In this document: positions 1 through 64,000 of the stretch, in pieces
How positions within the stretch are numbered: the first letter of the stretch is position 1
How the letters are laid out: the number at the start of each line of letters is the position of its first letter
Assembly (NCBI GenBank): GCA_001662655.1
Contig: KV460225.1
DNA length: 64,000 nt
Reading direction: 5' to 3' (one strand)
Origin: Pseudogymnoascus verrucosus
Taxonomy: Eukaryota
Made by a program: the position numbers and the translations under genes
The notes under the pieces: model-generated
Databases searched by the model: none
The model's input: the letters and a program-made list of their open reading frames with translations, nothing else
What the model was told of the DNA's origin: nothing

Positions 1-2285
1 CGGAACAAAGTCGGATGAACAGGCGAATGCTGATGAGAAGTTGGCGGACACATTCAATTCGATTAGCCTAGCACCAAGCCTTGTTGTAAACGGATCAGGC
101 ACAGATGCCGATGGAGAAGAAAGAGACATATTTGGAGAGGGGTCTGCAGAATATCCTTTTCAACGCACTGATTCTGGATCAGATGCCGGGACAAAGCCAC
201 CGAGCCTTGATGGGAAGAGCATCACCTCTGGGACAACATTTGCCTTGGACGAGAAAGAATCGTTGCGGCCAGATGATAGTGCCAGTGTAAAAGCAGCTGA
301 GGACGATGATACGTGTTCAGGCCGTGGTTCTATTGTAGCTGGTTCCCGAATCGGGTCAGAAGCTGCCGGTAAGCCAGACTTAGTTTCCCTCGATTAAGCG
401 CATATTCTCTAATTCAAATCATAGCTCGCGCATATCGCGCCCAAACACACGAGATTGCAGACAGGAGGGCAGTACTCCCGGTTCTCGAATCACGAGCCCA
501 AGGAATTATGACTCCTCAAAGCGGTTCATCTGGGCCCCCAGTAGCTGGTGATCTCAGCTTGAAGCCTCTGGCCAGCCCTGTAGCAGCTGCAGAAGGATTT
601 AACCTTTTCTATAAGCACACTCCTGACGAGAAGCTTATAGAGGCTTTGGAATCGCCAAAGGATCGCATATTTTTGTTGCGACTGGAACAGGACGTGATAG
701 AATTTGTCAAAGATTCGAAGTAGGTTTCTCTCCATCTTAACACTTGCAATTCCCTTGAAGTTTGCATTGGTTGGATCTAATATGTTGCACAAACTAACAT
801 GACTTCGTCTAGGGAACCTTTCATCGATCTACCACCTTGCAATTCATTTTGTAGAATGCTAACCCACAAACTGGCCGATTATTACCATATGACCCACCAG
901 TTTGATGCTGTGGCAGGATCAGTCCGTATATTCCGGACGCCGTTCTGCCGATTACCGCAGTCACTCACGAGTATTTCAAATCCTCCAACTACTGGACATA
1001 CACCTCCTCCGACTGTTCCCGCGATGAAAATTATGCGTAGGGGGGGTGACAATGGAGGTAGCCCTTCAAAAGCCACCTCTGAGACGGGCAGTGACGGAAA
1101 AGACAAATCTTTGTCTGCAAAAGAGAAGTATGCTCAATGCATCTATTCCAATTGCTAAGTTGATGACACTAACAATTTCTAGATTATCTCGTGAGGAACG
1201 TGAAGCCGCATATAACAAAGCCCGAGAGAGAATTTTTGGAAACACAGAGAAGAGCGGCGATGCAACTCCAGGTAAGCAAGCGGATGCATAAAATTGCTGC
1301 TACCTGTGTATTGACTATAAATATAGATACTGAAGATGGCAACGATATCTCGCGATCCAGCTCGGTTTCTGGGAAAGCTAAGAGAGGAAAGATGGTTAAA
1401 AAGCATCGTACGGATTCCGAGAGCTTTGATGTCAGATCTCAATACACGCCCTTCTTTCCACCACAACAGCCACAACCGTGGACGCCTACACAGCCTGGAA
1501 CCATAGGTGCCCCGCAGTACACCAATGTGCTGCAGAATTCATTCTCAGGCCCGGCAGTGCCACAATACGGCCCTACTCCACCACACTTCCACCCTTCCAT
1601 GGCTGCTGGAGGCGCGCCTACAGCTTATCACCAGATGCCACAGGTAAGCCCAACTAATGATGTACTTACAACTAAGATATTGACGTCCATGTAGCAATTC
1701 CCAAGGCCCAGCCCCCCCAACTACCAAAACCACGGCGCATCCGTACCTCCATACGGCGGTCCTATGATGCAAAACTCTCCTCAGCAGGCAGGGCCATGGC
1801 CTCCGATGGGCTATCAAGCACCCTTCCAGCCTCGCGGACCCATGCCAGCTGGACAGACAATCCCATACGCATATGGACAACTGCCAAGCACCATCAACCC
1901 GGCCGACCCCAAAAGTCAGCACCCAATACCAGGAAGTTTCAACAGGCACGCCTTCAACCCCAAGACCCAGTCATTTGTTCCGGGCAACAATGGGGCCCCG
2001 ATGCCGCAACCTTTACCCCACCAGGGATCACCCCACCTTCAGTATACTGGCTATAATACCCCTCAGCAATTCGGCAACGGCGTTGGATATAACATGAGCC
2101 GCCAGAGCTCTAATGCATCTTTGCCATCCTATCACGCATCACCACATATGCCGCCGAGGCCCATGATTCACCAAGGGATAATCAACAACCAAATCCCTGT
2201 TCCTATCCCGAATCAGAATAACAACCATCTCCCACATTTTGGCAACATGGGCCCCTTGCCCCCTAAGCCACCACCAACTGCCTGA
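1..2285 (+). CDS. R3H + SUZ domain RNA-binding protein (Rbs1/encore-like), 5'-truncated by the window; exons <1-368, 425-719, 813-1127, 1183-1271, 1327-1643, 1695-2285
   Basis: R3H signature (PKDRIFLLRLEQD...LPPCNSFCRMLTHKLADYY), SUZ motif (MKIMRR...SREEREAAYNKARERIF), Pro/Gln-rich tail with FNPKTQSFVP; five GT..AG introns join the ORF pieces in frame. Confidence 0.88.
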
Positions 2286-2627
2286 AGAATTTGGAATTTA
2301 AATTGGACCACAGGCGAATCTCTTGTCAATGATGGCGTTCGGTAGTACCATAGATGGAGCTCGCATAGGGAATGGTGTCAAAAGGGGTCGCGGTGGGCTA
2401 TTGGGATGACGGATCACCCTGCTACTATGAATAAATGGAAGATTGTGAAATCACCTTAAATATGCATCGCTATGTGACTTGGATATGTTAATCCACAATA
2501 TCAACTTCCATGTGAAATCTAATCGATACAATTGACGCCGTCCCTAATCCGTACATACAAAGTGCCTTGCACTATTCCCTTCCAGTATTGATACACATTC
2601 GCAGAACATCATTCCCCTTCAATACAC

Positions 2628-3294
2628 TCAGATCTTTCCACCCCACCTCTTCTCCACACCCTTCTCCCTCTTCGGGTCCTCAATCTCCAAATCCCTCAAG
2701 TCAGCCACCATCCTCTGTAGGTCCGCATCGGCATCTGGTCTGTACCGCGTAACCTTCATAATATTCTTCGCTGTCATGTCGTTTACCTCCTGGCCAGCCT
2801 CTTGAACCCTAGCCAACGTCCTTGCAGTCATGGCAAAGCGCATATCCTTTGGCCCATCGACAAGCTCCAGGATCGCTGATGGCGCCTGATCGCCCTTTAG
2901 CGGCTCGATGCGCAGAACCCTCGTGTATCCACCCGGGCGTTCGGCGTAACGTTCGCGAAGCGGTCCAAAGAGTTTAGGAAGCAGGGAGTGTGGTGTCTAT
3001 CTGAAATTAGCCTTTTGGGGTCCCATCGTCTCTTTGCAGCCCAGCCGTGGTATCGGGGTGGGATAGGGGACTACTTACGAAGAAAATGCTCAGCGCTCTC
3101 CGCTTGCTGGCCTCTGTGTTCTTCTTCCCCAGCGTAATTAACTTCTCAGCTAACCGCTGTGCCTCCTTTGCCTTCGGCCATGTCGTCTGGATGGATTCGT
3201 GTGTGAAGAGGGAGGTGACCAAGTTACGGAGAAGTGCCTGTCTGTGTGCTGATGTGCGCCCGAGATGGCGATATTTCATGCGTCCTCCAGCCAT
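2628..3294 (-). CDS. MRPL8: Mitochondrial large ribosomal subunit protein bL17m; exons 3294-3079, 2996-2628
   Basis: L17 motifs [76 protein letters not shown] intron 3078-2997 keeps frame. Confidence 0.93.
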
Positions 3295-3710
3295 TACGGA
3301 TTATTCTGACCCTCCAGGTCAAGTCCTCGCAAATATTCTTCCGATGGGCGTGGTAAAGGATCTCGCGGGGGTGTGGTGCGAGGGAGAGTCGTTGGGACGG
3401 ATGCGTGGTATGCGGCTCGTGTGCCAAAAAATGTATTCGATATGTCGGGATTGAGGTGAGGGACTGCCGCGATTTTCTTGGCGTTCGGGAGAATTTGGCG
3501 AGGTTGTTCCGGGGAGCTACCAAGCTATTGATCCCGACGTCACTCATTTATATTTCTCCCACTTCAATGATTCAATGATTCAAAGACTCAATTGGCAGAC
3601 AAAATTATACGTCAGGCTACTATATAGGATCTGAAACTCCTGCAAAAATACAGCGGCCGTTCCGCGCCTATATAAGCTCTACTACCCACATCAACTACTC
3701 TAACGGCACG

Positions 3711-5005
3711 ATGGGATTTGCCACTGGCTTCGTAGGTCCCCCAATTGCAACCCCCACTACATAAAACCTCCCTAGAAAAATTCTAACAACCTCTCCCAGA
3801 CCAGCGGCGTAACTCTTACTCTCGGAATTGCCTACCTCACCGTCCTTGCACACGAGCGCAACCGCAACGCGCAAGGCGCAAACCTACGCACTCAATCCTC
3901 CCTCCTCAACACCCTGCTCCTCTCCGACCCGAGCCTCGCCTACTCCGCCCCCGACCTGGAGACCGGACGCACGAGCCGCGCGACGCTCGTCGAGACGGCC
4001 AAGGACCGCTGGAACGCGGAGATCCAGAACGCGGTGCGCTGGGTGCAGGGCGCCGAGTGGGGCAACGTGAAGGAAGGGATGGAGGGTGCGGTTGCTAAGG
4101 CGCTGGGCACGGGCCTGGAGAAGTCGAGGGAGGAGATTCAGCTTGCGGAGGATAAGGCGGGGCCAATTGCTAGGGAGGCGATTGAGAGGTCTAGACAGGG
4201 CGCAAAGATGGGCTTTGATGGCTCGAGGGTTGCCGCTGAGAGGGCGGCATCGAGGGCGCTGAGTGCGACGAGCGAGAGGGAGTTGAAGTTTGAGGGGAAG
4301 ACTGAGCATGGGTTGGAGAATGCGAGTGCGACCGCGAAGGAGGTGTGGAAGAAGGGCGTGGAGAAGTCGCATGAAGTTGCGGAGCAGCTGAGACTCGGGG
4401 AAGAGTCTGTTGCCCACGCTGTAAGGCGTGAGTTGGAGAAAAGCGCCGAAGCGGCCCACGAGATTGGCAAGAGAGAGGGCATTTATGGAGACAAGACAGA
4501 ACACGGCCTCGAGAATGCGGGGCTTGTGGCTAGGGAGGCCTGGAGAAAGGGTGTTGAAAAGGGACGTGAGATCGAGAAAGGACTGAAGCTTACTGAGGCG
4601 GCGACCGAGAATGCTGTGCGGGGCGCTGCACGCCACGGGGCTTCAAAGGCTGCGGAGGTTGCAGAAGGACTGAAGCTTACTGAGACGGCCATCGAGAATG
4701 CTGTGCGGGGCGCTGCACGCCACGAGGCTTCAAAGGCTGCGGAGGTTGCGGAAGGACTGAAGCTGACGGAAGAAAGCGTCGTTGGTGCAGTGAAGAGGAC
4801 TGTCGGACGCGGCAAGGAGGTTGTGGAGAACGCCATGGGGAGGACGAGTGGACACGAGGAGGCAGATGGGTTGACAGATGTGCAGAGGGCCTTGAAGCAA
4901 AGGTACGACGCAGCCTCCCCGCTGAACAAGTCAGTCAGGGAGGCGTTGGCGGAGAGATATAAGCCAGTTGACCAGAAGTCGAATTCGAACTTGAGAGGTC
5001 TATGA
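3711..5005 (+). CDS. MIC12: MICOS subunit Mic12/Aim5-like protein with an expanded helical repeat region; exons 3711-3731, 3800-5005
   Basis: N-terminus MGFATGF|TSGVTLTLGIAYLTVLAH and ETAKDRWNAEI..AVRWVQ..EW match fungal Aim5/Mic12 as I recall it; GTAGGT..CTAAC..CAG intron 3732-3799 in frame. Confidence 0.72.
4579..4770 (+). repeat. 87-bp in-frame tandem repeat (about 2.2 copies) inside the MIC12-like CDS
   Basis: GGACTGAAGCT recurs at ~4580, ~4667, ~4754; peptide GLKLTExAxENAVRGAARHxASKAAEVAE occurs twice. Confidence 0.9.
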
Positions 5006-5142
5006 TTTGTCACGCGGTAAGAATGTATAACAACGTTACTTGAATTCAAGTTTATCAATGATACATTTTAAGGTTGCCCCGAGTGATGTTAGAGGTTATA
5101 CAGCACCTTTATTTAAACGTAACACCCACCACCCCCTTCGCT

Positions 5143-7461
5143 CTACAGGAAATCAAACGTATCCCCCTTCTCCATAACCATCTTCTCCACCCTCTCCGTC
5201 CCCGCAACCCTCTCTAACTTCATCACATCCCACTTACTAAACACAGCCCTCGCGCTCCCCTCACCCACCTCCAGCCTCCCCTCCTGCACGCTCCTCCCCA
5301 GATACCCGCCCACAATCTCCTTATAAAAAATCGGATTATCAGGCAACCCATACATAACCACCTTCCGCACCCCGCGAATCTGGTACCTCCTGAAATGGTG
5401 GGCTCGCTCCGTATACAGCAGCACGCTGTGTCGACCAGTAAGGAAATGCGAGCGAGCGCGCGCCACTTCGCGCACGGAGGTGTACTCGGAGATGCAGCCG
5501 AAGGAGAGGGTAGCCGTCGTCGGCGAGGAGGAGAAGTAGTTTCGCACGCGCACGAAGTCGAGGTAGCTGGGTATGAAGAGGAGCGTCCCGGCGGAATCGT
5601 GCTTATGCCTCATGAGCGCTGGGACAAGCGCGGATGTGAAGTATGTGAAGCGCGCGTCAGGCTCGGCGCTGATGGAGGGGGCGTCGATGCGGGAGAAGGT
5701 CTGCTTCACGCGGAGGCCGAGCTGTTGTAGGGCGCCTTGGTGGGTGGCGCCGATGCGGACCTTGCCTCGCCAGTTGCGAGATTTGGAGTGGAAGAGGGCG
5801 TTTAGCTCGGGGGTGTTGAAGGCGGAGAGGGCGATGGTCTGGCGGAAGTAGCGTGCAGCATCATCGAGGTACCAGCTGCGTACACGAGAGAAATCACAGC
5901 CGTGAGCCTCCTTGGGCTGCTGATTCATGTGCGAGAAGATGTACTCGACATGCTCCCAGTTCTGCATTAGGAGCGCATCGGCTTGGTCGACGATGACGAG
6001 CTCGATGGAGCTGAGGAAGTCGTGGTCGATTTTCTTGGAGTCTTCGGTTCCGATGGCCATTCGTAGGCCGAGGGGACTGGCGAGGATGATATCGGAGTTG
6101 TAGAATTGGGAAAAGTACTTTACGGTCTTGCGAGTGAACTTCAGTCCCAGGCGGAACATGTCATCGTCGTTTCCAGCGAACAGTTCTCGGAAATCTTCAG
6201 TTTTATCATCTGAGAATTTCTCTTCTTTGTCGACGTATGAATCGTCGAACCGCTTCCTGTTTTCTTGTTGCTCGGGCTCACATAATTTGTTGATCATGTT
6301 CACCATCCGCACACAGGACTCTCTTGTCGGCAGGAGCATGAGAACCTTGGGCCTTGTAAAACCCTGATCTCTAAGATCCAGATCTTCGTTGCCCTCTTCC
6401 TTGGCGAGGCGAGCGTTGTTTTTAATCACCTTATCTCTCGTCCTGGGTTATGTTAGTAGATAGCATATGGATAGATAGGTGGGAATCGTACTTGAAGATG
6501 TGGTTGACTGCGTGCAGGCACGTCAAACGGCGGAGGTTCTCAGCGTTCGCTGCTGTCCTATCGCAGAATAATATATCACGGTAGTTGAAAATCGAAGCCG
6601 CCATGTTCTGCTCTAGCGGATCGAAAGAGCCCCTTTGCTTTGTGACTGGGTCAATAAGCTTCTTCTTCAAGACGAGCCCAGCAGGACCGCTAATCGCCGC
6701 AGATAGTGTGGCTTGTTCTGGGGCATCTTTCTCTGGAACAGCAACGACAGCCTTTCCGACGTTCTTCACGATAATTTTTTTCGGCGACCACACCCCGTTC
6801 TTCAAGTTGTTGAGTCTCCTCGAGAGGACATTACTGTCAGGGTTGGCAAAATTGGCTTCAAACGGATCGGAAGCATCCTCGTCATCGTCCTCGTCTAAGG
6901 CGCCTTCCACTGCAGTCTCCGGCCCTTCCTCCTCTTCGTCCACGTCGTCGACATTGGTAATCTCTTCTTCATCCTCGCTATCCTCCGCCACCTGCTGCCC
7001 AGACGATGTATCGAGCTTACGTCGCTTCGCAGCCGGTGCTGAATCCGCCGCAAGGCTTTGCAGGAGCGCAGCGTAAGGCTTCACAGCCGAAGCCTGGACA
7101 ATGTCGTCGTCGTCAGACATCTCCTCGTCCGAGTCCTCTTCCTCAGAAGCCGACTCGTCCGAATAGTCCTCGCTGTCGCTTTCTTCCTCACTATGCGGCA
7201 TTAGCAATCACACCACCAGTATGCCAATTAGTATCAAACTTACTCTTCCTTCTTCTCCGCTAACCTCGCACTGTCGAATATCGGCTTCCCTCTTCCTCTG
7301 CCTCTGCCACCTCTACCTCCTCCTCTGCCTCCCCCTCCGCCTCGCGCTCCACCACGGGCTCCTCCTCTTGCTCCGCCTCTGCTGCTACCTCCGCGACCGC
7401 CACGGCCACCTGCGCTAAACCCTCGACCTCGAGCGCCGCCTCTGTTGCCGTGAAATGCCAT
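5143..7461 (-). CDS. UTP25: U3 snoRNA-associated protein 25; exons 7461-7244, 7190-6492, 6442-5143
   Basis: [54 protein letters not shown] motifs; two canonical introns join the three ORFs in frame; RGG-rich N-terminus. Confidence 0.95.
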
Positions 7462-8028
7462 TGTCGGATGTGTGCTTGGGAAGCTTGCTTGGTGCGCCGC
7501 GATTAGATTCTCAGAAAATTATTGGCGATAGCTGGGGTCCCTGGCGGTTTCTTATCTTAGCGTCTTATGGTGGGCGCCCGTCAAAATGTCATTCTGAGCT
7601 GGTTCAAGCAGTTCAAGGGAGGCTTCCTTACCACTCTAAAAGAGGAATATGATTATTTTAAATACGGAATAGGGTATGGCTAGATTTACTGGATAAGTGG
7701 CATCTTCAAGAGCTCAAATCACCTACATCTTCATATAAGGTCACATGGGATCGCTTCGAGGCTCTCGCTGCTTCCAAAGGATATCGACCATGGCATGGAT
7801 GATATACCATGGCCATCAGCGTTGTGAAACTCAAAAGGTATTTACAAGAAAGGCATCATCCATTCGAATCATCATGTCTTGTTCTCGTAAACCAGCCCCA
7901 GTATAGCATAAATGAATGAAACAACCAACAGACTAGCGTCGCAACCACATCAGAAAGCCATCACTGCTACCCTTCTCGTACTTTGTCGCTCTCGAGGAGG
8001 CAAGACAGCGTGGAAAGAGATTATACTC

Positions 8029-8168
8029 TCAGTTTGGGCAGCTCTGTGGCGACGTTAGTGGGAGCTCATTATCTCTCAGGGAAAGTGAAGCCTTACAGCA
8101 CCGCAAGAGCCGCAGGCCTTGGTTCCGTCACCGGCAGCACCGCACTTGGGGCATGTTCCTGGGTTCAT
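8029..8168 (-). CDS. 28-aa Cys-rich microprotein MNPGTCPKCGAAGDGTKACGSCGASCPN (zinc-ribbon- or metallothionein-like); exons 8168-8097, 8043-8029
   Basis: CAAAATG start context, 53-nt intron GTAAGG..ACTAAC..CAG (8096-8044), in-frame TGA, upstream TATATATA (~8294-8301), all five Cys as TGC; below the ORF-track cutoff. Confidence 0.8.
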
Positions 8169-9041
8169 TTTGAGATGATGGTATTCGAACTTGATCGTGA
8201 GAGGATCTTTATTGAGTTGTAGGATGCTGTATTGTTCAGGTTGTGCGTGGATATGTTCGGTTTGCCGACGAAGAGAAGGTGGGGGAGGAGGGGTATATAT
8301 ACAGCATTATCTGGGCGGGGTATTTACTTTGGTATGATAGGCAGGGAAGGAACGCTTGATGCTCGAAATACAAGACAGGCAAGGGCCGGGAAAGACGAGG
8401 CAACACTATAATAGCCACGAGACCACCAGGCTGACTTTCATCCTATGATTTTTGCTTATTTTGTCGTACTTGTCTGACGCTGCCTTGTGAAAGTGGGGGT
8501 TGGTTCCAAATGTCGGGCGTTCTCGAGTTCATTCAGTAATGGAATGGGTTTAATAGGCGGATATGCTCAATAGTAGACCGATTTATAAGTTTAATATGGA
8601 GAAGAGATATTATTCTAATACATGGATTAGTTAAGGAGAAAGCAGCCCGTAAGTCTGTACTTTCATATAGGAGGGGTCGAAAGAATAGAGCCAGGCCTGA
8701 GGAATGCTAGCGTTACTCCTCTAGTTTTCCCGTTACTGGCTGGATTCTTAGGTTATTTAAATCAAAAGAAAAGGAATAGCTTGTAATCCCCATAATACCC
8801 TAATAATAAATAAATTCGTTGAGTTTATTCCCAAATATTAACGTCAGTCGTTACTTCTCGGGTCGTTCTGGCTGGTATCCTTCTCCGTTATCTTAGCGCG
8901 ATCAGGGCTTAAATTCTTGGCACCCACAGCAAAAGATTGACTAGTACGGCGACGGCGAGGTCGAAAGAGTTTGGAGATCCCCCACGACGCCTCACGCCTA
9001 ACTCATCTACGATCTCAACAGATCCATTCAATCCGCACAAT

Positions 9042-10171
9042 ATGGCGGTCGCAGCTGATTCTTTCCTCCATCTCGCCAGGCCACTCGGGCCCACGGCAGT
9101 TGGCATTCAACCCACCACCGCCCCGCTCAATGTTATCGTCCAGCCACAGGTTTGTTTGTACATATCAGGAAGCCGTGAAATTATGCTCATTTGAACCACC
9201 AGGTCGTTTTCTCCATCTTAGATCACGCCCTCCGCCGCGACCCGGCATCGAACCGCGTTATTGGTGCCCTCCTGGGTGTCCGCTCCGAAGATGGAATGGA
9301 AGTCGAGGTCCGCAACTGTTTCGCCATCAACCACACCGAGACGGAGGAGCAGGTCGAGGTCGATGTCGAATACCAGAAGAACATGCTTGCGCTGCAACTG
9401 AAGGCCAACCCGCGCGAGGTCCTCCTTGGGTGGTACACGACCAGCCTCGAGCTGAACAACTTCAGCGCTCTGATCCAGAACTTCTTTGCCAGCTCCGAGA
9501 CCGGCACCTTCCCACACCCGGCCATCCACTTGACCGTCTCGACAGAGGCAGGCAAGGAGATCGAGGCCAAGGCTTACATCAGCGCACCCGTAGGCGTGAA
9601 TGCCGAGCGTGCGGCTGAGAGCTGTCTCTTCATCCCCGTCCCATACGAGATCCGATACGGCGAGGCAGAGAAGAGCGGCCTCGAGCTGATCTCCGGCGCA
9701 AAGGACGTCGATGCCCGCGCTGCACCAGTCGTCACAGACGCCGAGAGCCTCGAGCGCGCGATTGAGCACACTCTGGACCTGTTAGAACGCGTCTCCGAGT
9801 ACGTCTCGTCCGTTCTTGATGAGGAGCGCGAGCCAAACAACGCCCTGGGTCAGTTCCTCATGAACGCCCTCTCGTTAGCACCAAAGGTCGACGCCGCAGA
9901 TATCGAGCGCGACTTCAACAACCACATCCAAGACATCCTTGTCGTCTCCTACCTCACCAACACCATCCGCACACAAATCGATCTCTCGCAGCGCCTGGCC
10001 ACGGCCACGATTACTCTTGGCAGCACCGACGCGATAGGCGGTAACACAGGAGGAGAGGGCGGCGAGAGAGGCGAGCGTGGGGAGCGTGGAGGAAGGGGTG
10101 GAAAGAGGGGCGGACGCGGTGGACGTGGAGGTGGACAACCGAGGGAGCCGAGGGAGCCAAGAGAGGAGTAG
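9042..10171 (+). CDS. eIF3f: Translation initiation factor eIF3 subunit F (MPN/JAB1 family); exons 9042-9149, 9203-10171
   Basis: [52 protein letters not shown]; intron 9150-9202 in frame. Confidence 0.93.
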
Positions 10172-10673
10172 ATGACGGTAGAGCTTGATGACTTTTTAAA
10201 ATAATGCGGCTTTAGGTCCTCTACGCCTTGCATGGCTGTATTGCATTGTATAGGATGAGGGGAAAGCATGGCGTTTGGTTGGGCCACCAGGTAGAGACGA
10301 GCATTAAAATACCACGTTATAACGTCAGTTCATGTCCACTGCATTGATTGTTTGCCAGAAGTTTTGTGATGTGAGTTGAATTTTAGTCTGCGGCCTAATT
10401 TCCTATCCTCTGAAACCGCAACCGTGATTCGTATAACGCCAAAGTTATCCTACCGACTCTCCCGATCCTCACTACCCTCACAGCACTCACTTCAACTCTA
10501 AGGGGCCAACATATCTTAACATATAAAGACGGCAATGCTTACATCGTAGATGTTTTGCCATTCTCAGCCTTCCTGAGAATTTTAGAGTTAAACGGCTATT
10601 ACAAGTCAAAGTTCCCTTGAAAGCCAGGAAGTCCATTAATTAACTATTATCAGCCACTATTGTGCGCTGCTAC

Positions 10674-11424
10674 TTATGGAATACCGAGATCTTCCCTTTG
10701 CGTGCGAAGCCAGCCTTTAGCTTCATCCTTTGAGCTGCCTTCGTGGTCAAATTGCCACTTAATAAGTCCATCGAGCGCCGCCTTCATAAAAGGACCGGTA
10801 CACTTAAGATTAAAAACCTCTTTAATATCGAACCCGTTAAGGATTGATTTGATAGTAGGCGCATCTTGCAAGTTCTGTTGAAAGACCAAGTTCATAAATG
10901 TAGAATAACGCTCGAGATGCACTGCGAAAGAGGATTGTTCATATACCACTTCCACCAACAGCGAATAAAGGATTCGGACTCTGGCTGCTTGGTGTGTAAA
11001 CCTCCGTTCTTAAATTTACGAGATCTATCTCTAGGCCAAAAACTTTTCCAATAGCGGTTTCGAGATTCTTTGACATTCCAGGATTACAGATGGTTGTTTT
11101 AAAGCCAGTAAAGAGAAGCCGGGATGGAATGCCAATTTAGGTTGCTTGTTGACTGTATTCTGCCTCGTTTCGAGACTAGAAGTCAGTGAGAACCTCAGCA
11201 AACTGTACACCCGTCATTGTACTACGTGCTATGTCGACGTCCGAGGTCTGAATACCAAGTAATTTGTCCCTCACCCAACCCCCAGTGACCCAAATTTCAA
11301 GGTTAGAGATAGTCGAAGGAGACGTAGATTGGCTACGCAGCAGATCATCTCGGCAGTCTAGTAGAAGTTTCCTAAAAGGCTGCTCAGCAGGAAGCAAGCA
11401 GACGCTCTCATTCTTTCTTTTCAT
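10674..11424 (-). pseudogene. Degenerate, internally deleted CCA tRNA nucleotidyltransferase (class II PAP/CCA family) copy
   Basis: WVTGGWVRDKLLG..TSDVDIA motif, in-frame TAG/TAA, then NPGMSKNLETA.GKVFGLEIDLVNLRTEVY, then an abrupt jump to C-terminal ILNG..I..F....GPFMKAALDGLIKWQ; central RRD and EDPLR motifs absent. Confidence 0.8.
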
Positions 11425-11947
11425 AGGCTCAAATTTGTCTGATGTGTGTTAGCGATGGGCGATGTGTATATAATAATGTCACCTATCCTTGCCTTGATTG
11501 AGCTTGAGCGTTTTACTAGCCAGGTATGATCAATTCATCGTGTTACTGTCCATAGTCCTGTGCTTTAGCAATCTTTACTAACAGTAAAAGATGGTTGGCT
11601 ATTATATTACGAGAAGATCGGATCAGAGTGGGATCAAGGTGAAGGAGTCATGTTAACATCTGATCTTTCTGCTTACTTAATTAATTGCTGACGACGGAAT
11701 TTGTGTAGACCCCTGGTCGTAACCAACTTTAAGCTCTATAAACATAACTCACAGAAATAAAGTTTGCAAGCTTTCTAGAAAGGTCAAAAGAATAATCGTT
11801 AGAATTAACTGTGGAGGAAGGGATTGACACGAAACATTGCTTCGCCTCACCCAGCTTACCGTTTGAGGTTTCAGGAACTGAGGTTAGGAATCCTAAAGTT
11901 ATCTAAGGCACCCTCACCTCTCTCACCTCTCATCGAGAGCCACAAAC

Positions 11948-12643
11948 ATGGCGAAGACAAGCATCATCTTTGTTGCTGGCGGCTGGCACACCGAATTCCA
12001 CCTCCAGCCAATTACCCCCTACCTCGAGGCCCATGGCTATCGTGTTGTACCTGTCAAACTCCCCACGAGCGGGCATCACGACCCTCCCCCCTCCATCAAA
12101 GCCAACGTAACACACATCGGCGCCATTCTCCAAGCCGAGATCGACGCCGGCTACAGCGTCTGCCTTGTCGGCCACAGCGTATCCGGGCAATCCGTCGCTC
12201 TCGCTGCTAACGAGTTCCTCGCCTCCGCCAGCGCCGAACAGAGCGCCAGGCTGGTCCATATCATCTTCATCTCCTGCTTCCTGAACGCGGCCCGCGCGAC
12301 CGAGGGGTTGACGTGGTTCACGATCGACTTTGAAACGATGGACGCGACGGTAGCGTCGCCGTACGAGGTTTTCTATAACGGCATGTCACCTGAGGCGGCT
12401 GCGCCGTTCGTGGCGGCGTTGGATGCGAATCGTGCGGAGATGCCTCCGGATGTTGGCGATCTGTGGAGGACGAAGGTCAAAGGGACGTATTTCCTATGCA
12501 GAAATGACAAGGCTATCCTACCGGAGCTGCAGAGGCTGGAGGCACAGGATTGTGGGATGGAGATTGTGGAGATTGAGATGGATCACTGTCCTTTTGTAAG
12601 TCAGCCGGGGGAATTCGCAGAGGAATTGCATAAGGCGCTGTAG
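11948..12643 (+). CDS. Alpha/beta hydrolase (methylesterase/Abhydrolase_6-like)
   Basis: FVAGGWH oxyanion region, GHSVSG nucleophile elbow, D in CRNDKAI, H in DHCPF; intronless 231 aa. Confidence 0.88.
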   Translation: MAKTSIIFVAGGWHTEFHLQPITPYLEAHGYRVVPVKLPTSGHHDPPPSIKANVTHIGAILQAEIDAGYSVCLVGHSVSGQSVALAANEFLASASAEQSARLVHIIFISCFLNAARATEGLTWFTIDFETMDATVASPYEVFYNGMSPEAAAPFVAALDANRAEMPPDVGDLWRTKVKGTYFLCRNDKAILPELQRLEAQDCGMEIVEIEMDHCPFVSQPGEFAEELHKAL

Positions 12644-12959
12644 ACGAAGTAGATATGGTATAAATGACAAAGGTGTTAAATGGTTTAGTTCTTTCAAGCT
12701 TTAAATTGCTCCCATAAGTTGCTAGTACAGAGGACGAGGTTCCCAATTTTCTTGAGTCTATGGTCGATGAAACAGTTATTCATGTGTCGGAGGTTAAATA
12801 CTACACAAAACACCGCTGGTATTACCAGCAGACTCCTCTTATTCTAAATTGAACTCCATAATGTCACACTTCCCTCATGTTTTTGCCAGTCAAACACCAT
12901 AGCCAAACACCATAGCACCGTATAAATCCCAAACTCCCTCCCTGAAATCCGCCCGCCAT

Positions 12960-13409
12960 CTACTGCACCAACCTCAGCCCAACCACCCCCTCAAGCCCAC
13001 ACTCCCTCACAACACCCACAAACTCCCTCACAAACTCTCTCAGCATCTCCCCCTCGAAATTGATCCCCGCCCCTCTTCCCCAGCCCGGAAAATACTCAAC
13101 AGGAACCACCATCCCTCCCTTAACAGCCCAAGCAACCGGCACCATCCCCCCCGCCTCAGCGCCGTGCATAGAGAAATCAGTGGCACATGTAACTTGGCTC
13201 CCGGATGCTTGTTGGGAGTCGTGCTCGTGGAGGTGGGCGATTCGGAGGTGAGACGAGAGATTGTGCGCGCGGAGGATGAGGGTGAATGCGCGGGTTATGG
13301 CGAGGCTGGATTGGGGGGTTGTGGGGGAGTGGAGGGCGAGGAAGAGGTCGGTTGTGAAACTGTCGAGAGAGGTGGGGGGAGGAGCGAGGGATGTCGCTGC
13401 GGCAGACAT
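12960..13409 (-). CDS. Hypothetical protein, possibly C-terminally truncated
   Basis: 149-aa ORF with CAAAAATG context, upstream TATA-like AATATATAG (~13600) and coding-like composition; no family recognised. Confidence 0.5.
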   Translation of the reverse strand: MSAAATSLAPPPTSLDSFTTDLFLALHSPTTPQSSLAITRAFTLILRAHNLSSHLRIAHLHEHDSQQASGSQVTCATDFSMHGAEAGGMVPVAWAVKGGMVVPVEYFPGWGRGAGINFEGEMLREFVREFVGVVRECGLEGVVGLRLVQ

Positions 13410-14540
13410 TTTGGGGGTTCAGTTGTGATAATGTTGGATCTGAAAAGGAATCTTTTTGTATTGTGCTTTGGAGGTTCTTGAAATGCCGTGGGATATTTGC
13501 AACAGTGAGTATTGGCTGTCAAGACGTTTGAGAAACGGAGTTGGGTGTATGGAGAGTGAATATGGAAGGAGGATAATGGCCGAGAGGCATTAATCGTGCT
13601 ATATATTAAATTGTTATTCAGTCTGTATCAAAATTAGTGGCGATAGGGTTGCGTAAAAGGACTAAAGGGACCCTGAATGGTGATTGTGAAGCCACACAAA
13701 GATAGCTGATGGTCTCAAATTTAGGTCGTGAGTATCGAACCATTTCGTTTGAACCAAAGAACAAAGGCTACTTCAGGGGTTTCCTCTTTGGCAGGACCCA
13801 TACCACAAATCTCACAATGAAGTAACAGAAATAGGTGCATCAACGAAACAAAATTATATTCAAAACATCCCCAACTATAGAAGGTATGTATGGATCATTA
13901 CTAAGAACGTAGCCAGTTCCCCCATCCGCCCAGTGGCACATGGGGCGGCAGCGTTCAACTCAAACGAAACAGTCGCACCTCATTACGACATACCTCCCAA
14001 GACGGGCGGCTGTCTGCTCAAGATCCGTCCTTAGATCTCTAGACTCTGTTCATCCATCCGAAGACAGACGTTGGAGAAGTGATCCTTGGTTCGAGAACGG
14101 CGAGGTGGCGGTAGCTCTACCAAAGTTGTAACAGACGGCCTTCTATGGGTGGTACAGAGAACTGCAGAAGATGCCTTGACTTAACGATGGAAATGAATGG
14201 GATGAAGAGGAAGAGAAACGATGAGTAGAGATGGAGATGACTTTCACTGCCCTTGGTCGAGGATGTCCATGTCACGCTGAAAAAGCTGTAGTCACAGGGA
14301 AATCGACAAGCCATGTCTTGCTCTGAATCGATGGTTAGCAGTATCACAAGCCAACCTGCTGCTCACAGTAGAAACAGGCGACGAAACACACAACGGATGA
14401 TCGTGAATGTCTCTTGTTTGGTGACCTTCTGTAGCAATTCGCTACTCTAGATTGCTATCACGAATCCGAGCGCGCGTAAAGCCCATGTATCGCAAAAATA
14501 ACACCCATTGCCCATTGTCGTACCAAGCACAAGGAAGCAT

Positions 14541-15050
14541 CTACGATCTCGGCTTCTCCTTCTTCTCCTTCCACAATGCCGAAAGACCAACACCGGAGAC
14601 CTTGACAACCTTGAAACGGACACCGGGAATATCTCCCTTGGCCTTGCCCTTACGACCGAAACCAGCAAGCAGGACCTCGTCGTTCTCGTCGACGAAGTTC
14701 AAGCAACCATCGTTGGGGACTAGAATTTTCTGTTAGTCTCCCACTCATCCTGTTGTTCGTCCGTTGGACGTATTGTCGTGTGCAAACATACCGAAAGCAG
14801 TAACCTTCTTTCCGTTCTTGATCAACTGGACCCTGACACACTTGCGAATGGCGGAGTTGGGCTGCTTGGCCTCAACACCGACCTTCTCGAGGACGATGCC
14901 CTTGGCGTGGGAAGAGCCACCGAATGGGGAGGACTTGAAAGCCGTTCCGAGGGCGCGCTTCTTAAAGGACAGATCGGACCATCTTTGCTCGCGGCGGTGG
15001 TTTTGGAGCTTGCGAGCGGCGTTAAGACCACGAGGCTTTCCTTTACCCAT
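14541..15050 (-). CDS. RPS23: 40S ribosomal protein uS12/S23; exons 15050-14792, 14719-14541
   Basis: [15 protein letters not shown]...[30 protein letters not shown]...KEKPRS; 145 aa after removing the GTATGT..TAG intron. Confidence 0.98.
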
Positions 15051-15493
15051 GATTGCTGCACAAGTCGTAGGTTAGCTAATATGTTCAATTTCGTGAGGCT
15101 CTTGGCCAGTTTTCGACGGGGGGGTTTCGTTGCTCGAAGGCGGTCGAAAGGATTTTGTAGACGCGAGTAATAATGTCTTTTGGGAATGAGGGATGTGCAG
15201 GCGCTACATACCGATTTATGTGTTGATCGCGAGAAATGGAGGGTGTGGTTTGGCGTTTGTCGATTGATTCTCGAAATACAACTTCGCGAAGAATATTCGG
15301 TGGTGGGACTAGGGTTTCGGTTCCTCAGGATCACGTGTTGTGGGAAAAATTGGGGCCTGGCTCGGCAAGGATCTTTCGCGAGGCAGGAATGCTTGGCAGC
15401 CTCGTCAAGCTCCCAAGGTATGGAATTCGTCTGTGAAGTAGGACTGCCGACGACCATGTAAACCAATAATGACATGACGACGCCCAACTCGCC

Positions 15494-16312
15494 ATGTCGC
15501 AAACGCCTACAAACAAGGGCAGGTTGAGAGAGCCTCCTCCGTCCCTATTTCTGGGACCACCTTCTCAAAATGCCTCCAACATCTCACTGGCGGGGCCCTC
15601 CCAAATGGGCGCAAACCTTGCGCAAACCACAAGTGCCATGACAGTATCCTCAAATGGAAGTCGTATTCCACTTACCCGCCAGCGATCTAATCGGCATGTT
15701 CCTCGTGTGAATGGGGATGGATTTAATGATCCAACGAACATTTCTACGATCCCGCGTCCCCTGCCCCGCATCGAATCTGAGAGCCAGAAACAGGCAGATA
15801 AGACAGATGCATTGTGGGCTCAGATGCAGTCTACGCTGGAGGAGGTCGAACTCAATGCGGTCAACGGCATCCAAGTGTTTGGTCCAGAGCATACGAAAGC
15901 CTTGGACAGTCTACGGATGGCACAGATCGCACTGGCACAAGCATGGGTCAGGAGCGGAGCCGATGATGCGGTTGAGACTATTGACAGGAGTGCTACGGGA
16001 TTTCGAGGTTCTTTGTTGCCAGGTGAGGGGAGAGAAGAAACTGAAGGAAAGAGTGCAAGTGGTGTATCGGGAAGCATTCCAGTGGATCTGAATACGGATA
16101 CGTTGGACGAAGAGACGGACGCAGACACACGCTTGGCCCGCCAAAGGAGAGAAGCCAATGACGAGTATTTCCAGCGGGTCAATGGTGGAGTTCTTGATGT
16201 GGTAGCGAAACTGCAGGTCGTCGCCGATGCGATGAAGGCCGTGGAAAAGGAGAGCAGAGATATCTGGGAGGACTCAGAGGTATCGCTCTCAACTGAATCG
16301 ATACCACAATAA
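15494..16312 (+). CDS. Fungal hypothetical protein with predicted helical C-terminal part, divergent from RPS23
   Basis: 272-aa ORF with GCCATG start; blocks DALWAQMQSTLEEVEL, LRMAQIALAQAW, RREANDEYFQRVNGGVLDVVAKL look conserved. Confidence 0.8.
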   Translation: MSQTPTNKGRLREPPPSLFLGPPSQNASNISLAGPSQMGANLAQTTSAMTVSSNGSRIPLTRQRSNRHVPRVNGDGFNDPTNISTIPRPLPRIESESQKQADKTDALWAQMQSTLEEVELNAVNGIQVFGPEHTKALDSLRMAQIALAQAWVRSGADDAVETIDRSATGFRGSLLPGEGREETEGKSASGVSGSIPVDLNTDTLDEETDADTRLARQRREANDEYFQRVNGGVLDVVAKLQVVADAMKAVEKESRDIWEDSEVSLSTESIPQ

Positions 16313-17116
16313 TAAAATCAAGTGCGAAGTTCAATGGCTCGAGGCGATAGTATACACTGATGTACACAATATCTTCGTTTTCATTATGACATTATAATGC
16401 TCTTATCGAAGTCGCTCATCGATACCGTACTATAAAGGTATATCTCCCATGTGAATTCCCAAACGCCAGTATTCTTAATCGTAGTTGCTTTAGTTGCCAA
16501 TGAGAAGAGAGCCCTGTCTGGTATCAGTTTGAACCATGGGAGGTTGCATGAATGACTTACAGCCATGAGCAGGCAACATATACTTATATACGGGCTCAGC
16601 CTTTCTCCTATCCGCGCACATTTCCAGAAGACACCCAAGACACTACGATCGTCAGTTATAAATCTTCAACCTGTGGTTGTGCGACCTACCCATTCTTATT
16701 CCTGTCCATAATCCCTGGAAACAGCTGGTGGGCGTACGCGCTTGTGCAGATGAGGAGGAGGAACACCAGCAACAAAGACTGGAAGTTGAAAAGAGCCGTC
16801 TATTTTTTTTTGTCAGCATTTCATTCCTGGATTCAGGGTAAGCTTGCGTACCATCTTGAGGGGTCGTTTCTTGTAACTGATCTACTATCCAGGCAGGTCT
16901 CGTTGCAAGCAACAAAGTTGGCCTCTCGGTCTCTCGGTACCGCAACAACAAATTCACCGAGACGCGGGAAATCGTCCAGCCGACGCCGACGTCACCATGG
17001 CCCCTCGACCACCTCCCAAGAACCCGGTAAGCAATTTTTGTAAATTATACTCTGTACACTATCGAATCACCTCTGCATGTGTCAGTTTTGTACGGTTATT
17101 AGCCGCTAACCTCACC

Positions 17117-17630
17117 ATGGAGCCCCGGGCTCGCGCCGCCAAAAATCGCGGCCAGCAGAACTTCACGGACCAAGAACGTGTGTACTCCCCCACCCCTGTC
17201 AAACTTCACATTCTGACCCCTTCCAGTCCAGATGCTCCTGTACGCCCACGGCGATGTCCCAAACTCCCTCCCTGGCACAATCCGCGTGCTCGATGAGATG
17301 CTCTCCGACTTCATCATCGAGCTGTGCTTCGAAGCGGACCGCCCCGCGCAGCTAGCCGGACGGCAGAAGGTCAAGCTCGAGGACTTCAAATTCGCGTGCC
17401 GCAAGGACCCGCTGAAGCTGGGCAAGATCGAGGAGGTGTTCGAGCGCAAGGCAGAGATTGATGCCGCGCGTAAGGCGGTCGATGTGAGCGATGACAAGAT
17501 CACGAAGACGGGGGTTGAAAATCTGGTGGGCGAGGAGCTGGGGGAGGCGGACGATGATGCCGATACGCAGATTGTCGGCGGGAAGCGGGGGAAATATAAG
17601 AAAAAGGAGCCCAAGGAGCCCAAGGAGTAG
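17117..17630 (+). CDS. TAF13: TFIID subunit 13 (histone-fold, TFIID-18kDa family); exons 17117-17177, 17227-17630
   Basis: MEPRARA..., LLYAHGDV, VLDEMLSDFI, KVKLEDFKFACRKDPLKLGKIEE; intron GTGTGT..CTGAC..CAG in frame. Confidence 0.9.
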
Positions 17631-20124
17631 GTCTGAGTGGGTGCTTTGCTTGTTTGTAAAAGCCAGCATGATGGGTTCAGGAGGCGTTGGGAATGGGGGA
17701 TATCGTTTTATGGGCGTTTTCGGATCATATACCCACAGCTCAGGACATGGATGGATGAGGCGCTTGATGCTCACGATTGGCAGAATTATAGCCAAAATTG
17801 ATGGAGACGAAAAAAACAGCGATGATTTCACACTGCCGCCCAACAGCGAATCTAGGTGACCAAGAAAATCTGTGTCAACAAGGCTATTCTTCGGAGAGAC
17901 TCGTCATTGCTACCTAACGATCAGCGTGAGTTTGTATCGATGTCTGTAATACGTTTTCTGGGCATCCTTCGCTCTATAATTGTGGGAATAGAGGCCTTTT
18001 GCGCGAGTAAGGCACAGCAAGCCACCCCTTTTTATATTTTGGTTCAACTCACAAGTCTGCATCAGTGTGTAGTTTCGTCTTTCATTTTCTTTCCATAACT
18101 AGTTTACTATTGATGGTCAGGAATGGCTGTGGATAACGCTTGTTGACTTGTGTAATATTTGTATTAATTCCCAACTTGTTCATGTTGGCAGTCAATGATT
18201 TTAAATTTGAGTGGTTGAGATTTCGGTGTCGAATTTGCTTTTATAAGAGTTGGTTTATTATTTTCTCCTTCTCTCTTTACATTCAACCTACATTTCAACC
18301 ATCGCTCTGCCTCTGAGGGTCTAGAATCTCATCTCATACCTCCGATAAGTTCGCTAGGTTTTAAACTTGCACCCTCCTGTGAACTCTCGCCTGCCTCCAC
18401 GTCGGCTGGTCCTTTACTCACACACTTTGAAATTCCACCTTCTGGACGGTTCCTCTGTCAAGTTCACATCTCCTGAAGCTCACATCACCTTCCAAACGCT
18501 CTTGCTTACCTTCAAGTCGACAGGTCCTCAAGTCATCTAGTGTCCGCTAGACTGCAGCTTTCACATCACCAGTACCCACTCATCAAAAATTCACTCGGAT
18601 CCTAAATCAGTGACTTCGCTCGGTATGTTCGAGCAGCAAACCTGTCCCCTCCGCACTTGAAAATATTATCTATGGGCTATACTAACAGTCGAATTTCAGA
18701 TATCCCGTAGCTAGTCTCTCGAAGAAGCTAGCTACAGAATCCACCAAGACCAAGCTCGTGCATATATACATCGCATAGCCTGAAAGACGTCAAAATGACG
18801 AAAGCAAGCAGTAACGAAGCACCCACTTTCGAGTAGGTTTGCAATTACATCTGGAAAGGTGCGACAGCTAACTAGGTTTAGAAACTGCACTCAGATCGCC
18901 ACTATCATCGTGGGCGTGGAAAAAAAGAAATGGAGGATCCCTACAGACCTTCTCTGCTTCCACCCGTTGGAGATTCTATTTAGGGGCGTCAAACCCTACC
19001 TCCCAATCGCAAAGGCGACTTCAGCTCGTCCATTGCCTTCAGTTGATCCCAACGCAGCATCTAAGATGAGGTTGTCAATAGATTGTCAGATGTCAGAGTG
19101 TTTTCACTCGACTCATGGAAGTTAATGACGATTTCTTCAGGGATGATTGCATTTCCCTCACTCGGCGTCTAGAGGAGGTTGAGGGACACATATTCTCTGT
19201 CGCTAGAGTTGTGGCAACCACGCAGATCACGATATGCCACCTAGCATATTACTCGTCGTTCAAGCCAACGTTAATAGTAGGAGATGAGATAAGGGTTGTC
19301 ATCGATAACGGCGAGTGGTTTAAAGGATCAACTGGATTATAGTCTCGACGACCTAGAGAATGTGGAGCTTGACGATTACCGCGCAGCGACCATAGCGATG
19401 AGAAAGAGCGAGTTGACACCGTTCAACTCAGAGAGCCTCGCGGCACGTGTTAAGTTCCTGAACCCAGCGACGTTCAAACGCATTGTGTCGGGCGAACAGC
19501 ACAGGCTTCATCGACAACGGAGGCTTCACAACAACGGGGACTTCATGGATGGAGAAGATTTGGGCGAGGGCGAGGACGAAGACATAGAGGCGCCTCATAC
19601 CAAACCGGCTCCTTCTTTCGAGACGCCATCACAGTGGACGGACACCTAGCGGCCACACCGGGTGTCAGAGGTATCTCAACGCGCCGACAGGCGCAAAGGC
19701 GCAACCTTGGGCTGACCGAGGGGGCCGACGAGACATCAGTTGACGTTACGGAAGCCGTCCCCTCTGATATTAGTGAGACATATCTCATAATTCAAGAAAT
19801 CCTTCGATCTATCAACGTCGGGTGTTCTCTCATCGCAGACCTCCAATTTAAGAAGACTCAAGCGATGATGAGTCGGACAAAGGAGATCCAGAAGATGAGC
19901 CGAGGACGAAATCTCTGACGAAGATGACGCGAAAGGAGACCGCTATTCCAACGGTTACATCAGAACTGAGCATTATATTCTTGCCACGATACCTAGGCAC
20001 AGACAAGGTGCCACAAGCAGTGCATAGAGTGGATTTTTTTTTCCCCTGCAGGTGTTTTATAGCGAGCGATGATTGAGTCGACTCTCTCACCTCAAACCAG
20101 CTCCTTCTTTTGAGACGCGACAAC

Positions 20125-20455
20125 CGTAGATACGCATTTAGCCGCGACACTAGGTGCCCGAGGGGATTTCAATGTGCTTACAGATGCAATGATGAACCCT
20201 TGGACGGACCGAGAAGCCAAATAGAGCCAGGTTGCGGGGCCGATGAAGACTCTGGCAGATATTAGTTGGAGAAGAAGATCTGGAAGCAGAATGGAAGATG
20301 GAAATACCGCCCAGCTATCACGATCAGAAGACGCTAGGCCACAGACATAGCGGCGACACCAGGGGCCAAGGGTTACTTTACTGTGCTTACGGATGCAATG
20401 ATGCACATGCACCCTTGGACGGATCGCTAAACCAGATAGAGCCAGGACCGATCGA
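20125..20455 (+). repeat. Diverged direct duplication (~120-bp core, two copies about 210-220 bp apart)
   Basis: GCGACACYAGG...TGTGCTTACRGATGCAATGATG...ACCCTTGGACGGA...ATAGAGCCAGG at ~20144-20230 and ~20353-20445. Confidence 0.8.
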
Positions 20456-20584
20456 CGAAGAATCCGAAGAAGATAGGATAGTCCGGTGAAAGAAGAAGCT
20501 GAACTCAAAGAATGTTTCCGAGAACAGTGAGATAGACAGCTCTGAGGAGATAGAGAGCGTCGAGATAGGGGGAAATCCGCAATC

Positions 20585-21376
20585 CCAAAGAACAATGGGC
20601 AGCTGATAATATCAGAACCGAGCAATCTCGTCCTACCGCCACAGCCAGGAACAGAAAGCCACAACAAGCGCATTGAGCTGGTTTAGATTCTCCTGACGTG
20701 TTTTTTACAGAACGAGAGTTGATCGAGACCATACACTCTATTCCGCCTCACCGACTCCTTCCTCCGGGACGTTGCCATAAGGCCGTCATCATGTGCTTAA
20801 CCAAGCTTACTGCGTCGGCCCCCTCGATTAGCCCAGGGGGCCCGACGAGGACTCCAACGAGGGAAGATGGCCCGGAAGAAGAAACATCCGATGAAGATGG
20901 AGTGGTAAGAACACCACCATGCTAAAGGATAATGGCCAGCGGTTTATATCAGAATTGGGGAGTCTCGCTCTGCCGCCATACCCAGGCACAGAAAGCCACA
21001 AGAAGCGCATTATTGGGTGCTCGATCACCTACGTCTAATTTCCTGACTTCTGTTGTTGGAAGGATGGGGACAGCAGTAGGCGGATTACGATTCCCCTGTA
21101 CGTGATTTGCAGAGCGGGAGATGATCGAGACCACCGTCTCACCCCAAGCCAACTCTTTCCTTCGAGACGGTGCCATAAGAACGTCATCATGTGCTTATCC
21201 AAGCTTACTGCATCGCCCCCCTCGATCAGCCCAGGAGGACCGGCGAGGACTCCAACGAAAGAAGATGACTCGGAAGCAGAAACCTCCGATGAAGAAACCT
21301 AGGAAGAAATACGCGTTGAAGATAAAGTGGTAAGAAAAGTAAGAACACCACCTTCTTAAAGAACAATGGCCAGCCG
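20585..21376 (+). repeat. Diverged tandem duplication (~340-430 bp units, 2 copies plus the start of a third)
   Basis: AATGG.CAGC..ATATCAGAA..ACAGAAAGCCACAA.AAGCGCATT at ~20595-20673 and ~20932-21011; GTCATCATGTGCTTA.CCAAGCTTACTGC..CCCCCTCGAT.AGCCCAGG..AGGACTCCAACGA at ~20785 and ~21183. Confidence 0.85.
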
Positions 21377-24300
21377 TCGCGCTATAACCGGGGCGTCGAT
21401 TCCCGACTCTAAGGCAATGACACAGGAAGGCACAGAAGACAAGAAGGGCCGAGAGAAGTTCCTAACACATACTTTTACAAACCTAGAGGTTCTCCAGACC
21501 TCTCATCCTTTAATCTCCCCACCTCATAACGACAACGCCCCTGAATCGCAGTAACTCCTTGTCGGAGGATCACGTGGTAGAATAGGGGTAATCGCCGCTA
21601 AAGCCAACGGAAGTCAATGGTAGGAACCGGCGGGTGCTGCTGCTGTCTTCAATAGGGCATTTGCTTTGAGTCTTTGTCTCTCCTGTTCTTCAATAAGAAC
21701 GCGATAGTGCATCCGTGAAGCAGAAGAACTCCGACTCATCCTTTATCTCTTTGGTGCCATTATAATATCAAGTTTTTTTACAGTCAATCTGGTGTTACTT
21801 TGTTTTGAGCATCGTGCCCTATGACAAAATTCTACCCCTTTTCTACACATGACTCCTTACCTCCCCCTTTTTCCCTCCCATTCCCCTCCCACCCTCTTTT
21901 CCTCCTCCCTCTCATAGCTACCACCACCACATCCCCCACCCAAATAACCCAACAAGGAAACCCGAACCACTCCACCCTCTTTCCCTCGCCACGCCCTCTC
22001 CCACCACCCTTCACCCCGGCCACGCCGAAGAAAACTGCCGCCATCCGAGACATACATACACCACTCCAACAGAAGAGAACGTAAGACCCTCCCCCCTCCC
22101 CCTTCTCCCCCTACACCCTCAAGTATCTCCATCCATCCCATGATCTCCATCCATCCCATGATCTCCATCCCCAAAACTCCCCCCGCATGCATGCATACCA
22201 TGCATACACACCACAGCAGCAGCAGTATCTCACCAACCCAACACCGCCGTACTGGGATAGTCGCGCATGCATGTATGCATGCAGGTTCTTTACAAATCCC
22301 CGTCCTTAACCCCCCCCCCCTCCCCCCCGTTCTTTCAACAGTCGCTGCACTGTGGAAGTAAGGGAGAAGTGGGGATGAGGAAGGGGGGACGCAGTGTGAC
22401 AACCAGGATGAATATGTAGGAGATATATAACCTGCACGAGATATGACCTACAATAGTTCTGTGGCACCACGCCCCCCCCCCCCACCCCCCCAGCCGGGAC
22501 GCCCAAAACGTGTTCTCCCGCAGCCGGAACAGAAACCACACCCCCCCCCCACCCCTCCCACCATCCTCTCGCTGNNTCGGCCTTCCCCCCCCCCCAAACC
22601 CCCCCGCATCAACCCCCCTCTACCCACCCCCCCCCCGACCCCTCCCCCCCCTCGCCGGCCCCCCCCCCCCCCCAGAAACCACCCCCCCCCCCCCACCCCT
22701 CCCACCATCCTCTCGCTGTCTCTAGAATACCGCCATAACAGGCTGGAACCGCATGAGCCTGAAACCAAGGCCTAGACCGGCCATCTCGCCACGCCCGGGA
22801 TATCTAGAATGGGCACTTCGATGGTGAAGTAAGGGGCCCGGGGCGAGGGGAGGGGTGATGGCTGACAAAAAACGGAGATGTGGAAATAATAAAAGGGGAG
22901 GGGGGGAAAGAAAAGAAGGGGTGATGGTAACACCAGCACCAACACCCCCCGAAACCCATCGACCGCAGAAAACCGCCACCGAGAGCGGGACACCTAGAAC
23001 GTGTCATCCCATCGCAGGAGGAGATGGGAATGCACGCACCCCCCGAACGAGGACGGTACCGCCGTGACGTCCTCGCGCTCTCCCACTCCATGGGGGTACA
23101 AAAACGAAACAAACCCACCGCAAAGAGGCGTGACTGCATGGTAAAATGAACCTCAAACTGAGAGAGTGGGATGGGCGTTGAGCGACGTAAGGGGGAGGAG
23201 GGGTTGATGAATAACAAACACAAACCCCAAGAGAGAGACACGACACGCCACCAAGCCCAGGCCGCATAGAACCTATCGACCCCCTCCCCAACAATTGTAG
23301 AAAAACCGCACACTAAAAATGTGGAAAGATGTGATGTGATAGATAGTGATACGCGACCGGGACGCCCGCAGGACCGGCTGGACGAAGTAGAGACACACCC
23401 CTCTAAAAAAAATATGTGAGGTGGGGAATGATATCTCCGCCCTGGGAGGCAGATAGAGGATGTCGAAAATCGTCGTGCCGCTGCGGAGGAACGAAATATA
23501 ACTTACCCGATCTAATACCCGGGGACTTAAATCGGGGGAGGGGAGGTGGATCTGGGATACCACCGCAACTGTGCACGCTCGCTGTATCGTGAGAGCACGA
23601 CAGCTATGGCAGCACGGTAGAGCGCCAAGATGTGGTGGGATGCGATGCGATGCCACCGGCGGATGGGATCGGTCTAGACCCCTCCCTCCCTGGCGTCCAT
23701 AACGGGTTGTGAGTGAGCGATGCAAGGGGGTGAGGTGGTTGACAAATTCTCGGCTCCCAAGCTAGCTAGCAGGGAGAAAACTATCCCAAAGCGCTGACTG
23801 CAGGATGGGGATTCAAAACCGCAGTAAGGGGGGTGGGTGATTGATGGTAACGTGGCGAGGAGGCGTGTATGGCGACGAGCGTGTGTGGGTATGGAGACCG
23901 GGGGGTATTATTTACATTGATTGAGATGTTGGCATGCATTGGATAGGGAGGATGGGGTCATAATACACATTGCACAAGTAGACAGAGACAATTAAACAAG
24001 TAGTGAGGAGAGTAAATGTTCTCTTCATTGACAAAACAGCTATTATCGCTGATGCCTGATCTGCTATCTAAGATCGCCCGACTGACTACTGCGAGTCGTC
24101 GTAAGGGTATGCGTACACCCCTCCTTCCCCTTCCCCTCTCCCTTCCTGTCCTGTTCCTCCCACTATCCCTTCCCTTTCCTCTCGCACTCCCAAAAATCCC
24201 CGCGCGTACGCGTAATACAAAAGTGGTATGATATCCCCCCCTCCATGCTTCCCAATCCCGATGCCTCCCTGATGAATGCCCCAATAAAAATGCAACCTTC

Positions 24301-24975
24301 CCGTCTCCCCACCAAAAAAAACTTGAGTAGAAAAACAGAAGCCCAGACAAAAGAAATGATGCGATGCTAGCCACCCCCCCGATGATGTGGTGATGGGGGG
24401 TGCTTTTATGAGTGATGATTGGCGCCGGGGGTATGCAAGTACAAGTAATCTTCTTCGTCTTTCTCTCTTCTTCTTCTTCGATGAATGATGACGGTTTAAA
24501 AAAAAGTGGTGAGTCAAAAAAGCCGATGCTGAAAAAACGCCGATTTGTTCCCAATCCGCTCCTCTAGTTGCTCCTTGCCTTCTATCTCGTTCTCGTCGGC
24601 GTCTATAACGGACAAAGATGCCAGCCCGGTTGGTGTAGGTAGGTAGATAGATGGATAGATAGATAGGATGGAAACTCCCAAGATGATGCGGATGTATAAA
24701 TGATAAGTGTAAGACAAGATAGTTCAGAAGTGGAAAATGCGAGCCCCCAATCCAAACCGATGATGGATTAGGGGTGTGTGTGCGTGGTCGTGTCATGGCG
24801 CGTTGTTGTGTGTGGTATGGGTATGTGTGGAGATGCGCCGATTCGTGAGTTCGTAGTAGATAAAGTCGTAGAGTTAAAGATATAAGAATTCGTAGTGGTG
24901 AAGTGGTGAAGGTGAAGCGTAGCCGTTCGAGTAGTAGAGTAAAGTAGTAGCCAAAGCCGTCAACTCAACCCCGCT

Positions 24976-25431
24976 CTACGAAGCGCTCTGCCTCCTCTGA
25001 TACCGACTCTGATCAAACGCGCTCGCATATCCCCTCAACTCCCTCCTCGCCTCCTCCGATACCACCTCCCCCACACTCGCACCGCTCTGCATCGAGAACA
25101 GCGAGCTCTGGCTTGAACTCGGTGTCAGCACCGGCCTGGTTTGCAGACGCGGGACAGAGTATGTAGCCTGCTGGCGCGGCTGAGGTTGGGAGTGTGCGCG
25201 TGCGTGGACGGCGGGGCGGATGGCGGAGGAGGAGGTCTTCTGGGAGAAGTCGTAGGCGGATGGGAGCTGGAAGGGGGTGTGCGAGTGCGAGGGCCAGGAC
25301 GGGGAGGAGGATGGGGAGGCAGAAGACTCGTATTCAGCGAGGCGGCAGGATTCAGAGCAGTAAGCTGAAGTGTCGGTTTGGCGGTCGCAGGCGAGGCAGT
25401 AGGAGGGAGACCAGTCGATTTCTTGGGCCAT
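24976..25431 (-). CDS. ECL1: Ecl1/2/3-family zinc-binding protein (extender of chronological lifespan)
   Basis: YCLACDRQT...AYCSESCRLAE four-Cys motif, LTPSSSQSSL, and C-terminal ARRELRGYASAFDQ; ACAATGG start context. Confidence 0.85.
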   Translation of the reverse strand: MAQEIDWSPSYCLACDRQTDTSAYCSESCRLAEYESSASPSSSPSWPSHSHTPFQLPSAYDFSQKTSSSAIRPAVHARAHSQPQPRQQATYSVPRLQTRPVLTPSSSQSSLFSMQSGASVGEVVSEEARRELRGYASAFDQSRYQRRQSAS

Positions 25432-28400
25432 TGTGGTGGTTGGGGGTGGTTGTTTGTGTGTGTGGTGTGGTGTGGTTGTGGATGAGGTGAGGTGAGGTGA
25501 GGTGGGTGAGAGGGTTGATTAAATATGTTTGTGAGCGATGGTGTGAAGTTGATGTGATGGTGATGAGACAACGTTTGGTGCGTGCTATGGCGAACAGGCA
25601 AGGCTGGAGAGGAAGATTGACGACAGGTGAGGTGCAGATGGTATCATTCCCTTCGGCGAGGCAGGTGCAGGAGTAGTAGTAGCGGCGGTATTGGCTGCAA
25701 GGCAGTAGAGATAGATTGATGCGATGTCGATGTTTATGTTCGTCTTGTTTGTATGAAGAAAGAGAAGAGGGTGCGGCGAGATAAGTTATATTAAAGCAAG
25801 GCGACGATGGACGGAGATGGATGAAAGGGATGTTAAGAATAAATATTTCTTTGTGGGTAAGGTGAGGATGACGGTTGGGAGTGAGTCGGAGTGGGGGGGA
25901 GGCGAATTTGGTTGCTTGGAGTAGAAATGTTCGTGGGTTTCACGGGGTGGGGACGAGGGTGAAGATATACAAAAGCTGGATAGGTTGAGGAGAGTGAGTT
26001 GAAGGGAGGGAGGGGTGGAGATAGTGTGGAGGCGGATGAGTTGTGGTGTGAGGGGAGGGGTGTGTGGGATGGGGGTGGATGGATGGATGGGGGGGCTTGT
26101 GGATAGATTTTGGCGTGCTTTTTAGGTACTTTGGGGTGATTGATGGGTGAAGGAGGATAACTGTAGACAAGCGTGGACATTCATAGACAAGCGTAGATGG
26201 GAAGGGTGGGGATGAGCGTCGTGGATGAGGGTAGCAGGTGCAGCTTGCAGGAAGTGGAGACAAGACAGGGGTGGGGACAGAGAGGAGGGTGGGGTGGAGA
26301 CAGAGAGCAAAGAGGAGAGAGAGTACTGTAAGAGAGTGGAGACAACTTTGAACGATGTTACTCCCCCTGCTAGTCCCTTCTCAGATAAGTTTAGCGGGAT
26401 TATGGAAAAGGGAGGGAGGAAGGGAGAGGGGGGAAGGGTGCGGGCAGGGGGAGGGAAGAAAGGGAAGAAAGGGAAGAAAGATGGTGCAGAAAGTTGGGTA
26501 CCTTTGTAGATTTAATGTGGGGAATCGAAGGAGAAAGAGTGGGGTTGGCTGTAGACTAGTATGTACTAGCATCAGTAGCGTCAAAATGGACAGACAAGAG
26601 AGCAAAAAAGGACAAAAGAGACAAGTCTTGGCGATGGGGACAGGGCGTGTGCGCGAGGTAGTACAGATATTAGCACATAGCACAGATATTCTAAGCGGCA
26701 CGGGGTAGGAGAGAGAGGGGGGTAGGAGAGAGAGGGGCAGACAGACAGACAGACAGACGAAAGAGCGAAGAAAGAGCAGTAAAACGAATGTCTGTACTCT
26801 GTACTACTCCCCCTCCCCTTCGTACGCTTAAGATTTCAACAAGGGGTCACACGAGCAAGGGTATATGACCAAGCAAGCCAGCGAGCAGGGATTCATAACA
26901 AAAAGCGCGCAAGGTTGTCTCACCCATACCCATAAACCAGAAGAAAGAACGCGCAACCACAACGCAGCCAGCCAGGTACAGGAGAAACAAGGCCAGGCAG
27001 GCGCGGAACATCCTAAAATACCTATTTTTTTCTCTCCATTTCGGTGTGTGTGGGTTGGTACAGGCAGGTGCAGCATCAAATGGGTGTGTGAGTGGTATGT
27101 CCAGTCATAAGTATCCCCGTACCTACCACTCCCCTCTCCCTGCTCCCTTTCCTCCACAAGGGCCACCCCCGTCCCCGCAGCCGTGTCGACAAGTGCTTGG
27201 CTAACTAAAGCTGTCCTCTCGCTCCACCCCCAGTCTCTCCCCTCTCCCTCTCTCCAGTTCCACTGCCACTAACACCTGCACTACACCGCATCCATCCAAA
27301 ACCTGACCCACTAGCGAAACAGCTCAGCTGCAGGGTTAGGTACGGTACACACAGACACACACATTTACGATCCCCTACGCCCCAAAAGTGTCTCACACCA
27401 CCCACACCCACAGCGCGTTGTAAGCGAGTCGACTCACGAGTAGGCGAGGGGGATGGGGGTGTGCTACATCGCTGTTTGTGATTGGTCCTTTCTTCCTCTC
27501 CTGGGTGGCAGCTGCACACCGTGATTGGCCAACGAACTGAATGATTACCCCACTTCTTCTGGTTGAGGGGGGTCCACGGCGCGCGCCTGGACGGGTGGGC
27601 GTTGTCTAGATGGGGATAAGTGCGTTTTGGTGCAGCAGGTGCCTTTGAACCAGGTAGAGAGGCAGACAGCGGGAGTGGGGCCATGGGCATGGGCATGGGC
27701 GTGGTGCAGCACCCACTGTAAAATGGAATGTGAGGTGTCGTGGCGGAGGGGGCGCCAATCCCTCTTTCCTTCTCTCTCTTCTGTGCTTCTGTGCGCCGCT
27801 GGATGCGGTGGTGGGGTTAATAAGGACAGAGACAGAGGAAGCAATCAAGCACCCAACGCTCCTGTCCTGTCCTGTCCCTCTGTGCAGCAGCGGAATATGC
27901 GCGCAGAGGGTCCCCGCTTGGGTTTGTCAGTTTGTCAGTGCAGACAGGACAGATGGAAGGACGTGCTCTATGCGATCAAAATCAATTTAATATAGTCCGC
28001 CGTACCTGCGAGCGATAGATGATGCTGTGTTGTGTTACTTGACGGCTCTCTTCCACCCCTCTCCCCTCTCTCACATCTCCCACCACCACTCACCTACACA
28101 CATTCCCACACGAACACTTCCACCTCCACCAGCACAGCTAAGACAACACCTGCCACCCTTAAACGCGATCAGCACCCCCATCCCACCCACCATATCATGC
28201 TCACCTCATCAATCACCAGCCCTCCCTCCCCCTCCTCCCCCCACGCACCTCACCTCATCCGTTATCATTAATATCAATAAACAATCTCAGCCCTCACAGC
28301 CAACAACCTCAAAAGGTCTCACCCCTCAATCCATCCATCGTGGCATACCTACCCCCCCTGCTACGCGCGGTATGCGCGGATACTCCTCCAGTCTATCTAT

Positions 28401-29453
28401 TTCCCTCCCACCCACCACTCCCCGCACGGTACTCGAGGTGGTCCATGCACACCCCAAGCCCGTCGCCAAGGACGCCTCGGGGGTTGATGACAGCGCTGGT
28501 GATAGGGGGTTGTATAGCGCGCTGCTAACCCCATCGTGGGAAAGTACACTGGTGGTGGTGGCTATAAATTGCGCGTAGCTGGAAGAAGGAGGGTAAGGGT
28601 AGTGGTAGAGATATGGGTGTTCGCCATCGCCGACGCCATCGTCTGTTCGTTTGTGGGTGTCGGGATTTCTGCATCACGCACGCCCACACACACAAATATA
28701 CCCCAGTCCGTCCATTCCCAGTGTGGTGATGGTAATATAAAAGGTACGTATGTACACAATACGCCCGGCGCTAGGAGGGACGCAGGACCGATTCTAACTT
28801 CTCTCGCTGTGTCTCTAACTCCTCTCGCTATCCCCTGCTATACTATATTGCGATAGCGCGATAGTAGATACAGCTATTTCGAGGCAAGTACGTACAAAAA
28901 GTGGGGGTGCCACCTCCCCTACCACCTCCTTCACCCAGTCACATCCCTCATAGCCCATCGAGAGTGGGGGAGATATTCGAGAGATCGGTGATGGGCGATC
29001 AGGGTGTGTGGGTACGTTTCCTCATTCTGACAATCTACTATACTGTGGACTCCACTATCAATCTGGCGATAATCTATACTATAGTTGAGAGAGCATCGAG
29101 GCCAGCACGGTTTAGGAAGGGATGAGAGGGTTGATTTGAGTTTCTTCGATGATGATCTGAGACGTTGGGGAGAGAGAGGACGTGCGTTGCGTTTGTTGAT
29201 CGGAGGGGGCTTAAGATGGTAGGAAGGGCGAGATTGCGTATGCGTATATGTACGTGGATATGAATATGGTTATGGATTGTGGATTGTGGATATGGACATG
29301 GACATGGAATGAACAGAACAGACTCTGATTATCTGACTCTCGCTTCAAGAGTCTATCTGCACCCTCAATAAACTCCCTCATTTACAGAACTGTACTCACT
29401 CACTCACCCCTCGCTTGCACGAGGCTGTGGCAGGAACCACCACGCAACCCAAG

Positions 29454-29519
29454 AGAGACGAGACAGACGAGCGAGACAGACGAGCGAGACAGACGAGCGA
29501 GACAGCCGAGCGAGACAGC
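29454..29519 (+). repeat. 13-bp minisatellite GAGACAGACGAGC (about 4-5 copies)
   Basis: Read directly from the sequence. Confidence 0.9.
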
Positions 29520-31725
29520 CGGATGCGGAAAGACATTTCAATCAATCCTAACACACACACATCTTACCCTCCCATGTCTAACAATCCCAACACATCTCAC
29601 ACCTTTAACTCTCACACTTCTCACACTTCTAACCCTCCTTCCCCTCCCGCTCTCAGCCCCAGAGACACACAGCCAGCCGTCTGCCAACCACGCTGACGCC
29701 TCCTCCTCTCCCCAATCCCAATCTCAGACACAGACGCAGGCGCAGGCGCAGTAAAACGCCATACAGACAAGACATATGTCTCACCTGCATCTGCATCTGC
29801 ACTTCGTTCGGCTCCAATCTGCACCGAAGGCTTTGGGTCCCTTCCCGTACCAAGGACGAGCACGAGGAGGACCCCGCTGGTGCGCGTCGTGGTAGTCTGA
29901 CGACCCAACGATCCTGTGTTGTGTTGGCGTCATTGGTGGCGAGCTAGAAACTTACTGTATGGGATTCTTGGTGGTGTTGCGATTCCTCATGATCGTGGGT
30001 GTACTGTAGTCATCTTGATTGGGGTTTGAAGATGGGGGTTACTGGTTGACTGCTGGGTTGATGGCTGGCTGGATTGGATTGGATCGACTTTTAATGAACT
30101 GCACAGTCGATGATGGCGATGATGATGACGATGACGAATGAGGGAAGAAATAAAAAAAGCCTCCCGTCAACGCGCAGCATCTCCTCGCCTTGCTGGGTGC
30201 GATGGCGTGGGTTTCTGACACCATCGTCGAGGCCAACAACCAGTGAGGTTGCGTGTCTCCCTCCCATCCCTCCTACTCTCCTGTATGTAGACAGGAGCGC
30301 AGCTGTGCCATGTGCATCATCGGCCACCCAACTATCCAACCACCGATCTATCCACCCACCCAGCCAGCCATGTTCCAACAAAGTAAAGTAAGTAAGGTAA
30401 TATGCAAGCAACCCATCGCAAACACATCGCGAACCATCCCATCCCACCATCCAGTATCCAAACAGTATCACCCAGGGTGTATGGGCGCTAACACCGCATC
30501 CTCTCACATGCGCGTCATTCCCTTGCCCCCTGCCCTGTCCTGTACTGTACTGTTCTTATGCCCTGTCCTGTATGCCCTTGTCACTCTCCCTCTCCCCTCT
30601 ACCCTGTCCTAGTCCAGTCCTTGTCCTGGTCCTGTATGCCTGGCTGCCTGGCTGCCTCGGACGCCTGGCTGGCTATGTATGTCCGTGTCAATGTCGTCTG
30701 TGTGTACAGCCAGCCCTGCTCGTCCGATCGGAAACTTACCCCCTTTCAGGCAGCTGGATGTCTGTGGTGGCCGGCCCACTCATATCCCGTCCTCTTTATA
30801 CGATATACGCTGCTTGTGCTTGGGATGCTGCGGGAATACGTATGGACATGGCCAGGGAGGGAGGGAGGGAGGGGATTGTATGGGATGTCGGTCGGTCGGC
30901 GATGCGAATGCGAGGGATGTGTATTGTACGTACATACAGGAGGTCGGCGATGCAAATGCAGATGCGATGCGAACACGGGAGTGAGGGATATGTACACTTC
31001 TTTCCACTCCTATCCCTCCTATCCTCTATTCCGAGTACGTACACACCACCCCTTGGCAACACCACGGTACGGTACGGCTATCTAAAACCAAAATATACTG
31101 TACGTACTGTGGTATACGTACTGTACTGTACTGCCCTGTACCGTAATAAAAGGGTTACAGTACAGCGGCAAGCCAAGGCAAGGCCCGTGATCGACCTGCC
31201 CGTGGGCTCGTGCAGTGGCGAGACGAGACGGCGGCACGGCACGGGGGCAGGTATAGGGGACTGACGGTGGCGAATTAATGACGAATTTTTCGGGTTGAGA
31301 GAGAGAAAACCAAGCATGGAAGAAAAAAAATGTTGAGATTGGGGAGAGGGTCCGGATATCGGGCGGGTGTAGATTGAGAGTGTAGTGTAGTGTAATTATT
31401 GGGTGGCGATGAGGGTGTGAGGGAGAGGCGGGTGAGGGTGGGTGGGTGTACAGAAGTAAGGGGCGATGGACAGAGGGTGTGTAGTAAAGCAGATCGTGAG
31501 GAGTGTCATGAGACACACATGCACCAGCAGTAGTATCGATATCGGCGTGGGCGGCAGAGGCGAGAGAGGTGGGTGGTGGGTGGTGGGTGGTGGGTGGTGG
31601 GTGTGTAGCTGACGAACAGGTGGACGGGTATGGCGGAATGGCGGAAGTGCGTTGACCACATCAACCACATCAACCCATTAATTGTTAATCTATCTACCCT
31701 ATCCCATATACTGTATCCATATACT

Positions 31726-31773
31726 GTATGTATGTATGTATGTATGTATGTATGTATGTATGCATGCATGTAT
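31726..31773 (+). repeat. (GTAT)n microsatellite
   Basis: Read directly from the sequence. Confidence 0.95.
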
Positions 31774-32199
31774 GCGCTATATCGCATGCGCCATCGGTCA
31801 TCGCCATTTAATAGTCGCGCAAGATATGATATTAAATCTAGACTTTGATTTTTAATATATTTTTTGTGGATTAATATATATTCACTCGACAGAAATATAT
31901 ATCACTCAACTCAAGCTAATATAATTCTAACCCCCCACTCTTCTAAAAAATAATGAGCACATTAATCTATGACACAATAAGCTCAGTCGAGATCATGCTG
32001 TGTACCCTACGTAAAGAAATAAAAACCTGTCATTGTTTGAGTGTGTTTGTGTGATACCTCGCTGGATTCGTAGGTGTCGCGGATAGAGTAGAAGGGGGTA
32101 TAGTAGTAAGTCAGCCAGCTTGGTCTGGACTTTCTCAGGCTGAGAGATCGACAGGAGGTGTGGCAGATGCAGTGCACGTGACCAGACACCACACCTATG

Positions 32200-33325
32200 A
32201 ATCCGCGCAAGAAGCGCAACTAAACAGCCCATCTGCGCATTCTCGGTGAGGTCGGCCGCCGTGATGGCAGCCTTAGGTGCTGTCTACCTTCATAGCCTTT
32301 CTCTCCCCTCTCTCCTGCTATCTAAGCCTTGTAGCAGCCTAAGCCCGTGGCGGTGCCGCCATCTCACATAAGCGCACCGCCACACGCCGAAAATGCGCAA
32401 AAGCGCACACCGGCCGACGCTTATGCGCATTTTCGGTGCTACCTACTGCCGGACGCCGCTGTGAGCAGCCAGCCTTGCCTGCACCCCCTCGTAGCCTTCT
32501 CTCCCTGTGTCTCCTCCCCTTTGTGCCTTATAGTTTGCCTAAGGCAGACTAACTGTGGTGGTGCCAGCCTGCACCGCCACAGTCCTAAAACCGCGCACAA
32601 GCGCACGAAAAGTGACGCTTGTGCGCATTCTCGGTGCTGTCGGCCGCCGTGAGGCGGCCACCCTTCACATCAGCCTTAGAGTAGTCAACAAGGCTGGTGT
32701 AAGGCTGTGTGTGCAAGGTGTGACAAAGCGCCACATCTTGCACCGCCACACCCCTAAAAGTGTGCAAAACCTCTACTCACTAGGAGGTTTTGCGCACATT
32801 TCGGTGTTGTCGGCAGCCGTGAGCTGCTTGCCGCCTTGCTCACGGCGCGGTGACAACCTTTGCCGCCTCCACTCCTCCTCTCCTCCATACCTTACATAAG
32901 CGCCAAGCCTGTGGTTTTGCGCACTTGTTGCACTCCTTGCGACAAAGTGCGCAAAATCGGCCGGATAATAATCCGAGCCGGCTACCGCAATGAGCTCATT
33001 GCGCCAGCCGGCTCGGATTAACTCACGGCCGGTTTAGCACAACGAGCGCACTAGAAGCGACTCGTTGCGCGAAATCGGTCGTATATTGATCCGGCCAGCA
33101 CCACGAGTCACTCGGTGTGCTCATAGTGCCGGCCGGATTATCCCATAACCGATTTTACGCACTTCTTGCACGCACTGCAATGAAGTGCGCAAAACCGGCT
33201 GGGCATTATTCCGAGCCGGCGCAAGAGCTCACACCAAGCGACTCATTGCGCCGGCTTGGAAAAACGCATGGCCGGTTTTGCGCAACGAGCCCACAGGATG
33301 CGACTCGTTGCGCAGAATCGGCCAC
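32200..33325. repeat. Palindromic hairpin array: four ~170-200-bp units followed by seven ~60-bp alternating A/B hairpin units
   Basis: TGCGCA(T/C)TTYTCGGTG units at ~32234, 32423, 32622, 32792; stems such as TAATCCGAGCCGGCT/AGCCGGCTCGGATTA (32969-33020) and TGGCCGGTTTTGCGCAACGAG/CTCGTTGCGCAGAATCGGCCA (33269-33324). Confidence 0.85.
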
Positions 33326-33399
33326 GCGTTCCTCCGTGCCGGTGAGCGCGAAACTATCCGAGACAAAAGGAAAAGGTATCTATCACATCTATCATCCAT

Positions 33400-33880
33400 A
33401 TACTTCCGCATATAGACAAGACATCTCATCCCCCTCCCTCTCCCTCTCGTATACACGAGACATCACCATCCACCTCCCACGCGCTCTCCCTCCCTCCCTC
33501 CCGCAACGGTAGGTAGCGGCAGGAGCGGCACGCCGTATATTCCATGGAAGGCGCAGCAGCAGTAAGACAAAGACAAACCACCTATCCCCTCGCTTCTAAG
33601 CAAGACATCTATCTTATCCTTCCACGCCACGCGCTCTCCCCCTCCCTCCCGCAACGGTAGGGGAATGGCAGCGGCAGGTGCGGCACGCCGTATAACCCAT
33701 GACGCAGGAGTAAGACAAGGGAGAAGAAAGTACCTATCCCCTCGTTTACAGTTGAGCGAGACATACATCTCATTCATCTTTCCATCTTTCCATCCATCCA
33801 TCCCACGCTCTTCCCATCCCGCACTCACACACCCCTCCATCCCTCCCGCAACGGCACAGCGGCAGCGTCGGCACAGACCA
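33400..33880 (+). repeat. Diverged tandem repeat, ~150-200-bp unit, about 2.5 copies
   Basis: CCCTCCCGCAACGG..AGCGGCAG..CGGCAC at ~33496, ~33644, ~33841; GCACGCCGTATA..CCATG..AGTAAGACAA in copies 1 and 2. Confidence 0.85.
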
Positions 33881-34302
33881 GGTGATTATCCCGTAAATAG
33901 CCTGGAACACTCAATTCATTACTTTACTCACACACGCTCGCATGGCTCGCGTATTTCCTCCCCTTCGAGAGGCGTGTCTTGGCGATGTGCCGAGAGGTGG
34001 AGGTGTCTGAGAGCTGCGTGGCCTTGCTAAGACGGGTGGGGTGGAGAGGGGAGGTGTTGTGAGCTAGGGGTGTATGGAGCTTTGTTTAGTAGCTTCATGG
34101 TGGCTCGGGGGTATTGTGATGGGAGGGAGGGCGCGGGGTATGGGGATAGTTGGGTGCACGGTGCGGAGGGTGGTGGCTGGGGATGGATAGGGGGAGGGGG
34201 GTAGGTGATAGTGTTCTTTCGGGGTGGGCGAGGATTGTGGGGGAGAGAGGGGGGGAGTTTGGTTTATGTTTGGTAATTGTTGCGGGTTAGTGTTTCTATT
34301 TG

Positions 34303-34410
34303 TTAGTAGTGTCGTTTGTGGTGTTAGTAGTGTTAGTAGTGTTGTGTTAGTAGCGTTTAGTAGTATTAGTTGCGTTGGTAGTGTTAGTAGCGTTAATAGC
34401 GTTAGTAGTG
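34303..34410 (+). repeat. Degenerate GTTAGTAGT-type short tandem repeat
   Basis: Repeated GTTAGTAG(T/C) units read directly. Confidence 0.75.
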
Positions 34411-37014
34411 CGATTTGTAACTGTGGAGGAAGCAACATCACAGCAGCAAGTCCAGCCGGGCTAAGCCACTACTTGACCTGGGGAACTGTGGAGAAGTAAT
34501 TATAAACTGTCACCGAGGCATCTGAAACGGGCGTAGAGGATTGTGGGGAACTCGATTTTTTCTCATCAAACTCGCACAAGCAGTATGTGGGGAACTGTAC
34601 GCTTTCTGTACTACTCGTATGTAAGAGCTGGCTAGTTCCAACGAGGGGAAGTATGGAAGTGGGGTAATGTTGGGAAAATGTATGAGCTGGCCAATTTTGA
34701 TGAAGTGGATTGATTGATTGATTGATGATGCTTGCGACTGATCGCTGCTGGCCGCCGGCCGCCGCCGTTTCGTTGTACCTACCTTGCCATTGTGCGCACG
34801 GTAGATGAGCTGGGGAAGCTAGACTCTGGGGGGAGGTGGGATGCATGACATGGCTCTGATTACACGACCTGGTCGACATCTACGATGGGCGAGGTGCATG
34901 ACAGATGTTGCAGTCGGTAAGCTCGGCCGTCGCGCTGGGTTGGTGGCTTGAGGGGGAGGACGAGGGGGTGAGATCAGAAAGTGAGGGTGATCACCACTTT
35001 GCGACTGAGGTGATCACGGGGATAGCCGTCAGAGATGGGGGGTGGGAAAGGAGAGTTGCTTTTGGAACGCCACTACCACTATAGCCACGCGCTATACAGA
35101 TGACAGGCATTGATGTGATGTGTGGAGGGATGGGGGCGGGACAGCATCTCCTACTCTCCTATGGTGGTATCCGGCAGTTCAATCAGAGTGACATCCTCCC
35201 CCACAGTTCATGCTGTCGTCGTCGCATTCCCCATACCCATCACCACCACGGCGGCATCTACCGTCTGCATTCAATCCATCCCATTGCAGAAAAATAAAGA
35301 AAAGAAAATCAATACACCAGCCAGTCCCTGCCGCCCTCACATTCATGCACGCACGGCACACCCAACAACCCTCCCTCCCGACTAACACACACAAAGTCTG
35401 ACCGTGTAACTCCCCCCCGCCGATCCCCCTTCCCTCCCGAGACAAACGGCCTCTCCACCACCAAATAACCACCCCCCTCAACATCCGCATCGAGCCACAC
35501 GCAGCACCTGAAGCTGACCGACGATCCAGCGGGCGCGTAGCACAGAAACGCCTCCCTCAGCCCCCAGCACAGCACGGCTATCTCCACGCCCACAGCGTCG
35601 CACAACGCGCCTGCCCCTATTCCAGTCCAGGCCACCACAGCCAGCCAGCCAGTCCAGACCAGCCGTGTGTCCGTCGCACAAACCACCACCACCGTACTGT
35701 CCCAGGTTAATCCCACCACCCCACCATGGATAGCGTTGCCACACACACTGTCGCACAGCGCAGGATGGGGATCCTATCACAGCATCACCCGGAGCTGCCG
35801 CGCTGACGGTACCAAGATCTAAAATCGCCGACGACCCGGCGTGGCGTCGCGCTCCCGGTCTCGGGGTCCTGGGTTCGGGAGAGTAAGCTGACGGTGGGAC
35901 GAACCCGACCCGGAGGACGGGAAGGGGGGTGGTGATTGTGATTGCGGCGTGATGACTGGTGTGATGACTGGTATGATGACTGGTGTGATGAACCTCCCAA
36001 CGGCGCTGCGCGCGGATATGCTAAATTCCCCATCCATACGCTTGGGTCTGTTCCGGCGGTACTGCACAGTACAGTACAGGACGGTAAGTTGCAAGTCTCA
36101 CCTCTCACGGCTGGGCGCTTTCAAGCGCGTGGCCTCCTTTCCCTCCGTCACCCGGTCCCATAGTCGGGGGAGTCCGTATCCAATGCAAAAGAATGCACGC
36201 ACGCACGACCCGTGTCTCGGGAGGGAGAGAGGGAGTGTGCTCGGATCTATATACGAGATACGGTGCATACGGTGGGTGCGCGTGGGAGTTGTCACATATC
36301 ACATTTCACATCTCACTCTCATCTCGTTTCTTTCCCTCTGTGCTCAGCCCCCAACCCGTCCGTTGCCGCTCCACGTTTTCGGGGTTCGTTGGGTCTGCTG
36401 CGGCGTGCGTAGGGCGGCTGGGGGCGGGGGGGGGGGAGGTTGGTCACATATCATTTTTTTTTATCTTTGGGGAGGACGGGGCTGAGCTGAGCACGTTTTC
36501 GGGGCCACATCTCATATTCACACGCTCGGGTGGACACGTTTTTCGCGAGTCTTGAGAGTCTGTTTTGGGGATGTGGGCTGTCACATATCACATTTATATT
36601 TCGGCCTCATTGGAAGGTACACACGGTAGGGCACGTTTTTGCCATCCCATTCCGCATTCGAATTGTGGACTGTCGTATATCACATTCATTTTATGTCCAA
36701 GACACGTTTTATTGCCGTCCATTTTCGGGAAGTACCCCTATCCATCACATTTCACATCTCTTGTTTTTTGCGGCAGCAAGGGTGAGAACACGTTTTTCCT
36801 GTTCGGCCGTTTTCGGGGGTGCGCTGCTGGGATGGGCTGTTCTATCATATCTCGTAAAAAGCCTATGTATGTGATCTGCTGCTGCGGGAGGACACGTTGT
36901 TGGGGCGTCCCTGCTGCGGATGGATGGATGGTAGGTATCACATCTCTCTTTTGGGAGGGTGAACACGTTTCTGGGCGTTGAGAAGCTTGATCTGGGCATG
37001 TATAGGATCTTGTT

Positions 37015-37365
37015 GGAATTCTGCATTTTTCACGTTTCCCCCCCTTACTTCCCCAATATCCATCACAACATCCCATAGCGCAGTCATGATCTCGTTTTCA
37101 CTGTTGTGGGAATTCTGCATTTGTCACGTTCCCCCCCTTAGTTCCCCAATATCCATCACAACATCCTATAGCTCAGTCATAATCAAGTTTTCTCTCTTGT
37201 GGGAATTCTGCATTTGTCACGTTCCCCCCCTTACTTCCCCAATATCCATCATAACATCCCATAGCGCAGTCATAATCACGTTTTCTCTCTTGTGGGAATT
37301 CGGCATTTGTCATCCCCCCTCCCCCCTTACTTCCCAATACCCACCAACCCATCACAGCATCCCAG
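37015..37365 (+). repeat. 93-bp minisatellite, about 3.7 copies
   Basis: GGAATTC.GCATTT starts at 37015, 37109, 37202, 37295, each followed by CCCCTTA(C/G)TTCCC(C)AATA. Confidence 0.93.
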
Positions 37366-37579
37366 AGCTCAAGCTCAGTAACACCACCTCTGCCCGGTCC
37401 AACACCCCAACCCCAACACCACCCCCCTTACCTCCCCAACTCCCCAACCATTCTTCCAACCCGGTGACCGGTACACGCACCAGCGGCGTGAACCCATCAC
37501 AGCGGTATCCCCCCCTTAAGAAACGTGCCTATGCGTCGCTGTATCCCCTATCGCGGGAGTTAATACACGTTTTGAGCGT

Positions 37580-38860
37580 TCGGAACGCTCGGTAAGGTGT
37601 CGCTATCATTATCACACCGGTTTGTTCCCTATTTGACTGTGATCGTCGGTCCCCTTGCTTTGTGTGGCGTCCTGTTAACGGCGTCCCGGGATCTGGTAAG
37701 ATACAGTAAGCAAATTTCTCCTTCAGTTGCGTAGGGACCGTTGCAGCGGTATTTCCCTCGTTCGGCGGTGGCAGCGGTGGGAGACCACGGTTCTAGGCTT
37801 GAGGCGTGATGTGGTATTATCAATATCACTATCATACTCATTCCCCCCCCATTTGACCGCGATCGTCGCCCCAATGCCGCCCCCTTGCTTCATACAGCGC
37901 CCTCCCCTAACTTGCGTTCCGAGATCCGGTAAGAGCAGACACAGTAAGCAGATTCCCCTCCAGTCATGCATGCAGTGCCCATTCCGGCCATATCTCCTCG
38001 TCCGTCCAGACCGCGCCATCTACCCCATCTCACCTCGAGTTCGCTCGTTTTCCCCCTGTCCCTACCCGCGCCGATGCATTCTAGAATCTCGGTATCAGTA
38101 TCACCCTCTTTATTTCCGAATTCGTCGCGATCGTCAACCCAATGCTGTCCCTTGCTTCGTGTGGCGTCTCGTCAACGGGCGTCCCGAGATCCGGTAAGCT
38201 TACGACAAGCAATGTTTTCTGCTGTAGTTAGGTCCCATCACGGCGGTATTACCTCGAAGGGGAGATAGCACCATCGCATCGCTCTGTCCCTACCCGCGGG
38301 GTTCGCACGCCATGGGAGCTGCCGGGCTCGGTATCACTATCACATCCGTTTCTTCTGCATTTACCGAGATGCCCCTTACTTCCCCAACGCCCGTAACTGC
38401 GTCCTGGTGGTTGGAACGCTGAGGGGCCGGGGCGGCGGTATTGCCTTGATGGGGAGATGGTGCTGTATCGTTCTGTCCCTAGCCGTGGGATTCATGCGTT
38501 CTGCGAGCTTAAGCTGGGTATTACTACCTCCCTCTCCCGTTAATTGTGAAGTCCATCGAAGATCGACGACGCAATATCAGTCCCTTACTTCCCCCAGCGA
38601 CCGTTGACGCAGCCAGGGTGTCGTCCTATCACATCCCATCCGTCCGTTCACACCCCATCGCAGTTACGAGATGCGTCCTTCCAGCGATATTTCCCCGTTC
38701 GACCTATGCTGCATTCCTGTACCCCTTCGTTTCAGCAGGAATACACGTTCTAGGCCTCCTCGGTCTCCGTTTGTCTCTCATTCCTGTATATATATCTCTA
38801 AACCTCTTGGGATCGACAAACCCAACGTCTGTCCCTTACTTCCCCAACGCCCATTCCGTC
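37580..38860 (+). repeat. Highly decayed ~230-270-bp tandem repeat
   Basis: GATC(C/T)GGTAAG at 37690, 37923, 38188; TATCA(C/G/T)TATCA at ~37604, 37824, 38093, 38332; CCCTTACTTCCCCA at ~38374, 38582, 38833. Confidence 0.7.
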
Positions 38861-39386
38861 CTCCCGCCGCCTGGAAAGTCCATCTCGACCTCTTCATCCT
38901 GCAGCCATGACCCATAGCGGCGATATTCCCCTTTCCGCGTCCCCTTTCTGCAGGATCTCACTTTTTCATCTCTCTGTACTACCTCACCCATCCCCCCTCC
39001 CCCCACGGCCTCTCGGTAAGCATATCCAGCCATTCCGCTGCAGCGAGTACCCGTTATGGCGGTATCCACAACGAGCTGGTAGGACAAACAAACATATCTC
39101 GCGTTTTCCACCCTCCTGCCGCTACCCGCCGGATGATACATTCTGGGTGTTCCGCTTCTCGGTATCACTTTCTGGGTTTATGGCCGCCCCACTCCCTTGC
39201 TGGGAGTGCTCGAAAGGGAGTCCCGGGGTTGCGGGATGCCCTTTCCTGTTTTTTTTGTTTTTTTTTGTTTTGGAGAGGGATTTTCTGCGGTTTGGTAGCG
39301 GTGGGGGGGTGGGGGGAGGGGTTGGCTATTGCGTTGGAGGGGGATCTTTGGGGAGGCAGTTGGGGGGGGGTTTACGATTTACTCTG

Positions 39387-39506
39387 GAGCAGGATTTGGG
39401 GAGCAGGATTTGGGAAGCAGGATTTGGGGAGCAGGATTTGGGGAGCAGGATTTGGGGAGCAGGATTTGGGGAGCAGGATTTGGGGAGCAGGATTTGGGGA
39501 GCAGGA
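39387..39506 (+). repeat. 14-bp minisatellite GAGCAGGATTTGGG, about 8.5 copies
   Basis: Near-perfect tandem array read directly (one G>A variant). Confidence 0.97.
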
Positions 39507-39910
39507 ACTGGAGATGGATGGCTGGGTGCACACTCTTTGGATCACTTCTATAGTAGAGAGGGGGCGGTGGTGGTTATTTGCTCGATTAACCCGTCGATTT
39601 CGTTGGTTTTGATAGCTGGACGAATAGTATATCTACAACTACCCCTTAATCTTCTCTGATTTGCACTGGTATACCCCCCTTTTTCTCAACCCGCGAGGCA
39701 CGTATCCCCCGCGCCTTACACACATCCATCCATCCATACACACACCATAGACCACAAAAGCTGGATACAGCTTTGAAGCTTACCACTCCCCCATTATCAT
39801 AGAATAAACCCCATCATCAACAAATCCCACCCCGTCAATAACCTCTCATCCCACCGTATCAACACCCCCATACCTCCCAATCAAACAAAAACGCCAAACC
39901 ATACCCCCAA

Positions 39911-42900
39911 TTAACCACCCCTCCCCACTCCCCTTCCTCTCCCCCGTCCCCCCCCCCTTCCCCGTCTCGCAAACCCCAACCCCAACCCCACCGTCCCGCC
40001 CCTCCCAGCAACAGGGACAACCCTCCGCGCCGGAATCTCTTCATCTGCATCCCCCCCATCATCCGATGACTCCTCCGACGTCGGGCTTCCCACCTTCTCA
40101 ATTCCCCTTTTCTCCCCTACCCCACTCGTCTGCTGAGGTGAGAAGCGGGGGAGGCGGATTTGCATCCCTCCTCCACCCCTCGGCGGTGCCGTGGCGGCTG
40201 GTTTCACACTCACCGCGCGAGTCTCCGCAAGTTTTGTTGCGGGAACTGTAGCTGGTGCAGCTTTAACTGGGGGAGGTGGAGACGGTGAGACAGACTCCTG
40301 CTCTTCCTCCTCATCAAGAAACATAGCCTTAAACCCCGCACTCCCACCCGCTACAGCCGGTTTCGGGGGTCCCCCACGCTTAACCCTCGCCCTCTCCATC
40401 TCTTCTTTCATTTCCTCCTCGGCTAGACGCATCGCTTCCATCTTCGCATCCCTGTAGCCGGTTGAGATGACACTCCCCGCGCTCGACGCTGCTCCCGAGG
40501 GCGGGGGTTGTTGCGATTCCGCTCTGTCGGCGACGGAGGGGGTGGCGGATTGGTAGTGCGAGGAGTGCGAGGAGTGCGAGGAGAAGAATCCCCCATCATC
40601 GTTATCGTCGTTGTACACAATCTCACCATCATCATTATCGTCGAACCGGATAGGACTATCTGTACTCACACCCGGCACCGGACGAGGAGAGAGGGATGTG
40701 CTACCATCCATATCCCTACTCCTCGGCCTCGCATCCGCGTCCTTGTGTATCGAGTTCGCTCGGGATGAGGCGCGCAATGGAGAAATAGTGATAGTCTCCG
40801 CGGCCGTCGTCTCAGCGGGTGGTGGATTCTCCGTTTTGATGGGAACAGAGTTCACAGCTGTAAACGAGTTGGTGGGTTCCTCGACTTCATCGCTGTCATC
40901 GGAAACGAATAGACTAGACCCCCTCCTCTTTTTCTCGAGTCTCGTATCCGCCTCAGCATTTTGTGCTTCTGGAGAGCGCGGGCGTTTATTAGCTTGTAAT
41001 CCCTCATCCACTCCTAAACTCGTAGATTTGCGCGGTGGTCGTCCCGGGTCTCTCTTCTGAGCGATGGCTGGTTCGGCAGCTGGAGCATCTGGGGCTGCAG
41101 GTTTCTGAAACATCCCAGATCTCCGCATTCGTGTGCCAAGTGGTGGTGGTGCTGCTGTTGTTGTACCGACGCCGTTCTCAGGCGCGGGCGTTGTAGAAAC
41201 AGCAACCCCCGATCGACGCGGTCGCCCAGGTCCGCGTTTCTGAATCTCTGGGCTGCTGATGGTGGGCTCGGGCGCAGATTCAGAAACTTCAGACCTACGC
41301 GGGCGACCTCCTATGAACCTCCGGTTTTCCGGGCCGCTGATGAGGTGGGGTTCAAGCGCTGGAGGTTCCGAAATCCGGGATTTCGGTGGTCGACCCGGTC
41401 CACGCCTCTGTATTTCTGGACTGTTGCTGAGGATAGACTCGCGCGCAGGTTCAGGAACGTCGGATCTGCGCGGTGGTCGACCCGGTCCGCGCTTGGGCGT
41501 ATCTACGTTGTTGGCGAGAGATAGTTCGGGTGCCATAGTTGCTGAAACTTGGGATCTGGGAGGCCGTCCTTGTGATTTCCGCGGCTCAACTACGATGGTA
41601 CCTTCCTTCGCCGGAGGAGCAGATATCGATCCACGAGGGGCACGCTCCTTCTCCTGCGGTGCAGATACCGAACCACGAGGGTAACGCCTTACTGGAACAA
41701 TAGTGTTGATCTCCGGCTCCTCTTCCTCATCCTCATCATCCTGAAGGTATACCGCATTCTCGCGAACATCAGAAGTGACGACCATAGAATCAACCCCCAC
41801 CTGCTCCTTCCTCCCCAAACTTCCCCTCCCCGGTCTCGGATTATGTCTGGGCGCCTCCTCCTCACCAAACGCCTGCAGCCTCCCCAAGAACTCCTTATGA
41901 TTCGGCAGCAACAGCTTGACTTTACACGGTTTCCCGCCTTCAAGTTTATTCTTCGTCATAAAAAACTTCCCCTCCCTCTTCGCATCGGTCAATTTCTGCT
42001 TCTTCTGCGCGGCTTGGAACTGTAAATACGCCTCATCTACTGGACCCTTCAGGCTCTCACGCTGATGCTTCTTGTTCGGACGCACCAGAAGCCCATCTTC
42101 AGAGTCTGATTGTAGGCGCGGGTACGCGGCGTCCTGGTGTTCGTCTTCGGCGGCGGCGTCGGGGGCGTCGAAGAGGATCTTGTCGGCGTCGTTGCGCTGC
42201 TGGTAGTACCCTATTCCCATCATGCGCTCGCGGGGGATGCCTTGGGGGTCTGGGTAGACGGAGTCGGGATTTTTCATTACGTCGGCCGGGGATGCGAATG
42301 CGGGGTTCGCATCTACGTCTATGGTTGGGGGTAGCTTGGAAACGCCTGTTCCTCCAAACATGGGTGCAGTAGGCGCCCCTCCATCTCCACCAGATAACAG
42401 CGCGGGGTCGATCGCATCGCCCACAGGCTGCATGTCCATGTGCTGACTCCCCATACGCTGACCCATCTCAGAGTCTTCCTCCAGCGTCTCATCACGGGAC
42501 TTCTCAGCCTGCGCCTTCTCCATCAACTTCTTCATCCTTACGGAATCCTTCGGCGCTGTATCCTCCTCCCCCTTCAACCAAGCGAGGTTCGTGCGGCTGA
42601 AATCGACCAAGCTTTCTACACTGCGTGGATCAGCGACCATGCGTGTGTCGTGGCCAAGTAATGTGCCTTTCGGCTGGTAGGGAATCTGCTTGGACGAGTT
42701 CACTCTACGGCACGCGCCGCAAGAACAGATCAACCGGCATTTCGGGCATTGCCAGTCCAACGTCTCCATGATCTTCTCTGGCTTGATGTCAAAGGCCCGC
42801 CAAAGAGTACCATAACAGTACGAAAGTGGACACGTAGTGCAGAAAGCAAGTTTCCAGTCCGCCTCCATTTTTCTGCAGATATGGCAAGTTGACCGGTGCT

Positions 42901-44718
42901 TCTTCTCAGCGAGGGATTGCCGCTTGCCTTTCCTCTTCTTTGGTCGGCCTTCATCATCGGCTTCTGGTTCGACGTCGGAGTCGCCAGGAAGCGGGTCGAG
43001 GACATGTGGCTTCGTTATGTCGCGCCACGGCCTCTTTTTGAGTTGTTCTTGACATATCTGAGCAATTGGCTTCTTGCCAGAGTGCTGCCTTTCTATCTCC
43101 AACGTTTGAGGTGAGGTGTTATCAACGTATCCATCAATGTACAAGACCATTGCACGCCATACGTCGTAGCGCTTAGTTAACTCGGGCCAGCGCCATTGCT
43201 CAACCCACTGTAGATTTGACAAACAGGCGCAAGATCGACCCATAGCGTAACAATCCATACATATATCATACGTATCCTCATCGCCATTCTCTAGCTCTCC
43301 AACACAAGTCTTGCATGTCAAGAACCGATTGAAAATGTTGCACCGGCAGTAAGAGCAAGTGACGTTGCTATCGAACTGAATAAACTCGACGTTCTTCTCC
43401 TTCGGCATATCAGGCGAAAACATCTCGCTCACTAAAATCGTCTTGTAGAGCCCGAAAAGGCGTTTGAAGTCTCGCTGTAGCTGTCTCACCCTCGGAGCAA
43501 ACCTGACCGGCTCTGACTGATAAGCACCAAAACCAGACTCCTCTTCCTTTTCTGTCTTCTGCAGATCGGTGTAGTATCTCAACAGCGAATAGTATACAAT
43601 AGCTTTACACTTATATTGTTCGTCCCTGCAGACCATGCGCGCGCGTGGCAAGGCTTCGGAGAGCGCCATCTCAAGCGTCTCCACCGTCGTGCGGTTCCAT
43701 GCCACCTTCATCGTCCGCGTGCCCCTATTCCAGACCTGATGCGGCGCAAGCGGCGGGATGAGAATGAAATCTCCCACCTTCTGCTCAACTATGTAGACTG
43801 GGAAAGGCGCCTTTTTCCAGGCAACAATCTGGGCAAAGTGGTTCTCAACCTCGATATCGTGACCGAGCATAGACAAGAAGTACTCGCTAACAACCTCCCT
43901 ATCCTTCGTCTCGGTCATGAACCAGATAGAACTCCCCGGCTTCTCGCCCTTGCCCACATCAGACGTCTCGACCATGATATTCTGCCCAACCGTTGCGCAC
44001 ATCTCTCGGTGGGCGGGGGTGTAGGTCCCTTCGTGGCCGATATAGCACATCATGTTCTCCGCGCGCATCTCCGGTGGTAGATTGCTCATCAGGTCGCCGG
44101 CTGGAGCAATTCCTTGCCCCATAACGAGGTGGTTGTATTTGTCCCTCTCGTGCACGGATCCTGGGCCGCCTTTCTCTCCAACGCAGTTGTTGAGGTATAA
44201 GAGTGTCTGGGGAATGTATTCGCGTAATTGGTGATCCCATGCTTCGGGGCAATCGATATCCTTGAGATAGAGGCGCTGACGCTTGGCATCACGGAAATTC
44301 GTAGGTGTCCATTGCCTCGTCAGTTTCTCTAGAGAATTGAGGTAATGGCCGATTGTCATGGGGACGTTGGTATGATTAGCAATGTCTCGAACTTGCTCCT
44401 CTACTGAATGTTAGCAGGTGATATTGAAGTGAGGCGGACATACTGACGCTTCTTGCCCAGGTTATCTTGCATCCAGGTCGCGCTGTACAGCCACGGCGGG
44501 AGATCACTCTCCCAACCTTCCACGACCAGAGGTTTGCCGCCCTGGATAACATGCAACAGGACCAGCTTTTCGAATTCTTGTAGGCCCAGTTCCCTGATCT
44601 GGTCGGTGGAGATACGAATCACATAGTCGAAGTTGGGCGTCTTCTCAACGAGGGCGCTGAGGTCGAGATCCGGCGGTATGGGATCGAACATCGCCTGGGG
44701 GTGAAGATTGGAAGGCAT
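39911..44718 (-). CDS. dmm-1: JmjC-domain chromatin protein with Cys-rich fingers (zf-4CXXC_R1-like) and AT-hook-like repeats; probable orthologue of Neurospora DMM-1; exons 44718-44448, 44400-39911
   Basis: JmjC with LYLKDIDCP, TPAHREMC (HxE) and APHQVWN (His); CSYCRC..CKTC..CMDC cluster; CHIC..CTTC..YCYGTL..WQCPKCRLICSCGAC; intron 44447-44401 in frame. The orthology is from recalled domain architecture only. Confidence 0.82.
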
Positions 44719-45601
44719 CTTGCTTGGTCCCTAGCTTCTAGGCGCAACTTGGATGGGTACGAGTATGATCTCCGGCCAAGCCCCCCCTCACTTCAGCGAG
44801 AGAAAGCTATGGCGGAGAGCAATTCATTAGAGGTGAGATGATGGAGGCAAAGGTAGAGCCAGAGTTTGTAGTGAATGCGACAAGATTGTGGTTGTAAAGT
44901 TGAGCTGTGGTTGCGCCGTTCGAAGGTTGTCTGTCGAGTGGGTCGTGTATAAATTGATGAAACCAGGTCCGGAAAGCCCGCGTTGGTTGCGCGTTGTGGC
45001 AAGACTCCAAGCTCTTTATAAAGACAGAGCTTATTTAGAGAGTAAACTCGCGCAATGCGATTGTAATAAAACGGTGAACCACCGAGGCAAGCATCTATCA
45101 ACTCGAGGTAAGAGTCGCAATGTTTGGAGCACCCAAATCAGGCTAGCCTGAGCCTTGCCAGGGCGCTTTGGCCACAACCGGGAATCTTCAATGATGGGAC
45201 GATGAATTCCAGCATCAAAACCATAAATCGCCGACACAAAAACCTTGTCACTTTGTAAGTGGATAGCTCTTTATTTAGAATGCACATTCCAGCAGGATAT
45301 TATACGTTCCATTATCTCCTTTGGCTAGCTTCTGGCTCTCAATTCAACTTTCGCAAGTCACGGGATCCCTCGGAGGAGGATGGGGAAGCTTGAGGCGAGC
45401 TCTAGGAGATCTTTCAAAAGACATTGGACGCTCGTTGCTTATTTTGTTGGATATAGAGGATGTATTTATAGGGTGCCTGCTATTATTTATTGCTTTGATT
45501 CTTACCGCGAGGCTATCCAGCCACCGTCCAGCGCTATCATCTTTGTCGCGTCCAATTGATAAAGAATTATACTAACTTCGCTGATACAGGGGATAAGGGC
45601 C

Positions 45602-46840
45602 ATGTTGGTCAAGCAGGCACTATGCGGCCTCCCAAGAGGCTACAGCAATGCCCTGCTTAGGCCAGCATACATCAGGGCTGCAAAACCCCTCTGTTCCTTG
45701 GTCACCAGGAACCATCACGTCTCTCGGGCTAGACCTCCTAAAGCGGCTTCTGTCTGTACTGCACTCACTAGCCGCCGCCAGCTATCAGTATCACAGACCG
45801 CCGCCTCCCCAACAGCAGTGGCAGAGGCAGCAGATCCCGATGCATTGCCGGTGACACCCTATACGCCACCAACCACTGGCCTCCTCTCTGTCCTTCCAGC
45901 ATCATGGGTTCCATATGCAGAACTAATCCGCCTGGACAAGCCGACGGGAACCTACTACCTTTACTGGCCCTGTCTGTTTTCTACCCTCCTCGCTGCACCC
46001 CTCGCCATGCCCATGGCCACGCCCCTTTCAGTCGTCGGGACCTCCCTCCTCTTCTTCAGCGGCGCCATCATCATGCGCGGCGCAGGCTGCGCAATCAACG
46101 ATCTATGGGACCGGAATCTAGACCCACACGTGCGTCGCACGCGTCTCCGGCCAATAGCGCGCGGTGCCATAACTCCGTTCAAAGCCCTCGCCTTCACTGG
46201 CACCCAGCTCTTTGCAGGTCTCGCGATTCTTCTACAATTCCCAACGCAGTGCCTCTGGTACGGAATCCCGAGTTTGGTGTTAGTAGCGAGCTACCCGCTC
46301 ATGAAGCGCATTACGTACTACCCGCAGATGGTCCTAGGATTAACCTTTTCCTGGGGTGCCATCATGGGTTTCCCGGCTCTCGGCGTCGACTTGCTGCAGA
46401 ATAACGCGGCTCTGGCAGCGGCTGGCTTGCTTTATGCGTCGAATAACGCGTGGGTCGTCTTATACGATATGATTTACGCGCATATGGATATCAAAGACGA
46501 CGTCAAGGCTGGCATTAAAAGCATCGCCCTCGCTCACGATAAGGATACCAAGGCAATTCTCTCTGGGTTGGCCGTCACTCAGATCGGGCTTCTGGCTGCG
46601 GCTGGATTTGCAGCTGGATCCGGGCCAGCTTTCTTCATCGGTAGCTGTGGAGGTGCGGCTCTGACGCTTGCTGTGATGATCAAGAAGGTCAATCTAAAGG
46701 ATGCTAAGAACTGTTGGTGGTGGTTTGTCAATGGCTGCTTGTATACGGGCGGAATCATCTCAGCGGGAATGGGAGCGGATTATTTGATCCGATATTATGG
46801 AAACGAAAAGTTGGAGTCACAGAAGCTGGAGTCAGAGTAG
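45602..46840 (+). CDS. COQ2: 4-hydroxybenzoate polyprenyltransferase, mitochondrial (UbiA family)
   Basis: ELIRLDKPTG, MRGAGCAINDLWDRNLD, RTRLRPIARG, YDMIYAHMDIKDD motifs; Arg/Ser-rich transit peptide. Confidence 0.96.
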   Translation: MLVKQALCGLPRGYSNALLRPAYIRAAKPLCSLVTRNHHVSRARPPKAASVCTALTSRRQLSVSQTAASPTAVAEAADPDALPVTPYTPPTTGLLSVLPASWVPYAELIRLDKPTGTYYLYWPCLFSTLLAAPLAMPMATPLSVVGTSLLFFSGAIIMRGAGCAINDLWDRNLDPHVRRTRLRPIARGAITPFKALAFTGTQLFAGLAILLQFPTQCLWYGIPSLVLVASYPLMKRITYYPQMVLGLTFSWGAIMGFPALGVDLLQNNAALAAAGLLYASNNAWVVLYDMIYAHMDIKDDVKAGIKSIALAHDKDTKAILSGLAVTQIGLLAAAGFAAGSGPAFFIGSCGGAALTLAVMIKKVNLKDAKNCWWWFVNGCLYTGGIISAGMGADYLIRYYGNEKLESQKLESE

Positions 46841-47322
46841 GATACGTGTAGACTTGTCAGATAGTGTATGATTCTGTAAGATAGGTATAGATAGCATTGT
46901 AAGCTAGTTAACTGCATAAATTGCTATAAATAAAGACCCGTGTATTGCGCCAACACGGCCTATACCCTTAAAACCATCGGCGACGATATCTGAGAGTATA
47001 TTGATCCTTTGATGCGAATAAACTGCATTGGCATATATTACACGTGAAGTTGTCTATCAAAATTGGTCTCCGATGGATGTGTGGAGACTAGTGCCAATAA
47101 TCCAAGTGAGAGAGCGAGCCAATCCCTGCATCCACATGCACTATACTCTATTGTGACCACAACACCACCAGTTCACCAAGTTCACCAAGTTCACCCGTGC
47201 GCTCCGGCCGCATCTTTGTCGCAAACCTTTGGATCATCACTTTCACTCCCCGAAACCTCCTAGAACGTCTCCCGCTTCTTAGGATCCGGCCGACAAGATC
47301 AATAAGCACTGCTGTCGCAATC

Positions 47323-48729
47323 ATGGCTACCACCGATACAGCACCAAAGGCGACACCTCCGCAACATGGTAGGTCCTATCCAAGCTCCCCCAGTCAGCTT
47401 CGAGAACTGTCCAGGGCAGCAGCTCAGCAGCTCAGCTAGCTATGAATGAAGAACCAAGCTGACCAATGTCCAGACCGACAAGGGCGCCGACGACCTTTCG
47501 CATCATGGATGAAGAAACTAGCCAACTTCAAGAGCACCTCATCCTCAGACGCAAACGACAGCTCAAACGGAAAACGCAATGGCTACGCTCTGAAGACCCA
47601 ATCCAAGAAGAAGAACAATGGCCCATACATGTCACCGCCCAATGGGCGCCACTCCCTCTCTACCATTCCGACAAGACGTACAGCGAGCGCATCCTCCAAT
47701 GGCAACGGCGAGCCATCCTTCGGATCGTCCATCGATGACCTCCCATCCCACGCCGTCGGATACAGATCCAACGCGCCGACCGTATCGACCGAACGAGACG
47801 CCGCACGCTCTCTCGCCGCCCAATCACACGCCGCATCATCCGCCGAAGGCACAACCCCCACCATCGGCGGCCCCAGCATGACCATGAGCCGAGGCGCCGA
47901 CAGCACCTTCTCCTCCCCAGCGCCATCCCTGCGCTCCCTCACTACAACCCTCACAACCGTGCACTCCACCGGCGCAGCTCTCGGCGGCCCCAACCAACCC
48001 AACCACAGCCACCACGGAAGCGCCACCCAAACCACAAACCCCACGCTTTTCTCGCACCAATTCCCCACCTCCCCTCCACCCTCCGCACTCCCCTCCCACC
48101 TCGCCCCTCCCCTAGGAAGCGGCGGCCACCCAGCAACCTACAACACCGCCACAGCCAACAACCTCCTCACCGACAACGCCTCGATCCTCACCCTCGCCTC
48201 GTCCTCCAAGCGCCGCCGTCGCCGCTCCATGGACACCGACGCCTCTGTCCGCGCCCTCGCGCCCTCCTCCCTCTTCGGCGGGAGCCGCGAGTCCCTCCCC
48301 CTCAGCGTGCTCAGCGCTAACATCGACGCTCCGCCAAGCGCCACAACCAGCGCCGCCATACAAGCCCGCATCGGCACCGAGCGCGCGAGCATCTACTCCG
48401 CCACCGGTGTCGCGCCCGCGCTACCCAGCGAGCGGAACAGCCTTTACACCAACAAACAAGGCATTGTCGGGGACGGCGGGAGCATCAATAGTGGCCGTCT
48501 TGGACATGGGAGGGCGGATAGCGTGACAGGAAGTATTGCGGGGATTGCGGGGGCGAGTAGTCCGCTTGTGAGCTCGAAGGAGAGAGAGGCGGCGGGTAAT
48601 GGGAGGTTGAGTAGGGCGAATTCGGGGTGGGGGGAGGTGACGGATGTGGCGGCTGAGGGGGAGAAGGGGGATGCGGAGAGTGAGGAGACGGAGACAGAGG
48701 TGGAGAAGAGGGAAGGGGGGAAGGCTTGA
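47323..48729 (+). CDS. Ser/Thr-rich, largely disordered fungal hypothetical protein; exons 47323-47368, 47474-48729
   Basis: Long ORF; GTAGGT..CTGAC..CAG intron in frame; conserved-looking block DNASILTLASSSKRRRRRSMDTDASVRALAPSSLFGGSRESLP. Confidence 0.78.
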
Positions 48730-50247
48730 GGGGTTTGAGTGTTGGCGGACGAGGGGGGTGGGCTTGGGTGGTGTGCATGTGTTGACTGCATTGAGGTTCG
48801 GCCTCTCGAAGCATCAACGGCAAGCAGCGGCTTCAGGACCCCATTCAACCGCCATTAGTCGGTCTTGAATTCGACGGCACGAGACTAGGGACGGAGAACG
48901 GCGTTTGGCAAAGGTGATACCCCGAGATAATCATTACGAGTAAACTGAACGGACACCGGATTTTGCTTTTTTTTAGAGCCCTTGGGATAATGAGTGGACT
49001 TAGTTTTGTTTGAGGTAGACTTCGATAGCAATACCAGGATTTTTTACGATGTTGGATGCAGGGGATACTGGGTGGTGATTGGTGCGGTGATCTACTTTGC
49101 ATGGCTATGTTACAGTTGCTTGAGCTGGGAGGGTATATCCTTGCACACCTGTTGGATGATCAGGAACTTCTGAGCAGCGCCTCGCGTAGATACGCGTGGC
49201 GTCTCATGGTCATAATGAGATCCGTACAAGTCATATATCAATCTTGGGGTGTCGTGGCGGTAAATATTCGATATTCGAGAGAGTCGACACATCAACTGCG
49301 ATACGGAACCAACAGCAACGCGTCGTTAACCTCGGCCGGCCCACCGAGGCCTCCAGACAAAGGGGTTTCTTTTGGATAAATTACTATTACCGTGGAGCTG
49401 TTGTTGTCGGTTCTGTTTTGTCACCGCTGACTGCTGTTACCGATTCTTACTTCTCACTGGCCTATGGCTTCTTACCAGTTTCGATATTGAGCAAAGCAAA
49501 CTTCTATCCTGGAGTAGATATAGCAGCGCAAAGTAGATGCGTTTATGAGTCCTTCGAGTCGGTCGACTTTCCTATTGGGTGAGGACTTCGATAGAGGTGT
49601 GTGATGCGATGATAGACAAAAATGTATGAATGTTGCTATAAATATAAATAAACACAAGACGTCAGTAATATCTAAATATAAACATTTATATACAAAGTAG
49701 ATGTTTCTAAATCCATGTATTTCTAGAAGCAACTCCCATAGTTCTTCCGTTAACCCGTCTATTTCTCCATGGCTAAATTCATCCCATAAACTCGTTCCCA
49801 AAAAGTGACGTCATTGCCTGCATCGATATGTGGATGGACCCCTGTCCTGACCCCTGCCAATATCCGATGTCAGACGTCAACCAGCGTCATTCAGGCTTGG
49901 CCCCAATCTATCAAGAACTCCAGAACCTACGAATATGCGGGATATCACCAAGTATCACCAGGTAGGTATGCAACGCAGCTCTTCTATATTCCACGATGCG
50001 TAGATCAAGATTCTCCATCTACGCCCTCACCGTCATATCACCATTTCCCTGTCCATCCCCCAAACCCAGTTTCCCGTCCTTCTCAAATACATATAATCCC
50101 CTCCCCTCACCCTTCATCATCCTCCTTCTTCATATCAAACAAACAAACTTCAAGATCTTCACTTCACATCTACAAGACCTCAAACATAAAACCAAAACTC
50201 AAAGCCCAAACACCAATCAAATCCTACCAAACATAACATAACCAAAA

Positions 50248-50667
50248 ATGACACTCCACACCACCACCACCACCGCCCCCCGCCGCTCCCTCTTCTCCCG
50301 CACCCCCCGCCCCGCCCGCACCACCCGCTTCGGCCGCAAACAACGAACCACCGCCGTCCCCCGCGCCGGCGGTCTCGGGCACAGCACCGGCGTTCTCGGA
50401 CGCGGCGCCACAACCACCACAAACCACCGCACCATGGACGGACACCGCACCGAGAAAGTGGTCGTGCAACCAGCGCGCCGCTCGCGCCTTGGGTTCCGCC
50501 ATCGCCCGGTCGTGGTGGAGAAGAAGAAGCCGACGATTGGGGATAAGATTAGTGGCGCGATGATGAGGTTGAAGGGGAGTTTGAGTGGGAGGAGGGCGGA
50601 GGAGGTGAGGGGGAAGAGGAGGATGGATGGGACGGAGGGGGGGGTGAGGGAGGTGAGGCATTATTAG
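50248..50667 (+). CDS. Small basic Arg/Thr-rich fungal hypothetical protein
   Basis: CAAAATG context, C/A-rich leader, upstream ATATAA (~50091), KPTIGDKISGAMMRLKGSL...RRMDGT.G motif. Confidence 0.75.
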   Translation: MTLHTTTTTAPRRSLFSRTPRPARTTRFGRKQRTTAVPRAGGLGHSTGVLGRGATTTTNHRTMDGHRTEKVVVQPARRSRLGFRHRPVVVEKKKPTIGDKISGAMMRLKGSLSGRRAEEVRGKRRMDGTEGGVREVRHY

Positions 50668-51324
50668 GCGGGGAGGGGATGGGGTTATGAGAGATGAGAG
50701 GGGAGGATGGATATGATACCCGAGGATTTTTAAGCGCGTGTACCATTGTTTTATTGATATGGGTTTAATACGATTTAGAATGCTTTCTATGATTTGCTTT
50801 GTGTATCTTCTTTGGTTTGAATGTGATTATTGGTGCGCGCCTGAGACAATTACTCAACTACACGGGATCAAACTTTGGTAAGGGTGTTGAAGATCCGGAA
50901 GCAACGTTGCCGACATACCTCGTGGTATGAGATAACCCTAACGTCTTGGAAATTATTATCACATCTAGTAGGATGGACTCCAACATATGGTGAGGAACAA
51001 AACCAACGGCCTGCTGTGGTGCACAGTATTACGTGGCACTGCCATACATATTCATATAGGTTCCAGGAAGTAATACACGACAATCCCAAATACATCGGAG
51101 AATCATCATCTGACTCCCCACACATGAGATGTAACTGTAACTCCGTCCGAAGAAACGGAACATTCTTCGGGTGGCACAACCGACGTAGATCGACAGAAAC
51201 CCCCCGACGAATTGGATACACAGCCACAGAAAGGAATATCATGTTGTCCTTCGTCACAGAAGTCTAGGAGGGTTTCTGTCGATCCACGTTGATTGTGTCT
51301 GTGGCCAAGTTCCATCACTGCCAC

Positions 51325-51382
51325 ACCGCCAGTCTCTCACCACCAGTCTCTCACCACCAGTCTCTCACTACCAGTCTCTCAC
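51325..51382 (+). repeat. 14-bp tandem repeat CCAGTCTCTCACCA x4
   Basis: Read directly from the sequence. Confidence 0.92.
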
Positions 51383-51605
51383 CCCTAAAGAGTGTTCCAC
51401 ATTCTTCAGACGGAATATCATAATATCACATTATGCCCAGTCGAAGAAAGACTAGATCCAAAACTGACATAATTTCATTCATCTAATCCAAAAAATTACC
51501 AATCCCAACTCCCCATTCCACCCCATCCCATGAACCCCATCTCCCCCAAGAAAAACTGAACAATCTGAACCCATTCCCCTCCCCCCTCCCTTCTGCCACC
51601 ACCCC

Positions 51606-52254
51606 CTAACAATTGAACTTCAAAAACACCCCCGTCAACCCCGCCCCATTAGCCGCGTTAACATACTCCGTCCACCCCACACTACTCTGCTGCGTCTGCC
51701 AATCCGCGTATCCAAACACAAACCCCAGTCCCCCCTCCGCGGCAGTCGGACACGTCCTGCTGTTAATCACGGTGCTCTGTCCAGCTAGCACGGTCACGGT
51801 GCCGAAGAGCGTTGCGGGGTGGATGTTGTTGAATGTTGGGTTTGCGGGCAAGGGGGTAGGGACGGTGTGAACGTTCAGCGTGGGGGGGCCGCCGGATTGA
51901 GTGATAACGGCGCCGGCGGGGAAGGTGATGCCGAGGGAGCAGCCGAATGCGCCGACGGCGCCGGTGAAGGCGATTAGTTCGTTGACTTTGTCTGGGGGGC
52001 GTTAGTTTTTTATATCTAAAGGATGAGGAGTGGAGTGGGAGAGGCTTACTGGAGCCGTTGGGGCCCTGGGAGATGGAGATAGACTTGTCGGTTTTCGCCG
52101 TGTTGGGGAAGGGAGTGTTTGGTGCACTCTGCTTCAGCTGGATCTGCGTAGAGGGCAGGATGGTAGTTCCGCAGCGCTTGTCGAGGGTGACGGGGGAGGC
52201 GGCGACGAGGGTAGCTACCGTGGCGAGGATGAGGGTGAATGCGGTTTGGACCAT
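51606..52254 (-). CDS. Small secreted Cys-containing protein, But2 C-terminal-domain-like; exons 52254-52050, 51991-51606
   Basis: Signal peptide MVQTAFTLILATVATLVAA, Kex2-type LDKR site, intron GTAAGC..CTAAC..CAG, ELIAFT..GCSLGITFP..FGTVTV..INSRTCP pattern. Confidence 0.8.
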
Positions 52255-53148
52255 GTTTGCGGTTTAGAAGTAGTAGCTATGAAGCTGTTTGAGAATTTTC
52301 TGGTGGCTTAAGGCGGGAGAAGAGTGTGTGAGCTGTGGGTAAAGAGATATCTCCCAACCACGAGGAGGTCCATGGTTATATACATTTCCCCTCCCCCTCC
52401 ATGGCTTAAACCCAGTGACCGCCGAGCAGGCTAATTCGGGCATAATGCATCTCTCAGCTCAAGCCTTGGAATGGGATACGACGTGTTACTGTTTGCGCGC
52501 CATTTGTCTCTCCCCCCACCAAAGGAAGTTTGCGCAGCAGCACGCTCTTACGTGAGTGCCTCTCTCGTATTCCCCCATCGTGATGTCTTGATCGGCACCA
52601 GCTCACAGTCTGATTGGAGAGCACGCCCACCACAAACCCCAGCCTTTCGCTCCCCATTCCTGCCACCTGGTGCGCTAAATAAAGGTTATTTCCACAACAC
52701 GGACACGGCCTACTGGCAGCGGTCTGAGCATTCCTCGAGCGAGCGAGTTTGATCAGCGCCGTCAAATCCGTTCGGGGGGATTATCCACGCTTGCTTACGG
52801 CGTGCGACGTTGCTGCTCGGAGCTGAGATCGGCGGACTGAGGTGAGGCTGGTAAACCTGTACGAGGGGACCTGTGCGCTGGATACGGGATGTGCGGGTGG
52901 GGGTGCATGCTGTGTCTTACTTTTACCGGGAAGCAAAGCGAAACATCGAGATGTTGTTGGGGCTCCCGAAATAGCTTTGCCGGTATAGGGCATATACGAG
53001 GGGGTTTTGGCTGATGTGGGATGATAATTGCTCGAGTACCGGCTGTATGCCGCGAGGATGCAGATCTTGGCGGCATAGTAAGCTGTAGGCAAACATAATC
53101 GAGCCGGTCACGAGTGTAGTAATATGCTCGTAGTGTTTTCTATTTGCA

Positions 53149-54203
53149 TCACAGCGTATACCCTTCCAACTCCTTCTCAGTCCACTCCCACAGCTTCCTC
53201 CCCAGCTCCTCATCCGCGCCCTGCTTGCTCCCCTTCCCCAATATCCCAACCGGAAAGTAGTACTCCCCCGACACCAACCCCTCCCTCGGACTCGTCGCAG
53301 CCCACAGCTGATTCTTCGACCCCTCCTCCACCGACACCGACAACAGCGCCTTATACCACCAAAACCCCATCTTCTTCAGCCCCACATCCCCCACAAAGTT
53401 ACTGTAGAGATTCGTCGCCACAACTCCAGGATGCACACTCACGCTCATGATCCCCGGATACCTCTTCGCCAACTGCCCCGCAAACAACCTATTCGCCAGC
53501 TTACTCTGTGCATACCTATTCCACGTCGAAAGATGTCCCATCTCCCCCTTCAGAGCCGCAAACTCAATTCCCTCCGCCGGCGCCAAGTGGTGTCCCACAG
53601 ACGACAACGTAACGACCCTCACATCCGCCCCCTCCACCTCCTCCACCGTCCGCTGCAGCACCGGCAACAGCAGCTTGACAAGCAGCGCATGCCCAACATG
53701 ATTCGTCCCAAACTGCACCTCGTACCCCTCCTTCGTCACCCCCTCCGGCACAGCCATAATCCCCGCATTGCAAAACACCAAGTCCAGCCTATCCTCCTTA
53801 GCTACAAACGCCCTCGCACACGCCTGCACGGATTCCAAATCCGCCAGGTCGAGCGGGAGGAAGGTGAGCGGTGCGTCGGGTTGCGCTTCTTTCAATTCCT
53901 TGATCGTAGCTTCTGCTTTGGACGCGGTGCGCGCGCAGAGGTAGATACGCCGTGGCTGGTGGGCTGCGAGGACGCGGCAGGTTTCGCGGCCTAGTCCGAT
54001 GTTTCCTGGGAGGCGTGTTAGTGGAAGGCGCGGAGTGAGGTAAGTGAGGTGAGGCTGAGAGACGTACCGCCGGTGATGAGGATTACTTTGCCTGATTGGG
54101 AGGGGATAGATGAGGTGTCGAATTTTACACTGCAGCCCAGGGTGCCGCTCACGTGTTCGAGGGCGCCGCCGAGGGCGCCGGAGGCGTCGTTGATGAGGCC
54201 CAT
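53149..54203 (-). CDS. Short-chain dehydrogenase/reductase (retinol dehydrogenase/WWOX-like); exons 54203-54068, 54005-53149
   Basis: TGGNIGLG after splicing, CNAGIM, FGTNHVGH, YAQSK (YxxxK), VHPGVV. Confidence 0.92.
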
Positions 54204-55393
54204 TGTGTGATTAGAGGTTTCTTTGGGGGAACACTGGGTATTAAAATTTATTTAGAATTTGGAATTTGGAGTGAGGTGGGTGGTGGTTGGCTTTTAGAGG
54301 GGAGCTGTGGTTCTAGATTGCCACTATTCGGGTGGGTTTTGGGGATGATAGGCGTGTCGCCACCGCGTGTCACGACCGCTACGGGACCCTGTTATCACAT
54401 TCTCCAAGACATCGCATTCTTGACTCTCCAGCCAACACAACATCCTAATGCGTGTAGATAATTGTGAAAGAGGAATCCCGTAAATGCAAGGGATTCCCTT
54501 ACCTTAAGATATTCCATAATTCGTCAGAAGTCACATAATCTTGGCTACTTTAAATTATGCAATGGTTACATATATCTACTAACTTATCATTTTTTGCCTT
54601 GATAGTGTAACCAGCGTCGTTTACGCCGACACAAGGGAGAGCATATTCCCAGCAAACCTGCTGCTCGTGGAGCCAATGTTCCACGGCATCCTTTCCAGCT
54701 GTGCGGGGAGAAGAACAGGAGTACTAACCTGCCATGTATAATCCAAGTTAAACACTCCGAGGCCTCACAAGAATGCGCAAGATGCTGTATTGGGCATGTG
54801 CAAGGGAGTGCTGGTGTCAACACATGATGGATATATTAGGGCCGTACGAGCCGGTGTTAGGTGTCTAGATCTGATATCTACAGTAGGCATGGAATCACAT
54901 GTCTCACTGAGAACAGCCCGTTACATGCAGCGACCGAGAGTCTGATATAATGTTGTCTCTGCTAAGTCAAACCTCTCAAACCTCACATAAAACAACTATC
55001 ATTCCCCTATCCTATCCCTCTCTAAACCCCCCGCATTCGTATTCTTGTTCGGTAGTTGATTTGCGGGGTACTCGGTATAAAAAAATGTTCGATGAACGAG
55101 TTCTCCGCATATGACTTTTTGTATAGAGTGGTACGTACCTTTCGGAAACCTCGGCCAATTAAAATGTGGTGAATTCCAAACAAGCGTGTGTCAGCCCGGC
55201 AACTTCATTCCGCACTCGCCGTCCAGCCGCCTGTAACCCCCATGAGTGCGGCTGTCACCGACGAACATTTTTCGCCATCACTCCATGCATGTTCGCTGAC
55301 TTCTTTCTAAACTCCACGCTTTCCGGAGTCTTTGCAAAGTTCTTTCCTGATACCTTCACTGTTGCACTCGCTCGTCGAATTCGCGCTATCACC

Positions 55394-56615
<1,222 letters not shown>

Positions 56616-57661
56616 ATCCATGCTAGAGTCTGTCCGGCGTGGTTTGTTGATTGCATGAAAGTTTTGGCGAAGGCGTTTTGGGGGGTATCTGTGAGCGGTG
56701 GGATGTATATATGGGTATATGATGGGTCATGTCTGCGAACTGTATTTATGGTTACGAGTCTCAACTCCAAAAAACAAAAGAGCTAGGCAAATGTTAGATT
56801 GCTGGATGCGATAGATAGCGTTGCTTTGGAAGCTAATGGTATATATTTACAACCGATGGGAATAAATAGATATAATCTTTTCTGGTTTCACTACCGCATA
56901 TTTTCAAACTTCCTTCTGCTCCCATTGTATCGCCTGTTTTAATCTACGTGGAAGTGTCTATATAATTCTGGCTCGCTATGGATATTAATAATAATACTAC
57001 AGTATGAATGTGGTATTTGAAACGCTGGTTTTGGGGGTTATACTCTTGTTACTATTTAGGTTTATTAATTCCGTTCATCATATTTAAATAATTAAATAAT
57101 TGTTCGTAGTCAGTAATTACATATATGATAGGTTGTGCCTGTTGTGCCTGTTGTGCCTGACGTTAAAAACTGCTCATGTTTAGGTCGTCCAGTATAATTT
57201 GTTATGAGAGGGCCCATGCGTTGTTGAGGCTGGTGTACCCTGGAATCCATGAGGCTCCGTTTTGTGTGTTTGTCTGGTCTGTATATGATGACGACGATTT
57301 GGGGAAACGATGAAGAGGCAGAACTGAAGAGGAGAATGACTCCGAATTGATGCCAAATAAACAATTTTAGAATATACTAGCAGATCAATTATGGCAGAGT
57401 AATTGTATATCCCATAACGATTTATTATGTACAGGATGATTGGGCTATGCCCGTTGTAGATGATACTTTTGTTGCGTTGTTTCGCTTGGCTACAAGAAAT
57501 ATTGCTCTGTTGTGAGCTCGAGACACAAACCAATGTAAACACCAGAACCAACCACCGACATCTCGACACAAACAATGCGAAATCTCTAATCGCCTCATCC
57601 TCTAGCTATCAATAGCACTGGTTGGACAACTTCAAGACCCTCAGAAAGGGCCATATTCGCC

Positions 57662-60600
57662 ATGTTTTCACCAGCGACGACCAACGGCACTCCAGCTGCC
57701 AATACTCGCAACGCCAGGCGCAGGCCGCGCCCAACATCTTCAGAGAACATTGCGCTACAACCCAAAGCCAAAAGGCAACGCAGCAGCTTACATGATAATA
57801 CCTTCGTTGCCCCCGATGCCTCCCCTGAGATGCAGGAGGTCAAGGCGAAGAAGTCAGCAGCGGGAGTCGCACGGCACGAGAGCATCGCAGAACCCCAGGC
57901 AACAATAAGACGCGATCTCACGGTTAGAGGCAAGAAGCCCAAGACTGCTGAGAGAACTGGCAAGGGAGATGGAAGCACGGTTTTGGTAAATGATTTAATT
58001 GGATTGAAAGCCTCGGTTTGGATGCTAACGGGGCTCATAGACAAGCAATGATGTTTACACTGTCAGCAGGCTTCCTGCTTTACCAGATCGCTTACAATCC
58101 ACGACTACAGGTATGAATATCTCAGAGATTGAATAAAGGATGAACTGACCCTTTGATGCACAGGTAGACAACATGGCGCGATATACTCCGACAGTGGTTA
58201 CGCCCTCGCTCTCACGACCACTCATGCGATTGTCTGGCCCTACGCTCTCAACACCACGACCCCAGAGACCTTCACCTTCGCCCTACCTTACCCAGCGAAA
58301 CATACATCCGAGCACCTCCCCCTTGGATCCTTAGTCTCGGCCTCAGCAAGCACCCCTGAGCCTGGCCTCGTCGTGGTGATGCCCTCAAGTGGCAAGATCA
58401 CATACTGGGAATCGATCGCGAGCGCAGCCACCCTGGACCTCATACAACAGCAGAGAAACGGCGTTGAGCTTACAATCCCTGGCCTACTGCATGGAGAGGT
58501 TGTAATCCAGATTCTGAACGCCGAATCGGCTGGCTTTTTGCTGTCCTTCAGCAGTGGAAGGTTGGCGTATATGAGCGTACGAGACGGCCAGGGGAGACCA
58601 GCGATATCTGTACAGTTTTTGCGCGGCACGAGCGGTGCTGGCAATGGAGGGATATTTGGAAGCATTAGAAATGCTCTCAGCAGCTCGTCTTGGCGCGGAG
58701 ACCTGGCAGCTGCCAGGGCTGGCCCGTCATTGAAGCCAGGGGAGCGTGATATCGTGAGCGCATCTTCGAAGGGAAGATTGCAAGCCTGGAGTCTTCATCG
58801 AGGCGGCCACAATACCCTCGAGGCGGAAGGAGATGTCAGGGAGTTGATTGTGGAGCAGTTGAAGCGCACCGACAAGAGTCTTGAGAGCCTCGACCTTGAG
58901 TCGTTTGAAGTCCTCGACTTTTCATTTGCGCCACAAGCCGGTGATAGGGAAGATTCAACAGCTTTGACCTACCGCGACGACAACGGCACGGAGCTTCTCA
59001 TGCTGACGTCTCTTGGTGGGCATGGGATCTGCCACTATGCCCTTGTGCAGGTGTTCCTTCGTCAAAGGGATATCATTGTCAGCAACGTTCACCACCTCCG
59101 CTCCTACTCAACCCCAGTCAGCCGAACCTCCACGTCCAAGCCGAGACTGCATCTGCCAAAGCCAGGCGTTGCAGCATTTGTCGTCTTTGACCGCGCCGTC
59201 GTGGTGACGTCAATGGTCCAAGAGCCAGATTCCCCAGGTCAACAACTCCGCCCGGGAACCAATTATTTTGAGGATGTCGTAGACTTTAGGACAGATGCCG
59301 GTGTGGAGATTACCGGCTCTGGGCTGGAAGAGCCACATACACCCTCCCATGGTGCAGAGGACAGCCGCTCGAGGCGCCACAAGGCCAAGTTCCCAGCTGT
59401 GGTTCTACTGGTTAAGGGTGGCGGTATAATCCGTATTGCCACGACAGACCCGAAGAAGTTTACAGCCGGGGAGGCACCACAGGTTACGGCTAAGAGCAAG
59501 CTGGATCAAGCAGTATTCTTTGGCATTCTCGAGAACAACCCATTGAGTTTCACCGGACGGTCGGAAATACAGTTCTCACCCGAGGAAGTTGGCCAGGCTG
59601 CCCTACAGCTCAGTCACGAGGTTTTGAGCTCTACGACAGCGCATATTCCTTCTATCCCGGCGTCGATTGAACATAATCTACGCGTACGGGCACAGGCACT
59701 GCATAGCCTCGCGACGCACATCAAGAAGATGAATGTCGACCTTGACCGTCTTACGAAATGGAAGCTCTTATGGGACGCGGAGAAACTGAACGGTGCAAAG
59801 GGTGCATGGAACAACTACGATACCCTCATAAGCTCCAAACCCGTCGGTCAGAAGCGCAGCTTATGGAATGACATCGTCGAGTGCCTGCACGAGGAGTACA
59901 AGTTAATGCCGTCGAAGGAATTTGGCGAGGTGGATCGTGTTCGCCACTACTTCATCCACGACATCCATCGCTTCGAGATGGTTGTGCCTTGGGCCTTCCA
60001 TGCAGTGAAGTTGAGATACGAAGAGTCCGAGCTGGGCCAGCACAAGATCGTCGAGCTCGTCAGCGAGGCCAATGATCTCCTAATCGGAGCCTTGGCTGGA
60101 GCCTACGACTTCCGGACTGAAAACCTAGCTCTGTACGGGCTCCAGGGCGAAGATGTCCAGAACGGCATCCTGATGCAAAACTACCAGGGCATCCCGGAGC
60201 CCTGGACATGCCAGCAATACGTAGCGGATAACGCAAAGAAGCAGACTGATCTCGCCATAGGAATGGTACGACAAAACTGGCCCCCCGCGGCCGGCGAAAA
60301 CCAACCCGACCCGGACCTCGTCGACAAGATCCGCACCGAGTGTCCCGAGATGCTCGATCTCGCCTGCCGCTCCACCACCGAGAAGTACCGCTGGTACCTC
60401 GGCCAGGATGACAAGAAGCGCCACAGCCAGGGTCTGCAGATGCAGCACTCGTACTTCAAGGTGCGGGAGGGGCAGATCTACAACCTTTCCGAGATTGGAC
60501 TTGTGGACGAGGGCATCGAGTTAGCGGAGAAGCACAGGGTCTTCGACACCCTCGTCCCCCTCATCGTCGAAGAAATCCAGCGCACAAATGAAGCCATCGC

Positions 60601-61986
60601 CGAAACCGAAGCCACGCCCGACGGCGACGCCACGGACCTCAAAGCTCGCGTCGCCCGTCTCCAAGCACAGGTAGAGGGCTACTACGACCTCTTCGGCATG
60701 GAGTGGGCTAAGTCGCTGTACTCATACTACATCAAAGAAGGCGAGCTCTTCGCTCTCCTCAGCGACAACGACACGCACCAGAAATACCTGACCGCCTTCC
60801 TGCGCAGCAAAAAGGAGTACGCGAAAGTGTCGTGGATCAACGAGGTCACCCAGGAGAAAGACTACCACCGCGCCGCGGCTGAACTCCTCGACCTCGGACT
60901 GCACCGCGAACGCGACCTGTGGAGCAAGAAAGTGCAGCTCAGCATTGGAAAACTGGCAAGACTGGCGGGGCAAGCGGGGAGTGGACTGAGAGTCGCGGAA
61001 GGGGGGGAGGAGATGAAGGAGACGGAGGCGCAGTTGGAGGTTATTAGGATTCAGGGGCTTGTGCATAAACATGTCCGCGGTGCGGTTAAGGGGGCGATTG
61101 ATGATACAGCCGAACGCCAGCTTGCGCTCGAGGTTTACGATAACCCCTCTCTCCGCGGGAAGACCGCTTTGGCTACCGTCTTGCACGAGAAGCTTGGCTG
61201 GCTGCTCGAGCACAAAGCTATGGGTGCCCTAGATCTAGTCGACCTGTTGACACTCCTCGGTCCGGATAGTAGGGGAGAGGGAGGGGGAGTGTTGGGGGGG
61301 GAGGAGTTCCATTATGCGCTGCTTGCGCTTAATGCAGCTGGACCGGCAGAGGGAGAGGAGTTTAGACTCGCGGAGCAGGGGGTGTGGAGGAGGTGTATGC
61401 TGAGAGATGATTGGGCCGCGATTAATGATACGGATGCGAAGAGTGATGAAGAGGTTAGGTGGAGGTTGGAGGGGACGGCGTTGTATAGGACGTTGAAGGG
61501 GTGTGTTCGGGATCGTGAGTTTTTCCCTTTTCTTTTCTTGTCCCCCGTTCTCCTCCCCGCAAGCAGTTTGCGTCTAGTAATAAGAGTATGAGCAGAAAAC
61601 TAACAAAAACAACAGGCCTCTTCGAAACCCCCTCCCGCCTCCACATCCACACCCCCTCCTCCCTCTCCACCACCACCCCCACCCTGGACACCCGCTACCG
61701 CTCCCTCGACTCCGGCGTCCGCGCCCCCCTCCTCTCGGACCTCTCCAGCGAAGACAGCGCCCTAAAATCCTACATCACCCACGCGCGCCTCGGGAAATGG
61801 TTCGAAGGCGCTCTGGACCTAGCGAAGCGCTCCGTGGAAGAGGAGAGAATGGAGAAGGAGGAGGGAGAGAGGGGGTTGAGGGATGTGGCGGAGCGGTTGA
61901 GGGAGATTGAGGCGGAGATTGAGGAGAGGGAACGGGGGGTGGCGAGGGAGATGTTGAGGTGTAGACCTAGGGGGGGGAGGGTGTAG
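57662..61986 (+). CDS. NUP133: Nucleoporin Nup133/Nup132; exons 57662-57985, 58041-58110, 58164-61514, 61616-61986
   Basis: About 1370 aa after splicing; beta-propeller-like N-terminus (EPGLVVVMPSSGKITYWESI), helical C-terminus (LAEKH, KVSWINEV, QLSIGKL, WRRCMLRDDW..INDT); three canonical introns in frame. Confidence 0.9.
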
Positions 61987-64000
61987 GGGAGGTTGTATTG
62001 TTTGTGGGGGGAGGGGGAGTGTTGTAAAAAATGGAGAGGGGATGGATGGGTGGGATAATAGGGCGTTTAATAGGATGGATGATGTGGTTCAGTTGGTAGT
62101 TGGTATATATACATCTTTTTCCCGTGCTTCTTCTACTTATTTTCCGTATGCTGAGGTGTGTGGGATTACATTTTATCTGGGGTAGTAGTAGTAGTAGTAG
62201 TAGCTCAGGAATCAGCAAACGCGGGGAAGCGGTGAGTTAGCTGCTGCACAGCACTGCACTGGTGTATAGTACAGTAATTAGGGGAAGTTCAAAAGCATCA
62301 ACCACCCGTTCATCCCAACGCCGCATGTGACGTCCCCTGACATCTCGGCGCATCGGCTTAGGCAAAAGCGTGTTTACGGCCTCTCTGCTTGGCATCTGCA
62401 TGCCCTGCCCTGCCTGTCTTGTGGTGGTTCTCGGCTCAGTTGTAAAAAAAAACGTAACTGGATTAGGAGACACGTGATGTGTAATCTTAAAACCCCTCGT
62501 AGGAGTGGAGAAGGGGGGATAAGGAGTTTCTTGATGGGGAGGGAGGTAATTTCGGTGGGTTTATGCGGAGGTGATGTGGTGTGTTGATAGGAGTTACTGT
62601 GTGTAATGGATGAGAGGTGCACGGGGTGGGTGGTGGAATACTGGGGAGTGAGAGGGCTGTGAGAGAGGTGGTGGTGATACAGACCTCTACCCAGCTACGG
62701 CTGGAGTAAGTCAAGACGACTTCACTACGCGTGTGCACAATGATCTACCACTATAATAGCCATGTCTCTCCAACCCGTCTCTCTGGTGATACACCACTAC
62801 ACGCCACCACCACCACCCAGCTTCCAGCGATAGATCATCCTGTGTCTAGGAAGCCTAGTGTGTTTCCTCCTCGTATCTCGGACGGGCTGGACTGGTCGGT
62901 AAGATGCGCATGAGTCGGTCTAATCGGGGGAAAGGGGGAAGGGGGTTAAGTGATCGGTTCCTAGGTTAGTGGTGATCGGGTTCCTGGGCCGTTTGGGGAT
63001 GGGGTAGAGTAGAGTGCTCATGGCGGTGGTGCGTATAACGGTTACGGTGCCGTAGAGTAGTTCACGTGAAAGTTGAGGAAGTGTGTATGGGGCGCATATG
63101 GGGGAGGGTAAATGTAGTGGAGAGAGGAGGCTGGATGGTGCAGTGGACAGAGACAAAAATAGGAATAACGGGCTGGCCTGGCCGGCTGCGTTGATCGTCA
63201 TCTCGTGTCAAACGGCGTGGCGGCCGTGGCGGAAAAGAAAAGAAAAAAACTCGTCTCCCGGCTGGAAAAATATTAAATTACCGGCCGCCTCGACTGAATA
63301 GGGGATGGGATTAGCTAGAACGGGAAATTAAGAGCACAGTTTTAGTAGTGTTAGTAGCCTAGTTATCGTACTATAGTAGAATAGTAGAGTAAGAAGGGCC
63401 ATCGGATTAGACCGTCTACTACCACCACGGTGTATCTAAATGTCTTGGCCTTGGGTCTGGGAAAAAAAGTCAATTTCCGAGACAAAATGTTTCTCCCTGT
63501 TGTTGTGGGCGAGCGATTAGGTAGAGAAAAGAAGCGGGATTTCCGTGTTTTGCGGTAGGCGGGAGATGTACGATGATGTGCGGGCTGTGCTGTGTATGTG
63601 TATGTGTATGTACTGTGAGCTGGCAGACTTCATGGGATTAGAGTTTGAGATATAATAGGAGAAGTGTCACGGGTTTAGGGAGGATCTTTTTTTAAGATGG
63701 CAGGCACAAGGGGTGAGGTGAGGCTTCTCCTTTTGGATAAACACCACACACGGACACGACAGACAGACAACCGTGAAAAAGACGTTAGAATAACTGTCTA
63801 TCGACCAACTATTTAGTACTGTAGCATAGAGTGGTGTACAGCGCATTAGCCTGTCGTTTTTCTACTAGGAACAGCCCAGTACTAACTCACAGGTCCACCC
63901 GTATTTCTGGTGTCGGCCGTCTCAAACTCCTCACTTTCCTAGCCACTGCTAACTAACTCTAGTTACTAGATGGTCGTTAGTGAGGTCTAGAGTGGTGGTT

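Follow-up and report, generated by a model that had tools for sequence, protein, structure and literature searches.

The window, the whole 64,000-nt stretch of DNA analyzed here, comes from a 30-Mb fungal genome with introns. It carries a filamentous ascomycete gene that is single-copy, has two exons, and codes for a protein of only 28 amino acids once spliced. The gene is real and spliced, and it belongs to an uncharacterized family that is widely conserved over Sordariomycetes, Dothideomycetes, Eurotiomycetes, and Leotiomycetes and is mostly mis-annotated. Our best explanation of the whole, on which we are evenly divided, is that the product would be a free zinc-ribbon module that binds a partner protein and is placed under carbon control by a C2H2 factor of the CreA/Mig1 class. 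The peptide has cysteines at positions 6, 9, 19, 22, and 26, 2 lysines, no arginine, no aromatic residues, and a pI of about 7.6. The window has a single match to the strict M..CPxCG..CxxCG pattern, 150 third-order Markov simulations produced none, and a paralogue search of the genome with the window's own query returned only this locus (a search with a Dothideomycete query returned nothing, missing even this locus, and is uninformative).

The initial annotation had read a TATA box, an ATG in a CAAAATG context, 24 codons, a 53-nt intron, and a short last exon from the letters alone, and all of these are confirmed in the sequence (Table 1), with 15 nt between the CTAAC branch and the intron end. 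Pfam identifies UTP25, an MPN protein, and AIM5 among the neighbors. Between the microprotein gene and the divergent MPN gene lies an AT-rich stretch (8520-8850) whose sequence has diverged in the aligned part of a syntenic metagenomic locus, L042. Ordinary fungal genes found by Pfam elsewhere in the window code for a JmjC plus zf-4CXXC protein (39911-44410, minus strand), a UbiA prenyltransferase (45563-46840, plus), an ALA dehydratase (55707-56615, plus), and a Nup133/Nup170-type nucleoporin (58157-61591, plus).

Table 1. Features at the microprotein locus, in window coordinates. X1, X8, and X9 are public sequencing runs; L042 is the only one of 61 related metagenomic loci that shares neighbors with the window.
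Feature	Position	Strand	Remarks
GC box ACCCCGC (reverse GCGGGGT), putative CreA/Mig1-type C2H2 site	8315..8321	-	152 nt upstream of ATG
Ace1-like match, rejected as chance	8301..8310	-	One of 54 consensus matches in window; unenriched; lost in L042
TATA box	8301-8294	-	TATATATA in sequence; TA-rich element aligned at equal place in L042
5' UTR, minimum extent (without mapped start site)	8169..8249	-	X9 RNA contig 8099-8249, X1 up to 8209; ATG-free
Coding exon 1, 24 codons	8097..8168	-	Cys 6, 9, 19, 22 form two knuckles; ATG at 8168, CAAAATG context
Intron, 53 nt, phase 0	8044..8096	-	GTAAGG donor, CTAAC branch at 8058-8054, CAG acceptor
Coding exon 2, four codons x-C-P-x plus TGA	8029..8043	-	Bears fifth conserved Cys
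3' UTR, extent under RNA contigs (end unmapped)	7776..8028	-	X9 7776-8003, X1 to 7796, X8 to 7878
UTP25 gene, downstream neighbor	5143..7207	-	Pfam; synteny in L042 only
JAB/MPN plus MitMem_reg protein (Rpn8/eIF3f type), divergent upstream neighbor	9179..10171	+	Pfam; synteny in L042 only

Parts of the window are contained in 24 public runs, and the contigs of 4 of these (X1, X8, X9, and X19) were compared with the gene. The spliced joint predicted by the initial annotation over 8096-8044 is present in 2 of the 4, which come from two studies. A contig of X8, which is RNA on record and more than 99% alike, joins 8043 to 8097 and skips exactly 53 nt, with 78 letters on the shorter side of the joint, and a contig of X1, which we guess to be RNA, makes the same 53-nt skip from 8097 to 8043 with 113 letters on its shorter side. 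The RNA run X9 covers 8099-8249 and 7776-8003 with no piece over the joint, and X19 covers the whole region with contigs that are unspliced over the intron, as expected of DNA. Contigs of this kind record presence in libraries, and strand, transcript ends, and level are not derivable from them. The spliced span under the RNA contigs amounts to 421 nt, and its first ATG starts the 28-aa frame; all other ATG-started ORFs in it are of 17 aa or less.

The architecture of the gene is conserved far beyond this genome. A metagenome scan recovered 61 related loci, in 60 of which a GT stands at the identical codon boundary right after exon 1; the exception, L018, runs from exon 1 directly into xCPx-stop and is thus an already spliced form. 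An AG-xCPx-stop exon follows in 57 of the 61 loci (54 with a branch match and 3 without), and, L018 aside, the remaining loci are 2 whose contigs end too early and L048, which is unassigned. The same xCPx-stop test found nothing at 453 donor-like control sites. Homologues with conserved cysteine spacing and a conserved intron position, the comparison proposed at the outset, are thus widespread. The protein is conserved as a protein and under purifying selection: pN/pS is about 0.13 over 45 unique 17-codon blocks, a value with a downward bias, since part of each block was fixed by the scan pattern, and a comparison of all 28 codons between the window and L042 gives 10.3 changes over 19.3 synonymous sites and 5.7 over 64.7 non-synonymous sites. 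The synonymous variation includes both families of Ser codons.

These observations bear on the possibility that the frame is a chance ORF in non-coding RNA or intergenic DNA. Support for transcription in this organism consists of contigs, that is, of presence in RNA libraries, which leaves some room for such a reading, but it is extremely improbable given the exact splice joint, the protein-level conservation with synonymous variation just described, the absence of any Rfam match between 7200 and 9200, and the listing of an orthologue, FVEG_16989, in a table of a proteomics study (PMC7807804).

The unspliced frame used as query returned 13 matches, of which 4 were clear homologues and two of these were named (Sordaria and Copromyces), and profile searches gave 29 and 162 matches (120 listed, with a tail of bacterial zinc ribbons). 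A single 40-aa query against a set of 5.8 billion sequences returned no candidate; the profiles did find members. The family pattern is C-x2-C-x8/10-C-x2-C-x3-C-P in proteins of 27-38 aa. Among the matches listed are Sordariomycetes (e.g., Neurospora, Podospora, Pyricularia, Fusarium, Trichoderma, and Xylaria), Dothideomycetes (e.g., Elsinoe, Parastagonospora, and Cercospora), Eurotiomycetes (Penicillium and Talaromyces), and a Leotiomycete (Blumeria). With the queries used, no yeasts were among the matches listed, and 62 pattern matches in prokaryotic genomes yielded 0 confirmed members. In viral contigs, the 2 loci found both contain an unrelated 257-aa ORF with only the last knuckle in common. 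Two oddly filed sequences do belong to the family: P0094, under "Candidatus Bathyarchaeota archaeon," reads through the intron and sits on a contig of 3.7 kb, and P0099, under a Mycena species, has 92% local identity to a Sordariales-type query. Both are probably ascomycete DNA within those assemblies.

Nineteen full-length members share an invariant CPKC, one Lys, both later Cys, one Gly, and the terminal Cys-Pro, so that the fifth Cys is present in 19 of 19; some homologues have Ser or Asn in place of the Gly after the first Cys pair. Of 46 distinct exon-1 peptides, 41 carry a His ahead of the first Cys. A His-less subgroup with an M-(N/S)-P start comprises the window gene itself (8097-8168), L042, L048, L057, and L058, and its existence implies that this otherwise conserved His is dispensable. 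Another subgroup carries an N-terminal extension of 4-11 aa, mostly with (L/I)V(D/N) just before the His (exon 1 of L006, L008, L020, L027, L029, L045, and L046; P0047 and P0065).

The stored protein models of this family are largely wrong. Of 149 proteins examined, 123 fit the core pattern, and 72 of these run on with the Val that a translated GT donor encodes (at least 1 of the 72 is probably outside the family). Another 36 end in xCPx, 27 of them with a length of 27-38 aa and 9 with long N-terminal additions; one stops at exon 1, and 14 are bacterial ribbons or other models. Among the classable models, then, 72 read through the intron and 36 have the correct end, about two-thirds being wrong. 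The tails must be artefacts, since intron lengths across the loci (48-256 nt) are spread evenly over the three frames. The suspicion that gene callers would miss the gene is therefore borne out for the greater part of the family, although right models of 27-38 aa exist in several fungi, labelled hypothetical or "zinc-ribbon domain-containing." Five family-like sequences (P0061, P0073, P0075, P0080, and P0095) carry automatic labels as ribosomal proteins S27ae or L37e, and such pipeline assignments hide the family further. With so many models wrong, comparative and proteomic work largely fails to see the family. We found no study of it in open full texts, searched also with member gene names other than those of N. 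crassa and Aspergillus, so an earlier description may exist. Where the open texts mention names of member genes, they do so in table rows (PMC1764740; PMC7807804), apart from one FG04399 string match in an aquaculture paper.

What the peptide folds into is suggested by cysteine spacing, profile matches, and one structure model. Window exon 1 scores 16.9 bits against Pfam Zn_Ribbon_1 (PF13240), below the cut-off of 25, and 16 of the 19 full-length members match at E ≤ 0.05 (best 2e-6) this model, which is also precomputed on several homologues; the spacer between the knuckles is 8-10 residues. For the 35-aa homologue of Fusarium venenatum, an AlphaFold model reached a pLDDT of 69 and a pTM of 0.35. 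Foldseek gave no significant match to it (best E 1.3), with RanBP2/NZF-type fingers recurring in the top rows (rmsd 1.1-1.5 Å over 22 columns), and in a comparison with 48,161 chains all 7 rows at Z ≥ 2 were zinc fingers of this type, at non-significant Z values of 2.0-2.7. Sequence matches in the PDB are generic knuckles (e.g., methionyl-tRNA synthetase, eL37, and S27ae), and a homodimer-with-zinc prediction, in which the alignment was not used, scored 0.01 and counts neither for nor against a dimer. The spacing, the sub-threshold Pfam matches, and the weak fold match are consistent, if weakly, with a one-metal Cys4 ribbon rather than a CxC metallothionein, and we consider it very likely that the protein would adopt a zinc ribbon with one Zn(II) on four Cys. 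The earlier description holds: this cysteine microprotein stands alone, is spliced and conserved, and has the spacing of a zinc ribbon, with the splice joint in contigs and homologues in four classes.

A different use of the cysteines would be a minimal metal buffer or chaperone, an atypical metallothionein-like peptide that would serve homeostasis by reversible binding of Zn, Cu, or Cd to its five Cys (and to the His in members that have one), possibly in dimeric form. Cysteine makes up 5 of the 28 residues, the window peptide has no aromatics, and a His stands ahead of the first Cys in most members; fungal Cu-thionein units likewise have small residues, a conserved Lys, and a Pro behind their last Cys (PMC4755600). 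We nevertheless regard a buffer as unlikely, as five Cys give a low capacity, the three CxC of the Neurospora type have no counterpart here, the window's own subgroup lacks the His, and Ace1-, MRE-, Mac1-, and ZafA-type consensus sites are unenriched in 36 family promoters. An iron or redox peptide, with rubredoxin-like Fe on the CPxCG knuckles, an Fe-S center on C-x2-C-x3-C-P, or a thiol oxidant switch or buffer, has in its favor the invariance of the fifth Cys and a weak Pfam match to RUBY_RBDX (E 0.006-0.05). The ferredoxin motif also ends in a Cys spacing like that of the last three cysteines here. Yet none of the 19 members has a Fer4-type Pfam match, the aromatic core that rubredoxins carry is missing, and SreA- and Yap1-type consensus sites are unenriched, all of which makes this improbable.

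For regulation, 36 promoters were kept from the 61 loci plus the window, dropping those with less than 400 nt upstream, L018, and near-duplicates, and were set against 30 rough control promoters and 30 downstream regions; the loci are mutually related. A de novo 6-mer search of the 36 placed CCCCGC far above all others (p 1e-13). It occurs in 28 of 36 family promoters, against 8 of 30 control promoters and 4 of 30 downstream regions, and the longer ACCCCGC in 19 of 36 against 0 of 30 controls. The box is proximal, lying at -350 to -80 in 28 of 36 and at -620 to -350 in 4 of 36; 8 of 36 are without a match, and other SYGGRG variants are much rarer. In the alignment with L042, TACCCCGC and the TATA element are kept amid diverged DNA, whereas the Ace1-like site is lost; a consensus TATA at 60-300 nt is present in a minority of family promoters only. 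The Ace1-type site lends no support to the proposal of copper regulation: matches occur in 17 of 36 family promoters and 19 of 30 controls, and their number in the window is that expected by chance. MRE, Mac1, ZafA, Yap1, HSE, Crz1, PacC, CRE, CCAAT, SreA, and STRE consensus sequences were likewise not enriched in the 36 promoters over the 30, and GATA sites were borderline (27 of 36 versus 16 of 30, p 0.06).

Read from its letters, the conserved promoter signal is a putatively carbon-linked GC box rather than a copper site. C2H2 factors of the Adr1/Tda9 class recognize boxes much like it as well. Mig1/CreA proteins bind GCGGGG, according to a preprint (bioRxiv 10.64898/2026.05.08.723686), and transcription under a CreA/Mig1-class factor, tied to carbon status, seems to us somewhat probable. 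The box says little about a specific pathway, because no promoter motif is more conserved than CCCCnC across the Fusarium genome as a whole (PMC2853525, Table 1). An outside hint compatible with carbon control comes from F. verticillioides, where a list of proteins identified by iTRAQ gives FVEG_16989 a change of -2.15-fold under the glucoside phloridzin, two xylanases also being down (PMC7807804, Table 2); its 35-aa product is a family member, and the row may rest on another form of the UniProt entry. MPSS counts for MGG_07177 (appressoria to mycelia 52:0 and 303:0; PMC1764740, Table 3) were rejected as a signal of appressorium specificity, as a ribosomal gene in the same table stands at 3240:0. 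No expression rows for the gene appeared in the supplement text of PMC11563359, PMC3037901, PMC3276559, PMC7333239, and PMC3814326, most of which contains little table text, so this is no evidence of absence, and their full data tables may bear on regulation.

The GC box could also be taken to favor a very small zinc finger that binds ribosomes or nucleic acid in the manner of eL37, eL40, or eS31 and is regulated together with ribosome biogenesis, as CCCCnC is enriched in Fusarium nucleolar genes (PMC2853525). Weak profile matches to eL37 and S27ae (E 0.06-0.2), the automatic "ribosomal protein" labels of some members, and the UTP25 gene adjoining in the window point the same way. However, these profile matches span generic knuckles only, UTP25 is adjacent in 1 of 61 loci, and a peptide with so few basic residues and a near-neutral pI is a poor candidate, so that we find this reading distinctly improbable.

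We return, then, to the free zinc-ribbon module. The 28-aa protein, without a signal peptide, would fold around one Zn(II) through the knuckles Cys6/9 and Cys19/22 into a ribbon of the Zn_Ribbon_1 or RanBP2/NZF kind and act as a small cytosolic plug-in module, attaching to a partner protein and modulating it, while a CreA/Mig1-class factor at the GC box would set its transcription by carbon status. Modulation through protein binding is the usual role of such zinc ribbons, and it is the most likely one for a peptide that is too small for catalysis and, with 2 Lys and no Arg, too weakly basic for good nucleic-acid binding. The Cys4 ribbon leaves over the invariant fifth Cys; the C-terminal Cys-Pro, together with the N-terminal His of most homologues, may be an exposed ligand or thiol switch. 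That the protein is a small protein-binding modulator in which the fifth Cys serves as a spare ligand or a thiol switch we hold at a little under even chances. A bolder version, which we offer as speculative and doubtful, is that this Pezizomycotina-wide family of free zinc ribbons of about 30 residues, kept even in powdery mildews, may be a carbon-status-controlled metal/thiol switch, in which the fifth Cys, encoded in its own 4-codon exon, and the N-terminal His would form a second, exchangeable site that gates binding to a core cellular target. If this is true, filamentous fungi would possess an unrecognized layer of regulation, and the family would exemplify a functional one-domain zinc-ribbon micro-protein in eukaryotes.

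In any case, a gene that is conserved with its intron over four filamentous ascomycete classes, that occurs even in the obligate biotroph Blumeria, and for which we found no described function merits attention. The corrected gene model allows the family to be defined and free-standing zinc-ribbon micro-proteins to be tested directly in eukaryotes, and the family's regulation can first be approached through the conserved promoter box.

Among the closest known systems are the domains Zn_Ribbon_1 (PF13240) and DZR (PF12773), which share the CPxC-x8/10-CxxCG spacing and a Lys two residues before the third Cys. Those ribbons are normally domains of larger proteins, whereas here the ribbon is the whole protein and the exon with the fifth Cys-Pro lies outside the model. 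RanBP2/NZF fingers (Nup153, TAB2, Npl4, and ZRANB2) have the signature W-x-C-x2-C-x3-N-x6-C-x2-C. They are the best, though non-significant, structural look-alikes of the homologue model, but the fungal alignments lack the Trp before Cys1 and the conserved Asn after Cys2. Cu-metallothioneins of the Neurospora type (26 aa) resemble the peptide in size, small residues, and richness in Cys, but they have 7 Cys arranged as three CxC plus one (PMC4755600), against five Cys and no CxC in the window peptide, so that the contrast with classical metallothioneins drawn in the initial annotation stands; nor are copper-factor sites enriched upstream of the fungal genes. The terminal Cys-Pro recalls the metallothionein units of Tremella and Cryptococcus, and fungal metallothionein units share its small residues, scarcity of aromatics, and Pro behind the last Cys (PMC4755600), a point against the ribbon reading.

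By analogy, the family is best read as a eukaryotic counterpart of the archaeal one-domain C(P)xCG zinc-finger micro-proteins. Those of Haloferax volcanii are shorter than 70 aa, have two C(P)xCG-type motifs and no annotated function, and are presumed to be interaction modules in the account of PMC6562870, and the functional studies of one-domain zinc-finger micro-proteins that we consulted are archaeal (PMC6562870). In both groups the finger is the whole protein, of at most 70 aa (28 aa here, 27-38 aa in 27 full-length homologues), with two C(P)xCG-type motifs, which in the window gene are the CPKCG and CxxCG of exon 1. The fungal proteins differ in being eukaryotic, encoded in two exons, 27-38 aa long, and extended by the invariant terminal Cys-Pro, and the likeness found is limited to the generic knuckle, an archaeal HVO_0416 cluster scoring only 0.86 in the Atlas.

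What the first reader, a model, noticed from the sequence alone, without database searches (positions are those of the whole stretch)
32913..33324. Regular A-B-A-B-A-B-A hairpin array with ~60-bp pitch and compensatory inner stems
Seen: seven adjacent hairpins at about 32913-32958, 32969-33020, 33027-33080, 33087-33140, 33148-33199, 33209-33261 and 33269-33324. Type A has outer arms CCGGTTTTGCGCA/TGCGCAAAATCGG. Type B has TAATCCGAGCCGGC/GCCGGCTCGGATTA. Inner stems differ between copies yet still pair (ACTTGTTGCA/TGCGACAAAGT; CAACGAG/CTCGTTG; ACTTCTTGCA/TGCAATGAAGT; CGCAATGAG/CTCATTGCG), and there is a higher-order ~236-240-bp period (hairpin 1~5, 3~7). Inference: pairing kept while sequence changes suggests selection on structure or arm-to-arm conversion rather than plain satellite decay. 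The layout recalls bacterial REP/BIME arrays. Candidates are a polycistronic small-RNA precursor, a structured lncRNA, a cruciform/protein-binding platform, or the termini of an unrecognised non-autonomous mobile element. It matches no fungal element I recognise.
Basis: partly seen in the sequence, partly recalled or inferred. Interest (0 to 1): 0.8.

Follow-up and report, generated by a model that had tools for sequence, protein, structure and literature searches.

The report
Fixed-spacing palindrome arrays in a fungus
The hairpin row is one copy of a hidden genome-wide family of short repeats, each built around two six-letter palindromes exactly 30 bases apart; this is probably a docking site for an unidentified DNA-binding protein, and here the copies were later turned into hairpins by copying errors rather than by selection on an RNA.

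Summary
The seven hairpins are real (z -19) and occur once in the genome. They are the right half of a 1.2-kb cluster (32160-33345) whose unit is a site TGCGCA-N24-TGCGCA. That exact site occurs 42 times in this 30-Mb fungal genome against 3 for the control. A profile finds 109 sites in 30 of 46 fetched stretches, mostly in short, fast-diverging tandem arrays between ordinary genes. Elsewhere the 24-nt spacer keeps its length, loses its sequence and shows no arm-to-arm pairing, which fits a double-stranded protein site. In relatives the array changes faster than its flank (17 of 412 vs 2 of 676 bases), varies in unit number and shows no compensatory pair. The centre of hairpin 4 is flipped, as template switching would do. 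Best reading: arrays of a two-half protein site, probably left by a mobile-element lineage, with hairpins as a by-product. No element ends, transposase or binding protein were found, so a host chromosomal element remains open. Ten literature searches found no description.

The parts
32160..32850 (.). Left part of the cluster: four ~170-200-bp tandem units U1-U4, each with one site, plus extra hairpins between the sites
   Evidence: spacing 190, 198, 170 (D4); fold z -14.9 for 32500-32800; single copy in G000
32204..32239 (.). Site U1, CGCGCA-N24-TGCGCA, spacer barely paired
   Evidence: DNA MFE -7.3
32394..32429 (.). Site U2, exact TGCGCA-N24-TGCGCA in a hairpin
   Evidence: (I8)
32592..32627 (.). 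Site U3, CGCGCA-N24-TGCGCA; inner stem, 5-nt loop, one bulged A
32761..32796 (.). Site U4, TGTGCA-N24-TGCGCA; 7-bp inner stem, no bulge
   Evidence: (I7)
32911..32960 (.). H1 (type A), exact site at 32918-32953
32966..33022 (.). H2 (type B), degenerate unit with loop deleted; GCCGGC arms still 30 bp apart (32977, 33007)
33027..33080 (.). H3 (type A), degenerate site at 33036-33071, N24
33085..33141 (-). H4 (type B), centre inverted: the CAC-N5-GYGAC loop motif lies on the - strand while the outer linkers keep + orientation
   Evidence: motif 5 times on +, once on - (33119); left linker scores 11 forward vs 2 reversed against H2
33148..33199 (.). H5 (type A), TACGCA-N24-TGCGCA at 33156-33191
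33207..33263 (.). H6 (type B), GGCGCA-N23-TGCGCC, showing that B derives from the same unit as A
33269..33324 (.). H7 (type A), exact site at 33279-33314; a partial B arm follows at about 33333-33343
   Evidence: (I3)
24976..25518 (-). Nearest family-matched gene on the left: Ecl1-family ORF (stop-to-stop frame); the cluster lies about 6.7 kb upstream of it
   Evidence: PF12855, E 1.8e-14
39911..44410 (-). Nearest family-matched gene on the right: JmjC / zf-4CXXC protein; its 3' end faces the cluster
   Evidence: PF02373, PF10497

Best explanation
The repeated unit is a ~46-bp double-stranded DNA site: two palindromic half-sites (about GNWWN-TGCGCA-NWWYC) whose centres lie 30 bp apart, roughly three helical turns, around a spacer of free sequence but fixed length (shown). 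A protein or protein pair that bridges both halves most likely binds it (inferred; protein unknown). Sites sit in short tandem arrays that gain and lose units in place (shown for this locus). At least one sub-family is dispersed with ragged ends (shown), so the arrays most likely descend from the internal or subterminal repeats of a mobile-element lineage with no coding copy found in this genome (inferred). At this G+C-rich locus, template switching between the already symmetric arms copied one arm onto the other and once flipped a centre. That turned sites into full hairpins, and the ~60-bp monomer was duplicated as an A-B dimer (inferred from the H4 inversion and the paired-but-different inner stems). 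The folding is then a by-product.
For: Exact site 42 vs control 3; refined pattern 62 vs 3. 17 of 22 TTGCGCA..TGCGCAA pairs are N24. Hexamer pairs at period 30: 68, against 6 at 29 and 3 at 31. In 87 sites outside the window, inner complementarity is 330 of 1044, against 366 +/- 15 expected; median DNA MFE is -7.1, against -14.6 to -20.6 for 6 of 7 window sites. Units picked by other anchor motifs still carry both hexamers in 16 of 18 cases, with a diverged spacer of 24 nt (25 in two). Mismatches fall mostly on the outer T (61 of 218 hexamers) and rarely on the inner C and A (4 and 5). Dispersed 70-83% copies of the C49 sub-family have different left ends at six other loci. Run X10 has an extra unit with a new spacer that is again 24 nt, and an array about 129 bp shorter. 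Substitution excess: X5 p 4e-6; X10 U region 36 of 428 vs 34 of 1048, p 6e-5. Template switching is known to homogenise arms and invert spacers (PMC8604942, abstract).
Against: No binding protein was identified. No element ends, target duplication or shared coding neighbour was found. Only 3 of 16 clusters have a clearly positive composite RIP index, and two more are near zero; 3 of 5 Starship-captain relics are clearly positive. Spacing is not absolute: N23 is common at C21, and four N15 units lie at C7. Conservation of GCGC columns is only modestly above other columns in the C49 alignment (0.84 vs 0.74; 0.81 for other CG/CA/TG columns). Most stretches were fetched because they held a hit, so site counts are partly circular. 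In X10, H1-H3 is not faster than the flank (7 of 177, 4.0%, vs 3.2%). In X10, three U3 mismatches are paired again (read by eye), and its new unit is fully paired with the same bulge, which selection for a hairpin could also give.
Confidence: 0.5

Rival explanations
1. Same site and same by-product hairpins, but the arrays are host chromosomal elements kept by selection (replication enhancer or origin, boundary, pairing or loading site) and read by a host protein; mobility is secondary.
For: No ends or transposase. The locus is held in runs X5, X10 and X11, with units turning over in place while N24 is kept. Several sub-families with unalignable flanks share only the site. The two hexamer changes at near-intact sites in relatives (32593 in X10, 33279 in X5) hit the tolerant outer positions. 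The N15 variant (21-bp period) keeps helical phase (inference).
Against: Ragged, dispersed C49 copies look like mobile relics. Neighbouring genes share no function and gene orientation is mixed. Two large clusters lie 500 kb apart on contig C6, which argues against centromeres.
Confidence: 0.25
2. This locus has been co-opted as a polycistronic hairpin RNA (milRNA or endo-siRNA precursor, or structured lncRNA), whatever the origin of the unit.
For: Stems of about 20-25 bp with small loops are Dicer-sized. Folding z is -15 for the window, against -0.2 to -5.1 for 8 of 9 other clusters. A one-base bulge recurs in most units and in the new X10 unit. 5 of the 7 non-Watson-Crick stem pairs newly present in X5 would be G-U wobbles on the - strand.
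Against: 0 compensatory pairs and an excess of change in X5. Unit number differs in X10. No wobble strand bias (9 vs 11, p 0.82; 10 vs 16 with X5, p 0.33). H4 faces the other way. Rfam matches are generic hairpin hits far below gathering score (best 46 vs 200 bits). The C6:708k cluster also folds (z -11.3), so folding follows G+C-rich clusters.
Confidence: 0.12
3. The hairpins are single-stranded recombination or nicking substrates (attC-like or HUH/REP-like) for an unknown recombinase that also drives unit gain, loss and inversion.
For: Fixed-length variable core between conserved inverted boxes; recurrent extrahelical base; unit gain, loss and inversion. Tyrosine-recombinase (DUF3435) relics exist in the genome (19 matches).
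Against: Most sites in the genome cannot fold inside. 0 sites in 19 DUF3435 loci. U4 and H2 lack the bulge. No cassettes or genes lie between sites. Directional bias of the spacer is weak (1 of 12 nulls as good).
Confidence: 0.06
4. Neutral minisatellites from one ancient ancestor; the spacing is inherited, not constrained.
For: High turnover and local variants (N23, N15) that spread within a cluster. A weak shared TAG at spacer positions 20-22 hints at common ancestry.
Against: Spacer sequence is the most diverged part while its length is fixed and indels flank it. Mutable CpG/CpA hexamers survive across sub-families with unalignable flanks.
Confidence: 0.07

Closest known systems
HINE / DINE-1-type non-autonomous Helentrons carrying short satellite-like arrays (oyster Cg_HINE; PMC7492417, passages read)
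   Same: Dispersed short arrays of about 140-180-bp monomers, variable copy number, divergent monomers that share only a few motifs.
   Different: No subTIR pair, 3' palindrome end or Rep-helicase gene found here; the shared motif is a two-half site with fixed 30-bp period.
Template-switch products at quasi-palindromes (PMC8604942, abstract read)
   Same: Arm homogenisation, spacer inversion and clustered changes, as in H1-H7 and H4.
   Different: Explains the hairpins, not the genome-wide site or its spacing.
Subterminal transposase-binding repeats of CACTA (En/Spm TnpA) and PIF/Harbinger elements (recalled, no call)
   Same: Arrays of inverted motif pairs bound in double-stranded DNA.
   Different: Those lie inside TIR-bounded elements with target duplications; none was found here.
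Baculovirus hr regions and EBV oriP family of repeats (recalled, no call)
   Same: Dispersed or tandem clusters of dyad sites with strict spacing that bind a dimeric protein; a works-like analogy only.
   Different: Viral, different sequence; no viral contig held such a cluster.
Bacterial REP/BIME and integron attC arrays (recalled, no call)
   Same: Alternating palindromes, one inverted unit, an extrahelical base.
   Different: Eukaryotic host; most family members do not fold; no TnpA-REP or IntI neighbour; 9 prokaryotic hits were scattered, none in such a cluster.
Fungal milRNA precursors and Drosophila hpRNA loci (search listing only; otherwise recalled)
   Same: Run of ~55-nt hairpins with 20-25-bp stems.
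   Different: No covariation, faster change than the flank, one unit inverted; expression untested.

Membership tests
HINE / non-autonomous Helentron | Dispersed short tandem arrays with variable monomer number | tested here: met
HINE / non-autonomous Helentron | 5' subTIR with nearby IR, 3' subTIR and palindrome (PMC7492417) | tested here: not met
   no enclosing inverted repeat at 15 of 16 clusters and a weak 14-bp match at one; only a partial IR beside a conserved 26-bp block at one end of the C49 family (by eye); very short decayed subTIRs could be missed
Helitron / Helitron2 (FoHeli) | FoHeli GAA-loop terminal hairpins, or hairpin plus CTRR end (PMC5148889) | tested here: not met
   FoHeli-like motif in 0 of 16 clusters; hairpin plus CTRR-type candidate only about 440 bp beyond C49, inside the neighbouring gene
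Helitron / Helitron2 (FoHeli) | Rep-helicase partner in the genome | tested here: inconclusive
   PF14214 0 matches, but the control was also blank; PF05970 1 intact match, on C5, 330 kb from the nearest listed motif hit; counts are lower bounds
TIR DNA transposon / MITE / foldback (CACTA, PIF, MULE, hAT) | Terminal inverted repeats and target-site duplication | tested here: not met
   at C7:28k the neighbouring pogo and Ginger-like relics have their own TIRs and the sites lie outside them
TIR DNA transposon / MITE / foldback (CACTA, PIF, MULE, hAT) | Empty orthologous site | tested here: inconclusive
   3 of 4 laid runs cover part of the cluster and none joins across it; more distant genomes were not available
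Starship | Captain (DUF3435) gene at the element start; TTAC-type direct repeats (PMC10104507) | tested here: not met
   19 DUF3435 matches, none at a listed cluster; 0 sites in those 19 loci, each +/- 1.5 kb; direct repeats not tested
milRNA / hairpin RNA / structured lncRNA | Folding better than shuffles | tested here: met
milRNA / hairpin RNA / structured lncRNA | Compensatory changes and conservation among orthologues | tested here: not met
   0 compensatory among 9 changed pairs; 17 of 412 vs 2 of 676; only one relative covers the whole array
milRNA / hairpin RNA / structured lncRNA | Transcription and Dicer-dependent small RNAs | not testable with these tools
   only contigs were available; no raw or stranded reads
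REP/BIME or attC | All members fold as single strands; HUH or IntI enzyme nearby | tested here: not met
   no arm covariation in 87 sites; no such Pfam domain among 125 neighbouring ORFs
Double-stranded protein-binding array | Conserved half-sites with fixed spacing and free spacer sequence | tested here: met
Double-stranded protein-binding array | Demonstrated binding by a protein | not testable with these tools
   needs pull-down, EMSA or footprint data

The most novel reading that the evidence does not exclude
A previously undescribed chromosomal element of a filamentous-fungal lineage: some 30 or more dispersed clusters of dyad sites at a strict three-turn spacing, read by an unknown host or domesticated protein and acting like viral hr or oriP arrays (replication enhancer, tethering, pairing or boundary). 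Binding or nicking there would make the clusters hotspots of duplication, inversion and fold-back repair, which at this locus built the hairpin array.
Probability: 0.25. Interest if true: 0.85.

Novelty: new variant of a known kind. Interest (0 to 1): 0.6.

Why it matters
To my knowledge (recalled), sequence-defined origins, boundaries and pairing sites are almost unknown in filamentous ascomycetes. A sharp, genome-wide, spacing-constrained site is directly testable by pull-down and plasmid assays, and would point either to an unrecognised mobile-element family or to a host chromosomal element. The locus is also a clean warning: an array with folding z near -20 and 'compensatory' stems between paralogues can arise from DNA template switching without any RNA function.

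Tried and rejected
Rfam: 0 matches at gathering score; 11 weak generic hairpin hits. tRNA/tmRNA: 0. Sequencing runs: no RNA holder listed; this says nothing on expression. X14 (kind unknown) covers only 33669-33865; an uncovered part proves nothing. I laid 4 of 18 listed runs. Metagenome scan for the A-B junction: 15 of 15 hits unrelated. Viral scans: 0 hits, and 31 hits with no cluster of this kind. Prokaryotic genomes: 9 hits, no shared neighbour; one pair sits at the end of a DDE_Tnp_1_4 insertion sequence. Other genomic copies of the array, the U region and the 36.3-39.3-kb tract: none; that search skips common words. Shared coding relic beside clusters: none. Centromere: rejected because C6 holds two large clusters. 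Universal directional spacer: weak. The sigma-70 scan is irrelevant to a fungus. Earlier scan notes: nothing on this genome or sequence; the TGCGCA notes returned were phage or bacterial. Ten paper searches found no description of the motif. Subscription papers and all supplements were not seen, and the MATE/Spe-repeat papers were not readable (one search gave only a citation). Resemblances to the C/EBP site and the XerC arm of dif are recalled and were not pursued.

Full report
OBSERVATION. The stretch folds far better than shuffles on both strands and as DNA: z -19.3, -21.5 and -14.3, with 0 of 100 shuffles as good in each case. It is single-copy in the 30.2-Mb, 151-contig genome G000 and has no Rfam match at gathering score. 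It lies in a 14.4-kb stretch between an Ecl1-family gene and the 3' end of a JmjC gene; four long ORFs tested in that gap matched no Pfam family. The host is a filamentous ascomycete by gene content (inference); my genus guess was not tested. Four related units, U1-U4, lie just upstream at 190, 198 and 170-bp spacing, so the cluster spans about 32160-33345.

WHAT THE UNIT IS. Every A hairpin and every U unit is a pair of TGCGCA-type hexamers 24 nt apart. B hairpins are worn versions of the same unit: H6 is GGCGCA-N23-TGCGCC and aligns with A and U units at up to 62%. Searching G000 showed a family. 17 of 22 TTGCGCA..TGCGCAA pairs have N24. The exact site occurs 42 times against 3 for the reversed control, and a refined pattern 62 times against 3. 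In the first 20 fetched stretches, one earlier locus and the window, hexamer pairs peak at period 30 with 68 cases, against 6 at 29 and 3 at 31. A profile found 109 sites in 30 of 46 stretches and 0 in five shuffled windows. Most stretches were chosen for a hit, so this is partly circular; 13 neighbouring stretches taken without a listed hit held 0. Large clusters of 6-11 sites lie on C1, C2, C6 (two), C36, C49 and C53; C21 adds one with mixed N23/N24 spacing. They sit between ordinary genes of unrelated function, in mixed orientation.

IT IS A DOUBLE-STRANDED SITE, NOT A HAIRPIN. Each half-site is itself palindromic (about GNWWN-TGCGCA-NWWYC). In 87 sites outside the window the two arms pair no more than their base composition predicts (inner 330 of 1044 vs 366 +/- 15). 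Median DNA MFE there is -7.1 kcal/mol, against -14.6 to -20.6 for 6 of 7 window sites. Folding z in nine other clusters is -0.2 to -5.1, except -11.3 for the G+C-rich C6:708k cluster. When units are picked by unrelated anchor motifs, 16 of 18 C49-family units still carry both hexamers. Their spacer is the most diverged part in sequence but fixed in length (24 nt; 25 in two), while indels flank it. The excess conservation of GCGC columns is modest there (0.84 vs 0.74), and 0.94 vs 0.74 at C6:205k. Mismatches concentrate on the outer T (61 of 218 hexamers; inner C 4, inner A 5). Exceptions exist: N23 units at C21, and four N15 units at C7, a 21-bp period or two turns. Orientation bias of the spacer is weak (1 of 12 nulls as good).

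SUB-FAMILIES AND MOBILITY. Clusters fall into groups that share flanks within the group but only the site between groups: C49 with six dispersed 70-83% copies whose left ends differ, and C1/C2/C3/C36. The window's U units match only C58 weakly (E 0.009; 0 hits in reversed DNA). No enclosing inverted repeat was found at 15 of 16 clusters, no FoHeli-type end at any, and a clearly positive RIP index at 3 of 16. Helitron Rep gave 0 matches with a blank control, PIF1 one intact gene, and none of 19 DUF3435 loci holds a site. At C7:28k the sites lie outside the TIRs of adjacent pogo and Ginger-like relics. So mobility is indicated but the parent element is unidentified.

RELATIVES. 17 of 18 listed runs hold part of the stretch; I laid 4. 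X5 covers H1-H7 with 19 substitutions in 32875-34000: 17 of 412 array bases vs 2 of 676 flank bases, p 4e-6. Of 9 changed stem pairs, 6 lose Watson-Crick pairing, one G-T becomes A-C through two changes, one stays mismatched, one is restored, and none is compensatory. One 3-base change makes the H3 loop match the H6 loop (read by eye), so part of the excess may be conversion between units. X10 has an H array about 129 bp shorter and extra U units. One extra unit has a new spacer that is again 24 nt and fully paired with the same bulge (table 5c, read by eye). Its U region differs at 36 of 428 bases vs 34 of 1048 in flanks (p 6e-5), but its H1-H3 piece is not faster (7 of 177). In X10, three U3 mismatches are paired again, which cuts the other way. 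X11 covers two short pieces at low depth.

HOW THE HAIRPINS AROSE. The loop motif CAC-N5-GYGAC lies five times on + and once on -, in H4, whose outer linkers keep the forward orientation (left 11 vs 2, right 5 vs 3 against H2). Arm homogenisation plus spacer inversion is the described outcome of polymerase template switching (PMC8604942, abstract). G-U wobbles favour neither strand (9 vs 11). I infer that a symmetric site was perfected by arm-to-arm copying, then duplicated as a ~60-bp monomer and ~120-bp A-B dimer, while point changes keep breaking pairs.

MECHANISM AND ODDS. Shown: the site, its spacing, clustering, turnover and the lack of covariation. Inferred: a protein bridging two half-sites about three turns apart. 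Odds: mobile-element-derived binding arrays with by-product hairpins 0.5; host chromosomal element 0.25; co-opted hairpin RNA 0.12; neutral satellite 0.07; single-strand recombination substrate 0.06.

KNOWN SYSTEMS. Closest in layout are HINE-borne dispersed arrays (PMC7492417, passages), but their defining ends were not found. Fungal Helitron2 ends (PMC5148889, passages) and Starship features (PMC10104507, passages) are absent. CACTA subterminal repeats, baculovirus hr, EBV oriP, REP/BIME and attC are recalled analogies from no call. PMC4438637 has no passage on motifs or palindromes (term search); PMC11401059 gave only a citation on MATE. The other papers were seen as search listings only. 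Ten searches found no description of the motif; supplements and subscription papers were not seen. Outside this lineage no comparable cluster appeared, but no other fungal assemblies could be searched.

VERDICT. Observation confirmed; RNA reading not supported; the real feature is an apparently undescribed genome-wide fixed-spacing dyad site. Novelty: new variant of a known kind, with no family membership met. Interest 0.6.

Noticed in passing
window 36300-39300: A separate, locus-unique degenerate satellite of about 93-bp period (CACGTT and CCCTTACTTCCC boxes), with 3.6 well-kept copies at 37008-37343. It has no N24 site.
   Followed up: partly
window 33477-33875: Three ~150-190-bp direct repeats right of the array; this flank is highly conserved in X5 (2 of 676) and is the only part covered by run X14.
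   Followed up: partly
window 25500-39900: 14.4-kb stretch upstream of the Ecl1 gene, with no Pfam match in four ORFs tested and rich in microsatellites and several unrelated tandem families.
   Followed up: no
L048 2859-3250 (G000:C7:529k): Cluster with one N24 site and four N15 sites (21-bp period) in alternating A-B-A-B spacer types.
   Followed up: partly
L055 3017-3125, L073, L084: A 26-bp block nearly identical in three dispersed C49-family copies about 400 bp outside the first site, with a partial inverted repeat about 75 bp further out; a possible element end.
   Followed up: partly
L047 338-4809 (G000:C7:23-28k): Nest of broken transposons: pogo-like with ~110-bp TIRs, a Tc1-like piece, and a Ginger-like integrase-CXC element with 24-bp TIRs (the Ginger label is recalled).
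   Followed up: partly
L037 8940-9500: Repeated ATCACGTG boxes about 50 bp from the sites in the last three C1 units; two also beside the single C2:673k site.
   Followed up: no
G000: 19 DUF3435 (Starship captain) matches on 11 contigs, most with many TAG/TAA stops, as RIP would leave.
   Followed up: partly
L144, L148: In one Blastocatellia genome the same pattern forms a hairpin at the end of a two-copy DDE_Tnp_1_4 insertion sequence; probably coincidence.
   Followed up: partly
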